From positions 62,001 through 124,150 of the forward strand of contig JBEWZL010000108.1 in NCBI GenBank assembly GCA_045837725.1: a DNA stretch of 62,150 bases. Reading direction: 5' to 3'. The stretch comes from Vermamoeba vermiformis. Lineage: Eukaryota. A model generated the notes under the pieces. It was not told the DNA's origin, did no database searches, and saw only the letters and a program-made list of their open reading frames with translations. Positions 1 through 62,150 of this stretch are shown here, in pieces. The position numbers and the translations under genes are program-made. Within the stretch, counting starts at the first letter, position 1. Each line of letters begins with the position of its first letter.

Positions 1-122
1 TCATATAAAATATTTTTATGCACACCTCCGTAATTACATTGCTGCTATTTTTAATTTCTGTCAGGATCGGATCGAGAAATTGGTGAATAAGAGTTTATAA
101 TAAGATATATATGTACATAATC

Positions 123-2126
123 TTATCCAAGTTGAACAGGATCGGCAGGAGCTTCTTCGAATTCCTTCTTGCGCATCAATTTGAACATAACGGGGCGAGG
201 AGGTCTGAAAATTCCAACAGGCTGTTGTTGCGGGAAGAAGTCGCGAGCCTTTCCAGGTGATTCAGCGTTGTAGTACTCGAAGAAGAGATATAAGAACGTT
301 TTAACGGTGATGCTCACGAGATTTCGGCCAGTACACGGATGCTGACCAACTCCGAACGCGATCTGGTTTTCGTTGAGAATGCCCTCGGTCTTGAAACGAT
401 CAGGGTTGAACTCGTGGACGTTAGTGAAGACGTTAGGATCGTTCATAACTGTTCCGTAAGCCAAACCAAGCATTGTTCCTAAAAAGGAAATTTATCAATT
501 TTATTTTCAAGCTATGGATCTGATTAAGACGAATAAAAGTACGTACCTTTCTTAATAAAGAAGCTCTGCTTGCCGTTATCGAGAACGAAATCTTTCTCGG
601 CCTTTCTGAAGGACAAAGCGGCAGCGCACATCCGAACGACTTCTTGAATGCATCGATCGACGAGGCTTCTCTTGGTTGGGTCTCTGTCGTAGGTCATGAA
701 ATTAACAAGCCCTTCCTTAGTCTTATAATGGTGGTTATATTCTTCGGATTGGCTCTGAAGTTCTTCGAGCTATTACGAAAAACAAATTAGATCCCGGCAA
801 ACATCGTGCAGACTAGCATAAGTAATACTTACAATATGCTTGTTTTCAGGCGAGTAAATAAGAACCAACAACCAGGAGATAGCGGCGAAGTTGTTAGCTG
901 ATCCAGCGAAGAAGATCCAAAGAATACGAGTAGCAAGAGAGCCCAAGTCTAATAGACCAGTTTCTGTTATTCGTTAGCATGACTTAATTATAATACTACG
1001 GTTAATACGTACCTTCATTCTTTGAGGCTTCAGTAATTACTTCGAAAAAGACCTCTTCGTCGGGTTTTGGACGATCTACGAGTGATTGAATGACTTTCTT
1101 CCAGCGTTGCCATTTTCGTTCAATTTCGAATCTGCCAATAGTAAGGTTGTTGATAATTCTTGTTGGAGAGCCCAAGTTCTCTTCGACATCCAGATCTCGG
1201 AACGCGTGGTAGAATTCTTCAAATTGCTCGGCGGAAGTTTCGCCAATAAGGCATCTAAAATTAAGCGTTAATATATCTTTGTTCGAGTTAATATAGCAGA
1301 CTTCTACGTACCGGTAAAGGAAATAAATAACCATTTTGTAAACTTGAGGGAACAGATCGATCTCCATTTCAGTCTTGTTCCAATTAGTGCTGAAGTACTT
1401 CTTGACCTCACTACGCATAAGGTCGATGAACCCAACAAACCGATCGGTAGTAAGACTCTTTCGAAGGAAACCATTGACTTTCGAGTCGGATGTGACCTTC
1501 TCGGTCATTTCTTTCGGCATTGAAAGCTTGAAAAAGAACTAAAAAAATAATTTTTAGATTTCCTAATTAGGAAATAAGAACAAAATTACTAAACTTACTT
1601 CGAATCCTTTGAGAATAGAAGCCGTTTCTTCAGTCAAATGATGATAGGCTTGAGCAAAGTCAGTGCCAATACAAACGACGACTTCGCCAGCGAATGGAAT
1701 TTTAGCGCTCACTACTGGTCCTTTGCGATCGCGCAACTTCAACAAGAAGTCGTTGTGAATGAGGTTCTTGTCCATACGCAGCGGGAAGATCTCCCACAAC
1801 CAGACACGTGGAACTCGCTGGGCGATGAGGGTATTCTTTCCATTCTTACTTCTAGATGTCTTAACGACGGATTGAGCAGGCTTGATCTCGCAAGGGACAG
1901 TTGTCTTGTTGAGATCAAGATTCGGATCGGATTCTGCAAGTTCATTCTTGAGGTGGGTATTGTGTGCTCCAGAAGAAGGAGTTGTAGAATCGATATGGAG
2001 GGCATTGCCAGCACCAACAGGTGCGTTGTTGTCAGCAGGGGGATCTTGCGGTCCAAATCCGAGACAACGGTAAATGGCCCGCAAAACATTCCACAAATAA
2101 ATAAAACCGAGTTGAATTCGGAACAT
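123..2126 (-). CDS. Cytochrome P450, multi-exon (CYP51/CYP7-clan-like)
   Basis: Heme motif FGVGQHPCTG and FNPDRF meander in ORF 123..473. ExxR (IQEVVR) near 640. I-helix IFFAGSANNF near 900-925. Exons joined by GT-AG introns. The start codon is less certain. Confidence 0.92.
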
Positions 2127-2414
2127 TTGTTAAGGTGTTGAGTGTCTTTTGTTGCTTTGAGTTGAATTGAATGAAATTGAAAAGCAAAAAACTTAAATTT
2201 ATATTTGACGTGGTCGTTCATTCCGCAGCGGAAGAATGAACGACAATTATTCAGAATTGATTATCAAGAATAGGTATTCAAGAATATACTATTGCCCGAT
2301 TATTACGTACCATTCTGCTCCAACAGTAAGTAGATTCTGCATCCAGATCGACCCGAGAAAATTCGTCTAAGAATGGCTTTGTCGTTGAAAATTATTATTT
2401 TATCATTCCGCAGC

Positions 2415-4845
2415 TTAATTATTATTGTTATTATTGCTATTATTCTTGTTCTGCTTTTGTTCTTCTTCAACGCATCTCTCGCAATGGCAGGTGAACAAGT
2501 ACGGCAATTTCAATCGTTCTCTTCGCTCTTCTAAAGGCTCATCCAACTCAATATACGAAATAAATATTTCATCGCCCTTTTTGATAGGAGTACGGCAATA
2601 AACAACGGTGTTTCCTAAAATGGAAAAATGAATCACAAAACAATTCTTTCGGAACCGAATAACTGCAAAGAATTACCGTGTCTGTCTTTGTTGCGCTTGA
2701 AAACTTCGGCGTTAGGTCTAAAGTCCACTATTAATATCAAACATAATATGAAGGTTATTAGAACGTACCTGCACGAATGGTTCATTGTGCCTTGGATCGA
2801 GCACAAAGAAATTCCTTGGCAGTTAGGGAATGAATAGGCATCCTCATCTTCATCGCCGCTCTTATTTCCTTCTTCTTTTTCCTCGAATTTTTCTTTATCT
2901 TCTTCAGCAGCATCCGAATCGTGACTTTCCTCATCTGCATCCAGATCGCGATCTCGTCAGATTTTTTGTATTTACGCAATGATTTAATATGACTATACCT
3001 TCTCCATCTTCATCGTGGCTCTTGGCCTCTTTCTCTCCGTGATGATGGTGATGGTGTCCGTGCTTGTGGTGGTGTCCGTGATGGCCCTCAACATCGTGGT
3101 CATGATCGTCTTCGCACTCGTCATCGCCGCACATGTGAGAGTCCATCGCTTCAAGTTCTGCGTCGTGCTTTTCAATGTCGTCGAGAATTTTCTCGGTAAT
3201 TGGCTCGGCGATCGATTTTTTGTCCTCGGGCAATTTTTCAATATTGTAGAAATATTCGGGGACCGGAGACGTGACAATCATTTCAACGCAGTTCATATCT
3301 GAAATATTACTATTAGTTTAAATATAATATTAATGAATTTATTGTTTTTTTCTTACCAATGACACCGCAAAGTCTGCCGTAAAATTCAACGGTGAAAACT
3401 AAATTTGAAAAATAAACAAATTAGTATTTGCTAGCCATATAATTATAATCTATATACTCAATACTATAATATTATGCTATTTGCAAATGCGAATTTAATT
3501 ACCTTCAGGATATTTGTTGACGTATTCAGCCATCACAATCCTCAACATATCGAGATTGCTCGTCAAAATTTCTTTCAAATCGTCTTTCCATTCTGGAAGA
3601 TTAGGCGCGAATGGAGGTACTAAATTCCACCAATAATCCTATTATTTAAAATATTTTGTAAGCCGATCCAGATCTGACGTAAATTTTCGGATCTTGTTTG
3701 AAGGATTATACTTACAGTAACAAACATAGCAAATGGCTCGCATGCCTTCTTAAGATCTCCGCCATTTCGTTCAGCTTCTTGAACGATTTTCGCTAACATT
3801 CTACCGGCCAACAAAAATCCATCATTTTGTTCTGGACGATTTAAAAATCAGAAAAAAGCCAATAATTACTTTAAAATATTATATTATGCTATATCATGCT
3901 ATAATACCTTCAGAGAACTGTTCGAACAGATGATAAGCGTGTTCTTTGTCCTTGCCAGGGCACAACACTTTGTGGTACTCGAACATGGCTGTCTCTTCGC
4001 ATTTCTCGCTAAAATAAATCATAATTAATACAATATCTTATAAATAGTACTATATGATGATTATACCTGCAGTACATGGCCTCACATCCGTTAGAACAAT
4101 GCACGATGTTTGGGACCAAATAATCGTTAATGTTGAACGGAATAGATTTGAGTTCAGGATTGGCAGGCTTTTGAGGAGGGTTATAGAAACATTCTTCTAC
4201 GAATGGCAAGGTAGGATTTTTTTCATAACCCGCAAGTAAACGGATCTGATCGTTGAACGAAAAATTAGATCTCGCGTGGGATTATATTTCAAAATACTTA
4301 TAGCAATACCTGATCCTCCAAAGAGCCAATAAAATTATGGCAATAAGAACAGACTTGAGTTGACAGCTACACGGATTTAAATTGTTAGATCGCGATCGAG
4401 ATCTTACCACGAGGTTAATAATTACCTTATTCGTGCAATCTTGAGTGCTCACGAGAGGTTTTTCTTGGAAAATAAGTTGGTGTGGCTTAAAATCACGTTC
4501 AGCAAAAATGCCTGAATTAAACAGAATCCGTCAATACAGATCAACACAAAATTCTTGAATTAAATTCTAAGACTAAAAATCTATTTTATATATTTTATAC
4601 TAGCTACAATTTTGCGAACTTAATTGGTTAAACAGAGATCTAACGTTGATCTCAGTATTGAAAATTATTATCTCCTCCCTAAAAATTCATTTATATTTGC
4701 CAATAATATTATTACCTTTTCCAGGACAAACTTTGCTCTTTCCAACCGAAACAATGCCTTCCAGTTGCAATTCCTTCAAGATGCGTTTAAAATATTCTTC
4801 CTGCTCGTGCAGCGAAGGCTGTTCTAACAAATCACCCTTTGACAT
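2415..4845 (-). CDS. SMYD-type SET-domain lysine methyltransferase (SMYD5-like) with a His/acidic insert
   Basis: N-terminal CPGKG..FAER, Cys-rich MYND-like segments (HCSNGCEAMYC), NHSC motif near 2770-2785, GDEIFISY and post-SET FTCHCERC. His-rich stretch at about 3030-3110. Confidence 0.88.
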
Positions 4846-5121
4846 ATTATTGTGGTATATAATACAATATTTAGCAGCTAATCAAAAAATTACACGCCGC
4901 CATGACTTGCCGACAAAGCCCTGGCAAAAGAGATCGGATCACCCGCGCAAACACGAACAAAGAAAGAGATGCCATAATTATTTGCATAGGGCAATAAGGT
5001 GCTTACTTTAGTTTTAATAATGCCTGAAATGTACATTCTCGTCAAGTATTGTCGCTTATAACGGTAACTAAAGTTTTTTTGGATTTTTTCATTTGTAACC
5101 TAATTATACTAAATTCTAGCA

Positions 5122-6853
5122 ATGGCATCGCCCACAAAAAAGAGAAAATTATCGGCGACGAAGAGCGTGGCCGTCGAAGAGCCTCAACAGGACTTGTACG
5201 GGCATTACGAGCTCGAACTCAAAACTATACGCGAAGATCTGAAAGATATACCACATGAGATCGTAAGGCCTTCAATATTTATCGCAGTATTTAAAATGAT
5301 AAATTTAAATATCGCGTAGAAAATCGGCGGCAGATTCCGGATGTTACCGTTGCAACTATCTTAGCTTAATCAGCTAGCGGCTGCCATATAATATTGAATG
5401 ATGTCTAATATATCGTTAATACGTTTTTAGTTGCTAGAAGCCGTCGCCAGAATCGCAGAAGAGAATCTTCAAACGATTATCGATATTAATGACGCTTTAT
5501 TCTATGGTAAGCAATCGATTGCAATGACTTAGCGATAAATATGTCTAATTTAATTATTTAAGCGGTACAAGATGCCAATGCAGCAAAGAGGAACCTCAAG
5601 ACCGTTGATCAAACGGATGCTGGCCAAACCAAAAAAGCGGCCAGCAAGGCTCAAAAGGCCAAAATAGAAGCGCGCGAAATTTCCCCTGAAAAACTACAGA
5701 AGAAAATTCAAGATTTGTTCTCGTACAATACTTGGTTCGTCAGTACGTACCAACATCCGCTACGATCCATCTTTAACAGCTTGATTCTGCAGCTCCATGT
5801 TCATATCATCAGTACAAATATCAAATGAAGGAACGAAAGAATAAGGTAACTATCAATTATGTGTTAATCCGTTGGAATAGAGATTCTAATTGACTCGCGA
5901 ACTAGTTCGTCAAAGTATTCGAGAAGCTTGATCATTGGAAGGAAAAAGCACTGCAATACTCGCAGGTTGGAGAACATGCAACTGCGTATATTATTCTTAG
6001 AGTATTACATGAAGAAGCGAATTTGGTAAGTTCGATCCAGATTCGAGCCAAAGTTTTTTTGGTACCAAATATTAATAATAACATAGAATAAATTCGATAC
6101 TAATGGTGATATGGCACATCTTGATATTGGTGATGATATGGAGCCAAAAGACTGGGTTGAAGGTGTAAAAGAAGATCTGGACGATGAATGGAAAGAACTA
6201 AGCAACAAAGAACAGACTTATTGCAAAGCCAAGCTTAAAATGTATACTATAATATTCATATTAATCAGTAGTACTAACAAGATAACTTCGTTATAGGTAC
6301 GAAGCGGAAAAACCGGTCGAAACTAACAACGCTTCAATTATCGCCAAGTACCCGTTGAACTCGCAACAAGTGAGGAAAGAATTTAGCCTATATTATGAAC
6401 GCGGAGTATTTTACATCGGTAGATTCAAGCTCACTTCCACTTCCAAGGTACATCCACTCAGATGGCATAAAAAAAATTTGAAATTCCGAACTATCGTATC
6501 AAACTAAGTTCGCAATAATCTCCATATACTAATGTATATTTTAGACGACTGAAAAAGGCGTTCTGTACGAGATCCGTGGTCAAGTGGATGCGATGTCCAT
6601 GGGCTTTTACACGTTGACGGTGACCTTCGACGATAAGGAATTACATGATTATACGTGCTCTTGTCCAGTAGGAAGCACAATTCGCAGCTGTTGCAAACAT
6701 ACTTCAGCATTTATGGCTCAGATCGCTAAAGAAAAAGAACAGCTGATCCAAAATTCTCCGGCAAAGCCAGCTGATGCCTCAAAAACGCAAAAATCTAATG
6801 CTAAGACTACCAAGCGAAGCTCTTCGAAAAAAGTCATCGTTATCGATGAATAA
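5122..6853 (+). CDS. SWIM zinc-finger protein, paralog 1 (multi-exon)
   Basis: NLS-like N-terminus (PTKKRK). C-terminal YTCSCPVGSTIRSCCKH fits the CxC-x(n)-CxH SWIM motif. Exons align with the adjacent paralog. Confidence 0.8.
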
Positions 6854-6931
6854 GGATCACATTTCTGGTCAAGCTAAATTTCAGATCGATTTTTTTGTTC
6901 AATTTATTTATCTTGTATATTAAACAACATA

Positions 6932-8786
6932 ATGAGCCGAAGGCCTAATAAAAAGAGAAAATTAAGCGATGCCTCTTCTGAGGCTACTTCAACATCGTCT
7001 GAAGAATACAGCTTCACGCCCTTCAGCATGCGTACCATTCAAGCAGATCTCGAAGCAATTCCTCATGATATTGTAAGTAATCGCGTAATAATAATTAAAT
7101 CGATAAACCACTATTTTATTGCATATAGTACGAATATATCACATTTTACTTAATTTTTTATTTTTAGCTGATCAGATCCATCATCCACAGCAGTAGAACT
7201 GATGTGAAATTCCTCGGGTCACTTAATTCCATCGAGAAAGGTACCTAAACCTGTAATAACATTCTTAATATTATCATAATTAAACCAAGTACCTTTTCCT
7301 TTTAGTGATGCATCCGTCAAAGAACGACGAAGAAGAGACCTATGATGATGATTTCATCGAGAATACGAAACCGAATGCATATGAATATCGTCAATACAGC
7401 CCGATGAAGATCCACAAGTACGTCAATGAGCTGTTCCATAATTACAAATGGCTACCACGTAAGCACTTTGCGGAAATTTTTATCAATTTTAATTACTGTA
7501 AATTACAATTATTTAATATATGGTTATTAGCAAGCGAGCCCGCCATGTGGAACGACTGGATCCCTGAAAAAGATCATCGCGAAAGTACTGTAAGCATAAT
7601 TTATTCTATATGTAATATTTAGTAAGTTTCGCACAAGGGAGGGGTTCATGAGGGAGCGCCCGAGCCCTGGCGAGGAGAAATCCTCCCGAGAAAAACGCTT
7701 CTCCCGGGGAAAAAGAGGGAAACAACAAGGAGCCGAAAAAAAAAGGTTTTTACCACGTGAAGCCAAAAAAAGAAAAAACCGACGCGGGAAGCCCTTGCGT
7801 TACGTGTTCAAGACCGATCTTCAAAGAGATTCACCACGCATGTGGATTTTTTCTCTCCCTAGGGAGAGAAACAGCTGCTTTCCTCCCGTTTTGTAAATAA
7901 AGGAAAGTTCATTTCCGACAATACGTGAGCAGAAACCTAATATGCACCACTAAATACTATTTTTGGCAGTACAACTCGTTCATTCGATTGTTGAATCGAT
8001 TGCTTAAGAAAGCAAAACATCTCTCTGCTGCTGGTGAGAACGCTAGTGCATATATTATTCTTAGCGTACTAGACGATGTAGCTACTCCGGTAAGCATTAT
8101 CTAATACGCCGGCTGCGAAACGTGTCCCAGATCCAAAATTCTGAGAATTTTTTTTCAGAGCAGATTTGACGCCAACGGAGATCTGAGCATTGATGAAGAC
8201 GACGAAGATGCCGAAGAGCTAGATATTGATATTACACCCGAAGAGTTTTTAGAAGACCTCGAAACAACTCTTGACGACGTGACTGACAAATTGTCGGATG
8301 CAGAGATGAAATATTGCGAGCAGAAACTGAAATGGTGCGTAAGTTTAAGTGTTAATAAAATATCTAATATATATAATAGGTATCAACCTAATGAGAAGAA
8401 TAACAAACAGGCAATTAAAGCCTTTCCGCTGACCGCAGATCAAGTCGAATCCATGTTCGATTCTCGGTCTTTCGGTAGAGCCGAATATTATATCGGTAAA
8501 TTCCATAAAATCGGTTCAATAATACAAGTAAGTCTCGTAAATTCCTATTATTGAGGCTAAAACTAATTTTTGGATCAAGACGAAGAACAAGCAGAAAGTC
8601 TACGAGATCCACGCGCGAGTTGACGCAGTATCAATGTCCGGAGAATACTACCAGACTATTATATTTGACTCTAAGAGAATTATCGACTGTAATTGCTCGT
8701 GTCCTGTTGGCTACAGGTGCAAACATCTTGCTGCACTAATGTTGCAGATCTGCGGCCAACGCAAGAAAAAGCAACAGCAAGCCTAG
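6932..8786 (+). CDS. SWIM zinc-finger protein, paralog 2 (tandem duplicate)
   Basis: PNKKRKLS start. TIQADLEAIPHDI matches TIREDLKDIPHEI of paralog 1, and AYIILSVL matches AYIILRVL. DCNCSCPVGYRCKH SWIM motif. Stop TAG at 8784-8786. Confidence 0.8.
7637..7892 (+). ncRNA. Candidate structured ncRNA or non-autonomous insertion inside an intron of SWIM paralog 2
   Basis: Closing stem GGGAGG (7637-7642)/CCTCCC (7882-7887) followed by GTTTT. GAGGA-GAAA-TCCTC GNRA hairpin at 7672-7685. Perfect TTCTCTCC-CTAG-GGAGAGAA palindrome at 7851-7870. Host intron is 380 nt versus 60 nt for the equivalent intron in paralog 1. Confidence 0.45.
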
Positions 8787-8955
8787 GTTGTTATACTATC
8801 AATTTACTCATATGTAGCGATATCTTGTTAGCGAGAAGGACCTCAACCTTAAAATTTCAGCTCAGATCACCGACCCAAAGTTTTTTTGTAAATAGTTTAC
8901 TACAGCATTGTTTTAGAATTATAATTTCAATTGAAATCAAAATAAAAAATGAAAA

Positions 8956-9177
8956 TTGAGCGAATTAATCGATACACTGTACGCTCAAATGTCCCGTATT
9001 TGAAGGGGCAGAGCGAGAATACCATGCATCGAAATACCAGCAGCGATACAGTAAGGGGGAAAAGATAAAAAGAAAGAAGGAAAGAGCCCAAAAAGCAAAA
9101 AAAAATCCAAAGACAGGCAAAGTAATGTATTGTGTGGGACAAATTTTAAAAAGAACCCGGGCGACCCTTTTAAAATT
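8956..9177 (+). ncRNA. Candidate structured ncRNA (intergenic, A-rich loop closed by a 10-bp stem)
   Basis: TGTCCCGTAT (8990-8999) pairs fully with GTGTGGGACA (9132-9141), using three G-U pairs on the + strand. TTTT at 9144-9147. Flanking hairpins at 8956-8988 and 9142-9177. Confidence 0.3.
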
Positions 9178-9581
9178 GCCGTAAATCACGAGAGATGTAC
9201 CGATATTTCCGTATGGACTCGACTGCTGTTATAAGTATACCTTAAGTTCAAGCAAGTTAATGTCCGCTGCAGTTTGGTACACCAAGCTCGTACGAAAATT
9301 GCTTTTCAGACAAAAATGATGCGGCTTCAGTTTGAAGCTCCGAAGAAATGCAACCAAAACGGTTGTCTGATGTGACATACCGAAAATAACGCTAAACAGT
9401 TCAAAGAATAGCCTCAAACGTACGTTAGATTCTAAATTCACATCCGCCTTCGAATTTTTTTTTTTCGAAAAAGGTCGAAAATCTGTCATGGTACTGAGTA
9501 GTATTTATACATAGACTGATTTCTCTTGGAGTTTAGCGCTAAAACTTCGTTGCGTAAGTGCGGAGTTCCATAAATAAAATT

Positions 9582-9593
9582 GACCAATCAGAG
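9582..9593 (+). promoter_or_regulatory. CCAAT box (GACCAATCAGAG)
   Basis: The identical 12-mer occurs in gene orientation upstream of RPS19 (27216-27227). Here it lies about 75 nt upstream of an AAAATG at 9666. Confidence 0.55.
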
Positions 9594-9665
9594 CGACGCT
9601 AACATTAAAAAACGGAACCAAAGCCGACAATTTCAATTTTAATTTACTAGACAACTAATACCAAA

Positions 9666-11170
9666 ATGAGCGACTCTTTGCGCTGCCGTTGTATCGACAT
9701 TCCTCAAGACACCGCGGAACCCGAGTGGACCAATCAAGGACTGGCCGACATGAATGGCGAGGTCGGATGGGTCTTCATTTATGAACATGACGGACCAGAC
9801 CCTGGCATAATCAAAAGGCTAGGACAATAATCATAATAATAATTTTTGTCTTGTACCCGAGAATTATTATTGTGTACTGAATTATAAAATTGTATTGGTA
9901 GGATAAAGTACGAGTTCCTTCGTTATATTTAGCCTAGTCATTATTAACCTACAAAGCCAGCATTCGAAATTTAAAGAGAGAAACGATTGGAAATTAATTC
10001 AGCTAACTATGAATGGCTGAAGCGCCAAGAGTAGATGATTAATCGAGTGCATCAAGACATAGCGTCATATATATATAAGTTGGAGGTTGACGACAAGCAT
10101 GGCGCTGGAGCGTTGTTCAGGATCTGGATTCAACATCCGTCGCCAGGAAGATCAATTAGGTTCGTAAATTACTTATGGACGCTATTATATGGTCATTATA
10201 CTAACTGCCTTCGCTCGTAAATAATGCACTTGAGCTTCGCTTGCCTACGGAAACTTTACCGTTGAGGAACTTCGGATTACGAACCTATCCGAGTGGGTAT
10301 TACATCTATATTTGTATCCTCATATTAGCCCCATGGTATTAACACTGACGTTCAGTATAATACCTTTTCAGCACAAACGAGACAGTCCCGTCTGAAGGTA
10401 ACGAATTAGTACAACGAGTCATAATAATATGCAACAAACGCAATTCTAACTTACTACAGTCAATGCATTACTAGTCATTACTTAATTCCTATATTAGTAA
10501 ATCGGACCTAAAGTGCGTGCAATCTTGACAGCTTTGTAGAGTCCCTTGGACACGACATCGAACTTCCTTTGACCGCACGGCGACACTTCTGGCCAGTCGT
10601 ATCGTCAACGCGATTAAACACTCGCTAGTGGCAATCCTGCAGTAATAATGACGCATTGACGGCGCGGTGGTGGGCCAGAACATCCATATTGGCTGCTTTC
10701 AGTTTTAGTCGCTACGAGTGGCTTCATCGCTGCCATCACTATTAACACTCAATACGGCGAGCTTGTTCGATGAGTGGCTTATAACAGTGCGTTCATCCTG
10801 TTGCAGTGTTTCCTCGAGACTTTGATGACCTTAATCGTGTCACGAATTCTTTCGCTAGACATGAGCGTGTTCCTCATTGCTTTTACGTCGCTCTGGTTCG
10901 TTTGTCTGTCAACAGCATGCATGCGCTTCTAGCACGACGAAAGCTGGTCTTTGTCCTTGGCTGGCTCTGGTGGCACTCGAGATTGCTATTGGGATTAGGC
11001 TTTACTTGGCCTGGCGGTGGCATTGGTTTCTTTGCGGCTACAAGGAGAATTTTGATAGGCTGGCAAACGCCCCGTGATCACGCGAAGTCGGTGGTAACCC
11101 AGGCGCCATCTTACTTCCGCATCCACAATCTTACACCTAATATTGATTTTCTTTGGAGCGTTTAATTTGT
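9666..11170. pseudogene. Probable decayed coding sequence(s): 54-codon ORF 9666..9830 (+) plus broken exon-like fragments
   Basis: Coding-like composition and a promoter-like CCAAT box, but no continuous spliceable frame could be built. Frequent stops in 10500-11160. Confidence 0.3.
9701..9720 (+). repeat. 20-nt exact dispersed repeat, copy 1 (TCCTCAAGACACCGCGGAAC)
   Basis: Identical to 15552-15571. Confidence 0.85.
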
Positions 11171-12270
11171 TTGAATTCTTTGGGACTTGTTCTTTTGATT
11201 TAGTTAATTAATTGCTTCGAGGTGTGGATGACTGGTCTGAAGATTCGTTTTTAGCCTCTGGAGGGCCGGATTATTATTTATATTTATAAATTAAATAATG
11301 TTACATTATTATGAATAAACCAATGTTATAAGAACGAGTTTTGTCTGATTCCAATAGGAGATTGATCAGGAATCCGATTGTCTAGCTTATTAGAAATAAC
11401 GGTTCACCTAAGTCCGCAAGATTAGAACTACAAACACGAAAGTCGAGTGTCCTCAATCCATCGGTTTGTGTTAATACATTGCTGCATCAATTTTCGATTG
11501 ACGGGTTGTCAGCTCGAGTCAGAGGTTATGAATTCCGTTTCTATTTACGGAGGCAGTTCCGATTAACTATAACTGAATAATACTACGTATTGGCACTAAT
11601 AACACTACACAGACAAACTTATAAAGATATTCTCGCGATACATCCAAGTCACACTAACCAACCGCTTGAATCACCAGTGTAATGTGCGCCAGTATCTTGA
11701 ACATATTCAATGTGTATGTTAACGTTAATACACGGTCCGTTTTGAAAAAACGTTGATTCTTCTATTCACCGCTGGATATTTTCGTAGGTAATTTGTTACG
11801 GCAGTTTTCGACTTGAAAATTTCCTTTCTAATCGATGAGCTTGGGAACGTTTAACGGACTACGATTGCTAGGATAATTAAGTAGACTCGTGAGATGGGGG
11901 TAATCGCAACTTTATTCCATTGGATAAGATCTGCACTAGATCCATCCGGAAAAAGAAGTAACGACTCCTCTTACTTGCAAAATTGAGGGAGTGTTACGTA
12001 CAAAACTGAAATAAACTACAATATAAAACAAAATAAGCTTGCCACAACGTGAGCACGCAGGATCGCCGTCAATATAATCTTGGGACTGAAACTGAAATTC
12101 GATAGCGTTCCAGATTTCGATAGCTGTAGATCGACTTTGTGATGATGCCGCGATGCATATATATGACGTCATTATATATATCTCACTGGTATCGTTGATT
12201 GCGCCAACAAAAGGATAGAATTTCTGTTTCGCTGAAAGGAGGGGGCTGGATCACATCTTGCAGTAATCTC

Positions 12271-13788
12271 TTAACAAACTTGTCCCTAATTAAACTAATC
12301 CGTTAGAACCTATTCTATATCGTATCCGAATCATATATACACGCTTTGGAATTGCAAACTAAGTACTTACTTGGATCAAGTGTTGCTCGAAAGAGGCAGC
12401 TGCGGCTTGGTGCGTGCAAACTCCAGAAGCAGGCGGGACCTGATCAGTGATTGGTCGCTGCTGGCGGCTGTCGACAACCATCTGTGACACTTGTGTTGCG
12501 GGCATTGCAACGGCCACTGGAGGAGCCTGGTGATTGACAGGCTGTGGGATCGGAGTTGTTTCATTTTTGCGTGTAAAGCGAGCTATAAGCAAATAAATAT
12601 TAGTAATGTGTATAATAGTATTCCGTATAGTGTTTCAAAACATTAAGGCATGTTCTGGTATTAACCAAAAGTAGATCGAACAAGGTAAATTAAAAAGGAA
12701 TCACATTAAATAATAAGCCGCGGTGTGATTCTTTCGATGCATGTTTAATAGGACTCTCCCGTTATATTTCGAAAGGGATTGATTTTCAATATAAATAATA
12801 AATCGCATTAAGATTTGTGGCAATTTCGCGTTTGGCGTGAAATCTGCAACGACGAAGAAAAAAATTGCCAGATTAAGTCCAAAAGGTTGAAAATTTCGCA
12901 ACATCTTAGCACCATATTTCTATAGTATTTGGATTTCACATTTTTGTAACCATAGGAAACATGCATCGATAAAATTGACAATCTTTGTGCGCAGATGCAA
13001 CCAAAGTTATGGTGGTTCACAAAATCTGCACTAGTAACCGTTACGCAGTAATTACCTTGTGCTTTAGCAGCGTGTTTGAGCATTTCATTGTGGTAAACGG
13101 TGAACTCCTCCTTCTGTACCGTCAGATGGTAGTTGAGTTTGGTGAGGAAAGTTCGTTCTAAAGCGTTCATTTCGTGACAAGTGACGCCTCCGACGTGAGC
13201 GTAGTATGAGTTGGTGTAGAAGAAGTCACTGTTGAACTTGGCTGATAGCACGATGCTGCAAATGAATTATTAAATTTAATTCAAGATCAAGAATTTATTA
13301 ATTGATTCTTACCTAGTCAGCATGAGTCTGTGAATATTCAATCGAGACAGTAATGTATCGGTATTGCGTTCCATGAATCTATCAAGATAGATCAAGGACA
13401 TAATCAACAGCTCATCGGAGAGAGGGGCAAACTTCAAAATTCTGATAAAGCCGAGATTAGCGATTGCGCAACGGTATGGTATGTTAATTAATTGCTTTCC
13501 GAAGTTTGATACGAGGGAATACAGCGAGAAACGTTAAAAACTTACCTAGCCATGTAATCTGGTACCGAAACTTCAGGAGCAGATGGAGCAAAGAACGGTG
13601 AGTTAGGATTGTACGCGATATAATGACCAAAGTTCTATCGGGAAAAGAGTTAGTTCGATTGTTCCGAGCACATCTCGAGATGAGACGGGACTAGTTACCT
13701 TTTCGTTGTTTTTCACGATTTCCTCAAGTACGTAGCAAACAACTTGAGGCATAGATCCGCGACGGCGCATAGCGTTTTGTCTAGACAT
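12271..13788 (-). CDS. PHO80/PCL-family (P/U-type) cyclin
   Basis: SVPDYMAR..LIYLDRF..LNIHRLMLTSIVLSAKFNSDFFYTNSYYAHVGGVTCHEMNALERTFL, typical of PHO80-like cyclins. Pro/Gln-rich tail exon. Confidence 0.92.
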
Positions 13789-14274
13789 GTTTAATCTGTG
13801 GCTCACTTGCGGCAAATTAATCGGCAATAAGTTGGCATGTCGATTTGCTTTCAAGTTTTATGCATTTTGAAACCCACGTGACGATTAAAAATTGAATTTC
13901 CCTTTTATGGATTAATTGATGCAAGTTTTACGCAATTTATGTGGTACAACACACGCGATACGTGTAATAGCATAATCTCAGCTTTTTAGTAAGCTGTGCT
14001 GTAGATCCAAGATCCCGTATTTATCGATCCATACTTTGCGTAAATTTTGTTTGCTAAACGGATCGGAATTACATGATACTACTTTACTGTAAGAGCTTCA
14101 GCTATAATTTATCGTTGGAAGAATGCTAGGTAGAGTTATTCCTGTTGTCCAAGCTGTCAGTCTCGTCAGAAAAAAATTAAATAGCGTACGGGATTGCCCT
14201 ATGGATCAATTTGAGATTTATGGCATTTACAAGCGTTTTGTATTTACATTCTTTGTACATATACTTCCGACGAG

Positions 14275-17200
14275 TTACTCGTACTGGTTCTTTGAGGACG
14301 GGCAGCTCCTCTTAGTATGACCTGCAGTTGAAATATCAGGACCTACGAATCTATTAAGAAAGCGAGCGACTGACCTGTTTGACCGCAAGCTGAGCACGTC
14401 CTACTCGTTGGTTTCTTCGGCGAGCCTGCTCCTCTACCACGCGAGCTCTGTCCTCGGCCGCTAAAGCTTGATTTCTGTTCGAAAAAATTTTTAGCCGTTA
14501 CAGATCGCTTGCGACAAACGTCATGCATCAATTCGAAGAATCACTAAGTGCGGATATACTCAAAAGCACGAATATTCGCATGCGGGTTCATTAAGAAGTA
14601 GACAAAACTCGATCACGATCGAAAACTTGATCAGATTCAAAAACGACAGGATAAGAGCTGATTGACTTACCGACCACGATCCCCTCTTATTGCCGCCTCT
14701 GTCACCATATCCACCACCTCTTCCTCGTTTACCAGTGCCTCCAGATCGAGATCCGCCCGTGTCATTAGTGTCCCAGTCGAAGAAGTTGCAGACGCCGTTC
14801 TCGCAAGTCCAGAACGATTTGCCCTTATTGGCTATTAAGTAAGTAAACATGTTAGTGACATGTGAGCGAATTATTGGCAATGGGACGTGATCTGGATCGG
14901 GAGGTGCACTTCGCATACGGTAATTAATTAACGAGCGAATTTTTTCTCCGACCAAGATTTAAGGTCCTCCATACTCCACCGTACCGTTATTTTTCGTTAC
15001 TCGCTTTGTGACTGCAGGACGACCACAATCACACGTCCTAGATGCTTCTGACGGATCAACCTAACGAATCATAATAAAAATTATCAGGTTAAATATTGTG
15101 AACTGATCTGTGATCGATAATTGGATTGAAGCTCTTACCGGTTCTGGGAAATCGCCAATAGGACCATTATATGAATCAGAATATGATTGTTGATTTTCCT
15201 GGTTATACGAATTGAAATCGTCGTCCTGATCGACTTCTTGGACGTAATGCGATCCTGATTGATTCCGATTGAAGGATTGGTTGTTGTTGCTATTGTTCCA
15301 TTGATTGTTGCTTTGGTAACTGTTATAATTGTTGTTACTGTAATTCGTGGTTGTCGATCTGTCGTTGTAGGCCGGTCTCTTATTAGATGCGCTCAAGTTT
15401 TCAGCTAGGTCGTCATATCTAAGCCAGTCGGAGTTAAGGTTCGGAGAATAAAGACCCGAGTTAATTAACGGGCCTTATAAAAATAATTGCAACATTCCGA
15501 ATAACCAAAAAAAAGAACCTTAAATTTCCGAAATGATAATAATTTGTAAACTCCTCAAGACACCGCGGAACTGCGTTGCTACTAGGGCCTGATAAAATTT
15601 AGCTAAAATGGAATTTGAGATTGAATTAAGGATACGATCGCTTTACGGCAGCAGATGCGCGTTTAGGTTCAGGCGTAGGTCTCATCCCTTGCTGGAAGTA
15701 ATGTGGAATTGCAGCAGCGGGATCCTTCTCGTAGAAAGTATTGAAGTTCTTATTAGCCATGGCCAAGTACTCCGTAATATTGGTGTCACATCCGCCGACG
15801 CAAGCAACGAGCTGAAAAGAAAGCGGATTAGAATTCAGAAATCTGAGAATCTCGTATCTATAGATACAATAACATATATATTTAGTATAATATAGTTCCT
15901 CTAATAGTTTTTAAATTGCTTAAAGGCAAAGTAACGGCTAGATTCGGTACGTACTTCTGTTGGATCACCGGGTACAACCCGATTAGCAAAGAACTTCAGA
16001 TTGAGCATTCGACATTGCTTTGGTGCGCATTTTGGGCATATATCGCCCGTTATTGAAACGGACTCTAACTCCGAAGGCAGCCATAAGGTCTTTGTACAGT
16101 TAGGATAACCGCTGCACCCCAAAAACACTCCTCCATCTTTCTTTCGCTTAATAGTGAAGCCAGCTCCACACTGAGGGCACGGCATAATAGATTGTTGCTA
16201 TAGAGATTTATTAGAGCAAATTTCGAATTTTCCAACGTTAGATGCGCATCTAGACTTACTCTACCAGCGAACTGACAATCAGCTGAGCATTCGAAGCACG
16301 GCATTTTTGAATTTTGTCGACCACCTTCTTCCTATTATACAAAGCGCAAGTTAGTGACTGAACGAGATCTGGTCCGGTACAAAAAAAGTACGTACAATGT
16401 CGGGCAGGCTAGGTGGATTATTATAGCAATAGGGACAAATGTTGTACGATTTTCCCTTGGCAGAAGTAGCGCTAACAGCTTGGAAGTTGCACAAAGGACA
16501 CAACACTGAGGTCGCCTGCAGTTCACCGTTTGGCACGACCAATGACAGCTGACACTGTTCGCAGTACAGCACTTGTTTTTGACCGGTGTTGCGCAGGTGC
16601 ATCATGTTGTGACACTTGCCACATTGTGCAAATTCACGCTGTTCATCGGTGAAGTTGTTGGATCCTAAAGGCTGGTAATACCGACCAAGAGCCTATGACA
16701 GTAATAGTTAATATAACATTCACGCATATTCTACTATACTTGCCTCGTCGAGTAGTCGTGCTTGTTGTTCGACTTTGACGTAAATATCTTTGTACACGTT
16801 AATGTTCTCTTTGACAACTTGCTCTTTTGTCTTGGCACCATTACCAATGCCTTTCATATCTAACTCCATCTACAATCATATAAGATATTAGTATCATACA
16901 GAGGATCATTATACTGATCGAAAATGAAGCACCCATCGCGCGATCGGATCTGTCGAATCTCTTACCTGAGCACGTAATTGAGGCAACGACAGCTTTCTGA
17001 ATCCAATAGCATTATATCCAGCGACCAATGCCTCGCCTAGTTTGGTTGGAATAAACTCGCCGCGCCCACCTTGCTTAACGCAGTACTGACGCTGCAAGAT
17101 CTTCTTGATGTGTTCGGCGATTGTAGCATCGGTACCTGGATGAAGAGGATTAGGGCATATACTTTAATGAACGTTCTTAAGAACGTATTCTTTAAGGAAC

Positions 17201-19618
17201 AGTTTAAGGTATTATCCCGTGGTTAGATCTGGATTTGGATCCAGACAATTAAATCATCGAAATTTAAGCAATTTATTAATTTTGACTATGCAGCGGAAAT
17301 GCGCAATTTATGTGGGAATAATTGCACAAAGAATACCGCAAAATTTATACGCTTGATTGCACGCCAAATCAAAATTCAAATCTTCCAAAATTAAATTGTT
17401 GACATTTTTGGTTCTGTGAATAAAACTTACCAATGCCATTATCATACATCAATTGAATAAGTTCCGATTCTGTCAAGCAACTCGGCGCGGTGGTTTTGTC
17501 GTGGTACATCTCCAATACTGATGGCAAATACTGTTCGCCCTTCTTAAAGTTCGGGATCGTCTTGTCCGACCACTTCTCATAGCGGTAGATCTCGAGAAAG
17601 TTATAAGCAGTAATCGCGAGACCTTTGCAATGGAACATCTCGCCGGCGATGCTAATTTCAACCTATTCGCAAATGTAAGCATGGTTCTTCGTGATTTAAA
17701 AAAAGATCGTGATTTACTGACAGAATGTCACACACGCGTACAAAATATAATTTATCAAAAGGGATTTAAAACTTACGGTGGTCTCCTGACCGAGCGCGTC
17801 ATCAGAACAGCAAGCTAAGAAATGACGCACTATAAGTTCGTAGACCGCTTTGTCCCGTCCGTCTAAAATTGCGTGTTTTGTAGGGTGGATCGGCGGATGC
17901 GAATTATCATCGGTTTTGCCAGGCTTCGGGTTTCTAAAGCCTTGGTCGAGTAACCTTAACATATGTTAGTATACGAATCCTATTCACACTCCGAAACTTA
18001 CCTTCGTGCGTAGTCTCCCCAGATCGGATCGTCCTTTTGCACGTTGATCAGACCGCGAAAGTCCGTGTTCGGAGAAAATTTACTCGTTTCGGTTCTCGGG
18101 TAACTAATGAAACCTTGTTGATAAAGTCGTTCCGCGATTTCCATTGTGTCGTCCGAAGATATTTTTAACTTTTGCGCGCACAGTTTTTGCAGCTGCACCG
18201 TCGTCAATGGGAACGGCCGACTAAATATTGAATCATATAAGTAAACATATTATACGCCAATAATGACAAAAGAATACTGCAAATATGAATATAAACATGA
18301 CTTACTATTTGCGAGTTGGTTTTGAATTGACATTGACGACTGTAGCAGTCGGATTATCGACGCACAACTCGTAGAGTATGAGCACCGAGGCGTGGTCAAA
18401 CAGTCTCTTGCGGTCCCAGTTCAGACTCGCTGATTGGTCGTCTTTATCGATGACCACTTTGATGCCCCAGTAGTCCTCGGGCTTGAACACTTTATGCTTC
18501 CAGTACCGATCCACGATGAATCCTAGCGTTGGAAATTGACACGGACCTAATAGGGTAAAAAACAAACAAGTAAGTCACGTGACATTTTGAACAAACTTTT
18601 CTTGCTATTACGTACCATAACTGACGATCTCAGAAATGCCAGTAAATTTGTTTCTGAATCGCATTGTTTGAAAGCGCGTGAACGCAGCGCCGATACGCAA
18701 ATCTAATTCTTGACGAGCATCAACCGCCAGCGAATCCAGTTCATTCGGCTTCGCTAAATTTTGACACGCTCGGTGAATCTCACTAAAGATCACGTTAGAT
18801 CTCGAATATGAAATAAAAGATGATTATATTATTAGTACTTACGCTGGAATCAATGCTGAAAAGTGAGCGCGATAGATCACGTTGAGTCTCGGATTCGCTT
18901 GTTTGCAGACACTAACGACTTCAAAAGCAATATTTTCACCTTCTCTGTCACAATCCAGCCATAAAATGAGCCACTGACAGCCTTTAATTTCTGCTTCGAG
19001 TGTCTTCTTCAGATTGATTTTGGACTGAATAGTAACCTTGTTAGTCATGAACTTTGCTATGTTCTATTTGCAGACGGCAGTCTTAACATGTATATTATAC
19101 CTCTGATATCTCTTTGTACACTGGTGCTTCAAAAAGTGTAACTGGATCCACACGTTCCCACGACTTGTACTCGGGAGGATAAGCGTAGTTCATCATGTGT
19201 CCTGTGACCGATGTAACGACCATATGTACTTGTTGGCCTTTAATATCATAGTCGAACTCGAATATCGGATTGTAAGGTGATTTTCCAGTGCGCTAGAGGA
19301 AAAAAGTTAGCGATCGAGCAGATCCAAAAACCAATTAATTGCAAAAATATAATTTTTAACTAATCGCGCTGTATTATAGTAAATTAACGTTAATTTACTA
19401 CTGCGAAGCAAATAATATTCTAGGAAATAATTTGTTTATTGGTATTTTCAAAACAGAAGGGCTATAATTATAGAGAGGCTTAAATTAATCTATATAAATG
19501 CTAATATAAATTTACAAATTATTATTACCTTTGTAGCATTTCGTGAGGACAAGATGTCGGTGATCGCTTTTGCAACCGAGGGTTTCTCTGCCACATTAAG
19601 CGCTCGTATTGATCTCAT
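14275..19618 (-). CDS. TOP3A: DNA topoisomerase III alpha (type IA) with C-terminal Zn ribbons, GRF finger and CCHC knuckle
   Basis: [28 protein letters not shown], catalytic [25 protein letters not shown]4 ribbons, GRF-type [19 protein letters not shown] and [14 protein letters not shown]. Confidence 0.97.
15419..15635 (-). other. U12-type (minor spliceosome) GT-AG intron in TOP3A
   Basis: Donor GTATCCTT at 15635-15628. Branch-like CCTTAAC at 15439-15433, about 15 nt before the AG. Removal restores the frame ([18 protein letters not shown]). Confidence 0.8.
15552..15571 (+). repeat. 20-nt exact dispersed repeat, copy 2 (inside the TOP3A U12 intron)
   Basis: Identical to 9701-9720. Confidence 0.85.
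16693..16743 (-). other. GC-AG intron in TOP3A
   Basis: GAG|GCAAGT donor and ATAG| acceptor. Joins RLLDE to ALGRYY in frame. Confidence 0.8.
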
Positions 19619-20254
19619 GTTGTGTTCGTTATCATAATAAATATAACGCTGAGCGGTGTTGTTGGGCTGAATAAAAGAAGTTCAAAAAAATGAGCATAAT
19701 TTACGCGCGCAAAATCAGTCTTCCTTCAAATCCGCATTGAGCACCACCAAACAATGGCAGATGGGTACAAAAATGCGTAATATTACCCAATATATTCGAT
19801 TGCAAATACAGTGTAAGGCTCGACGTGAAAGAAAGAGATCTGAATTATTTATTTATTTTCTAGACTAAGACTTTTATTTCAGATTCGGCCAATCGAAATG
19901 ACGTCCAGTATGTTATTCTCGTATGGCAAAAATGTTAGTGAGGTTGGACAAGGTACTCACACCGAGGTACTTGTGATCGGATCGTGTGAACTCTAGAAGT
20001 TAGAACAGTGTATTATTCAAGCAATTTACGGTGAAGCGCCATTAACTCTAAAGGTAATTTAAGCAATTTTGGCCTGATTGACGTTTTTGAGACCAAAAAG
20101 TCTGCTTCTGCGATTTATTTATTAATTTAAAATAATGACACAACAACGACAAGGTATTTGTTTATTCGATTATTTTTGTTAAACAAACGTAAGTCAAATA
20201 ATGATGAATAATTTTAATCGTGAGATTTTGAGTATTAACGGTTTTTAGGTCAAA

Positions 20255-20911
20255 ATGTCAGTCCAGATTCCACTTCAACGAGGCAAAATTGCTTGGATCG
20301 TCTACGCCTTGACAATTATAGTAGAATTATTTACGGCCATCAATCCTATATTATTGGACTTTTTACCCGAAGAAGTTGACTTCAAAATCTTCGCTTACAC
20401 GACGTATCCGCGCTTAGTGATCTTGATCACCTGCTCCGTCTTGGTGCACCGTAAGAAATTTTGGCAACAATACATTAAAATTAGCGCCCTCACTGCCGCC
20501 GGTGCTAGCTCAATAGTAGCCTATATGTTTTTAGTCAAAGGTCACAAAAACGCTTGGGATTCGCTCGACACCGATCAGATCCACGCAATGGTCGCTTATG
20601 GCCTAATGATCTTCGTATTATTGGGACACTATAGAACAATGCTGAAATGGTTCCCTTGGACTCGTGTAGCATTTTATTTCTACAAGCTGGTCCGATTTTT
20701 TCACATCATGTTCTTCATCGTGCAAGAATCAGTCGGCGAGACATTTGACAACATTGCTTTCGTGGCATTTTTTTCAGCGACATTAGAGCTGTTGCATGAA
20801 ATGATGTTCGAAGCGGATGCGGTCGAAAAAGAAGTTAAAGTACATCTGCGTCACTTGAAGCACTCGCAAGCACACGATATTCAATACCACGCATTGAATA
20901 ATAATGAATAA
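20255..20911 (+). CDS. Intronless multi-pass membrane protein of unknown function (218 aa)
   Basis: AAAATG start, about six hydrophobic segments, and a His-rich polar C-terminal tail. Confidence 0.75.
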   Translation: MSVQIPLQRGKIAWIVYALTIIVELFTAINPILLDFLPEEVDFKIFAYTTYPRLVILITCSVLVHRKKFWQQYIKISALTAAGASSIVAYMFLVKGHKNAWDSLDTDQIHAMVAYGLMIFVLLGHYRTMLKWFPWTRVAFYFYKLVRFFHIMFFIVQESVGETFDNIAFVAFFSATLELLHEMMFEADAVEKEVKVHLRHLKHSQAHDIQYHALNNNE

Positions 20912-21188
20912 ATGTCATCTATATATTTGACCAAAATCTGGAACCTTCTACGCATGTTGGGCTGGATCCACCTTAAGACTTGAAGACAAGTACTCCTCCG
21001 AGCATCCTTATCTAGTTATCATACAATTTTCGCATCTCATACATTTTACGCTTTTCTTTATTAGTAGCATCGTTACACTTTTTAAGGAGGTCGGTACATG
21101 GGACCAACACGTATAACATTAATTTGACCATTGTCCACATATTCCTATTGTTGTTTTTTTTGAGAAAGGGGGTGGTATTTTGAGAATG

Positions 21189-21243
21189 ATTGGGATTGGC
21201 CGACTATTTTTATATTGGTCTATTTTATAAATAGTCGGCCAAT
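21189..21243. promoter_or_regulatory. 15-bp perfect inverted repeat carrying clustered CCAAT/ATTGG boxes
   Basis: ATTGGCCGACTATTT (21195-21209) and AAATAGTCGGCCAAT (21229-21243). Further ATTGG at 21189 and 21214. About 120 nt upstream of ATG 21363. Confidence 0.55.
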
Positions 21244-21362
21244 AGGAATTAACCGACACGCTACGTCCCGACAATTCACGAACCTGACTGTGGGACACAA
21301 ATTCTTTGGTGCTCAAACTTGCAAGTTCGTCTATCATATTGCTTTGACAAACAACAACTAGC

Positions 21363-22379
21363 ATGTATAAGCATATTATTTTTGTGGTTTTAATTGTCGC
21401 TTTGGCGGCTGCCCAAACTCCCTTGACCCCTGGTTGTACTTACCGCTCTTCAACTTCTTTCAGATCCTGGAGTTATTTCTCCCTCCAGTTGTCTGAATCG
21501 ACAATTAATTATGTTCAGCTCGTTACTAGCGTTGACTCCGTATGCGATTTATTTATTTTATTTTTATTCCTAAAAATTGAAAATAAATATTTAGGGCACT
21601 CCTTTCTATTATGCGAACATTGGATCGTTCCCTACTTTCCAAAGCAACATTTGGAAATATGAGAACGTGACCGGAGGTGCTGTTTCGAACTACTTCTACA
21701 ATCCGAACATCGATCTGAACACCGGAAACTACTCCAACAACATCCTTTACATTGGAGTATACGGATATACTAATACCAAGTATGGTTTAACCGTATACAC
21801 TCAAGGTGAGTGAGAACCAAGAAACGTCAACGCGTCAAATCTGCAGATTCATGATCCGTTCTTCGTTAACACTGGCCCAACCATTCAATTATAGGCCCCA
21901 TTACCTTATATGATAGACAAATCTCGTCTCCTACCTTCCCCATCCCCAACACGTACCTTTTCTACAAGTTTGTTGTTGACTCCGGATTGAGAGCCTTCCA
22001 AGCTGTCGTTCAGCCTACGCCCTATAAAAACAACTACTTCTTCTTTATGAGCAATTCTACTTCGTTATACCCACTCTATCGTGGCAAATATCAATACATG
22101 TCTAGTGCTTCCAACTTCAAAACATTTTGCCTCTCCATCAACTATCCCTACCCTGGTAATTAATCAATATAAAGCTTAAATATTAACACTTCAAATAAAC
22201 AATCGCTAATTATTGCTCAATTTAGGCACTTATCGCTTGGGCCTCAGCACCAGCTACTTGAACTACTCGATCCAGTTCGTTGAGAACGGCTTGGGAACTT
22301 GCAGTACGTGCTAGATATAACAATTCACTAACGAGGGTTAACTAATCGCTGTTTTCAACTTGCAGAGTTCGAGAATTAG
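21363..22379 (+). CDS. Secreted protein of unknown function (signal peptide, Tyr/Ser/Thr-rich beta-type repeats)
   Basis: MYKHIIFVVLIVALAAAQ signal peptide. Spliceable exons including LYIGVYGY and PGTYRLGL. The 3' end is approximate. Confidence 0.7.
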
Positions 22380-22930
22380 AACAGCCCGAATTCTCAGAAT
22401 TTTTAGCCGAGATCCGCTACGTTCTTTCAGCAAATCATAAATAGGCCTTTACCTTACTATTAATGTGCTAGTTATTTGACGAAGTATAAATGCTTTCACA
22501 AAGCGCCAACGAGATCTGGTTTTAGGGTTATGTTCATACAGTACGCCGGTAACATTACCAAGCCGTATCATATATCTACGCTGCTATCTCATATTTCGTG
22601 ATTCGGTTTGCTGTCTTGCGTTTCTTTATCTTTCGGAAACGATATTTTCGGAAAATTATTTCTGCGCCGTTTAAACCGGAACAGGAACACTTCACTTACC
22701 CAGTACCTAATTTACAAAATCACTATTTTTCTTTTGCTGACCTAATGTTATTAAGATAGCTATCCAATATTAGTTCTCGTTAAGATACCTTAATATTGCC
22801 TAATAAGTATCAGTGGATATCAAATAGGGTGGGGTTAGCAAGCGGATCCGCTCAAATAAAAAGAGTACATTTAATGACCAATTACAACATCGCTGTTAAT
22901 ATATACAATATGGATATATTAACATATTCG

Positions 22931-24768
22931 TTATTTCCTTCGTTTTCTATCCTCTTCTGGCTCAGGACTAACATAAAAAATATTAGCGTTTGTAATTTTT
23001 CTTGAGGGTTAGGGTTTGGTTTCACCGTGGCAAATAAAAATTATTTAATACGTACCTATTGCTTCGCTTCCGCCTTCGGCTGCTGCTATCTGAAGTACGG
23101 CTCGATCTGTCCTTATCTTTCTCGCGTTCCTTTTCTCTGTCTCGTCGCTCACGTGATCTTGAACGAGATCTCCTACTAACGACCATGTCAGTAAGTTTGA
23201 AACACTAGTGTAACAGACGCAATATCGTGCACTACGTACCTGCCCTCAGTCTTCGAGTCACGTGGTCTGTCACTTCGTTCTCGCGATGATCTTCGCTCGC
23301 CAGATCGTTCAGCTGCAATGAAAATATGACGTTAGTAAGTGACCCATCAAGCTTCTTTCACGGCACTACTTACGCGGTCTGTGGTCTCGTCTTTCACGTC
23401 TGTCATCTTCACGTTCTCTGAAAGGCTCGCCTCCAGCTAAGGACGTCACGGTTAGTGCGTGTCATTCAAAATTATGGCTTGGTACTTACGAGGGAAATGC
23501 ATGCCAGGTGGTGGAGGACCACGGAATGGTGGCATACCAGGAGGTGGTCCGCGTCTGTCACCGCGCATGAAAGGTGGTGGAGGTCCGCCTCGGAAGCCAC
23601 GTGGAGGAATGCCCATGCCCATTGGTCCTGGCATCATGCCCGGCGGGAACTGGCCTGGGAAGTGTGGTGGCATGCCCGGGGCTAAAATGAAAATTTAGAT
23701 TTAATGCTTTATTGAGCTAATAGCATTATTTGATGTTTACCTTCGCCGTGACCATCACCGCCCTCGTCTTGTCCTTCAGCGACGACTTGAATGACCGAAT
23801 CATCTGACTCGCGATTACGACGCACAGCTATTTATGGAAATATTAGTAATGAGACCTAGAGTTATTATGCGTGGAAAGTTTTTGGTCGAAGTTTGACACG
23901 TGTCACATGTCACTTTGTACTTACGTTTTCTCATCATCATGTTCGGTGGCATTTGAACGTTACCTTCTCCAGGCTTAGACTGTGCCCCTTCAAAGACCTA
24001 TATATAATATAAGTGTTAAAAGCATTATCCAATGTGAGTTCAGTATCAAAAAGTACGTGCCTTAATTTTACCCAAATTATTTATCTCGCTCTTCATTTGC
24101 ATTTGTTTCAAGCAATATGCGCGCCAAGTCTCTTCAGTGAATCCATAATTAAAGTAATCAGTCGGATCCGCACCAGGCTTCAACCAGGGCTTCTCTTCCA
24201 TACTATCAATATCTAACTCGACTAAAGTCCTTCCAGCTTGTCGTTGCTGCATGATCTGCGGCTGCAATATTTGCAGAGGGTTGTAAGGCTGGCCAGTCAA
24301 CTGCGAGCCAACAACGCCTTGCCCTGGTTGACCGGAGTTTGACTTGTTGAGGACGTACTTGTTGGCGCCGGGTTGGTTGACGCCTTGTCGGAAGAAAGTC
24401 TTGTTGCTCGATTGACCTGGCTGCACGCTTTCAACGGTGTCTGTATTAATTACAATTTCAAAGTCATCTTCGTTGTCACTCTCTTCGTCGTCATCGCCGT
24501 CCTCTTTTTTAACTTTGTCTTCCATTTTTACATCACTAAATGCGATAAAATAAGTCTTAATATCGTCTATGATATATATGGAGTATAATATTAGGACTTA
24601 CTTTGAGGCATCGTTAGTATTTACATCGTTAGTGTTGTTGTCTGCATCCGGCAAATAAACATCATTATCGCCTTCAGGATTATATGCTTCTTCTTCTGGA
24701 TGATACTCTTCATCAGGTTTATATGATTCGGGATTATACGAATCGTCTGGTTTGTAGTCTTCCGCCAT
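22931..24768 (-). CDS. FIP1: Pre-mRNA 3'-end processing factor Fip1
   Basis: Fip1 signature [34 protein letters not shown]. Acidic N-terminus, Pro-rich middle and RD/RE/RS-rich tail. Confidence 0.95.
23998..24060 (-). other. GC-AG intron in FIP1
   Basis: AAG|GCACGT donor and ATAG| acceptor give in-frame GKIK-VFEG. The nearby GT, 4 nt downstream, would shift the frame. Confidence 0.7.
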
Positions 24769-25298
24769 TATGTCGATCGTTGATCTGAAAAAGAAAAATT
24801 GGTAACTATTACAATAAATGATTTGCTATTAAAATTTCAATACTATATGTGCTAATATTATTATAATACAAAATAAGGCGTAATTGATCGATAGTATTTA
24901 ATTTTATGGTAAGTTTGTCAATTTGTCATAAATAAATTTCCATCGCTTTGCAAACCATTGATTTACCGATCAAATTGAATAATAATATAATATTCGATAT
25001 AAATTAATTTTTCTTTAATTTTTTAACGTTGTTCAAGCACACTTACATTTCACTCCAAACGATCTCTTGTTTCCTCAAGCTTTACAGCAGTACTTTAAAT
25101 ACACTAACTGACTGAATAAAGCTGAATATGTGGTATTATGTTTGGTTAAAAGGGACGAACGAAAAGTCATAGAAGCGGGTTGCAGGTCAAAAAAAACTCG
25201 GCCAAAAAATTTTGCGCAAAACGATCTGTGCCTTAAAAATCTGTTTGTCAATCGTGCTGCATCGTTATTTACTTATATTACACCACCACGCAATAAAA

Positions 25299-25906
25299 AT
25301 GGCTACCCCACAAGGTCTTAAGAAGCCAGTTTGTAAGTTAATCTGCCCGTTGGTCCTTTGACTTGGCGACTCTGTGGCAAGCTTACCAGTGTATTAATTT
25401 GCTTTTATTAGTCTCCAAGGTCGAGAACTTGAAGCCTGGTCAATCCGAGAGATTGAACCTTCGCGCTAAAGTCGAAAAGAGCACCGTTGTGTTGGATAAA
25501 ACTCGCGTGGATGGCAACAAAATCAGAGTCGCTGAAGTTATTATTGGTGACGAGACTGCCTCAATTATCCTTACTGCTAGAAATGGTAAGGATTTTAATC
25601 AGAGCTCCAGTTATTTTATTGCAAAAATATATCGGATTTTCTAAAACAAAATTTTTTGTGCACTCGCAATTTTCTTTGTCTATTTAAAGCCTCATAATAA
25701 TTTTATTAAATTCAGAACAAATTGATTTGCTCAAGCCCGGCTCCGTCGTCGAGGTCAGAAACGTTAAAGTCGAGATGTTCAATGACGCCTTCATGCGCGT
25801 TGTCGTCGACAAATGGGGCAAGATTATTCCCTCTTCTGAACCTGCTAACTTCAACGTGAACTTGGACAACAATTTGTCGAGCGTTGAGTACGAAAGACAA
25901 GATTAG
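25299..25906 (+). CDS. Small OB-fold nucleic-acid-binding protein (SSB/At4g28440-like)
   Basis: Three exons give KVENLKPG..VAEVIIGDETASIILTARNEQIDLLKPG..VRNVKVEMF..MRVVVDKWGKI..NLSSVEYE. Confidence 0.88.
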
Positions 25907-26237
25907 ATCTTCAACAAGCATTACACGGAGGAGAAAACCAATAATTTCATCGACGAACGTCGACATTGTGCATACACGAGTAACAAAGACTCACCAAAGA
26001 GAATATTTAATTTTGTTCGTACAGATTCAACATCTGCTCCTCCAACTTTGAAATTTATCTGTAACGAATAAACCCCGCGCAAAACTGCACAATGCTTTAA
26101 ATTAAACTGCCTTAGTCTTATATTAACATCTACAATACTAACTATCAAGCTGATTGACCGTTTTCGTTAGCAGGGCAGATCCAAAGAATGGATGGACACA
26201 GAGATTATATAACAAAATTTACGGCTTTTTTATTGGT

Positions 26238-26875
26238 TTATTGTTGTTTAGCAGCAGCAGTGGCAACACGACCAGCAATACGATCAAGGTCACGTTGACC
26301 GGCAGAGGTAATTCTTCTACCACCCTTAGGATCCTTCTCGACAACGCCGATCTTCTCTAATTGCTTAAGAACGTGTCTAGCAACAGAGCCTGAGCCCTTA
26401 GTGAAAATAACACCACGGGGACCACGGTGCTTGCCACCACCATAGATCTTTCGGAAGTCACCCAAACCAAGACCGTTTCTGAGGTAAACCTTGCGGGCAA
26501 CAGCGGCTGAATAAATCCAATGAGTAATTGTAATAAATAGATCAAATAATATCATTTATCCGCAAGGAATTGATTAAATTCAGAATAATAGTGCTATCGG
26601 CACGCTGGGGTTGATAAACGACAAACAGATTCGATCGATAAAATAACCAAATAATATATATCCAATAAATCGCGTAACTTACCAGCACGAACGTAAAACC
26701 AGTTGGGATCATAAGGAGCCAATTCCTTGTGAGTACCAGTCTTAACAATATCAACCCAGTTGGGGAGTTGGATCTTGCTGGTCTTCTTCAAGTGAGCAGC
26801 ATAAGTCTTGACAAAAGCTGCAGCAGGAACATCCTTGACTGTAACGGCGCTTCGTGAAGTCTTCTTGGAAGCCAT
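26238..26875 (-). CDS. RPS19: 40S ribosomal protein S19 (eS19)
   Basis: [56 protein letters not shown]. One coding intron, a 5'-UTR intron and a pyrimidine-rich leader near 27165-27195. Confidence 0.98.
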
Positions 26876-27215
26876 CTTCAATAAAATAATTAATATATTT
26901 TTATCATAATCAATTGTTTAGCAAAACAAAAATGTTATAAGCCGTATATATTATTGTCCAATGTTTGTGCATCAATTATTAATTATTATTAAGCCTCCAA
27001 CGCATTATTAATAATTTGTAGATGCTAATCGAGCAAAACATCTAGTCCGCGTTGGTGGTTGCTTTGGCATTCATGCGTCTTCCGTAATTATATTGAATAT
27101 GACCAGCAAACAATCCTCCGATAGATACCTTTTATATATGCTTGCGTGCTAATAAGGTGCCGACGGGGAAGGAAATGAATGCGAGAGGACAAGAATTTTT
27201 GGAGAGGAAGACGCT

Positions 27216-27227
27216 CTCTGATTGGTC
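27216..27227 (-). promoter_or_regulatory. CCAAT box of the RPS19 promoter
   Basis: GACCAATCAGAG on the - strand, just upstream of the pyrimidine-rich leader. Confidence 0.6.
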
Positions 27228-27381
27228 GTTTTTTTTATCAATTTTAATTTAACTTTCATCGTAAGTTGTTACACGACGCGCAAAACGAATGTTACGAATA
27301 TACACGAACCAACAATGCACCTTGCTAAGCAAATTTAGCTTTCAAGCAAACAATGATTAAATCCGCGATGGATCGATCGCG

Positions 27382-29277
27382 TTAGTTCCAGTCGCGCAGC
27401 AAGCCTTTCAATCCCCACCAATTTCGAAGTGCACACTGTTTAGATTCTTGGCAGCGAGGTCATCGTATTTTATCGTCCAGGAGTATGCCTACAAATTGAA
27501 TCCAAATTATTATTTCAAAAAAACCCAAACAAAATCAAAAATAATGATTACCCGACTGCATAACGTATCAAACACGTCGGCACTGATTGTACCGAATAAC
27601 ATTGTGCTCGGGACTTCAGGTTCGTAATCGTCATCTGCATCCTCGTCAGCTTCTTCCTCTTCGCTGTTGAAGCCTGGCATTTCTTCGTAGTCAAACTCTG
27701 GGTACCCGAGGATATGCAGTCCATTTTTCTTTTGGATTCCTTCTTTTGCGTCTAGGAACAATCGATCGTAAGTTGACGTGGGCTTATTCTTTCCGGTGGT
27801 ATGCTTTACCAAAGTATCTACCGCGATGCCACGTTTCTTCATCTGGCTTCATGAAACTCAAATCGAAAAATACTTCGGTGCATGACTCTGGTTTTAGTGG
27901 CTATTTGTACATAATCAGCAATACGTAGGGATAAATCGATAGACGAACAACTTACCATGCCATTGCTACTCAGTAGACCCGTATGATCTCGTGGAGCAAG
28001 CACTGTCATATGTACTGTTTAGATTAGTAGGGCTCAAACTAGTTGCTATTGTTACTTATCTCCGTCGTAATAGACAACCTTCTCGTCTTCAAAAATGTAC
28101 AGCATTCCTGTCGTCCACGGAAGAAGGCCACAAATATCGAACAGTGATACTTCATCGAGTCTAGCCAATCAACACATTTTGATTAGCCAAAGAGCAAGAA
28201 GGACGAGCGCGGCGTACCGTAGTTGTGCGTAGAATTGGAAGGCTTGACCGTTAGCAGAGGGCCATTCAATGGACGGTGGAAGATCAGGAACACCGCCTAG
28301 GCGATTGTTAGTTGGTTTTCCACGAGCCAAATGATGCTCTTACCAATTTTGGAGCAACCAATCGGCATGATCTCATTCTCGACAGTTTTGTCTTTAATGA
28401 CGTAGCCAGTCCCTTCAAAACTGAAAATAGTTCTGTCTTCACGTTCTATCTTATTTTCCGCATCTTCTACGCTGATCGTGAACAGTTCTCGTTTGTCTTT
28501 CTTGGTGGCAAAAGTACGTTCTGAAAGTAAGGGAACGCGTCATTTTTTTTAGTTTGCAACAAAGCTACAATTTTGCTTACTTATTCTATGGTAGACTAGA
28601 GGAAGAATGTCGTTGTATTGCGGCATTAGTTTCTTAATGCGGGTAAAGTAGTCTTGGCATTTGATGTACTTTGGATACTTCTCAGTGTGCTCCTTTATCT
28701 CCTCGTTGAGCCGTTCAAAAGCCTTTTCTATCTTGGTCGAGGCTAGAGATTTCCAGGCCTTGGAGACTAGCACGCAGTATTGATATATTTCACTAATAAA
28801 TATAATCAGAATTTGTCAAAAATAGGCGCGAAGGTCGTACATCAGATCGAGTTTGTCGAAAACCATGCTAACGACTTCTGGCGGGAGATCATGTCCAGTG
28901 GACTCGTAATTTGAGCTATCATGCTCGATTTCATCACCTTCATCTTCGCGATCGATTTTTCGGCGCTTGGCAGGTCTCTCGTCTTCTTCATCCTCTTCAT
29001 CCACAAGCTTTCTTCTTGATCCTCGGCCTCGACGTCTATTTTGTCGGGATTCGCGCATTTTTTGCAATTGGGCGAGCTCTTCGGCTTTTTTTGCTTTAGC
29101 CTTTGTTTCTTCCTGGAAGATCTGATCAACATTGTTAATTTAATCGCATAAAGTAAGTACCTCGATGTTTTTCGGATATTTTGATCTTATTTTTCGCCAT
29201 TGATAAACGAGAGAGGAGCTGATCGGCCGAAAATAATCCTCGTCTTCCACAGATGCGTCTTTTTCTTGGCTGGACAT
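27382..29277 (-). CDS. F-box protein with a C-terminal YwqG/DUF1963-like domain
   Basis: F-box LPPEVVSMVFDKLD..CVLVSKAWKSLA. Then RLGGVPDLPPSIEWPSANGQAFQFYAQLRLDEV..LLPWTTGMLYIF, HILGYP and IKYDDLAAKNL, resembling YwqG-family motifs. Confidence 0.8.
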
Positions 29278-29551
29278 GATGCTTATTACGGAGTAAGTAA
29301 TTTAGTACTAATTTAGTATTAATCAACAATAGGTGTGCTCGTTCAGCTCAAAGAAATTGATAATTGGAAGTGTCACCCTTCTTTTTTTTTCCCTGACAAG
29401 TTTTTGTGTTCGAAGCCCAACGTGATCCAACAATAGTATAATAACAATATAATGGGTGATGTAAGTATCTTCGAAGACAAAAATGGGATCTTGCGTTGTA
29501 GAGAACTCAAATCCCAATACTAATCCGTTCTAAATTTAGAAAGCAGAAGAT

Positions 29552-32500
29552 ATGCAAACGGGCGATGCCCAGGGTCAAGAGTACTCACAAGAAGCATATG
29601 CCCAATATTATCAGCAATATTATCAACAATACGGTCAGTATCCGGGATACGACCAACAAGCCTATGCTCAACAAGGTTATGGGCAATATGGACAATACGG
29701 ACAGCAAGGCTATAATCCTTACGGTACGATTATAATAATTTTCACATGTTATTGAACCAAGTAATAATTTTTCTGAATATTTTTATTACGATCGGAAAAA
29801 GCTTTCTTTTAATTTTAGTGCTTAAATAATATTATAATAATAATAAATAAATATAGGCGGTATGGGCGGCGGTTTTCAAAGAGGAGGCGGCGGTGGTGGT
29901 GCTCCTCCTTCGAATACTTTGTGGGTCGGTAACGTGCATCCAGACACTCAAGATTATGAATTGCGGTATGTATTAATTATTAGCATGATATAATAGCTAG
30001 ATCGCGATTTTATAAACTCGACAGCGGATCTCGTAAGAAACAGATTCCTAGTCTTACAGCACAAGCTCATAATTTAATAAGAAATTCGATTTCATTTCTA
30101 AAATTACATTATTATGAATATATTAAGATAGAGGCCTATAATCACGATTTTAAGAACATTCTTAGCGATCTCTATTCGTGAAATGAACTTTACTTACGTT
30201 TAATTTTCTTCAGCGATGCCTTTGCACCTTACGGCACTGTTGAGGCAGTAAAAATTCTGCGTCACAAACAATGCGCATTTGTTCGCTTTGATTCAATCGA
30301 GACTGCCGGCGCAGCTTTCCAAGCGATGAACGGAGGATACGTCCACGGTCAACAGATTAAGATTGGTTGGGGCAAGGTACGTAGTATATGATTATATTAA
30401 TACCGTGATATATCTTGGCGTTTATCGCAAATGCAGCCTTAGTAATGGTTGACTTCCAAAAAAGGAAATATTTTTATGATCGTTACATGAGCTTACCGAT
30501 TACTTTACAATGATATCAGCTATGTACTTATATATGACTATACTAATACTATTAATATAGTCTGAGGGCGAATTTAAAGGTCGCGATGGAGCCGAAAATT
30601 CATTGCCTCCTAATGCTACAAAAACATTGTGGCTCGGTAATATAGACGAGAACATTACTGAAGATGAGTTGCGTAGAGAGTTTGCGCCCTACGGCAACAT
30701 TCAACACGTGCGCGTGGTGCCTCATAAGAGCTGCGCTTTCGTCAGCTACGACCGCATCGAATCCACTCTCGAAGCTCGTCGCGCAATGCAAGGACGAATG
30801 ATTCGCGGAAAAGCGTTGAAAATTAACTTTGGCAAGGTGAGTATACCGAATTAATGCATATTAAGTGCATTAATATAAGAAAAAAATCATTTTTGTTGTT
30901 TTACTAACGGCGTTTCATTACAGGAGCAGGGTAAGTAAAAAAAAATAAGGCCAGAATATTATTAAATATGGCGAGGAATATTTAAACATATGCATGAAGA
31001 GAATGAGACATATAAGTAGAATAATACAGCGCGGATTTTCTGATCTGAATTTTTTGTTCAGAGGAACGACCAGACCGAGGAGATCGAGGCGACAGAGGTG
31101 ATAGAGGCGACAGATATGGAGGAGGCGATAGACGTGAGGGCGGAGGAGCACCTTCTGCACCTGCCAGACCTTCAGCGCCAACTGATATCCTTTTACAAAA
31201 TATTATTTTATTTTCGCTAACCGCATCCGGATCTAGAATCCCTTGCGAAGCATTTATTTTGATCGATCGTTATTGTCCTTAATGAGTTTATATACATCCC
31301 GAAGAGAAAGGAATTATTGAAAAGATGGCAGATTACGTCGCTAGAAACGGACCGAAGTTTGAAGATCTGTTGAAAGAGAAGCAGAAGGATAATCCCAAGT
31401 TTGGCTTCTTATACGAAGGCAGCAAATACTATGATTACTATAAGTTTAGAATTTATGCATTGAAGAATAACCTTGGCGATGTAAGTATTGAAAATTAATT
31501 TTTTTATTTTTTTTGTCTCGTCAGATCTGCACCAATTTTCATTAACTCTATTATTAATTAGGGCGATACTCTTCCTGCTGCCGCTGCACCTCAACCGACC
31601 CAAGTCCCAGACAATCAAAATGATGGCTATAATCAACCACCACCTGCTATGCAACAATGGCAACAGCCCCAAGCTCAATACAACCAAAGCGCACCTGAGC
31701 CCGAAGAAAAATTCAATATTTATACTCCTATGGACGAAGAAGATATTAAGCAGTTTTCTGCAAGGTTGGATGGTCTTGTTGGTACTAAAGAATCGATTAA
31801 GGTAAGAAACTCGATCTCGAAATCCGCTCAACGAAAATAATTTCCGAGCATTGCTATTAACATTATGATATATCATAACAATACTAATGATCATGTTGTA
31901 TAGGATACCAAGAACTGGATCATGGAGCGATTGTACAAGGCCGCTGATGTAGCTACATTTATGAAGGCCAAGACCGAGCGCGTTAAGGAATTCGTCGCTA
32001 AACTTAACATTATTTACGTCGCCAACGATGTTTTGCATCACGGGTAAGTCTTAATATTAATTTTATTTGAGTTAGTTTGTCGTTACAAATCATGAAATTT
32101 CGTCGCAAAAATAAAATTGATAATTTTTTGTGGCGCGTACTAACCAGGAAAACAGATTGAAACTACGTACTGGCACTCAAAAGGCCGATGGATTCAGCAC
32201 TGCGTTCAAGCCCCATCTTGCTGTTATGTTGCGATCTGCTTACGTAAACGGATTCGATCCTGAAGGCAAGCTGACCGATAAGGACCGCTTAGAGAAGTTA
32301 TCTAAGGTAATATATATACGTTAATATAACGTTGTATAAGCTGTACTAACGATATTTTATCAAGTTGTTGCGCATCTGGCGAGACAAGTCTATCTTCCCT
32401 GCCCACGTGATTGACGACATGGAAGAGGTCGTGAAGGGCAACAAACCTGCCAGTTCATCGAGCACTACGCAGTCCTCGGCCGCGCCATCACAGTCCGCAA

Positions 32501-32920
32501 GCACTTCGTACTCACATCAACAACAGAGCTACGGCCAACAGGGCGGATATGGCGGTCAAAGCTACAACAATCAGCCTCCTCCACCCGAGCCTTCACACTA
32601 CGGCGGTGGTGGTGGCGGTGGATTCCACGCAGTCGTAAGTATTATATATGAGACTAGGTGTCGCCTAGTACCGATCTAATGTATTTGTCATGCAGCCCCC
32701 TCCTCCTTCATTGAACGCTGGTGGCAGATCCGGTCACTCGCAACAAAATATCATGTCAAGTGTCGATGACTTTTTGAGCCGTGAAAAGAGCAAGGTGTCT
32801 CGAGGCGGTAGTTCTTACAGCGATTCTAGATCTGGTGATCGAAAGAGAAAGCGTTCTCATTCACGATCTGATTCGAGATCACCTTCACCGAGCAGAAAGA
32901 GACGAGGCGACCGACGCTAA
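29552..32920 (+). CDS. RNA-processing protein with 2 RRMs, SURP, CID and RS tail (CHERP-like)
   Basis: RRMs NTLWVGN..CAFV and TLWLGN..CAFV. SURP IIEKMADYVARNGPKFE..KDNPKFGFL. CID GTKESIK..NWI..IIYVANDVLHHG. RS-rich C-terminus. Confidence 0.88.
31185..31295 (+). other. U12-type AT-AC intron in the CHERP-like gene
   Basis: 5' ATATCCTTT, branch TCCTTAAT at 31276-31283, 3' TATAC. Removal joins PSAPT-DPEEKGIIEKMADYVARNG in frame. Confidence 0.93.
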
Positions 32921-33055
32921 AAAATTAATACAAAGCAAATTTTAATTATGGATCTGACGTGCTCTCGGATGCACGAAAAAATAAAAACATGTTTTTTCGA
33001 AGTAGAGTTTATTATTAATACATAAGGATACAATACGAGGCAGTGGCGAATTTCG

Positions 33056-35570
33056 TTATAACGTGCCTGACCTAAGTCTTCTTTGGAATTCGTGATCTGG
33101 TTTTGGCACATTTCTATCAATTTCACCAAGCTTAGACAATGCGAAGTATAATCCACCTCTTTGCATTAATTCTTCATGCGTGCCTGACTCGATTATCTGA
33201 CCACGATGCATAGCGTAGATGCACGTAGCTGTTTTGACGGTATGTAATCGATGTGTAATACTGATAGTTGTAACTGCTTGGGAAATCTGTTCTAATGTTT
33301 TCTGTACTTCTTTTTCGCTTTCTGCATTGATAAAAATTAATAATCTGACGCCAAATAATTATGAAAAATATTCTAAAATATTCTAAAATATCGTCTATTA
33401 GCTATTATGGTGCTGGTTCGTATGCGAAAAATTTCTAAAATATTGATAATTATTTAACGTACCATTATCTAGCGCACTCGTCGGTTCGTCAAGCAACAAA
33501 ATCTTCGGTTTTCTGAGCAATGCACGAGCAATACAAATACGTTGTCTTTGACCACCTGATAACTTCACTCCACTTTCACCGCACGGCGTCATATAACCTA
33601 GCGGCAACTCCACAATGAAGCTATGCGCATTGGCAAGCTAATAATAGGTGCGTTAATAATTAGTTTTGAAAAAACAAATGATGGTTGGATCTGGCGACGT
33701 ACTTTAGCAGCGTTTTCGATTTCTTCCATAGTAGCCCGTTCATTGCCCAATGCAATGTTTTCTTTGATAGTGCCCGAGAACAACACCTGTTCTTGCGTCA
33801 CAATGGCCATTTGAGATCGCAGCCACTTCTTGTCCAGCTGATAAATGTCTTTGCCGTCAAATGTCACTTTGCCTCCCGTGACACCTTCGTACAACCGCAA
33901 AATTATACCCAAAACTGTCGATTTGCCTGCACCCGACGAACCAACTACGAATAGGGTTAGTATCAGACCGGCAATGGGAACGGATTTCCAAATAAGGTAA
34001 GTCATGTTATTCCAAATAAGGAAACTTACCCAAAGCGATGTGTTGACCAGGGCCCACATGGAACGAGGCGTTTTTGAGTGCCAAGTTACCTTCATCAGTA
34101 GGATACGAGAACGACACGTCGTTGAATTCAATCTCACCGCGGACATTGGGATCTGGTTCAGCAACGCCGTCTTGGTGCGTCAAGTCATCGATCTTGAGAC
34201 CACCCAACAATTGGTAAGCGTCCTGAGCCAAAGCTTGGTTCTTGATTAAATCAGGAATAAGACCCAACATCTATCGCGCAAGTAGGTTAGTCACGTGCTA
34301 TTATTTCCTAATTTGGAAAAAAGGTACGTACGCCCTGGAGTGCTTGTTGAACCGAGTTAGCACTGAAGTAGACAGTAATAATGTCTTGTCCAGTGGTCTG
34401 GCCGGCAGTCAAATCGTCAAAGGCAATCAAGAAGAAGGCGACTGTGACGCCCTGGTTGACCAGCGCTAATATCAATTGCGTTAGTATTGAGTTTTCGGAT
34501 CCGCAAAAGTGGATCTCGCATCCATTTTTTTTGGACTTCTTACATTGAATGAATGCAACGACTACTTCAATAGTAAGCATATCCTTATAGATTTTCTTCC
34601 ATTTTCTCGTCAAGGCTCTGAATCTACGAGCCACAAAGCCTTCAATAACGTACGCAAAGACGATACGCATGGATCGCACTGTTTCGCCCAAAAATCCACC
34701 TGTAAGAGCTGAAGTCTCTCTAATCATCTTTGCGTTGCGCAAACGATATTTTCTGCTAATTAAAATGATGGCTACTTGAGGGGGAATAACGCAGAGTGCG
34801 ATCAAGGAAAACTTCCAGTTGAGTTTGAAAGCCAAAGCGGTTGAATATACAATTTGAGATAAGGTACCAATCATCTTTTTATATAGGTTAATTTGAGCTA
34901 TTATTTTGAATTTTTAGCGAATACTTACGGTTGGAATAACGAAGATCAAGGCTTCAACTGCAGAAATTCCGTTCATGACTTTAGACAATAGCTGACCGCT
35001 CGGAAATTCGTCATAAAATTCGATCTATAAGATAGTGTTAGTATTTGAAATATGTATAAGGATGACCTGCTGGATGCACCACGATCCGGTACGAAAACGG
35101 ATTTGTACCGACCTTTTTTTGCAATAAGCCTTCCAATGCCAATCTTCGCAAAAATACAGATACATGACGTCTTAAAAATGCAGTAGGCAATACACTGAGT
35201 AGCTGCGAGAGAATATCGAATGAAAGTAGCAACAAAAAGTACGTAAAAAAAGGAGTTTGCTTGAAATCATCGCCAGGCTGTAGAGTTCGAATGACTTCGG
35301 TCATTAAACCGTAAAAATATGCATTAACAGCCGGTAGAGCACCAGTAATTAATTTACCTAAAAATAAAAAATAAAATTCGATTATAACTTTGTATCGGTT
35401 TGTTATTACGTACAGATAATTACGATGGCATATAGACCTCGTTGATGTCTAATTGCTAATTGAAGTACGTCGTTGAAACTTTCGACTCCCTTTCAGATCG
35501 TTAGTCGGACTTTTTCTGTACTCCGCGGCTTATTTATACATACGTTTGGTGAAATCTTAGTGCGCGGCAT
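33056..35570 (-). CDS. ABC transporter, ABCB-type half transporter (TMD-NBD)
   Basis: Walker [11 protein letters not shown]-loop, signature LSGGQRQR, Walker [19 protein letters not shown]-loop. Single N-terminal TMD. Confidence 0.93.
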
Positions 35571-35820
35571 TGTTGCGTCTTCGATTACACTTCCAAACTA
35601 TTCAAATAAAATCTATTTTTGTTTCGTTTGACCAACGCATCCAAACGCGGAAAATTTACTCCTGAAATGAAAGACAACCCTACGAAAGACAATATTCATG
35701 CATATCCACATTATGGAGGCTTAAAAAGGTCTGAAATTTCGTTTAGACTAACGTCTTGTGACTGATCAGATCTGCTACAAATTTTTATTGTACAGCGGAT
35801 CTAATTACAACTTTTTTCTT

Positions 35821-37982
35821 TTACCAAAATCTGAATTGTAATAAGTTCAGATTCGATAGGGCGTATATTCCAAGTACTTGACATACGAAGATAATGCCCC
35901 ACAAAATGATTTCCCATCTCTGCAAGAGCAGATCTTTTCGTAGGTAAAAAATCAACAATAATACAGAAGTCGCTAATACTAAAATAACTTTGAGCAACAA
36001 AAATAGATTAAAAGCGACGATTTGCGAGGGTAGGTTATAGTACAAGGCGTATCTATCACCAAACACTATAATCTCGCAGATAATTGCGCCAAAGGCAATC
36101 GTTCCAAGCACGAAATAAATTACAATTTTGAAGTGCTCCACGTAACTTCCAAATTTGGAAATTTTCTTCGTTTCGGTGAACGGCGCGCATTTGCTTTGAA
36201 CCAACTTGACGATAGTGACGATGCATAGGGCAAGCAAGAATAATGAAGCTAAGCCATCGAATGCTATAAGAACGAGGTTGGTAATCAAATATTGACCCGG
36301 ATCCAGCGCGTAAGAAGTGCTGATCCAACCACTACTCGGCCACATATCAATGTAGAGGAGCTTATCGTCGTCATCAAAATTAACGATCATGAACGTAGTT
36401 TGATTGGTCTGACTCGGATCTAACTGCAATACGACTTGGTTCTTCGTGATGGTAGATGGAGCGGGCAGATCCACTTGATAAAATTGTTGATAGTAGTTGG
36501 CTTGTACTCCACCATTCATAGCTCGGTAAGTAGAAGATCCGAAGATTGTGTTGAACTTTGAAGCGCCATACATGACCGCAGGCACACCTCCGAACTGGTT
36601 ATCATAGAGTTGGTCCAATCTTGAGTCTAATGCAGCAGATCTGGCAAAAGTGACTGGTTGCAGCGCGTACTGGCCGTAGAACTGATCCATAAACGAAACA
36701 AATGCTTCGTGGGAGTATCCTGAAGCTAATTGAATAGGAGTGACGCCAATATAGAAAAATCCTTCCATTGTATCGGGCAAAATCGCAACGTGAGTTGAAA
36801 ATTCGACCATCGATCCGGGATGCGACAAAATTCTTTGACTTCTGTAGGTTTCAGTGAAGAATTGAAGAGCGATACCACCAAAGATGCCAGGAATAAGACC
36901 GGGATAGTACGTAGGAGTATGCATAAGTACGGCTGTTTGTGGATTCTGGAACAAATTGGTTCCGTTTAACAGATGCGCAGTTCTGAAGAACAAAAAGAGT
37001 TATATTATATTAGAAACAATAGTATGATCCTTATATGACTTCGACTTACAAAAATTTGCTCATGTCGCCCAGTGTAACGACAAGATCTCCCGAAGCAAGG
37101 CCTGACACCCCGTAAGGCTCACCTAAGTCTCTAGCATTTGGCGGGAAGCAAACGGTAGCATAGTTATCAGTAGCCATCTCGTAGAAGAACTTTGTACCGG
37201 TCATGCCGAGCGGTTCGAAGATGTGGATGCGCATGTACTCGGCGAGTTTGAGGCCTGTGATTTGTTCTATGACTAAAGCTTGCAACGTAGATCCGAGGTT
37301 TGCATATCCAGCCATCACTCCGGGTTCACGAACGAAAGGAAGAAGTTGTCTTTGAATAAATACTTCGATGTCTTGATTGTAAGGAGATCCAACCTTTAAA
37401 ATAATTTTAAAATTAGTTAAATAATAAGTGCTAACGAATAGGCTTGTTTTCAGAGTTATTAATGCAGCTAATTAATTTTTAAAATTTGATATCCAAATTT
37501 ACCTCGACAAAACTATTGATGATTCGGTTGTCTAAGCCCAATCGGTGCGTCAATAAATGAATAATCTTCAATCGATTGATTCTATCGTCGTTGGCCATAT
37601 TAGCAGCATCTACAATCCAAGGAACGTGCTTTACTACGGCATCTTCAAGATCGAGCATTCCTTTGTCGTATAACTGCATTAAAGCAGTAGCAGTGAACAA
37701 TTTAGTCACACTGCCTACTCTATATGCAGTTTCGGTTGATGGTTCGTGTTGCCATTGGTTGCCATCCAGATCGTAGCATTTGCCATTTATCTTCCAGGCA
37801 GCGTCGCTCGAGTTTTGATCATTGACTTTGAGATATAAAACTGAAGCAGACGAAAGGCTTTCTTGTTCAATATAAGACGTAGAAAAGCCATCGAACCAAG
37901 TATCAATTTGATTTTGATTCGCGGATAGACAAAAGAAAAATAAATAACCAAACGTAAATACAACCGATAATATGTGTTTCAT
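35821..37982 (-). CDS. Signal-peptide serine hydrolase of the beta-lactamase/AmpC-PBP fold with about four C-terminal TM helices
   Basis: YRVGSVTK (SxxK), LLTHRLG, GYANLG (YxN), IFEPLGM and SHPG (HxG). Hydrophobic C-terminal helices. Three exons. Confidence 0.88.
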
Positions 37983-38355
37983 TTTGGTGTTGTTAATACA
38001 TTATAACACGTTGATTGACCGTTATTTATGCCAGCGTTCTTTCAATTTCGTTATTGTAACGCTTGTCGCGGATTGGTCAGAAATCACGCTGATTACAAAC
38101 TTTGCTTAAGGAAACGCAATTTCGTAATTACGTGCGGATAGCTCGTTAGCTTGCGGTTACCTGTTTCACACACAATTCAATTATCGATTTGTTAAATTCG
38201 TGATGATCGGGAAGACTGGCTGAATCCGTAAGCCCTACTCTTTACATTATTGAAAGGAGAATTATTTGTCGTTTGAAACCGAAAATTTTAGTGCCTAATT
38301 TGGGTACTGGTCAATAGCTAATACTAATATAACATAATGCAGCTTCATATTGAAG

Positions 38356-40884
38356 TTAGATCAGCAACATCGATACGAGCACGGCGAGGGAACCGATCCA
38401 AGTCACAACCGATCCTAAAAAGGAAATTAGTCATATGACATTGATTGGCTATAATGGTATAAATAAAGAAGGCTATATAATACCATTCGAAGTAATAGTT
38501 GTCGCCTTGCTAGGGCCATTAGTAGTACCTGTCGTAGGAGCACCGCTTGTCGTTGACGGAGATTTTGCCGTAGGGCTGTTGCTATTGCTAGGAGTATAAT
38601 AATTGGAGATAGGTGGCAACACAATGTTTTGAGGCAAGACAATCTCGATCTGATCCATGTACAAAGTGATCGCGGTCGACAACGAGCTTTGGAACGTAAA
38701 TTCAGTAATCTTATCAGGAACAGTGCCAAAGGCGGTCATTGGAACGGTGATCTAAAAATAGAAACGGTAAGTGATTGCTTAAAAAGGCAAGTGTTCGTAT
38801 GAACAAAAAAACAAATCCGGATCGAAATTCAATTTCAGTTCTATGAGTGAATTAATCGTTCTTACTTGTTGCCAATCGGTAGTCAAGGTAATAGCGTTAG
38901 TTGGCGGGAAAGCTAAGCCAATTTTAATGTCGCTCGAGGCTTGACTGGCCTTAGCCCAGAAACGAATGGATTCGACGTAAGTCGAAGGGACAAAGCTCCC
39001 TAATAATAATATTAGAGAGTTTAGCCATAATAATGACATTACTTACAAACACTGAAGCCAAATCCACCGTAGTTGGTCAGATCCATAGCCAAAGCATAAG
39101 ATCCGACTTTAGCGGGCGTGTAGTGTGAGTTAACGGCGACATCGAACTCAGAAGACCTATAGATACATATTAATACGAGTATATATATATTTTTAAATCC
39201 TTACAAGTTCCAGTTAGAGCCCGTAGGGAACTTTTGTAAGTTTCTGTTGAAATCATCGTCGTAGATGACTGGCGGGATTGGATAGTAGCAAGTACTGTCT
39301 AATATACAAACAGTTAGAATAGCGAATAATATGGCATTAATAATAAAGAATTAAAATTAGTTCGAAGGGAACTCGATCTCCAATAGGAGGTTAGAAATTT
39401 CAAATAGGAAGATAGAATATGATAAATATGGTACCTTGAACGGTGGTAGCAGTATTGAAGTTGGAAGAGCCCTCAACTATTTGGCCAGCAGTACTTGTAG
39501 TCAAGCTAAACGAGATCTGCTCGCCGAATTCGCTAGTCAATCGCAGTGTAGCGGGAATAGTGTATCCAACTGAAATATCGAATTGAGCGGTATCATCTAT
39601 ATGAATACAAACGCGTTAGGGTTGCTAATTTAGTATTTCAAGATCCGTCAGTTTTGTACTGGCCTGGATCTCGATTCAATAACGAGTTATGTTTCCGAAT
39701 TTCGTTTATAGTAATACGATGGCTTATAAATAACTTACTATTCTTTGAAAAGGACTGATAAGCGTTGTTAACCATAATTTCAACTTTGTCGACGCGGTAC
39801 TTGTTGTTCATAACGATCAACGAGAGATAATAAGCATTTGAATCTCTAACGTGGATCCTAACATTTCCAGTAACAGGGCACGCGACCTATTGAAAATACA
39901 AAACCGCAATTAATTATTTGTAAGCAGATTTCAATCGCATCCGAATTTGAAGTTCTCTAAAAATGCTTCAACATGCGCTATAGTAAGAAATAATAATATG
40001 TTATAGTATTTATATACATACCTTCTTATGAGACATCCAAAGAATGCCGGCTTGAGTATCGCCAACAAGACCATAAGCAGTTGCGCCACGGATGTCAAAA
40101 TGAACCATATCGCCTTGGCAAACATCGTTGCCTTGAGCAGGACATTCGCTAACGACCTATAAATGGCTTAATTAACGAACTTAAGGATAAATTCGAACCG
40201 CAGCCGGATTTCGGTGTGAATCAGTTTTAGTTACAACATGAACGATTTAAAATGCGAGTTAAGCCTTTACTAGTTATGATAATGATTAAAGCTTTATACT
40301 TACTCGAAATACGTGAGTTCCAACGTTACTGGTCACTTCGTAGCATTCACCACAAGCAGGACCGGATGCACCTGCCGCGCGATAAAAGGCTTCGTTGGGA
40401 GCAATGCCCGGAATGTCATCTATATGAACATGTTATTATCAATCGTAATTAACGGTTATAAAGGCGGATCTGAAAAGATTTTCTTTTGACAGTTACTCCA
40501 ATCCGTTATTTTGAACCCATTTTTCCGTAATTTAATTTAAAGTTATTGTGTAAATATGACTCATAATAATACGATTTAACTAATGCATTATTATAAAATT
40601 ACATGTAAATGTAACGATTTTTACCTGGATTGGTTGCCGAGCCACTGGCTCCAGTGAAACAGCTATCGCCAAATTTACCCGGATCATAATTAGTCATGCG
40701 TCCAAGCTATATACACGGCATTAATATAAATAAATAAAGCAAAGCATTTGATTCAAATCCAGATGTGCTCATTACACGAGTCCGTTATCTTGTTAATACG
40801 TACCTGGCATGTTCCCAGCGACTGCGATCGTACTACAATAGCAAATGCTACTAGAAGAACAAATATCACTCCTCGTGTGTTCAT
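38356..40884 (-). CDS. Expansin-like protein (DPBB + CBM63-like) with an extra carbohydrate-binding-like domain, S/T stalk and probable GPI/TM tail
   Basis: Signal peptide. GACGPACGECYEV, VSECP..HFD and VACPVTG expansin motifs. PPVIYDD..SIRFWAK..LTTDWQ..YMDQIE module. Hydrophobic C-terminus. Confidence 0.82.
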
Positions 40885-41297
40885 CTCGCCTTGCAAATCA
40901 CAAATTGAACGTAAAATTGCACTGTAATCACTTCGTTAACCTAGCATCATAGTACCGATACACTTTCGAATGAGACGCGACGGCATAACATTGCTTAAGG
41001 GTTATTTTGACCGGTGGATAATCTTGCCAAAGAATCTGGATCAAGATTCTCGAAGAAACTTGCCGGTGAAGCGCTGCTCCCACCTACACTTTGAAAGAGC
41101 CAATCGATCTCATGATTAGCATTGAATTAGTAGAAGAAAATTGATCTTTTGGCGACGTAGACACGCGCAGATCGGTAAATTACAACTTCAAATAAAATCG
41201 GAAGGTTTGCCCCTTACAAATCGCACACGAACAACACAGTGCATTTGCACATAGTTAATATATATTAGTAGTTGTATATTAAACATACAGACACAAA

Positions 41298-42514
41298 ATG
41301 GTGAGTTGGTGCAGATCAAGCGGAAATGTTTATCGCAGATTCGGTTTTATGACAGTTAGAGCAACAAAAAATCATATGAATGCTTTATAATAATTTAATA
41401 TGAATATAAGTTAATAATATGGCATTTTTATGCTCATACAAACCGAAATCTGAATTTTCGAAAAATATTAATAATTTTTTTTCCAACAGATCAACTTCGT
41501 CCTGTTGATTAGCCGTCAAGGCAAAATTAGATTAACAAAATTTTACAATCCTTACACAACTAAAGAGAAGAACAAGATTATGCGAGAAGCACAAAATCTA
41601 GTTTTGAACAGACCACCGAAAGTCTGCAACTTTATTGAATACAAAAACTTTAAGCTTGTTTATAGAAGGTAAGAAACGTACTATATTATTTATTTCCAAT
41701 TATTATGAAAGTAGCTCCTGGTAATATTTTTCCGATCCGCTCGAAATTTTAATACCACTATCTGACAACACTATGAATGTCATATTATAGTTATTTTTCG
41801 TACGAATATTAAAAGCAAAATCCATTCAATTTGCAAATAGATCTGGAGATGCAGCATCTATTGATTACTGATTAACTTGTATTTTTGCGTAGATATGCCA
41901 GTTTATATTTCGTTATTGGTGTCGATGAGAACGACAACGAGCTTGTAGCCTTGGAGATGGTTCACCACTTTGTCGAAGTCTTGGATCGTTACTTTGGTTC
42001 TGTTTGCGAATTAGATCTTATCTTCAATTTCCACAAAGTAAGTACATATTATATACATAGTACTACAGAGTCATTTAATATACTATTTAAATATCAGTAT
42101 CAAATTTTATGTACTACATTCATCGTGTAACGGAAAGTTTTCTCGCGAACTAGATCTAGCTATCTTAATTACTCTCATTATTAAAGCTACAATCAAAATA
42201 CTATTACGCTAATAATTGATATGTTTATGATGTTATCGTACGCGAATAATCCATTGTAGCGATTTTTTTTTTTCGGTTAGATCTTGACGCGATGAAAATC
42301 AGCTCTTAATAGCTTTAATGGCAATATTACCGTCTTATATTACAATATGCTAACGAAATATTATTAGGCCTATTTTATTTTGGACGAGCTAGTTATTGCA
42401 GGAGAAATGCAAGAGACGAGCAAGAAGACTATTCTACGCGTGGTCGCGCAACAAGATACGCTGCAAGATGAAGTCAATGGCACTCCTGCTGTTGGCACCA
42501 CTGATGCTTATTAA
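41298..42514 (+). CDS. AP1S: Adaptor protein complex AP-1 sigma subunit
   Basis: [59 protein letters not shown]. First coding exon is ATG only. Confidence 0.93.
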
Positions 42515-42666
42515 ACGGACAATATATTGAGGTTGAAAGGAATGAACGACAAGAGAGGCGGATCTGAAAGACGGATTCGCTTCTTTTTGTCGTTTTGACT
42601 TGCTCCTCTTTGTATAGACGTTAATTTTTTGTTGTAAGAATGTTGTTAATTGAATAGAAATATTTC

Positions 42667-43450
42667 TCATTGAATGCCTTTTTTTAAGTACGAAATTGTT
42701 TTAATTTGGATCTGCTCTCCTAGTATTCTACCGACACGCTGTTGTGCGAAGGTGTACCAGTCCACCACACTCTGGTACTGCGTTTTAGTAATATGAGCCT
42801 GAATTTGTGGTGGTACCACCAGTCGAGCGGATGAACTAGTAGTACAGTTCATAATTGAGAATAGAACAAAAAACCTACTAGTTTTATTGATATTACTATT
42901 TATGGCAAGGGAATGAGAGCCATCCTCTTTTGTGCTTTCCAAGTTTCGGCGAACGTAGCGCGCAAGCTATCGCTAAGTACCCTCGGTTCCTTCTTTGTTG
43001 CCAAATATTTTTTCCAAGAACAAAGTACCATACGACGAACACCGCGTAGTAATCCAATAACATCAGACTCGCTCTCCGTCAAAATAGCTTTAGTTTGCAA
43101 TTTTGCAGAAAGGTGCAGCATCATATTTTCGCTAAAATTAGAAAAATATGTGAGGTTGAAGGGCGAGCAATCGAATTCGTCAAAGTTTGTTTGCTTGGCA
43201 AATGTACTGAGTTCATCGTCAAAAGGGATTTCTTCGTGCTGCAAATCCGCTCTGGTGGAATCCTCCTTAAGAGCTCGAGCTACTTCCATAATGCTCGTTA
43301 ATCGTTGCTTAATGTATCTCTTGACCCAAGTAATCTATTGTGCTCTTCTTCAACTGACAGAAGGTACTTTCTTCCTCCTGTCGCTAAACAACGAAATTGA
43401 TTTGGGCTGAATTCCATCTCGGCAGACAAAACAAGATCACGCTTAGCGTC
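42667..43450 (-). CDS. Hypothetical protein (fragmentary model, possibly degenerate)
   Basis: 129-aa ORF 42900..43289 plus flanking exon-like pieces. No recognisable motif and no clean start. Confidence 0.35.
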
Positions 43451-43679
43451 CAAACAAAGTAATCGCTGGTTCAACTGTGCTCATATTATAATTTTAGAAT
43501 TATTCGCTATGAGTGCTTCTTTGGAAGTTGATCCTGCGGGCGAGGGCGTATGAACTGGTACAGACGGCGTCCTGGTGGCAATCTATTTATTGTTCTATGT
43601 AGTTATAGACTGGTCTACCATTGATTATTCTACGTGTCAGAAACAACGAACAAATGTTATTTTTGTTTTCAATTTTGAG

Positions 43680-45132
43680 ATGGACACGACAAGAGACTGG
43701 ATCACGAATTTATTTGCTTCATGCTGTGGCATACGTAGAAGAAACGGCGGGAGACACGAACCAGAATTTTTGTTGCACAATGAACCTTCTGTTGAAGAAA
43801 TCCAGCCTCCTAGGTCACGAAATACAAATCCAGAGCCAAAGCAATCTAAAACTGAATTATCGGTGCGTGATATGGATACTATTGACACCATAAAAAATTG
43901 CATGGGCCAATTAAGCGATGGATTAAGTGGAACATTAGATCAAGATTACGCGGCAATTTCTGAAGCACTGAATGCGCTTCCTGATGATCTTCTGCGTGTC
44001 ATATTTATTAATGGAATATTAAATGAAGAGAGGAGACGATATAGAAGGCTAGCGGATTCTCGTACACAAGGTAAACCAGGAAAATAATATTTGAAAAAAA
44101 ATGGATCGGAAAATCGAAATTAATTTTGGTTTATTGAAATCATTTCCTAATAATTATATATACGCTATTTAACGTAATTTTAATTCGTACGAATTTCAAT
44201 AAATAGCTAATTTTTCTCTGGCTTAATTGAACACTTTAGCTACATCCGATTGCTGAGTTTCCATTTCACTTTTTGAATGATTTAACTAACCGTCAATATA
44301 TAGAGTACGTTAGAGGCCTAATAAACATATTGGAAGAAGCGGCGCGCAAAGAAGTCGAGAAGATCTTGCGTGACTTGCCGCCAGCAGTTCTGGGCGATGA
44401 TTCAGCGCAACAAGAGAGTCGTGTCCTTATTGACCTCGGCAACGATGTTAGGTCCGCCATGTCCGATGTAAGTACTAATATAGCAATACTATACGATAAT
44501 TACATAGTGCTTTATCATATCGTCTTACGGCGGGTACGCAGCACTCGTAAAATCGATTTATTCCAACTTTTTCAAAGAAATTTGAAACGTATTGTTCTTA
44601 AAATGCGTTAATATATATATATATATGCACGATACGGCATTGCGATCAATTTCAATGTAATTGAAAATCGGCTAGGAATTTCCTTCCAATTTTTTGTCGG
44701 ATCGGATCTGACCTTTCTTCTTCGACCTTCCTAGTGTCCTAGTGCTTGATGTTATACCTAACTGCATACGATATAGTACTAATGATTGTTTTTGCAGCTG
44801 CGCCACGACACGAAGAAAAGAAATTTGATCGAAACAGCAGTAGGCATTGTACACGCCGCACTGGTCAAACGAAGTGACGCACTTGTACGTTAATACGACA
44901 CGATATTATTATAGTGTATTATAGTATATTATAGTGCTAACATTTTGTGTTTAGACGTTGGTTCTTTACATGGTTAGATCTGGCCTCCACACGCACGAAC
45001 AGACTCGCGCAATTTTGGCGCAAATTTTGCTCGCGAATGTATTTGCAGCTGATTCGCAGCATCGAAATCTCCAGATTGATGACTATTTTAGGAAAGAATA
45101 AGGATCGGATCCAATCTAAAATTTCAAATTGA
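43680..45132 (+). CDS. Hypothetical multi-exon protein
   Basis: ORFs 43680-44069, 44240-44467, 44798-44885 and 44954-45132 are bounded by GT/AG signals. No recognisable domain. Confidence 0.6.
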
Positions 45133-45518
45133 AAAATGGTGATATTGCTTCGTGCGTATGACACCGGTAGCATTCATTTTTTGTTAATAGTTGTAATATA
45201 AATATTTAGAGTATTTGTAGTCCAATTTAAGTATTACAAGTGTTAATTTTGGTGCAAGATCCATTCGCACTGAATTTTTTCTTTAATTAACGCAGCATCG
45301 TTTGGTATATTTATGACTTATAAGTAAGCCGATCTGCAACTCTTATTCGTAATATACGAAGACCAGAAAATAAGAAAGTAGTCGCGGCGCAGAAGGGGAG
45401 GTAGTTTTCTGTGGCGGAGTTGAAACTCCGATCCGTCAACATAAAAAACCAACAATCCGTTTCATTAACCATTTCAATAATCAATAACAACAACAACAAC
45501 AGATATTGAAGTGCTACA

Positions 45519-46998
45519 ATGCAAATAGACAACGCAGATTCCGTTCACCAGTCCGTCAGCGAATACTACGGAAAAGTTTTGCACCAGACTACGGATCTCA
45601 AGACAAACGGTACGTACAATAATTATATTAAATATTATTTAGTATTATACCGATCGCCAGCGTAAAATGTCGATCTAAAGGCCTGATCTGATAATCATGA
45701 TAAATTTCAGTATTACTAAAACAATTTTTAATACTCACAATTAATCTACAGCATGCTGCACTGGCAAAGATATACCTCGTCATATTAAGCAAGCTCTTAG
45801 TAAAATTCATGAAGAGGTTTTGAGCTCATATTACGGATGTGGTCTTGTAGCTCCAGCTGTACTTGAAGGCACTCGCGTCCTCGATTTAGGTATGCTTCTA
45901 TAAAAATTACACGAGAATTATAACATCCAATTACTTTTTCGCCAAGATCTATGTTGGCTGATCCATCCACTTTGTACTTAAACTTCTGCTGCGTATTTAT
46001 TATAATGCAATAATTTTTTATAGGATGCGGCACAGGCCGAGACTGTTACGTATTATCAAAGCTCGTGGGTCCCAACGGACACGTAGTTGGCGTAGACATG
46101 ACCAAAGAACAGCTGGATCGAGCAGAAAAATACGTCGACTATCACCGCGAGGCTTTTGGCTATGAAAAAAGCAACGTAGAGTTCAAGTTAGGACTCATTG
46201 AAGAGTTGGATAAGCTTGGCCTTGCCGAGAACAGCTTCGATATTATAGTGTAAGTAGATTCGTGTCATTTCCTAATTTGGAAATATTCTAACAAATTGAC
46301 CAGATCCAATTGCGTCGTAAATTTGTGTCCTGATAAAGAGGCTGTATTGCGTCAGGCATATCGTACACTCAAGCCAGGTACCTATATCTGATTAATCAAT
46401 GGCTTATTGTACTAACACATGACTATATTAAGGTGGTGAGATGTACTTCTCGGACGTGTATGCGGATCGAAGAGTTCCAAAAGAATTGCAGCAAGATCCG
46501 GTCTTGTTCGGAGAATGCCTCAGCGGCGCTTTATATTGGAACGACTTTGTTAATTTAGCCAAGAAAGTCGGGTTCACTGATCCACGTGTCGTAGAATCAT
46601 CGCCGATTACTGTCAACAACAGCAAAATTGAAGCAAAGATTGGCGACATCAAATTTTACTCAGTCACGTACAGGTTATTCAAAATCAAAGAATTAGAACC
46701 TGATTGCGAAGACTACGGACAAGCTGTTATATATAAGGGCACTATTCTCCCTGAATTTCCTCACTCCTTCAAACTGGATGGGCACCACGTGATGCAAAAA
46801 GGCAAAGTATTTCCTGTCTGCGGCAACACGTATTTAATGCTCAAAAACACTCGTTTTGCGCCTCATTTTGAATTCATCGGCAACTTTTCAACGCACTACG
46901 GAATCTTTGAAGGCTGTGGCAAGAACATGCCGTTCTCGGCCCAATCTGCTACCTACACTGATGGATCTAGCTGCGCGACAAACTCTAGCTGCTGCTAA
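45519..46998 (+). CDS. AS3MT: Arsenite S-adenosylmethionine methyltransferase (AS3MT/ArsM)
   Basis: [74 protein letters not shown] and terminal CC. Confidence 0.96.
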
Positions 46999-47478
46999 TA
47001 CCCTTTTGTTTATTATTTACCATCATATTATCAAATGTTAATAAAACAATAGCAGATCCCTGAAAAATGTGTTAACAGTTTTATCGGGGTAGATCTCGCT
47101 TCACGGAGTTGTGATCCTTTACCACAATTTGTTTACGGTACGTTATATTATCCCCTTGTATAGTGACTTATACGATCCTTATCGAAAATCGATTGACGGA
47201 AATAAAATTAGCACGATTAGGAGACTATTTGACATTCGTGCCAGCAACTTTTCCAATAGAATTATTATTTTTTTGATTAAATAATTACTATTTATTATCA
47301 TACAATACAATATCGGTAAATCATTTCTATTCTCTGAGAGTTGAAGAAATATTTTGGATTGAAAATTTGATGGGTCGTCATTTACAAATTATACAAAAAA
47401 ACTGGTAACGATTGTTCAAACCGTACTATAATACATTACTTTGAGCATATTGGCGTGATGCTATCTTTTTTGGGGTGA

Positions 47479-50400
47479 TTAATCAAAGTAATAATTATCT
47501 ACGATTTGTTGTATCAGTTGACCACGAGTGTTTTCAATTGCATAAGCAAAGCCAGGAGCGCTATATGAAGCACGCTCACAATTGATAACTACGGAGAACA
47601 TATTAGTACTGAACAATAATACAGATCTAGATCTGTGAAAAAATTGGTGGATCAGATCTCGATCGACTTACGCTTTGTGAAGAAAAACTCGCGGAAGTGA
47701 GGACCCTTCTCGAATACTGGAGGATCGGGCAGTACTGGCAAGTGCGGGGCAACGCCAGATTTTGATGTGACAGACAATCTGTAGAATATTTAAGTCAGAT
47801 CTAGCTCGTTGGATGTGACCACTTCGAGCGGACTTACCTGTACATAGTTTTGCCTTCGTTGTTCGGCTCTTTGCGCACAACAAAGAAGACGTGGTTGAAG
47901 TACGAATGGACGCAAGTCGGGTTAAACGGAGTGTCGCCCTCTTGGAACACAATGACGACAATGTCGTTACCCAAATGACGCTTTCGTTCGATCTGTTGTG
48001 GATCTCCTTCAGTGAACGGCAACTCGGTGGAGACGTGGAACATAATCGAATAGTCCTTGAACTTGGTGAAATAGCTGTGCTTGCCGGTCATGCCTTGTTG
48101 CACATCCAAACCACCGTTGTAAGCCTCCCAGCCCTTGAGTTCAACCTTGTCGGCCAAGAACTCCAAAAACTCGGTGAAATCAGGGCTCGGGTCGTCTTTA
48201 GCGCAGAACATTAGCCATCGCACATTACTACCGTACGACTATTATGACACTTACTGTTGCAGAACATCTTCTCTTCTTCGACTTGGCCTTCTTTGGCGTA
48301 CAAAATGCCGTACTTGTAGCCCTTGACCATCTGTCCGAGCGCGTTAGTTTCGTATTAAATTTTCACGAGCTGAGAGGACTTACCAGTCTGAGTTCCATAT
48401 TCAACAACTCTTGCTCCATATCTTCGTTCTTGATTTGCTTGAAAGTGATGCCAGAGTACTCAGGATACTCGTCCTTCAAAAGCTTGATCATTTGTTTCGG
48501 CTTCATGCGCGAGGCACGGCTGCCAGTGCTTTGGAAGTTCTTCAAGCTCATCTTCAAGCGGCGATCAGACTTGCGGACACGAATCAGCAAGTTGAGGGCC
48601 GAAGGCGTGCTAGACTCAGCAGCGGCTGATCGAGGAGTAATCGAGTCGCCTTTTTGCCTATGAACAATTTAGTTTTGTTGCTCGTAATGTGCGACACTAA
48701 CATCATTGTTACGTACTTCTCAGCACCAAAGTCGTTCGCGCTCGGCTTTCTTCGGCTGCCGATGGCACTGATGCCCAATTGACGAGACGAACGAGTCTTA
48801 GTCATGTTTTTGCTATTGAAACGAGCGTTAGGTCAAAACTTCAAGGCTCAAAAACAATCCTTGACTTACCCCTGTTCCGTGGACTCTTCATCCTTCTCGT
48901 CAATCTTCTTGTCCTCGCTGTTGCGAGATTCACGGTCTCTGTCCTTATCCTTCTCCTTATCCTTGTCTTTCTCCTTATCCTTGTCTTTCTCCTTGTCCTT
49001 CTCCTTGTCCTTCTTTTCGGAAGAAGTCATCGTGAGTCGACTTCCCTTTTTAGTGATCTTAGGAGGAGTGACATCGCGTTGGTGTTCACCGTTCGAAGAT
49101 GATTCTTTGCCAGAGAAGCGGACACTGCTAGGACTGTCCTTAGGGTCCTTAAGTTCGGCTGTTTAAATCGTTAGCGACTTGTAACGATATTAGGGATTCA
49201 CGAGGTACGTACCGCTGTTACGCTTAGACTCCTTCTTCTTCGAGGTAGAAGACAAGTCGAAGTCGCCCGACATGGTCACGTTCTTGCGCTCTTCTTTCAC
49301 GCTGCTAAGCATCATTTGACGCTTCAGCATGACCTTCTCCTTCTCACGCTTCAAATCACGACTCTTGCTCTTCATCAACTTGCCGTTGTTGCCAGGCTCA
49401 ATCGATCGAGATCGTGATCGGTGCAATGAAGGACGACCGGACTTGTCCTTATCCTTCTCGCTCTTGTCCTTGTCTTTGCTGTCCTTCTCGTCGCGAGGAG
49501 TGGCGGTGTCTTCACTCGTCTCGTGAGTCTCGCTGTCCTCTTCGTGACTGTTCGTAGCAGCTGTAATACTGCTGTTGCTCGAGTTGTGTCTAACGGATCG
49601 AGGAGACGGCAAAGGCTTTTCTTCTTTAGGAGTCTCAGCTTTGCGAGGTGAGTGTTGAGACTTGTCTTCCTTTGGCGTGTCAAGTTTCTCACTTCGTGCG
49701 CTGTCCTTGTAATCGCCACGAGCGCTATCCTTGTGCATGCTGGTCGTTGAGAGCGCAGAAGGCAGATTAGCTTGACTCGATCGCTTTTGCAACGAAGGTG
49801 AGTCCATGCTAGCTGCAGGGCTGTCAATGGCATTAGCCTTCAAGTTGTCAGTCGAAGGCTTCTTCTTCATCATCTTGTCCTTGCTCTGCACACGGCTGAA
49901 GAAGTTGGGTACTGAAGGAGACTTGGCTTTTCTCTTAAACTTCAAAGTACCGAACAACTTGCGCTCCTTTTCTTCGGGCTCGTCCTCGTCTCCCTCGCGC
50001 AAGATTGAAATCAAAATTGCACCGTATTCCTTTGAAATACCGATAAAGTTGTGGTGAGGCTTGCCAAAGAACTCATTTCCGTAGTCGAAAATGAAGTTGA
50101 ATTCTTGCAATTGCAAGTCTTCAATGTCAGGCATCTTGCCTTCATTTCGATCGATACGGAAACCTCCTGCAGGTGCGATCAACTGAGCAATGCGTCTGTT
50201 CAAGTTGGGGCTGGTGCCAGAGGAGACAAGCTTGTCCATATTGAGCACAGGAATATCAAGCTCAGCCTGACGGGTGAGTTGATCATCCTTCGGTGGGCTT
50301 TGACGAGGCACATCTTCAGAGCTGTCAAGGTTTTGTGCTTGTCGCTCTTTACGACGCTCTTCTTCAGCAGCAGCGGCAGCGGCCAAGACAGTAGTGATAT

Positions 50401-53400
50401 CTTGGTTTTGCACAGTTGCTCTAATTTCATTCAACTTGGTAGGGTCGAACTTCTTGACGACGACACGCTTGATTAAGAGAGCTATGAAAGGGTTAATATC
50501 AACTCATTGGGACAACTTTAGTATGCTTCGCGTACCTCTCTTCTCGTTGGTTGACAGTCTCTTCAAGTCACGAGGAGTAGTTCCGTCATTGATAGCGCTG
50601 CTGAGTGACGACGCGCTCTGTGATCGATCCAACTCGGCTTGCAAATTGGCTGAACTGTTACGCGTTCGAGGAGCATTACGCGCACTAGGCTTAGTCCAAT
50701 TGAAGTGCTTGCGAATAGCCTCCATGCCTTCGTTGCAAACTTCCTTAGGCGGGTCAACGAGAGGGTTCTCTTCCAAATCAATCACTGAGCAGTTGAGATC
50801 GCAGAAGCCCTTAGAGAGCTTCTTGATCTTGTTGTTGGCCAAGTACAACTCGGTCAAGCTGGCCATGCCGCCCAACTCATTAGGCAGCTCCTTAATGTCG
50901 TTGTGTGACAAGTCCAAGAGCACCAAGCTAGCCAATTGTTCGATGGTCGCAGGAAGTTCCTTCAATCTGTTACCTCGCAAGTTAAACTCTTCTAATCGCT
51001 TGAAGTTCGCAATAGAGTCAGGAAGGACTGTAAGTCTGTTGTGCGAAATATCGAGGATTTCCAACTTGCTCAACTCTCCGAAGTTGTCGCGGAGCTCGCC
51101 CAATTGATTGTGAGCCAAGAGCAATTCTTCAAGCTGTCGCAATTGTGCGAAACCGACCGGCAAGAACTCCAAGTTGTTGCCACTCAAGTTCAGCGCACGA
51201 AGATTGCGCAAGGTGCAGAAACGGTTCGGAATCAAAGAGATAAGATTGTTCGATAGATCAACAGTTTCCAATTGCTTGATGTCGGCCAAGTTAGCAGGGA
51301 CTGTTCGCAGCTTGTTGCCGTTGATGTAGAGAATGGTCAAGTTGGTAAAAGTGACTGCAAACCAACGCGGCAACATCGTCAACTGATTGTCCGTGATGAC
51401 GACTTTTTTGCAGGCGTCCATCTTTTTGCTATTAAAGAATGGACATTAGAGAGTTACCAAGACCATCAATAATACGATATCAACGTACCCCTTGCCGAGT
51501 TCTTTGGGCAAGTATTTCAGTCCCGAGTCCTTGAGTTCGAGGGTCGTGGCATTAGTCGAAAATACCTCGTTGAACTTGTCGAGCAATTCTTTGGAGACGG
51601 GCTCGTAGTTGAAATAGGCGTCGTCATCTACAACAATTAGTATAGACTCTTAAGCGATATATAGGAGCTGCTAATTACCTTCGTCAACGGGCTCTTGGTT
51701 GTCACCTTTGCCAGCGTTCAAGTCATCGCTGTCAGCGGTGTTTCGTTGATTAATCTTGACCTCCTCGTCTTCGTTTTCCTCCAAATCACCGAATATTCTA
51801 TCGACCTCCCAGCCTCGTTTTCTAAGAAGGCAAACATTAGCAAGACGAAACATTACCATGACTAAAATCATACCTGAAATTGACCGTGATGGCTTCTTCG
51901 GGGCACGTTGCCAAAAGCTGTCTGACCTTCTCTTCTTTGTTGTCGGGAAGGAACATGACAACCCAGCTCAGCAGCTCTTTGTTGGTCTTGCCAAAGTCAG
52001 CGCGGTACTCTTTGAACAACAACGGCAAGTTCACCGATTTGTTGCGGAAACTGACTTCGATATCGGCACAAAATAGCTCTGTAGCCCATTGCAGCGCCGA
52101 ATCCATATTTTTTGAGTCCAAAAATCGGATTGGCTGCGAGAACTTGTCGCAAGAAATCATCGCAAAATGAATTCTACCGAAAAAAGTTAGGCATTTGCTA
52201 CAAAGCAGAAATTATCCCTAAAAATATTTACCTTGGGTCTGCTTTGGATAAACCTGCGACTCTTGCCATTTCTTTTCTTGACAGCATTTTTCTAATTTGA
52301 TCTGAACCGCTCGAAGACTTGGGCTTGCCACGAAGAATGGCTTCAATGGCTTCCAACGTGTAATTTTGACCGCCAATATTATAGCTGTATTGTGAATATA
52401 ATTTCGCCTTATCTGCTTTTGATTTCGGTTTGTAGCCCAAAACAATCTCTCCGTGTAACAGCAATACTTTGTACATTGCCAAGTAAAATAAAATTGCCTC
52501 CTTCGTCTTCAGCCCCGATATATCGACCTATGCAAAAATGGAGTTAGATTTTCCTTGCGGATGAAGATCCGAAAGTAGATTCACAAAACCAAAATTTTTT
52601 AACCGTTATAAATTTGACAAAACTGTACCTTATGTAACTCTATAGTGTTGTCGCAAAATACTGTATATTCCTTCAATTTCTTAATTTTCTCGTAGTCGAC
52701 ATTTCCATCGTCCAAATTCATGTGGCCTTCATAAATCGTGTTGATTGTGTCCTGCAAATACAAAGCGATATCTAGAGCACTTCTAGAGTCGCCCGTATAA
52801 ACCATTCGTCCGTTTAAAACATCGGGGTTATCGTCAGCCTTTTGAATTTGAAAATTAAATCATGAATCGATATCGGCATAAAAAAGGCAAAATCCCGAAT
52901 AAATGTGAGAATATTATTATACTTACGTAAAATCTGAATAATGAAGAATCATTTGCGACGGGCTTGTCTTCCTTGATCCGGTAAAAATAACCCTTCGTGC
53001 GTAATTTTTCGGCCATCCGTAATGCTTCGTCCTCCGTTGATTTATTATTGACAGTCAACCATTTAATTAATGCAGAGCCTGTGGCGTATAATAAAATGTT
53101 GGCATTTGTGACGAAAATTCTCAAAGATACTCGCTCGATCGTACCTTTAAAAGTGTGGCTATTTTGAAACCGATTCTTCAATTCCAGTCCGTTGTTCTTG
53201 TCTCGAAGCCTTTTGAAAACCTGGAAATATGATCAGCAAATTTAAACGAAAGTATACAATGCCGATTTTACATCTTCGAGAACAGGATCAAGCTTCAAAT
53301 TTTTCCACGGCGCCAGGGTCTTTCGGCGAGACTTTGGAAGAGCTCTGCTATGACCATTCGGTGTGTCTTGAAGCTTTTTAAGCAAATCATCCAATCTGCC

Positions 53401-53711
53401 GTTATTCTGTAGCGTTTGGAGCTCATCGAGGCCCTTCAAACCGGAACAACATCAGTTAACAAAAATAAATTTACAAAATAATCGAATTAAAAATCATGCA
53501 TAAATTTAATACATACGCCTATGAACTCATCCTCGAAAAATACTTGAGGAATACAGCGTTTGCCTTTAGCCCAATCGGCAAGCTCATCGACGACCGTTGG
53601 AAACTCGGTCAAATTGATTTCTGTAAACTGGACATTCTTCTTTTCGAATATATTCTTCACTTTTAAGCTGAATGGGCATCCAGTTGTCGTGTAAATAATT
53701 ATTCTGCCCAT
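47479..53711 (-). CDS. Multidomain glutaredoxin-DEP-DUF547-LRR-RapGAP protein
   Basis: Grx (YTTTGCPFS..IPQVFF..FIGG), DEP (FKGSALIKWL..FRF), DUF547 (DPRIHFAMISC), about 10 LRRs (50504-51421), RapGAP (YKYGILY, GGLD, IMFHVSTELP, ERKRHLGNDIV). The DUF547-to-LRR junctions were checked and stay in frame. Confidence 0.82.
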
Positions 53712-54439
53712 TTTTGAACTACTGTTGGATGTGAGATTAACGTGGACCGCTCTTTATCGTTTGCTCACAGTAGTCAATAAATCATAAAATGGCAAATATC
53801 TACACTGCTTGCTGTTAAGTCTCCAAGGTTCTAAGTTGTTCTGTTCGCCGCTAAGGAGTGTATTATTTTAGAAATTTTGGACGGCGTATCACGAAGCGAG
53901 ATAAAAAATAAATTTCATAAAAATACAATTCATTTGTATGATCGTTGCCAGCCTATCAGTGACCACAATGCCTACATAGGGGCATTAGCGAAACGCATTC
54001 TGCATCAAGAAGATTGATGACGTTAGCGAACTTTCGATCATTCATAAATTTTATCAAATTCGCATCGGAATTGCTTTCTATCCTTCATTTAATAGCTTGC
54101 ATTAATAATAACTTAATTAGTATACATAAATGACGTGAATTTACGTGATAAACAATTTGATTTTTGTTATGACCACAGTGGGAGCACGATCTGAATCAGC
54201 AACCAACTCTTCCGAAGTTGCGAAATGATAGAGAAAGATTCGCAATGTTTTGTAGGCCCACGTTAGACTTTCAGACCGGGTTCACCATTTATGTAATAAA
54301 TTTCTCGCCCTGAGATATTTCAAGGCTCCGCGTATAAAACCGAAAAATTGCACGAGTTTTTTGTCAATTTTTGTTCTTGCTTGACCGGTGAAAACAACTC
54401 ACCACCTCTTGTTTATTATTTATGGGCTAAAGCGCAATC

Positions 54440-55447
54440 ATGGAACCTTTTACCTTCAGTCAATATTCTTTTACTCCCAATGACAATGATCTTTTGGATT
54501 TGACAAATCCTTCAGAGAAAAATAGCCCGCTTGCCTCGACTTCTCCTGGTTTGACCATGCAGCGGTCAATGCCCTTCCAAGTGAAGAAGGAGCCAATGCT
54601 TGCGAAGAGCGACGAAAACAATTCGTTGTCTCCTTCTTTGTCGCCGATGATGATCTTACCCGGAAGCAATCCGTCCCCTACAACACCACCGCAACACTTT
54701 GGAATATTAATGCCGCAAGCAATTCCTGCACCCATGCCTGCACGCCTCCCATGGCAATTGGACCCTTACGCTCTCAATCATTTCAGCCCTGTCATCTCTC
54801 CTCCTCAAGAGCTTACAATCCTCAATCCAAGTCCCAAGTCTTCGTTCTCGCCACCTCAACAATCGACATCACCTAATATTCCTGCTATGCCTATGGGGTC
54901 AGTATCTCAGCTTTCTTCGGTCGCCCAACCTGCGATCATGTATCGCAATCTCTTCCACTTGGTAGAATGCCAGCTCCCGCTTACAGACGGCATGAGCAAC
55001 TATGACGGCTACAGAATATTCATCGAGGACACTGTAGGATACGCTGGCAATGCAAAGATTTTCAAGAAGACACCGGATAAGGGAGAACACGCACTCACGC
55101 TTACATGCAGAGTTTTGGATGTGAATCGACAAGAGCTATTCCAATGCTCATCGTGCCGAGAATATTTTGAAAATCGAATGTACTTCAAAGCCAACCCTCA
55201 CATCAAAGGCAGAATAGTTTTGGTTAAAAACAATAACTTGATCAAAGTGGAAAATGGCTCTTTCAAGGTCAATATGAAGTATATGTGCTGCTGCAAGCAT
55301 CACGCAGTATCTAGCTACACCTTATCGTTAACGCTCTCGGACAACTTGTCAAATAACGTAGTTGCATCAGCGTTGTTCCCGATCTACGTTAAGCAATGGA
55401 GGAAGAGCACTCAAAAGAAGCAAAGCTGCACTATCATGTTTTCATAG
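54440..55447 (+). CDS. Intronless putative transcription factor with an SPT23/MGA2- or CudA-like Ig-fold DNA-binding domain
   Basis: Ser/Pro-rich N-terminal half. C-terminal CSSCRE..RIVLV..MCCCKHH..LSLTLSD..VVAS..PIYV resembles the CxxC..CYCRHH pattern of SPT23/MGA2. Confidence 0.65.
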   Translation: MEPFTFSQYSFTPNDNDLLDLTNPSEKNSPLASTSPGLTMQRSMPFQVKKEPMLAKSDENNSLSPSLSPMMILPGSNPSPTTPPQHFGILMPQAIPAPMPARLPWQLDPYALNHFSPVISPPQELTILNPSPKSSFSPPQQSTSPNIPAMPMGSVSQLSSVAQPAIMYRNLFHLVECQLPLTDGMSNYDGYRIFIEDTVGYAGNAKIFKKTPDKGEHALTLTCRVLDVNRQELFQCSSCREYFENRMYFKANPHIKGRIVLVKNNNLIKVENGSFKVNMKYMCCCKHHAVSSYTLSLTLSDNLSNNVVASALFPIYVKQWRKSTQKKQSCTIMFS

Positions 55448-56989
55448 AGGACATACCGCGAGATTTTTGACACTTATCGATGTACATAGTCAACAGTTTT
55501 GGACTCAATCTGGATTCGATCCCAAGATTATCCGAAGTTTTATTTATGAAGGAAGAAGTGACCGCGAGTCATGTACGCCTAATTGTAATTATTTAAACAA
55601 TAAACCGCCAAAGAAAACGAATCAATGGTGGAGGCAGCCCTTGGATCGCTCGAGTTCGCTCCGTTGGTGCTTGATTCACGTAAGTCATCCATATATTAGC
55701 ATTATTATCTTTACTAATAATTGTTTTATAGGCTGGAATTCCAACTGAGCGGATTTGGCGTATTCGGATCGAAGTTACGGAAGCTCCGGAAGATAGTTGC
55801 ACCAAGAGGTGCGCGGTGATTTGTTTTTTAGAGCTTCAGACGAATGGTCACGTCCATATAAGGAAAGCGGCTCCGAAAATGGCACATTGTTGTTTATTCA
55901 AACGACACGCATTGGAAATTGTAAGTGATTTTATAAAGATGACTTCAAAAAACAATTCTATTACGATTTCCATTATCACCATGCTTTTAATCATCCTCAA
56001 TACTGCAATACCCGTTCGATTCCGGTCTTAAACAGATGGTCTAAAAGTCCTGTTCGAACGCAATATCAATCGCTTTTGGTAATTAGCGGCACTATTGGAT
56101 AATCAAATCATTGCTATTCTATCTTTACTTAATCAGAACGGAGATATTTATCTTGTAGTAGGTCTTAAACTGTAAATTCAAAGTTTCAGACCTTGTTAGC
56201 TTCCTTATTTAGATCTCTGTTTGCGCGTCTTTTCGAAAAACAACAAACAGAATTTCGAAAATAGCGGCCCGTAACTATTGTTAAAGCGAGATAAATTTAT
56301 TTATACTTAACCGCTTTTTCAAGCTTGAACTTGACGAGGATCGGATGCTCAACGAACAGCCGCGGTATGTAGTCTTGCAGGAAACCATTTCTGTTATGAT
56401 CTGATTGCACCCTTGTTCTTAATGGACGGATAAAGGCTCATAGACTCTGATTACGTGCTAGAATAGGTCTGTCCGATTTTGATTCTAAAATAGATCACGC
56501 GACAATTTGGATTGGATCATATCTTTGGACTTTCAGACGTAGAATTTACCGGGAATTTGTCCGCTAGAAGATAGGAACGTTAATAGATTGAGGACTCGAG
56601 CACTACTAACGCCGCCAGTTCATTGAGCCAAACTCGGAAAGAACCCGACGCTTAGTTGGATGGGATTACGTTATTTTCAATCCAAATCAAATGAAGCATC
56701 CCACGGGAGAGGTAATAGGCGTTCGTGGCAATGATTGTCCGATGCAAAGGCGATTATGACCGACTGCAGGAAAGACTCAAAAGCTCGGTGGTTGCGGCAA
56801 TCCATCCGATGATAATAATGTCGAATATAGATCGCGCCTAGTAATCTTTGTATGAATAGCGTACCAATTCGTATGAGGTTGTCTGACGTTTAATTTTCGG
56901 TGGTTAGATCTTTTTCATGTTAATTTGTATTATAGAGCACAATAGACCTTTGTAAATAGTGTCATATATAATTATTAAACTTATGTATA

Positions 56990-59900
56990 ATGGCGAAACG
57001 GTTGGAGACCCTAAATAAGCTAGCACAACAGCTTCCAAAAGTTGAAAACAATACATCTTTGAAGACGTATTTCAACTCATCCCAAAATCTTTATAATCAG
57101 GTATTATCGTATAAAAATCACTACATTGATAATTCATCTCCTTAATTTGTGCGTTAAATTTTTTTAGGCTGAGATCTTTCAGCATGACGGTGATCTCGAA
57201 AAGGCTTACATATTTTATATGCGGTTCGCCGTGTAAGTACTAATATGATTATTTTGTAATATTGTATCGTAGAATTTCCTATTAAGACCTCATACGTTCT
57301 ATTTTCAAAATTGCGAGAAAATTAATTTACGGATTCGCTTATTCAAATAATTAACCAGGTATATTAAAATCATTTAATAACGTAATAATTCTAGATTTGT
57401 AACGGAGCGAATTCCTAAGCATAAAGCATATTCCTCAGGAGAATTTGAAGAGCTGCGAACACAAATTCGGGCTGTAAGTCCCTTCAAACAATTTAATTTT
57501 ATTATACAAATTATTTATACCATATTTAGAAATGCGCAACAGCGTTAGATGAATTGGCTACGATTAAAGGAGAGTTAGTAAAACTTTACAAACAAATTGA
57601 AGCCGAAGAGCAACGAAAAAGACAATTAGAAGAGGCAAGAAAACGAGAAGTAAGTATAAATTAAATATATTAGGATTATTCGACCATATTCAAATTTAAT
57701 GCAAATTTAAATTTCCGTAAAATGACATTTGTGTCTTGATCCCAAGCCAGATCTGACAATTTTACAATTCTACAGGCCGAAGAATTAAAAGCACGATTAC
57801 AACGCGAAAAAGAAGAGGCAGAACTTGCAAAGGCCAAAAAAGAAGAGAGCTCTGATGATGTACGGATAAAAAATTTTGTTTTTCGTTGGTTTGTCACGTG
57901 ACTAATAATCTGACCAATCATTTTCATTTGCAGGATTTGCTGGATTATTTAAATGAAGACCACAGCGCGTATCATAATGACAATGCGCCTATTATAATTG
58001 ACAAAGAACAAGACGAGTTATTGTCAAAGTTCAAAAGGCTTCAGCCGGCTATAAATAGCAACAACAGCAATGGCAACCCGGCGGAAAAATCAGCGCCGAG
58101 CAGCGGATTATCCTCGCTTATAAATAGCAATAACACTAATGCAAATAACGGTTTGGACGTGGATGCGTTAGCCAGTGCCACTTGGAGCACGAATAGTTTG
58201 ATGGAAGGCATTATATATGATAATAAGAATAGTAATAAGAAAGAAGACCACGGCGTGAACTTGTCATTGGAAGATTTCACGAATTCAATTCTTTTCAGAC
58301 CGCCAGCACCAGAGCAATTAATCATCGAAGAAGTGAAAATTCCGACGTCGGATCTGACTCACGAGAAGAATAGCACCGCAAATGGACATATCGAACATAA
58401 TAATAACGAAGCTAATGTTCAATTGCTTAATGAAGAGCTGATGGTGCAACAACTTGCCATGTTTGATCAGCAAATGAACGACACAATATACAGCGGCAAA
58501 ATCGTGCCAGTGCCAAAGTCCTCCGAGCCGATAGAATTCTTGCCACAATCATTTGACAGTAATGTCGTGGACGTATTTGCGCATGTAAATAACGGCAATG
58601 AAAAGCGCGATAAAAGTCCGCCAAAATCTACCACGCACGCGAATGGAGATTCAATGGTGGCAGTACGTCCTAAAAAGGAAATTGTCAAAGACAACAAGCA
58701 AGAAAAACTTGGCCCGCCGCCTAGTTACGATTCGTTAGTGAAGATGGTCGAAGAAAAGAAACAAGAGCAAAAAGCAGCTGTCACAACACCCGCACCAGCA
58801 CCTGTCAAAAATGTCACTCCAGCGACCGTGAAAACACCGACAGTCAACCCATTGACACCTGTCAATCCGCAAGCTAACCCCGTCGTTCAAAATAATGTAC
58901 CGCAACAGCCCGCGCCAGTCGTCAAAGACAACAAGGAGCAGTTGTTAGCAGCTGCTAAAGCAAAGGCTGACAGTCAACAGCTCGAGTTGATGTTGGGCGC
59001 ACAACCTTCAGCCCCGCCAATGGAAGACACGAGCAAAGGCACTGAAGTTTTCTCGGAACTGAAGAACTTTATTGAAGAGTCCAAAAGCGCACCAAAGTCC
59101 ATTCCTTCAGCACTCACAGAAGTAAGGCTAACAAATACCCTCTCATCTGTAGTCAATTTTACTAACCTTTTATTTATTAGGCTAAGAATGACAACAAGAC
59201 TGCTATTGGCAACAACTTATCGAACCTCGTTAAAGACAATAACCCGAGTCTCTATAACTTCCCTCGTGTTGAAGAAGCTGCCATGCCCGTGCTGCCTAAG
59301 ACCGTCGAGAACAAGGACAAGAAAGAGAAGAAGCCCAAGTCCAAAGATAAGCACAGGACCAAGTCACCAAAGTCGAGCAATGACACGTCAAATGCTGTGC
59401 CGAAAGAAATTCAAATGCAGTTAGAGCAACAAAAACAGCAAATTGAATTGTTGCAGCAACAAGTCACGGAGCAACAACGACTGCAACAGCAGTACGTGCA
59501 GTACTACCAATTGATGCAACAACTTTACGGTGTCCAGCAACACCCGCATGATCACAGCGGTCACGATCACGCGCACAGTCACGGCAGCAATGGCAGTAAG
59601 AGTGGCGCGACCGCGGCTAAAGTCGTGTCAAGCCCCGTGACAGCGCCGAAACAGGCACCTTTGCCGTTGCCTCAAGCAATGCCGCAGCCTCAATCGAAAT
59701 CGGTTTCATCGCCTAATCAGAGTGCCTCACGCATGCAACCATTGCCACCACCTGCAGCGAAGTTACCAAGCACAGCCTCGAATCAATTGGTTCCGCAACA
59801 CGCACCATTGCCAATGCCGCCGAGTACTCAATCCCCGCAACAATTGCAGCAGTTGCAACAGCAACTTCAACAAGCACAATCTCCGTTCCCTGTCATCTAC

Positions 59901-61044
59901 GGCGTGCCTGTCGTGTTTAGACCTTACAACTTGAACTTGCCGACTGCGACCAATGCTGTGAAGACTCTTGGCTTGAACAAACAGCAGCAATTGCAGTACC
60001 AAGAACAACAGTTCCAAAACATTTATCAGACCAATAAGACGGTAGGATGGGTTGGTTGAGTATATAATGAGTACTAATAATGAGTATAGGGCGGTATCTT
60101 GCCTAATTTGCAAATTACTGCGGAGGCACCCGTCAAAGAACCCGCTAAACCAAAACAACCTGAAAAAGTGCCTGAAGTCATTAAAAAGAAACCGGCAAAG
60201 CTCATAGGTACTACTATTAGTATTATTATAATATAGGGCTATACTAACATTTGATAGGTGGATTGAGACCTATGGAGGTTGACGGCGAATTGTTCAATTC
60301 GTTCATGGATCACGCTGAACCGAACACTTCACGAGGCATTGAAACGTGTGGTATACTTTGTGGTGTCCTAGTAAGTATAATAATATATACTCATAGGCTA
60401 GTAGTGCTAATGTGACTTAATGTAGGATGAAATTAATGAAGTGTTTCAAGTCACGTGCTTGATGATCCCGAAGCAAGTCGGTACTTCTGATACGTGTGCC
60501 ACGACAGACGAGGAAGAAATTTTCGATTTCCAAATGAAGAATGATTTGTTAACGTTGGGGTGGATACATGTAAGTATATAAGAGTCCTATACTATAATAA
60601 CTAAGTATGGCACTAATGCGTAAACCTTGCTAGACGCATCCAACTCAGTCGTGCTTTTTGAGCAGCGTCGATTTACACACGCAATGCAGTTATCAAGTAC
60701 GTATTAATTAGCACTATATATTAATATTATTATCATATTTAATATTATTCTTTGTAGTCTTTGTTCCCTGAAGCGATCGCAGTTGTAATTGCACCAAAAT
60801 TTAATCCGAAGTAAGTCTTACTCGATTATTTATATAGCCATATACTAACTATATCATGTATAATAGTTTCAATATATTTAACTTGACCGATCGAGGCTTG
60901 GGATTCGTCCAACGTTGTCCTCGATCCGGATTTCATTACCACGAAGAAAGTGACTTATACAATACTTCCGATCACGTTAAAATCCGCTGGGGCAAGAAGA
61001 AATATAAAGTCGTTGATATGCGCAAGAGAAGCTACGGTCGATAA
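56990..61044 (+). CDS. STAMBP: AMSH/STAMBP-like JAMM deubiquitinase with a long low-complexity linker
   Basis: N-terminal MIT/USP8-dimer-like region (GDLEKAYIFYMRF..IPKH). JAMM domain [54 protein letters not shown]..GFHYH. Confidence 0.93.
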
Positions 61045-61207
61045 AACCGGATGTTGAAATTGTAAATAAATCAATTTGTTTCATTACTAACGAACACAAT
61101 CCACAAATTAATGTCAAACTCACTATAATAGTAGTATACTCATTATCTTATCATGGTAAGTAAGATCCATTGCCATGAAGGTGTCTCCTAATACCCGTTA
61201 AAAATCT

Positions 61208-62045
61208 TTGGGTGAACTGGAAAGTCTCATACTTAAATTCACTCCCACTTCAACAAACAGACTTCAATATTTAAATTCTCAGAAAATAACTAGTTTGGCA
61301 GTTTCGAATGCCCGTGAAAGCGCTAATTTGGATCATTTATCAAACTTGACGACGTTATTGAATCCAAAGATCAGTGAAGTTTTAGAAAATGGAAATCCTA
61401 GAAGTTATGACGCATTGAATAGCTTAGTGAATCTAACCAATCTATATTTATTAACACAAACGCCTGATTCAGATCGATTCACAGTGATTATCCAACTTGA
61501 CGAACTTGAAAGTGTTGCAGATCTACCCAAGTTTTAACAACGACGACAGAATCCAAATGAATGAGCACATCACGATAAAGAACTTGCCTAATTTGGAAAA
61601 TTTATCATTATACACTGCAGCTTCCCAAACGCTTTACGATGACATTTGCAATTTGACGCGTTTGACACTTTTGCAGATTAACGTGTCAACCGAAATTTTT
61701 CAGAATAACCCAACGGTCCTAAATAGACTCCCATTAAGGCATTTATGCCTCACTAAGTATACACGAACAGAAAAGCTTTGGGATCTGCTGACTCATTTAA
61801 CGGATCTCGAGCTGTTGGAAGTTTGGCAAGTCAATTCTGAAGAGGCAATAGAGTCACTCTCTATATTAACCAAGTTGACTCGCTTGTCAGTGAAAAGATC
61901 GCATTCAGTGAAAGGCATTCACTTAACGAAATTGACCAGCTTACAAGAGGTGTATTTTACCTCCAAGCCTACACAGAAGTACTACAAAAAAGTTGATCTT
62001 ACTGAGAAGCTAACGCGCTTAACTATTGTGGATTTCAGCCAGTAA
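61208..62045 (+). pseudogene. Leucine-rich-repeat gene fragment with a frameshift
   Basis: LSNLTxL repeats in two overlapping frames. An extra base near 61487 (TTC ACA GTG A TTA TCC AAC) shifts the frame with no intron. In-frame TAA just upstream of 61208. Confidence 0.6.
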
Positions 62046-62150
62046 TAAAAAAAATTCTGAATCTAACCAGTTTCATTCTTTTTTTTTTAAATGTTTACTA
62101 ATTAAGGATAGCAGGGAAATCTAAGAGTGCCTAGAGAAGCAAAACTACGT

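Follow-up and report, generated by a model that had tools for sequence, protein, structure and literature searches.

Introner-like elements degenerate until they become unrecognizable, according to the part of PMC3609843 drawn on here. The telomerase RNA of Caenorhabditis sits in an intron of nmy-2, and the sections of PMC12921731 used for this comparison credit it with a TAAGCCTAAGC-type template, predicted H/ACA boxes, and conservation in 21 species. Stable intronic sequence RNAs are intron fragments that persist after splicing and need no snoRNA boxes, as they are portrayed in the cited portions of PMC7137253 and PMC4621838. Yeast zipper stems are pairings within an over-long intron that bring the 5′ splice site and the branch point together (PMC2536676, PMC12350175, PMC12311795, each in the part cited). 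The intron described below is compared with these four systems.

The locus lies in a 62,150-nt stretch of DNA that was analyzed as a whole and is called the window. The window is eukaryotic DNA with short GT..AG introns, and Pfam families recognized in it are Fip1, ABC transporter, PHO80-type cyclin, LRR proteins, a beta-lactamase-fold protein, and the SWIM zinc finger. The beta-lactamase fold (PF00144) is found in two adjacent open frames at 37046–38000 on the minus strand, with E values of 1e-16 and 3e-14. Two SWIM-domain genes are arranged in tandem, head to tail, and were modeled by a search over splice-site choices for open frames. The features that define the host gene and its neighbor are as follows.

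5122–6853, plus strand: paralog 1, from its ATG at 5122 to the end of its stop codon at 6853; a single open model of 394 codons.
5846–5905, plus strand: the matching intron of paralog 1, 60 nt; placed by the single-solution gene model and the exon alignment.
6932–8786, plus strand: paralog 2, from its ATG at 6932 to the end of its stop codon at 8786; four near-identical models of 353–358 codons.
7531–7589, plus strand: upstream exon of paralog 2; placed by the gene model, with 7533–7569 covered by a contig from run X5.
7590–7969, plus strand: intron 4 of paralog 2, host of the block; a 380-nt intron in phase 0 with the ends GTAAGC...GGCAG, as predicted by the gene model.
7970–8089, plus strand: downstream exon of paralog 2; placed by the gene model and the exon alignment to paralog 1.

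The gene models give each paralog seven introns in matching order, measuring 168, 56, 50, 60, 61, 55, and 97 nt in paralog 1 and 95, 65, 72, 380, 69, 45, and 52 nt in the best model of paralog 2. The SWIM exons of the two paralogs are 45% identical (E = 2e-17). The exons directly 3′ of intron 7590–7969 and of its paralog 1 counterpart are 42% identical (E = 2e-8) with a 3-residue offset, and the position of intron 5846–5905 matches that of 7590–7969 within 3 codons; the short exons upstream of the matched introns gave no BLASTP alignment between the paralogs. Excision of 7590–7969 leaves an open 358-codon frame that ends in the SWIM domain, and readthrough from the upstream exon into the intron meets a stop at 7620–7622. 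At 380 nt, this intron is 2.3 times as long as the next longest of the 14, the other 13 measuring 45–168 nt. The gene models and the exon alignment bear out the claim of the first-pass annotation that it is about 320 nt longer than the equivalent intron at 5846–5905. Thirteen of the 14 modeled introns start with GTA and one starts with GTG. The first intron of paralog 1 (5263–5430, 168 nt) is the second longest of the 14; its core is somewhat richer in GC, and it shows no similarity to the block. The tandem pair is very tight, with a gap of about 80 nt between the paralog 1 stop and the paralog 2 ATG (6853–6932).

Sequencing runs were inspected for reads over the locus. No run listed as containing the stretch is identified as RNA. 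No reads fall over 7284–8200, exons included, in X21 and X23, two RNA runs that carry the same species label. Runs X5 and X6, which contain only a small share of the stretch, cover the exons only and not the block. A 168-nt contig from X5, a run under the label of another organism that is only presumed to be RNA, matches paralog 2 over 7330–7569 with two differing letters and lacks intron 7459–7530. This intron is the neighbor of 7590–7969 and the only one with transcript support. Paralog 2 or a near-identical gene is probably transcribed and spliced somewhere. Four DNA runs from one sample contain 0.20–0.70 of the sampled words of 7284–8554, a figure that describes this stretch as a whole and not the block itself. 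At the protein level, comparison of the paralog 2 SWIM exon with longer proteins gave 295 word candidates, none of which scored, and a search of metagenome contigs for orthologous loci using the protein of exon 8159–8527 gave 594 pattern matches, none of which was confirmed.

The sequence that enlarges the host intron has a GC content of 0.50 and a purine content of 0.58, compared with a GC content of 0.31 in the remaining 124 nt of the intron, which agrees with its earlier description as GC/purine-rich. T accounts for 47 of its 256 nt. Its parts are listed below.

7637–7892, plus strand: the GC-/purine-rich block, 256 nt, with edges defined by composition only.
7637–7740, plus strand: the 5′ half, purine-rich, with repeated GGGAG and CTCCCG-A-run motifs.
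7637 and 7880, plus strand: the arms of a proposed terminal stem, GGGAGGGG at 7637 and TTCCTCCC at 7880, each found once in the window.
7672–7685, plus strand: GAGGA-GAAA-TCCTC, a 5-bp hairpin with a GAAA loop, present in the MFE structure.
7745–7815, plus strand: nested stems GGUUUU/AAGACC and CACGU/ACGUG around the hairpin 7781–7801, present in the MFE and centroid structures with mean pair probabilities of 0.61–0.82.
7781, plus strand: motif GACGCGGGAAGCCCTTGCGTT, once in the window.
7817, plus strand: motif ATCTTCAAAGAGAT, once in the window.
7817–7845, plus strand: hairpins ATCTTC-AAAG-AGAT and CCAC-GCAT-GTGG, with mean pair probabilities of 0.87 and 0.88.
7834, plus strand: motif CCACGCATGTGG, once in the window.
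7850–7871, no strand assigned: perfect 22-nt palindrome TTTCTCTCCCT/AGGGAGAGAAA, with a mean pair probability of 0.90.

All of the motifs reported earlier for the block were recovered at their positions, each once in the window. The palindrome had been described as a 20-nt element at 7851–7870; its position was correct, and its true extent is the perfect 22-mer at 7850–7871. Among the 21 perfect palindromes of at least 14 nt in the window it ranks second in length, after a perfect AT-rich 24-mer (TAGTAAATTAACGTTAATTTACTA) at 19377–19400. The hairpin CCAC-GCAT-GTGG is directly followed by AUUUUUU. The 5′ half contains the direct repeat CTCCCGAGAAAAA/CTCCCGGGGAAAA, the block as a whole carries GGGAG three times and CTCCC four times, and no tandem repeats were found within it. 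Motif YCTCCCGRRRAAAAA has three matches in the window compared with 1.62 expected, a count equaled in 23 of 100 shuffles. With an observed/expected ratio of 1.2 over the whole window, the block does not stand out in its CpG content. Elsewhere in the window, a stretch of about 700 nt at 10470–11190 has a GC content of 0.48–0.53, no codon-usage signal in any frame, and no Rfam match; its open frames reach at most 126 codons, on the plus strand, and it may represent atypical coding sequence, a UTR, or a non-coding transcript.

The plus strand of the block folds with an energy of −83.6 kcal/mol compared with −74.2 ± 4.85 kcal/mol for its shuffles (z = −1.94; 7 of 200 shuffles as good), and the minus strand has z = +0.41 with 126 of 200 shuffles as good. 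This comparison with shuffles, which the first-pass annotation had suggested as a check, gives a marginal result for the plus strand, and the difference between the strands is consistent with the earlier proposal that the plus strand is favored. The whole intron 7590–7969 behaves similarly on the plus strand (z = −1.82; 4 of 100 shuffles as good). The 3′ half (7740–7880) accounts for the signal, with z = −2.30 on the plus strand (4 of 200 shuffles as good) and z = −0.37 on the minus strand, and the 5′ half (7637–7740) is no better than its shuffles (z = −0.16 on the plus strand and +1.18 on the minus strand). For a background ranking, the MFE was regressed on GC over 968 overlapping 256-nt windows on both strands, or 1936 strand-windows. 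The GC-adjusted MFE residual of the block plus strand is −1.88 sd, the 2.8th percentile of the 1936 strand-windows, and many windows are more extreme, reaching −3 to −4 sd, several of them over long ORFs. With this z-score and percentile, and with its structure limited to the 3′ half, the block had been overstated as highly structured.

Pair probabilities were calculated with the partition function over the whole intron. Four robust local hairpins are predicted at 7781–7801, 7817–7830, 7834–7845, and 7852–7869 with mean pair probabilities of 0.82–0.90, and the hairpins noted earlier at 7781, 7817, and 7834 are among them. The GAAA tetraloop hairpin at 7672–7685 is present in the MFE structure as had been proposed, but it is only moderate in strength (pair probabilities 0.30–0.84, mean 0.63). 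The terminal stem proposed to close the block has a pair probability of 0.00–0.12; CCUCCC is able to pair with several GGGAG copies, and the copy that closes changes with the fold context. An H-type pseudoknot had been suggested from the interleaving of GGTTTTT/AAAAACC with CACGTGA/TTACGTG. The pairing GGTTTTT/AAAAACC has a probability of only 0.01 in the nested model because GGUUUU prefers AAGACC at 7810–7815, and therefore the pseudoknot is neither needed nor supported by this nested model, which cannot assess pseudoknots. A mirtron or miRNA precursor has a hairpin of roughly 60–70 nt whose stem spans some 22 bp or more. The longest stem of the block, in the palindrome, is 9–11 bp, and a mirtron or intronic miRNA precursor was rejected. 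The local hairpins of the block are real and its sense strand has a modest advantage in folding, yet it is not an outlier.

Known RNA classes were searched in the window and in the host intron. Rfam 15 returned no matches at the gathering score over the whole 62-kb window, in line with the failure of the first-pass annotation to match the element to known RNAs. A permissive search of 7500–8050 (E ≤ 10) returned five matches, all under half of their gathering scores. The best of these is whalefall-1 (18.6 bits compared with a gathering score of 37) on the minus strand, which corresponds to the palindrome at 7850–7871 alone, and the palindrome is the sole part of the block that draws a weak Rfam match. 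A C/D snoRNA is defined by a C box RUGAUGA near the 5′ end, a D box CUGA near the 3′ end, and a terminal stem; neither UGAUG nor CUGA occurs on either strand of 7590–7969. The Sm-site consensus with its trailing G and the hammerhead core CUGAUGA are also absent from both strands of the intron. An H/ACA RNA consists of a hairpin, an ANANNA hinge, a second hairpin, and an ACA located 3 nt from the 3′ end, with an internal pocket in each hairpin. An ACA at 7871 comes after the palindrome hairpin. An H/ACA snoRNA or scaRNA was rejected because the hairpins of the block are uninterrupted stems of 4–9 bp without pockets and no Rfam H/ACA model matches. To count as a telomerase template, a sequence had to complement the telomere repeat over no less than one repeat plus 2 nt. 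None of 29 candidate telomere repeats, a list outside which the host's own repeat may lie, has such a template within the block, and the window contains no telomeric array. The only template match is AAACCTAA at 7933–7940, in the AT-rich intron tail outside the block, with 1.4 repeats of the TTAGG complement; we estimate that this match is at chance level given the number of motifs tried.

Several reading frames are open over the block. An ORF at 7600–7896 is open across it on the plus strand, and the open frames comprise two on the plus strand and one on the minus strand, of 82–98 codons. The segment 7627–7887 amounts to 87 codons whose phase fits the exons on either side, and it is bordered by an AG at 7625–7626 and a GT at 7888–7889. 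In the codon-usage test, no frame of the block differs clearly from the others, with scores between −0.06 and −0.26 for the six; chunks read in frame from the training genes reach 0.23 ± 0.12, and the seven held-out host exons used as a control all give 0.08–0.32 in their correct frames. Low-complexity Fip1 exons at 23040–23680 on the minus strand (Arg/Asp/Glu-rich and Pro/Gly/Met-rich), whose identity was confirmed by protein search, score as non-coding in this test, and therefore the codon test alone is not conclusive. Pfam detects no family at E ≤ 0.01 in the four ORFs over the block, and at a cutoff of E ≤ 1 it gives one chance-level row, Peptidase_C41 (E = 0.086). The 87-residue reading has no phmmer matches among 1.84 billion representatives, and a word-index protein search with the 98-residue ORF gave two candidates, neither of which scored. 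The small number of plus-strand stop codons in the block is probably due to its T-poor composition.

Signs of a mobile or foreign origin were sought at the block ends and in other collections. There is no second copy of the block in the 62-kb window, where the other matches of the intron have E ≥ 0.81, save the palindrome against itself. The block ends, GGGAGG and CCTCCC, have 6 bp of DNA complementarity only. Terminal inverted repeats of a MITE or DNA-transposon-type introner are thus not seen, and the repeat finder returned no terminal pair for the block; the inverted pair that the finder returned around the block (I5, 7613–7623/7949–7959) lies in the AT-rich flanks and not at the block ends. 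The best candidate for a target-site duplication is TTTAGTAAGT (7618–7627) compared with TTTTGTAAAT (7889–7898), which are AT-rich and identical at 8 of 10 positions. By our own estimate, this pair would be at chance level once the freedom in choosing the boundaries is counted. The block ends in CCTCCCGTTTT without a terminal A-tail, and its A-runs are internal, at 7735–7743 and 7765–7778. A tRNA-derived SINE or retroposon, which begins with a tRNA-like part carrying A and B boxes and has an A-rich 3′ end, was rejected because the block lacks a terminal A-tail and ARAGORN detects nothing tRNA-like in the window. With the block as blastn query, plasmids and E. coli genomes gave nothing, and phages gave a single 27-nt match at chance level (E = 0.3). 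Exact 20–24-nt pieces of the block have no matches in metagenome, viral, or bacterial/archaeal contigs, in scans that miss diverged copies. The absence of relatives is weak evidence because the collections searched are not known to include the organism or its close relatives.

The explanation that we favor, with confidence balanced evenly between right and wrong, is that the block entered an existing intron as an orphan, non-coding insertion and is spliced out with it. The intron would predate the duplication that gave rise to the two SWIM paralogs, and lineage-specific non-coding DNA would have entered it later. The block would then be transcribed only within the pre-mRNA and removed with the intron, without an RNA product of its own. 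Its hairpins, which include the 22-nt palindrome, three short inverted repeats, and GGGAG/CTCCC in both orientations, would be properties of the inserted DNA and would not point to an RNA fold under selection. The insert itself could be a decayed mobile-element remnant or filler DNA from break repair. This explanation is favored because the intron is 380 nt compared with 45–168 nt for the other 13, because the GC content of the block is 0.50 compared with 0.31 in the rest of the intron, because the structure is marginal and confined to the 3′ half with long-range stems at about 0.1, and because the block gave no Rfam, snoRNA-box, Sm, tRNA, codon-usage, Pfam, or protein signal. The anomalous size, the break in composition, the lack of a coding signal, and the lack of a relative are observations; from the composition and the comparison of the paralogs we infer that the block was inserted, and we likewise infer that it has no function. 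Three points stand against an orphan insert. The plus strand folds better than its shuffles and the minus strand does not, an asymmetry that plain palindromic DNA would lack, although a G-/U-rich sense strand could give it by chance. No hallmark of an insertion mechanism was found, neither terminal inverted repeats of more than 6 bp nor a clean target-site duplication nor a terminal A-tail. The paralogs that were compared have diverged, their introns are unalignable, and no orthologous site lacking the block has come to light.

Neither of the two readings offered by the first-pass annotation, an intron-encoded ncRNA and a structured mobile insertion, gained positive support from the checks that were run. 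In the first of these, the 3′ half (approximately 7745–7875) or the whole block would be trimmed from the intron after splicing and would persist as a stable RNA, much like snoRNAs, stable intronic sequence RNAs, or the Caenorhabditis telomerase RNA. The block lies on the sense strand within an intron, and its plus strand alone beats the shuffles, a fold bias that is the only positive evidence for such an RNA. The four hairpins with mean pair probabilities of 0.82–0.90 and the order of hairpin, AUUUUUU, hairpin, and ACA at 7834–7873, which is loosely snRNA- or H/ACA-like, fit the idea, and the cited sections of PMC12921731 provide a precedent for an intronic RNA gene that had gone unrecognized. 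However, the block has no Rfam match, no C/D boxes, no Sm consensus with a trailing G, only short uninterrupted stems without an H/ACA internal pocket, no template for the 29 candidate telomere repeats, and fold z-scores that are unremarkable against the rest of the window; with no relatives there is also no covariation. An intron-derived stable RNA is unlikely on this balance. The narrower proposal that the 3′ half (approximately 7745–7875, plus strand) would be a young, lineage-specific structured RNA, released by splicing and belonging to no described class, is less likely still.

The remaining alternatives place a function in the DNA or the mRNA, or question the block itself. The block could act in cis as an intronic enhancer or promoter, or it could provide an alternative transcript end, where retention of the intron and polyadenylation within it would yield a truncated isoform with the block as its 3′ UTR. 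Candidate sites are CACGTG at 7754–7759, GCGGGAAG at 7784–7791, and AATAAA at 7896–7901 just past the block, which we read as E-box-like, E2F-site-like, and poly(A)-signal-like, respectively, and the stop at 7620–7622 means that a retained intron would give a protein lacking the SWIM domain. These motifs are short and expected by chance at the length of the block, and its CpG content is unremarkable next to the window-wide ratio of 1.2; we regard the proposal as decidedly unlikely. A cassette or poison exon at 7627–7887 is very improbable. Its 87 codons are in phase with the gene model within the open ORF 7600–7896 and have an AG and a GT at their borders, but such an exon requires an upstream intron of only 37 nt, when none of the 14 modeled introns is that short, and a GTTTTG donor where the modeled introns use GTA (13 of 14) or GTG (1 of 14). 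No frame stands out in codon usage, there are no protein relatives, and the openness of a second plus-strand frame and a minus-strand frame (82–90 codons) points to T-poor composition as the cause. Equally far-fetched is the idea that the block reflects an assembly artefact or foreign DNA fused to the intron sequence. The sharp break in composition would fit such a join, and the block is so far known from the assembly alone. Against it, four DNA runs of one sample carry sampled words of the stretch 7284–8554 at the fractions given above, which do not show the block itself, and plasmids, phages, and E. coli genomes yielded no match, nor did exact scans of bacterial/archaeal, viral, and metagenome contigs.

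If the block is a mere insert, as the favored explanation holds, it is an ordinary example of an intron that has grown by capturing DNA, in a genome whose introns are short, and would be useful mainly as a marker for strain comparison. If a stable RNA does arise from it, it would be one more intron-hidden non-coding RNA missed by family searches, and nothing makes that likely.

Among the described systems, zipper stems resemble the locus in that looping out of the block would leave 124 nt of intron. They differ in pairing strength, since the candidate closing stems of the block have probabilities of 0.00–0.18 and the likely branch point would be hidden within one of them; looping by a zipper stem to keep the intron spliceable was rejected on these closing pairs of 0.18 or less. 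Introner-like and MITE insertions into introns, as presented in the parts of PMC3609843 and PMC9860276 cited here, are alike in having an over-long host intron and stable predicted hairpins. Such families have many near-identical copies, whereas the block has one copy in the 62-kb window. DNA-transposon-type introners have terminal inverted repeats and target-site duplications, compared with 6-bp complementarity and no clear duplication at the block. Unlike introners, the block occupies an intron position that would predate the insert. Were the block stable as RNA, it would by analogy join the stable intronic sequence RNAs, a class that the cited portions of its literature define by RNA stability. 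The block has no template for 29 candidate repeats inside it, no H/ACA architecture, and no known relatives, in contrast to the Caenorhabditis telomerase RNA. The two are alike, as far as the cited sections of PMC12921731 describe the latter, in being a sense-strand non-coding stretch of several hundred nucleotides that enlarges one intron and is missed by standard family searches. If the proposal of an RNA from the 3′ half were true, it would be a new intron-hitchhiking non-coding RNA with a lifestyle comparable to that of the intron-hosted telomerase RNA of Caenorhabditis.

Follow-up and report, generated by a model that had tools for sequence, protein, structure and literature searches.

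A spliced gene of Vermamoeba vermiformis joins a glutaredoxin-DEP-DUF547 cassette and leucine-rich repeats to a predicted Rap GTPase-activating domain

A single protein-coding gene on the minus strand extends from position 53711 to position 47479 of the analysed window, a stretch of 62,150 nucleotides from Vermamoeba vermiformis, and a fused, spliced mRNA of this gene exists. The domain order of the deduced 1714-aa protein is glutaredoxin (Grx), DEP, DUF547, leucine-rich repeats (LRR) and RapGAP. We propose that this amoebozoan gene, which most resembles Tubulinea, codes for a multidomain GTPase-activating protein (GAP) for Rap-type small GTPases, and we consider this single-gene Rap GAP explanation as a whole to have a probability of about 0.8. 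The N-terminal third of the protein would represent the cassette known from plants as class IV glutaredoxin. Both Rap GAPs and class IV glutaredoxins are known on their own; the fused family itself is unstudied in the literature that was found.

Gene model and transcript evidence

At the level of individual ORFs the gene is broken apart, and its annotation needs splicing-aware models. When the exons are assembled by coordinate and translated, a single ORF results, with 18 exons and a CDS of 5145 nt from the start ATG at 53711 to the stop TAA at 47481-47479. Each of the 17 introns has GT..AG boundaries and a length between 51 and 101 nt. The sequence-only reading of the locus had postulated one gene in one frame with neither an internal stop nor an intergenic gap, and the translated 18-exon model is indeed continuous. 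Its features are as follows.

53712-53849, minus strand: 5' UTR, at least to 53849, which is reached by X1 contig record 4; depth is about 0 beyond 53832-54075
47479-53711, minus strand: whole CDS, from coordinate assembly and translation, with 15 of 17 introns seen as joints
53517-53711, minus strand: exon 1, glutaredoxin (Pfam PF00462), with CPFS at 53678-53667 (Cys12) and the C-I-P-Q cis-Pro motif that is common to the orthologues
53272-53433, minus strand: exon 2, end of Grx and linker to DEP, from the translation and the intron 2 joint
52927-53220, minus strand: exons 3 and 4 (53220-53145 and 53078-52927), DEP (Pfam PF00610), separated by intron 3 of 66 nt
51874-52838, minus strand: exons 5-7 (52838-52629, 52527-52232 and 52173-51874), DUF547 region (Pfam PF04784)
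51822-51873, minus strand: intron 7, 52 nt, a disputed junction, at which the DUF547 part meets the remainder of the gene
51679-51821, minus strand: exon 8, K-R-G-W-E (Trp468 at 51811-51809) followed by an acidic linker, no Met; from the alignment with orthologues
51489-51627, minus strand: exon 9, end of the linker and first LRR-like repeat (T-L-E-L-K-D-S-G-L-K-Y-L-P-K-E-L), no Met; the repeat is aligned in five of five orthologues
50536-51428, minus strand: exon 10, SHOC2-like LRR domain (Pfam LRR_8) and start of the post-LRR region
48384-50481, minus strand: exons 11-14, conserved post-LRR segment, low-complexity insert and start of the conserved pre-GAP region (weak match to PF21022)
47479-48330, minus strand: exons 15-18, RapGAP catalytic domain (Pfam PF02145; Rap1GAP 1SRQ/3BRW, 3.7e-36)
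47268-47478, minus strand: 3' UTR to a poly(A) site near 47268, from poly-T loose ends before 47268 in four X21 reads; depth is 0 below 47244

Intron-less contigs or RNA-Seq reads from public runs contain joints at the predicted places for 15 of the 17 introns, a support that is pieced together from several contigs and reads, with no single long read covering the whole mRNA. This agreement exceeds chance, and the three disputed introns (51873-51822, 51678-51628 and 51488-51429) are all among those seen as joints. Intron 7 has the sites AG/GTATGA ... CTTCTTAG/A and leads to the spliced reading AITVNF-R-KRGWE; its joint (51821>51874) was found in one contig each of runs X1 and X2 and in two reads of run X21. 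X1 and X2 likewise contribute a contig each with the joint of intron 8 (51627>51679), which two reads of X23 also contain, and that of intron 9 (51429>51492) is present in six reads of X23. Further upstream, joints were found for intron 1 (53432>53516), for intron 2 (53218>53270) and, in contigs from both X1 and X2, for intron 3 (53077>53144), while X1 contig record 2 covers 48870-51109 with introns 10 and 11 spliced out. One X2 contig contains exon 7 exactly (51874-52173) with flanks of 121 nt and 249 nt; as the latter is the length of exon 8 (143 nt) together with 106 nt from exon 9, this contig agrees with the spliced model.

These data settle several details of the sequence-only reading. 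Donor 51873 and acceptor 51822 had been placed exactly, and the acidic linker, expected to reach to about 51680, ends with its exon at 51679. The exon proposed at 51628-51489 does join in frame to KKMDACKK at 51428, but its true start is 51627, one base off.

The contigs from X1 and X2, for which the RNA origin on record is a guess, were taken as RNA because the introns are absent from them. The raw RNA reads of X21 and X23 stem from a relative or from another allele, since most are only 90-95% like the window; their depth over the N-terminal half of the gene is only 0-3. A shorter isoform with an internal start may also occur. The Copromyxa Trinity isoform P0018, with 683 aa, begins inside the LRR.

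Domain layout

Pfam was run on exon translations or unspliced ORFs, a total of 10 exon pieces, four of which had no family match. Each of the five domains that the sequence-only reading had named is matched, in that order, though DEP only below the cut-off. Glutaredoxin is matched at 2.2e-16, and its GG..DE motif straddles the junction of exons 1 and 2. The DEP match on the unspliced ORF (5e-6, 26.8 bits) remains under the cut-off of 32.7 because intron 3 splits the domain; in the orthologue P0001 the Pfam score for DEP is 34.9 bits. DUF547 is matched within a single exon (1.7e-10, 41.4 bits with a cut-off of 27), LRR_8 at 2e-35, and the core exon of the catalytic domain alone matches Rap_GAP at 5.7e-48 (163.4 bits with a cut-off of 27). 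There is also a weak match to the Rap-GAP dimerisation domain PF21022 (0.0097, under the cut-off), which is matched at 2e-4 and 1.4e-4 in orthologues.

About ten SHOC2-type leucine-rich repeats follow the acidic linker. The best solved relatives of the LRR exon are LRRD1, LIC proteins from Leptospira and SHOC2, the latter at 3e-58. The comparison with SHOC2 covered the LRR sequence; SHOC2 is a scaffold that has no GAP domain, unlike the protein described here. The insert encoded by exons 11-14 is long, rich in Ser, Lys, Asp and Glu, and contains a KDKEKD repeat. With P0001 as query, no usable match was obtained from the ESM Atlas.

Distribution of the fusion

The sequence-only reading had not recognised the five-domain combination. 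It is not unique to this locus, as it also occurs in Copromyxa protea (two paralogues, P0130 and P0138), Pyxidicula operculata (P0092) and Flabellula baltica (P0127), which represent three orders of Tubulinea, and in two metatranscriptome clusters; the P0001 cluster, which bears the JGI automatic name 'Leucine-rich repeat (LRR) protein/glutaredoxin', has the same domain order. However, the architecture is rare in databases, being present in four of the 120 RapGAP matches listed and in four of the best 150 of another listing. No paper on a Grx-DEP-DUF547-LRR-RapGAP architecture was found in the literature search.

The orthologues, all of them uncharacterised predictions, are 27-45% identical overall and vary in the length of the low-complexity insert. 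They are collinear across the DUF547-linker-LRR junction and have the same W-E and first-LRR motifs. Residues 1-1711 of our model align collinearly with residues 1-1773 of P0001 (45% identity, 1435 bits), and P0130 from Copromyxa aligns to residues 1-1015 and 1366-1711. By Pfam, P0001 and P0130 contain every one of the five families, and P0092 and P0138 contain four, without DEP; local domain HMMs match all six segments in family members. Transcript assemblies from three named species, Trinity transcripts among them, contain the fused ORFs without interruption, as do further contigs. A word-index search with residues 1-520 of P0001 retrieved only P0001 itself and a myosin-DEP-DUF547 protein from Cryptomonas. 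Orthologues already known were not among its matches, as such an index is too insensitive for the divergent Grx-DEP-DUF547 cassette. The same kind of search with the C-terminal exon of DUF547 gave a score to none of 23 candidates and is uninformative.

Versions without the LRR occur outside Tubulinea. Polysphondylium violaceum (Evosea) has a Grx-DEP-DUF547-RapGAP protein (KAF2075128.1), and Balamuthia mandrillaris (Discosea) has two proteins (KAL6043510.1 and KAL6072285.1) with DEP-DUF547-RapGAP and, by Pfam, no Grx domain. The DUF547 domains of these two species are canonical (98-115 bits), and one Balamuthia form has the two-Cys motif.

In the RapGAP tree the LRR-type members group together and the three members without LRR form a clade (97). 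A topology that unites the 10 fused proteins in a single clade is not rejected (p-AU 0.60). In a FastTree phylogeny of 257 RapGAP domains, from which 10 near-duplicate and three short rows had been left out, the fused label changes twice once rows with fewer than 450 aa upstream of the domain are set to unknown. A scattered label with nine changes, obtained when all rows without a DUF547 match are counted as not fused, was rejected since 202 rows have fewer than 450 aa upstream and their N-termini cannot be judged. Judged by sequence comparison, the fusion is conserved across Amoebozoa (Tubulinea, Discosea and Evosea).

The cassette is also fused to other outputs. Grx-DEP-DUF547 is joined to a protein kinase in P0146, for which comparison with PDB gave kinase matches only, and DEP-DUF547 is joined to a myosin head in P0134 from Cryptomonas.

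The RapGAP catalytic domain

The catalytic Asn motif K-R-H-L-G-N-D is intact, as the sequence-only reading had pointed out. The thumb residue Asn1600 (codon 47968-47966) is aligned with Asn290 of human Rap1GAP (chain index 216 + 74 in 1SRQ), within R-K-R-H-L-G-N-D here and R-K-R-H-I-G-N-D in Rap1GAP, and R-K-R-H-(L/I)-G-N-D is present in seven of seven aligned family members. Besides the Asn thumb, nine of ten further Rap-contact residues are kept, with residue roles taken from the sections of the Rap1GAP paper that treat them (PMC2265111). The kept Rap1GAP positions are Lys285, Arg286, Gly289, Asn290, Ile292, Phe313, Glu373, Tyr377 and Phe382, with Ile in place of Leu282. The exception is Arg388, which is replaced by Asn1698 (47532-47530), as mapped via exon 17, the alignment of P0124 to 1SRQ and the family alignment; the last exon alone gave no match among solved structures. 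In that part of the Rap1GAP paper, Arg388 is called invariant and contacts Glu37 in switch I of Rap1 (PMC2265111). Arg is present at this position in four of six aligned orthologues (P0001, P0092, P0129 and P0132), and Copromyxa P0130 has Ile. Affinity or specificity may differ because of the Asn.

With human Rap1GAP (1SRQ; 3BRW in complex with Rap1B) the protein has in common the Rap_GAP fold, the Asn thumb, helix alpha7 residues, the Phe64 pocket and Glu373. As in Rap1GAP, the catalytic domain is preceded by a dimerisation-like segment, but about 350 aa of inserted low-complexity sequence stand between the two, unlike in Rap1GAP. The latter has neither the Grx-DEP-DUF547 nor the LRR module, and many animal forms carry GoLoco (PF02188). 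A Rap GAP role of the C-terminal domain is well supported.

The Grx-DEP-DUF547 cassette

The monothiol Grx site reported earlier is present: C-P-F-S forms residues 12-15 (CxxS). The first active-site Cys is kept in all eight Grx-bearing family members (six CxxS, two CxxC), as is the cis-Pro motif, and the GG motif is kept in seven of the eight, P0138 having G-D.

The DUF547 domain does not keep the first Cys of its two-Cys motif, as had been assumed from I-S-C-D-K-F-S-Q-P. In the alignment with ..VCGxxSCPPI members, Cys372 (52151-49) lies one position past the canonical first Cys, and both canonical positions are occupied by Ser, with Ser376 in that of the second Cys. Cys372 is kept by no LRR-type orthologue. 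The two-Cys motif itself (C-x4-C-P after the H-F-A-L segment) is lost in seven of seven LRR-type members; P0132 and P0146 still have it. The domain is degenerate throughout the LRR-type clade, with Pfam scores of 23-51 bits compared with 98-128 bits in canonical members, and the DUF547 core exon alone has no match among solved structures. An (F/Y)-x-x-x-W-E motif is present in seven of seven LRR-type orthologues, aligned with the Trp of Y-D-W in four canonical DUF547 members; Balamuthia P0132 has Phe at the position of this closing Trp.

The plant class IV glutaredoxins GRXlike1 and GRXlike2 are similar by description, with Grx-DEP-DUF547 in the same order and a CxxC/S-type Grx site. According to the class IV passages of a 2026 review (PMC13621322), the plant proteins stand alone with about 630 aa, whereas the cassette here comprises residues 1 to about 470 of 1714 aa, and the two-Cys motif of DUF547 is degenerate here in comparison with that description. 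The same passages state that the plant proteins are known from genome data only, that their function is not established and that purification of the full-length protein failed.

Alternative explanations

The separate ORFs on the ORF track and the greater raw-read depth over the RapGAP end would fit two adjacent genes, Grx-DEP-DUF547 and LRR-RapGAP, with the fusion representing read-through or a chimeric assembly. The first gene would then stop inside intron 7 (after NFRYDFSHGNVSSC), and the unspliced intron gives Y-D-F, faintly like the canonical Y-D-W end of DUF547. However, contigs from two runs as well as RNA-Seq reads lack this intron, the conserved DUF547 Trp lies beyond it in seven of seven LRR-type orthologues, exons 8 and 9 have neither a Met nor a stop, and contig depth in X1 and X2 has no step near 51650. 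Uninterrupted fused ORFs in the three species mentioned also speak against two genes. As the Trp that closes DUF547 is in the next exon and the first LRR in the exon after that, the gene cannot be split at the first disputed intron. The two-gene explanation is already largely refuted, and we consider it extremely improbable. Intron-7 read-through, with a stop after 18 codons, is ruled out as the main product by the joints and by the conserved Trp beyond the intron. Within the single-gene explanation, the enzyme could act on another small GTPase (Rheb-, Ral- or RapC-like), with the change at the Arg388 position reflecting altered specificity. The Rap_GAP fold serves Rheb and Ral GAPs too, and the core also matches Tuberin (2e-10) and RalGAP alpha-2 (1.9e-6), but the match to Rap1GAP is far stronger. 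As the pocket for Phe64 of Rap (Ile292, Phe313, Tyr377 and Phe382) and Glu373 are kept, and as four orthologues have the Arg, a different GTPase is improbable.

More weight can be given to a redox-responsive Rap switch, in which oxidation or glutathionylation of Cys12, possibly relayed by DUF547, alters GAP activity or membrane binding, so that Rap signalling would track the thiol redox state of the cell. The conserved first Cys of Grx and the conserved motifs of the glutathione site are in favour of it, and the fusions of the cassette to a kinase and of DEP-DUF547 to myosin fit a portable regulatory module. On the other hand, the two-Cys motif of DUF547 is lost and Cys372 is off-position, and the Balamuthia proteins combine DEP-DUF547 with RapGAP without a Grx domain. 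Furthermore, activity has never been demonstrated for plant class IV glutaredoxins, according to the class IV passages of PMC13621322. Such a redox switch is a tentative idea that we rate as rather unlikely; that the cassette works via thiol chemistry at Cys12 in some form is hardly more probable, if at all.

Proposed function and implications

As a Rap GAP, the protein would switch off Rap-GTP as Rap1GAP does, with Asn1600 inserted into the active site of the GTPase. The DEP domain and the LRRs may position the enzyme at membranes or partner proteins, and the Grx-DEP-DUF547 cassette is most likely a targeting or regulatory module. DEP is also found in Epac, a Rap regulator (Rap GEF); Epac activates Rap, whereas the role predicted here is inactivation. 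The likely output, by analogy with RapGAP1 and RapGAPB of Dictyostelium, which are amoebozoan Rap GAPs as well, would be lower substrate adhesion and changed motility: as described in the pertinent part of PMC9197732, loss of either protein leads to more cell-substratum attachment. No paper was found that links these two RapGAPs to DEP, DUF547 or glutaredoxin.

In a wider and more speculative interpretation, to which we assign a low probability, Grx-DEP-DUF547 would be a portable thiol-sensing, membrane-targeting regulator that became joined to various outputs in the course of evolution: to a Rap GAP in Amoebozoa, as an old fusion, to a kinase in one marine protist and, as DEP-DUF547, to a myosin motor in a cryptophyte. 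If this is true, the amoebozoan fusion would be a Rosetta-stone link that assigns class IV glutaredoxins to signalling by small GTPases and at the cortex, and whether Rap-driven adhesion is under redox control would become directly testable. The occurrence of the fusion in three amoebozoan phyla, together with the kinase and myosin fusions, leads to the concrete hypothesis that the cassette targets or regulates cortical signalling enzymes, and dictyostelids are tractable systems in which the function of the cassette may be addressed.

Gene model and DUF547-LRR junction

Between 53753 and 47479 on the minus strand, stop-to-stop ORFs bear recognisable domains. Ten of these pieces were run unspliced against Pfam; four were without any match in that database, and the following domains were found.

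Pfam matches of the ORF pieces
Minus strand, glutaredoxin (Grx), 2.2e-16
Minus strand, DEP, 5e-6 (26.8 bits, under the cut-off of 32.7)
Minus strand, DUF547, 1.7e-10
Minus strand, LRR_8, 2e-35
Minus strand, Rap-GAP dimerisation, weak match, 0.0097 (under cut-off)
Minus strand, Rap_GAP, 5.7e-48

We placed 17 introns by hand from the DNA and then joined the exons by coordinates. The assembled model has 18 exons, all 17 introns are of the GT..AG type with a length of 51-101 nt, and the CDS comprises 5145 nt (1714 aa) from the ATG at 53711 to the TAA at 47481-47479. A sequence-only reading had claimed that one frame continues from DUF547 through an acidic linker into the LRR exon. Intron 7 is indeed found at 51873-51822 (AITVNF-R-KRGWE across the splice), the exon ending at 51489 is continued in frame by KKMDACKK at 51428, and internal stops are absent, as had been stated. 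Only the start of that exon had to be moved by one base: the last base of the acidic exon is 51679, and the following exon is 51627-51489 rather than 51628-51489. The fused gene is real and was correctly read.

According to family alignments, (Y)-x-x-Y-D-W closes the canonical DUF547 members, while the DUF547 of LRR-type members (fused proteins with LRR) ends with (F/Y)-(R/K)-(R/K)-x-x-W-E. In the Vermamoeba gene, exon 7 has the Phe of this ending as its final complete codon, and Trp468 (51811-51809) is encoded in exon 8, so that splicing of intron 7 is needed to complete DUF547. Exons 8 and 9 contain neither a Met nor a stop, and the first LRR-like repeat is in exon 9, where it is aligned in all five orthologues shown. 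A cut into two genes is not possible at the disputed DUF547-linker-LRR place. Retention of intron 7 would lead to a stop after 18 codons (..NFRYDFSHGNVSSC, then stop) and thus to a putative stand-alone Grx-DEP-DUF547 protein of 481 aa as a minor isoform. The Y-D-F in this read-through faintly recalls the canonical Y-D-W end, but its spacing is one residue off and the likeness is taken for chance.

Two neighbouring genes were noted.
45510-46998, plus strand, convergent downstream neighbour: arsenite methyltransferase (ArsM/AS3MT-like) with several exons, the exon pieces matching NCBIfam arsenite methyltransferase models at 2e-14 and 3.9e-10, under the full-length cut-offs; that this gene adjoins the fused gene is probably due to chance
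54431-55447, plus strand, divergent upstream neighbour: Ser/Pro-rich ORF of 338 aa without a match in Pfam, its start and the RapGAP transcript's 5' end being ~580 nt apart

Transcription evidence

A search of public runs yielded 23, each with fewer than half of the sampled words. Positions 47000-54300 were compared with two contig runs (X1, X2) and with two runs of raw RNA-Seq reads (X21, X23). X1 and X2 are read as RNA because they are intron-less, the record itself only guessing RNA. Among the joints listed for these four runs, 15 of the 17 predicted introns, including introns 4 and 9, are seen at the predicted places. This holds for all three introns at the disputed junctions, in agreement with the one-gene claim.

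Joints at the disputed junctions
Intron 7, 51821>51874: one contig each in X1 and X2, 2 reads in X21
Intron 8, 51627>51679: one contig each in X1 and X2, 2 reads in X23
Intron 9, 51429>51492: 6 reads in X23

For introns 6 and 13, no joint is among those listed for the four runs. Both are indicated indirectly: a contig piece of X2 terminates exactly at 52173, and a 12-letter loose end at 48657 agrees with the last letters of exon 13 except at one position. A 670 nt contig of X2 covers exon 7 exactly (51874-52173) with flanks of 121 nt and 249 nt, the latter being what exon 8 (143 nt) and 106 nt of exon 9 give together. Coverage extends to 53849 at the 5' end, and poly-T loose ends put a poly(A) site near 47268. 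No single molecule among the four runs spans the whole mRNA, and the depth of X21/X23 over the N-terminal half is thin (0-3).

Most X21/X23 reads show 90-95% likeness to the window and hence stem from a relative or another allele; what these runs contain is a diverged version of the fused gene. Their reads have 21 other letters instead at the exon 16/17 boundary region (47783-47864), and 3 nt are missing at 48523 in all covering reads (7 of 7 and 22 of 22). At 48936-49013, a low-complexity repeat of KDKEKD type differs in length by 18 nt in one X1 contig. Numerous loose ends lead from this repeat into unrelated sequence, and the depth of X2 leaps to 60; evidently, similar repeats of other transcripts map onto it.

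Relatives and origin of the fusion

When the RapGAP core exon was compared with longer proteins, 357 were scored and 120 of them listed. Among these 120, four carry both DUF547 and Rap_GAP (database proteins P0001, P0013, P0023 and P0092) and two are annotated as LRR plus Rap_GAP (P0018, P0033). The best match, P0001 (1777 aa), shows 72% identity over the exon and aligns with residues 1 to 1711 of the spliced model (45% identity, 1435 bits). Members of its cluster have the automatic JGI name 'Leucine-rich repeat (LRR) protein/glutaredoxin'. In three species, Trinity transcripts are collinear with the model across the DUF547-linker-LRR junction.

Collinear Trinity transcripts
Copromyxa protea, P0130, 1368 aa
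Pyxidicula operculata, P0092, 1589 aa
Flabellula baltica, P0127, 1243 aa

With Balamuthia protein P0132 as the query, 9632 matches at E up to 0.001 were obtained in an exhaustive phmmer search. In the best 150 of these, with domains assigned by local domain HMMs and Pfam, DUF547 and RapGAP occur together in four proteins: P0092 and the three listed here.

P0135, second DEP-DUF547-RapGAP protein of Balamuthia
P0136, Polysphondylium violaceum KAF2075128.1, Grx-DEP-DUF547-RapGAP without LRR
P0138, second Copromyxa paralogue, Grx, DUF547, LRR and Rap_GAP by Pfam, DEP by local HMM only

Other fusions were also encountered: P0146 (871 aa, MMETSP/JGI), among the best 150 phmmer matches, joins Grx-DEP-DUF547 to a protein kinase, and P0134 (Cryptomonas curvata, 1439 aa) has a myosin head with DEP-DUF547 by Pfam. 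The five-domain combination had been regarded as unrecognised; P0001 has the same Pfam order (Grx, DEP, DUF547, LRR, Rap_GAP), and the DUF547-RapGAP pair occurs in further database proteins. At four of 120 and four of 150 among the matches listed, the architecture is present in databases but rare; being common there had been named as a refuting condition. Named species with the fusion belong to three orders of Tubulinea, to Discosea and to Evosea, which puts the source organism of the window among the Amoebozoa, with Tubulinea as the best fit.

A FastTree analysis of 257 RapGAP domains seemed to scatter the fused proteins, a result we discarded because 202 rows have less than 450 aa upstream of the RapGAP domain and their N-termini cannot be judged. 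When these are coded as unknown, which leaves 10 fused and 45 unfused rows, two changes are needed. In an IQ-TREE analysis of the 55 informative rows, the seven LRR-type proteins group together; P0200 lies among them in an unresolved fork and appears N-terminally truncated, as it starts inside the LRR. The three proteins without LRR fall into one clade (SH-aLRT 97). A tree in which the ten fused proteins are constrained to a single clade is not rejected (p-AU 0.60), and its log-likelihood was even 4.15 units above that of the unconstrained one. As far as these trees go, a single old fusion would be compatible with the data.

Predicted function

The RapGAP core is far closer to Rap1GAP (1SRQ/3BRW, 3.7e-36) than to Tuberin (2e-10) or RalGAP (1.9e-6). 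Scrima et al. 2008 (PMC2265111) name the Rap-contact residues of Rap1GAP. Of these, Lys285, Arg286, Gly289, Asn290, Ile292, Phe313, Glu373, Tyr377 and Phe382 are kept and Leu282 is replaced by Ile; with the Asn thumb (Asn290) present, the catalytic motif is intact, as had been proposed. The same paper describes Arg388 as invariant and touching Glu37 of Rap1. This position is Asn1698 (47532-47530) in the Vermamoeba protein and Ile in Copromyxa P0130, while P0001, P0092, P0132 and a further orthologue, P0129, have Arg. An active GAP of the Rap type is inferred, though its affinity or specificity may differ. The LRR exon is of the SHOC2 kind (3e-58), which would suit partner binding, and DEP domains are proposed to target proteins to membrane sites (PMC13621322). 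Since loss of RapGAP1 or RapGAPB raises attachment in Dictyostelium (PMC9197732), the predicted output would be lower Rap-GTP and weaker adhesion. A characterised Dictyostelium RapGAP might be an orthologue.

That the Rap GAP is under thiol redox control, as a redox-responsive switch, is a tentative reading which we consider unlikely. In its favour, all of the eight family members bearing the glutaredoxin have the first active-site Cys (six CxxS, two CxxC) and the cis-Pro motif, and seven have the GG motif (G-D in P0138). However, the canonical two-Cys motif of DUF547 is lost in all seven LRR-type members, while Balamuthia P0132 and the kinase fusion P0146 retain it whole. The usual first Cys was thought to be retained, but the alignment places Cys372 one position past it, and it is common to no orthologue aligned. 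Also, the Balamuthia forms are without a Grx domain by Pfam, and the class IV glutaredoxins of plants have, according to PMC13621322, never been characterised.

RapGAPs are well known. Plant class IV glutaredoxins are Grx-DEP-DUF547 proteins, known from genome data only (PMC13621322). The fusion is already in public databases, as uncharacterised predictions. Full-text searches of the main text of open-access papers gave no description of the fusion: no paper for DUF547 with RapGAP or for DEP domain, RapGAP and Dictyostelium, apparently unrelated matches for RapGAP, glutaredoxin and Dictyostelium together, and what appears to be a plant cell-wall topic for DUF547 with GTPase-activating. The fused gene belongs to an amoebozoan family that is rare, conserved and unstudied, and its main value is as a functional lead on class IV glutaredoxins that can be tested.
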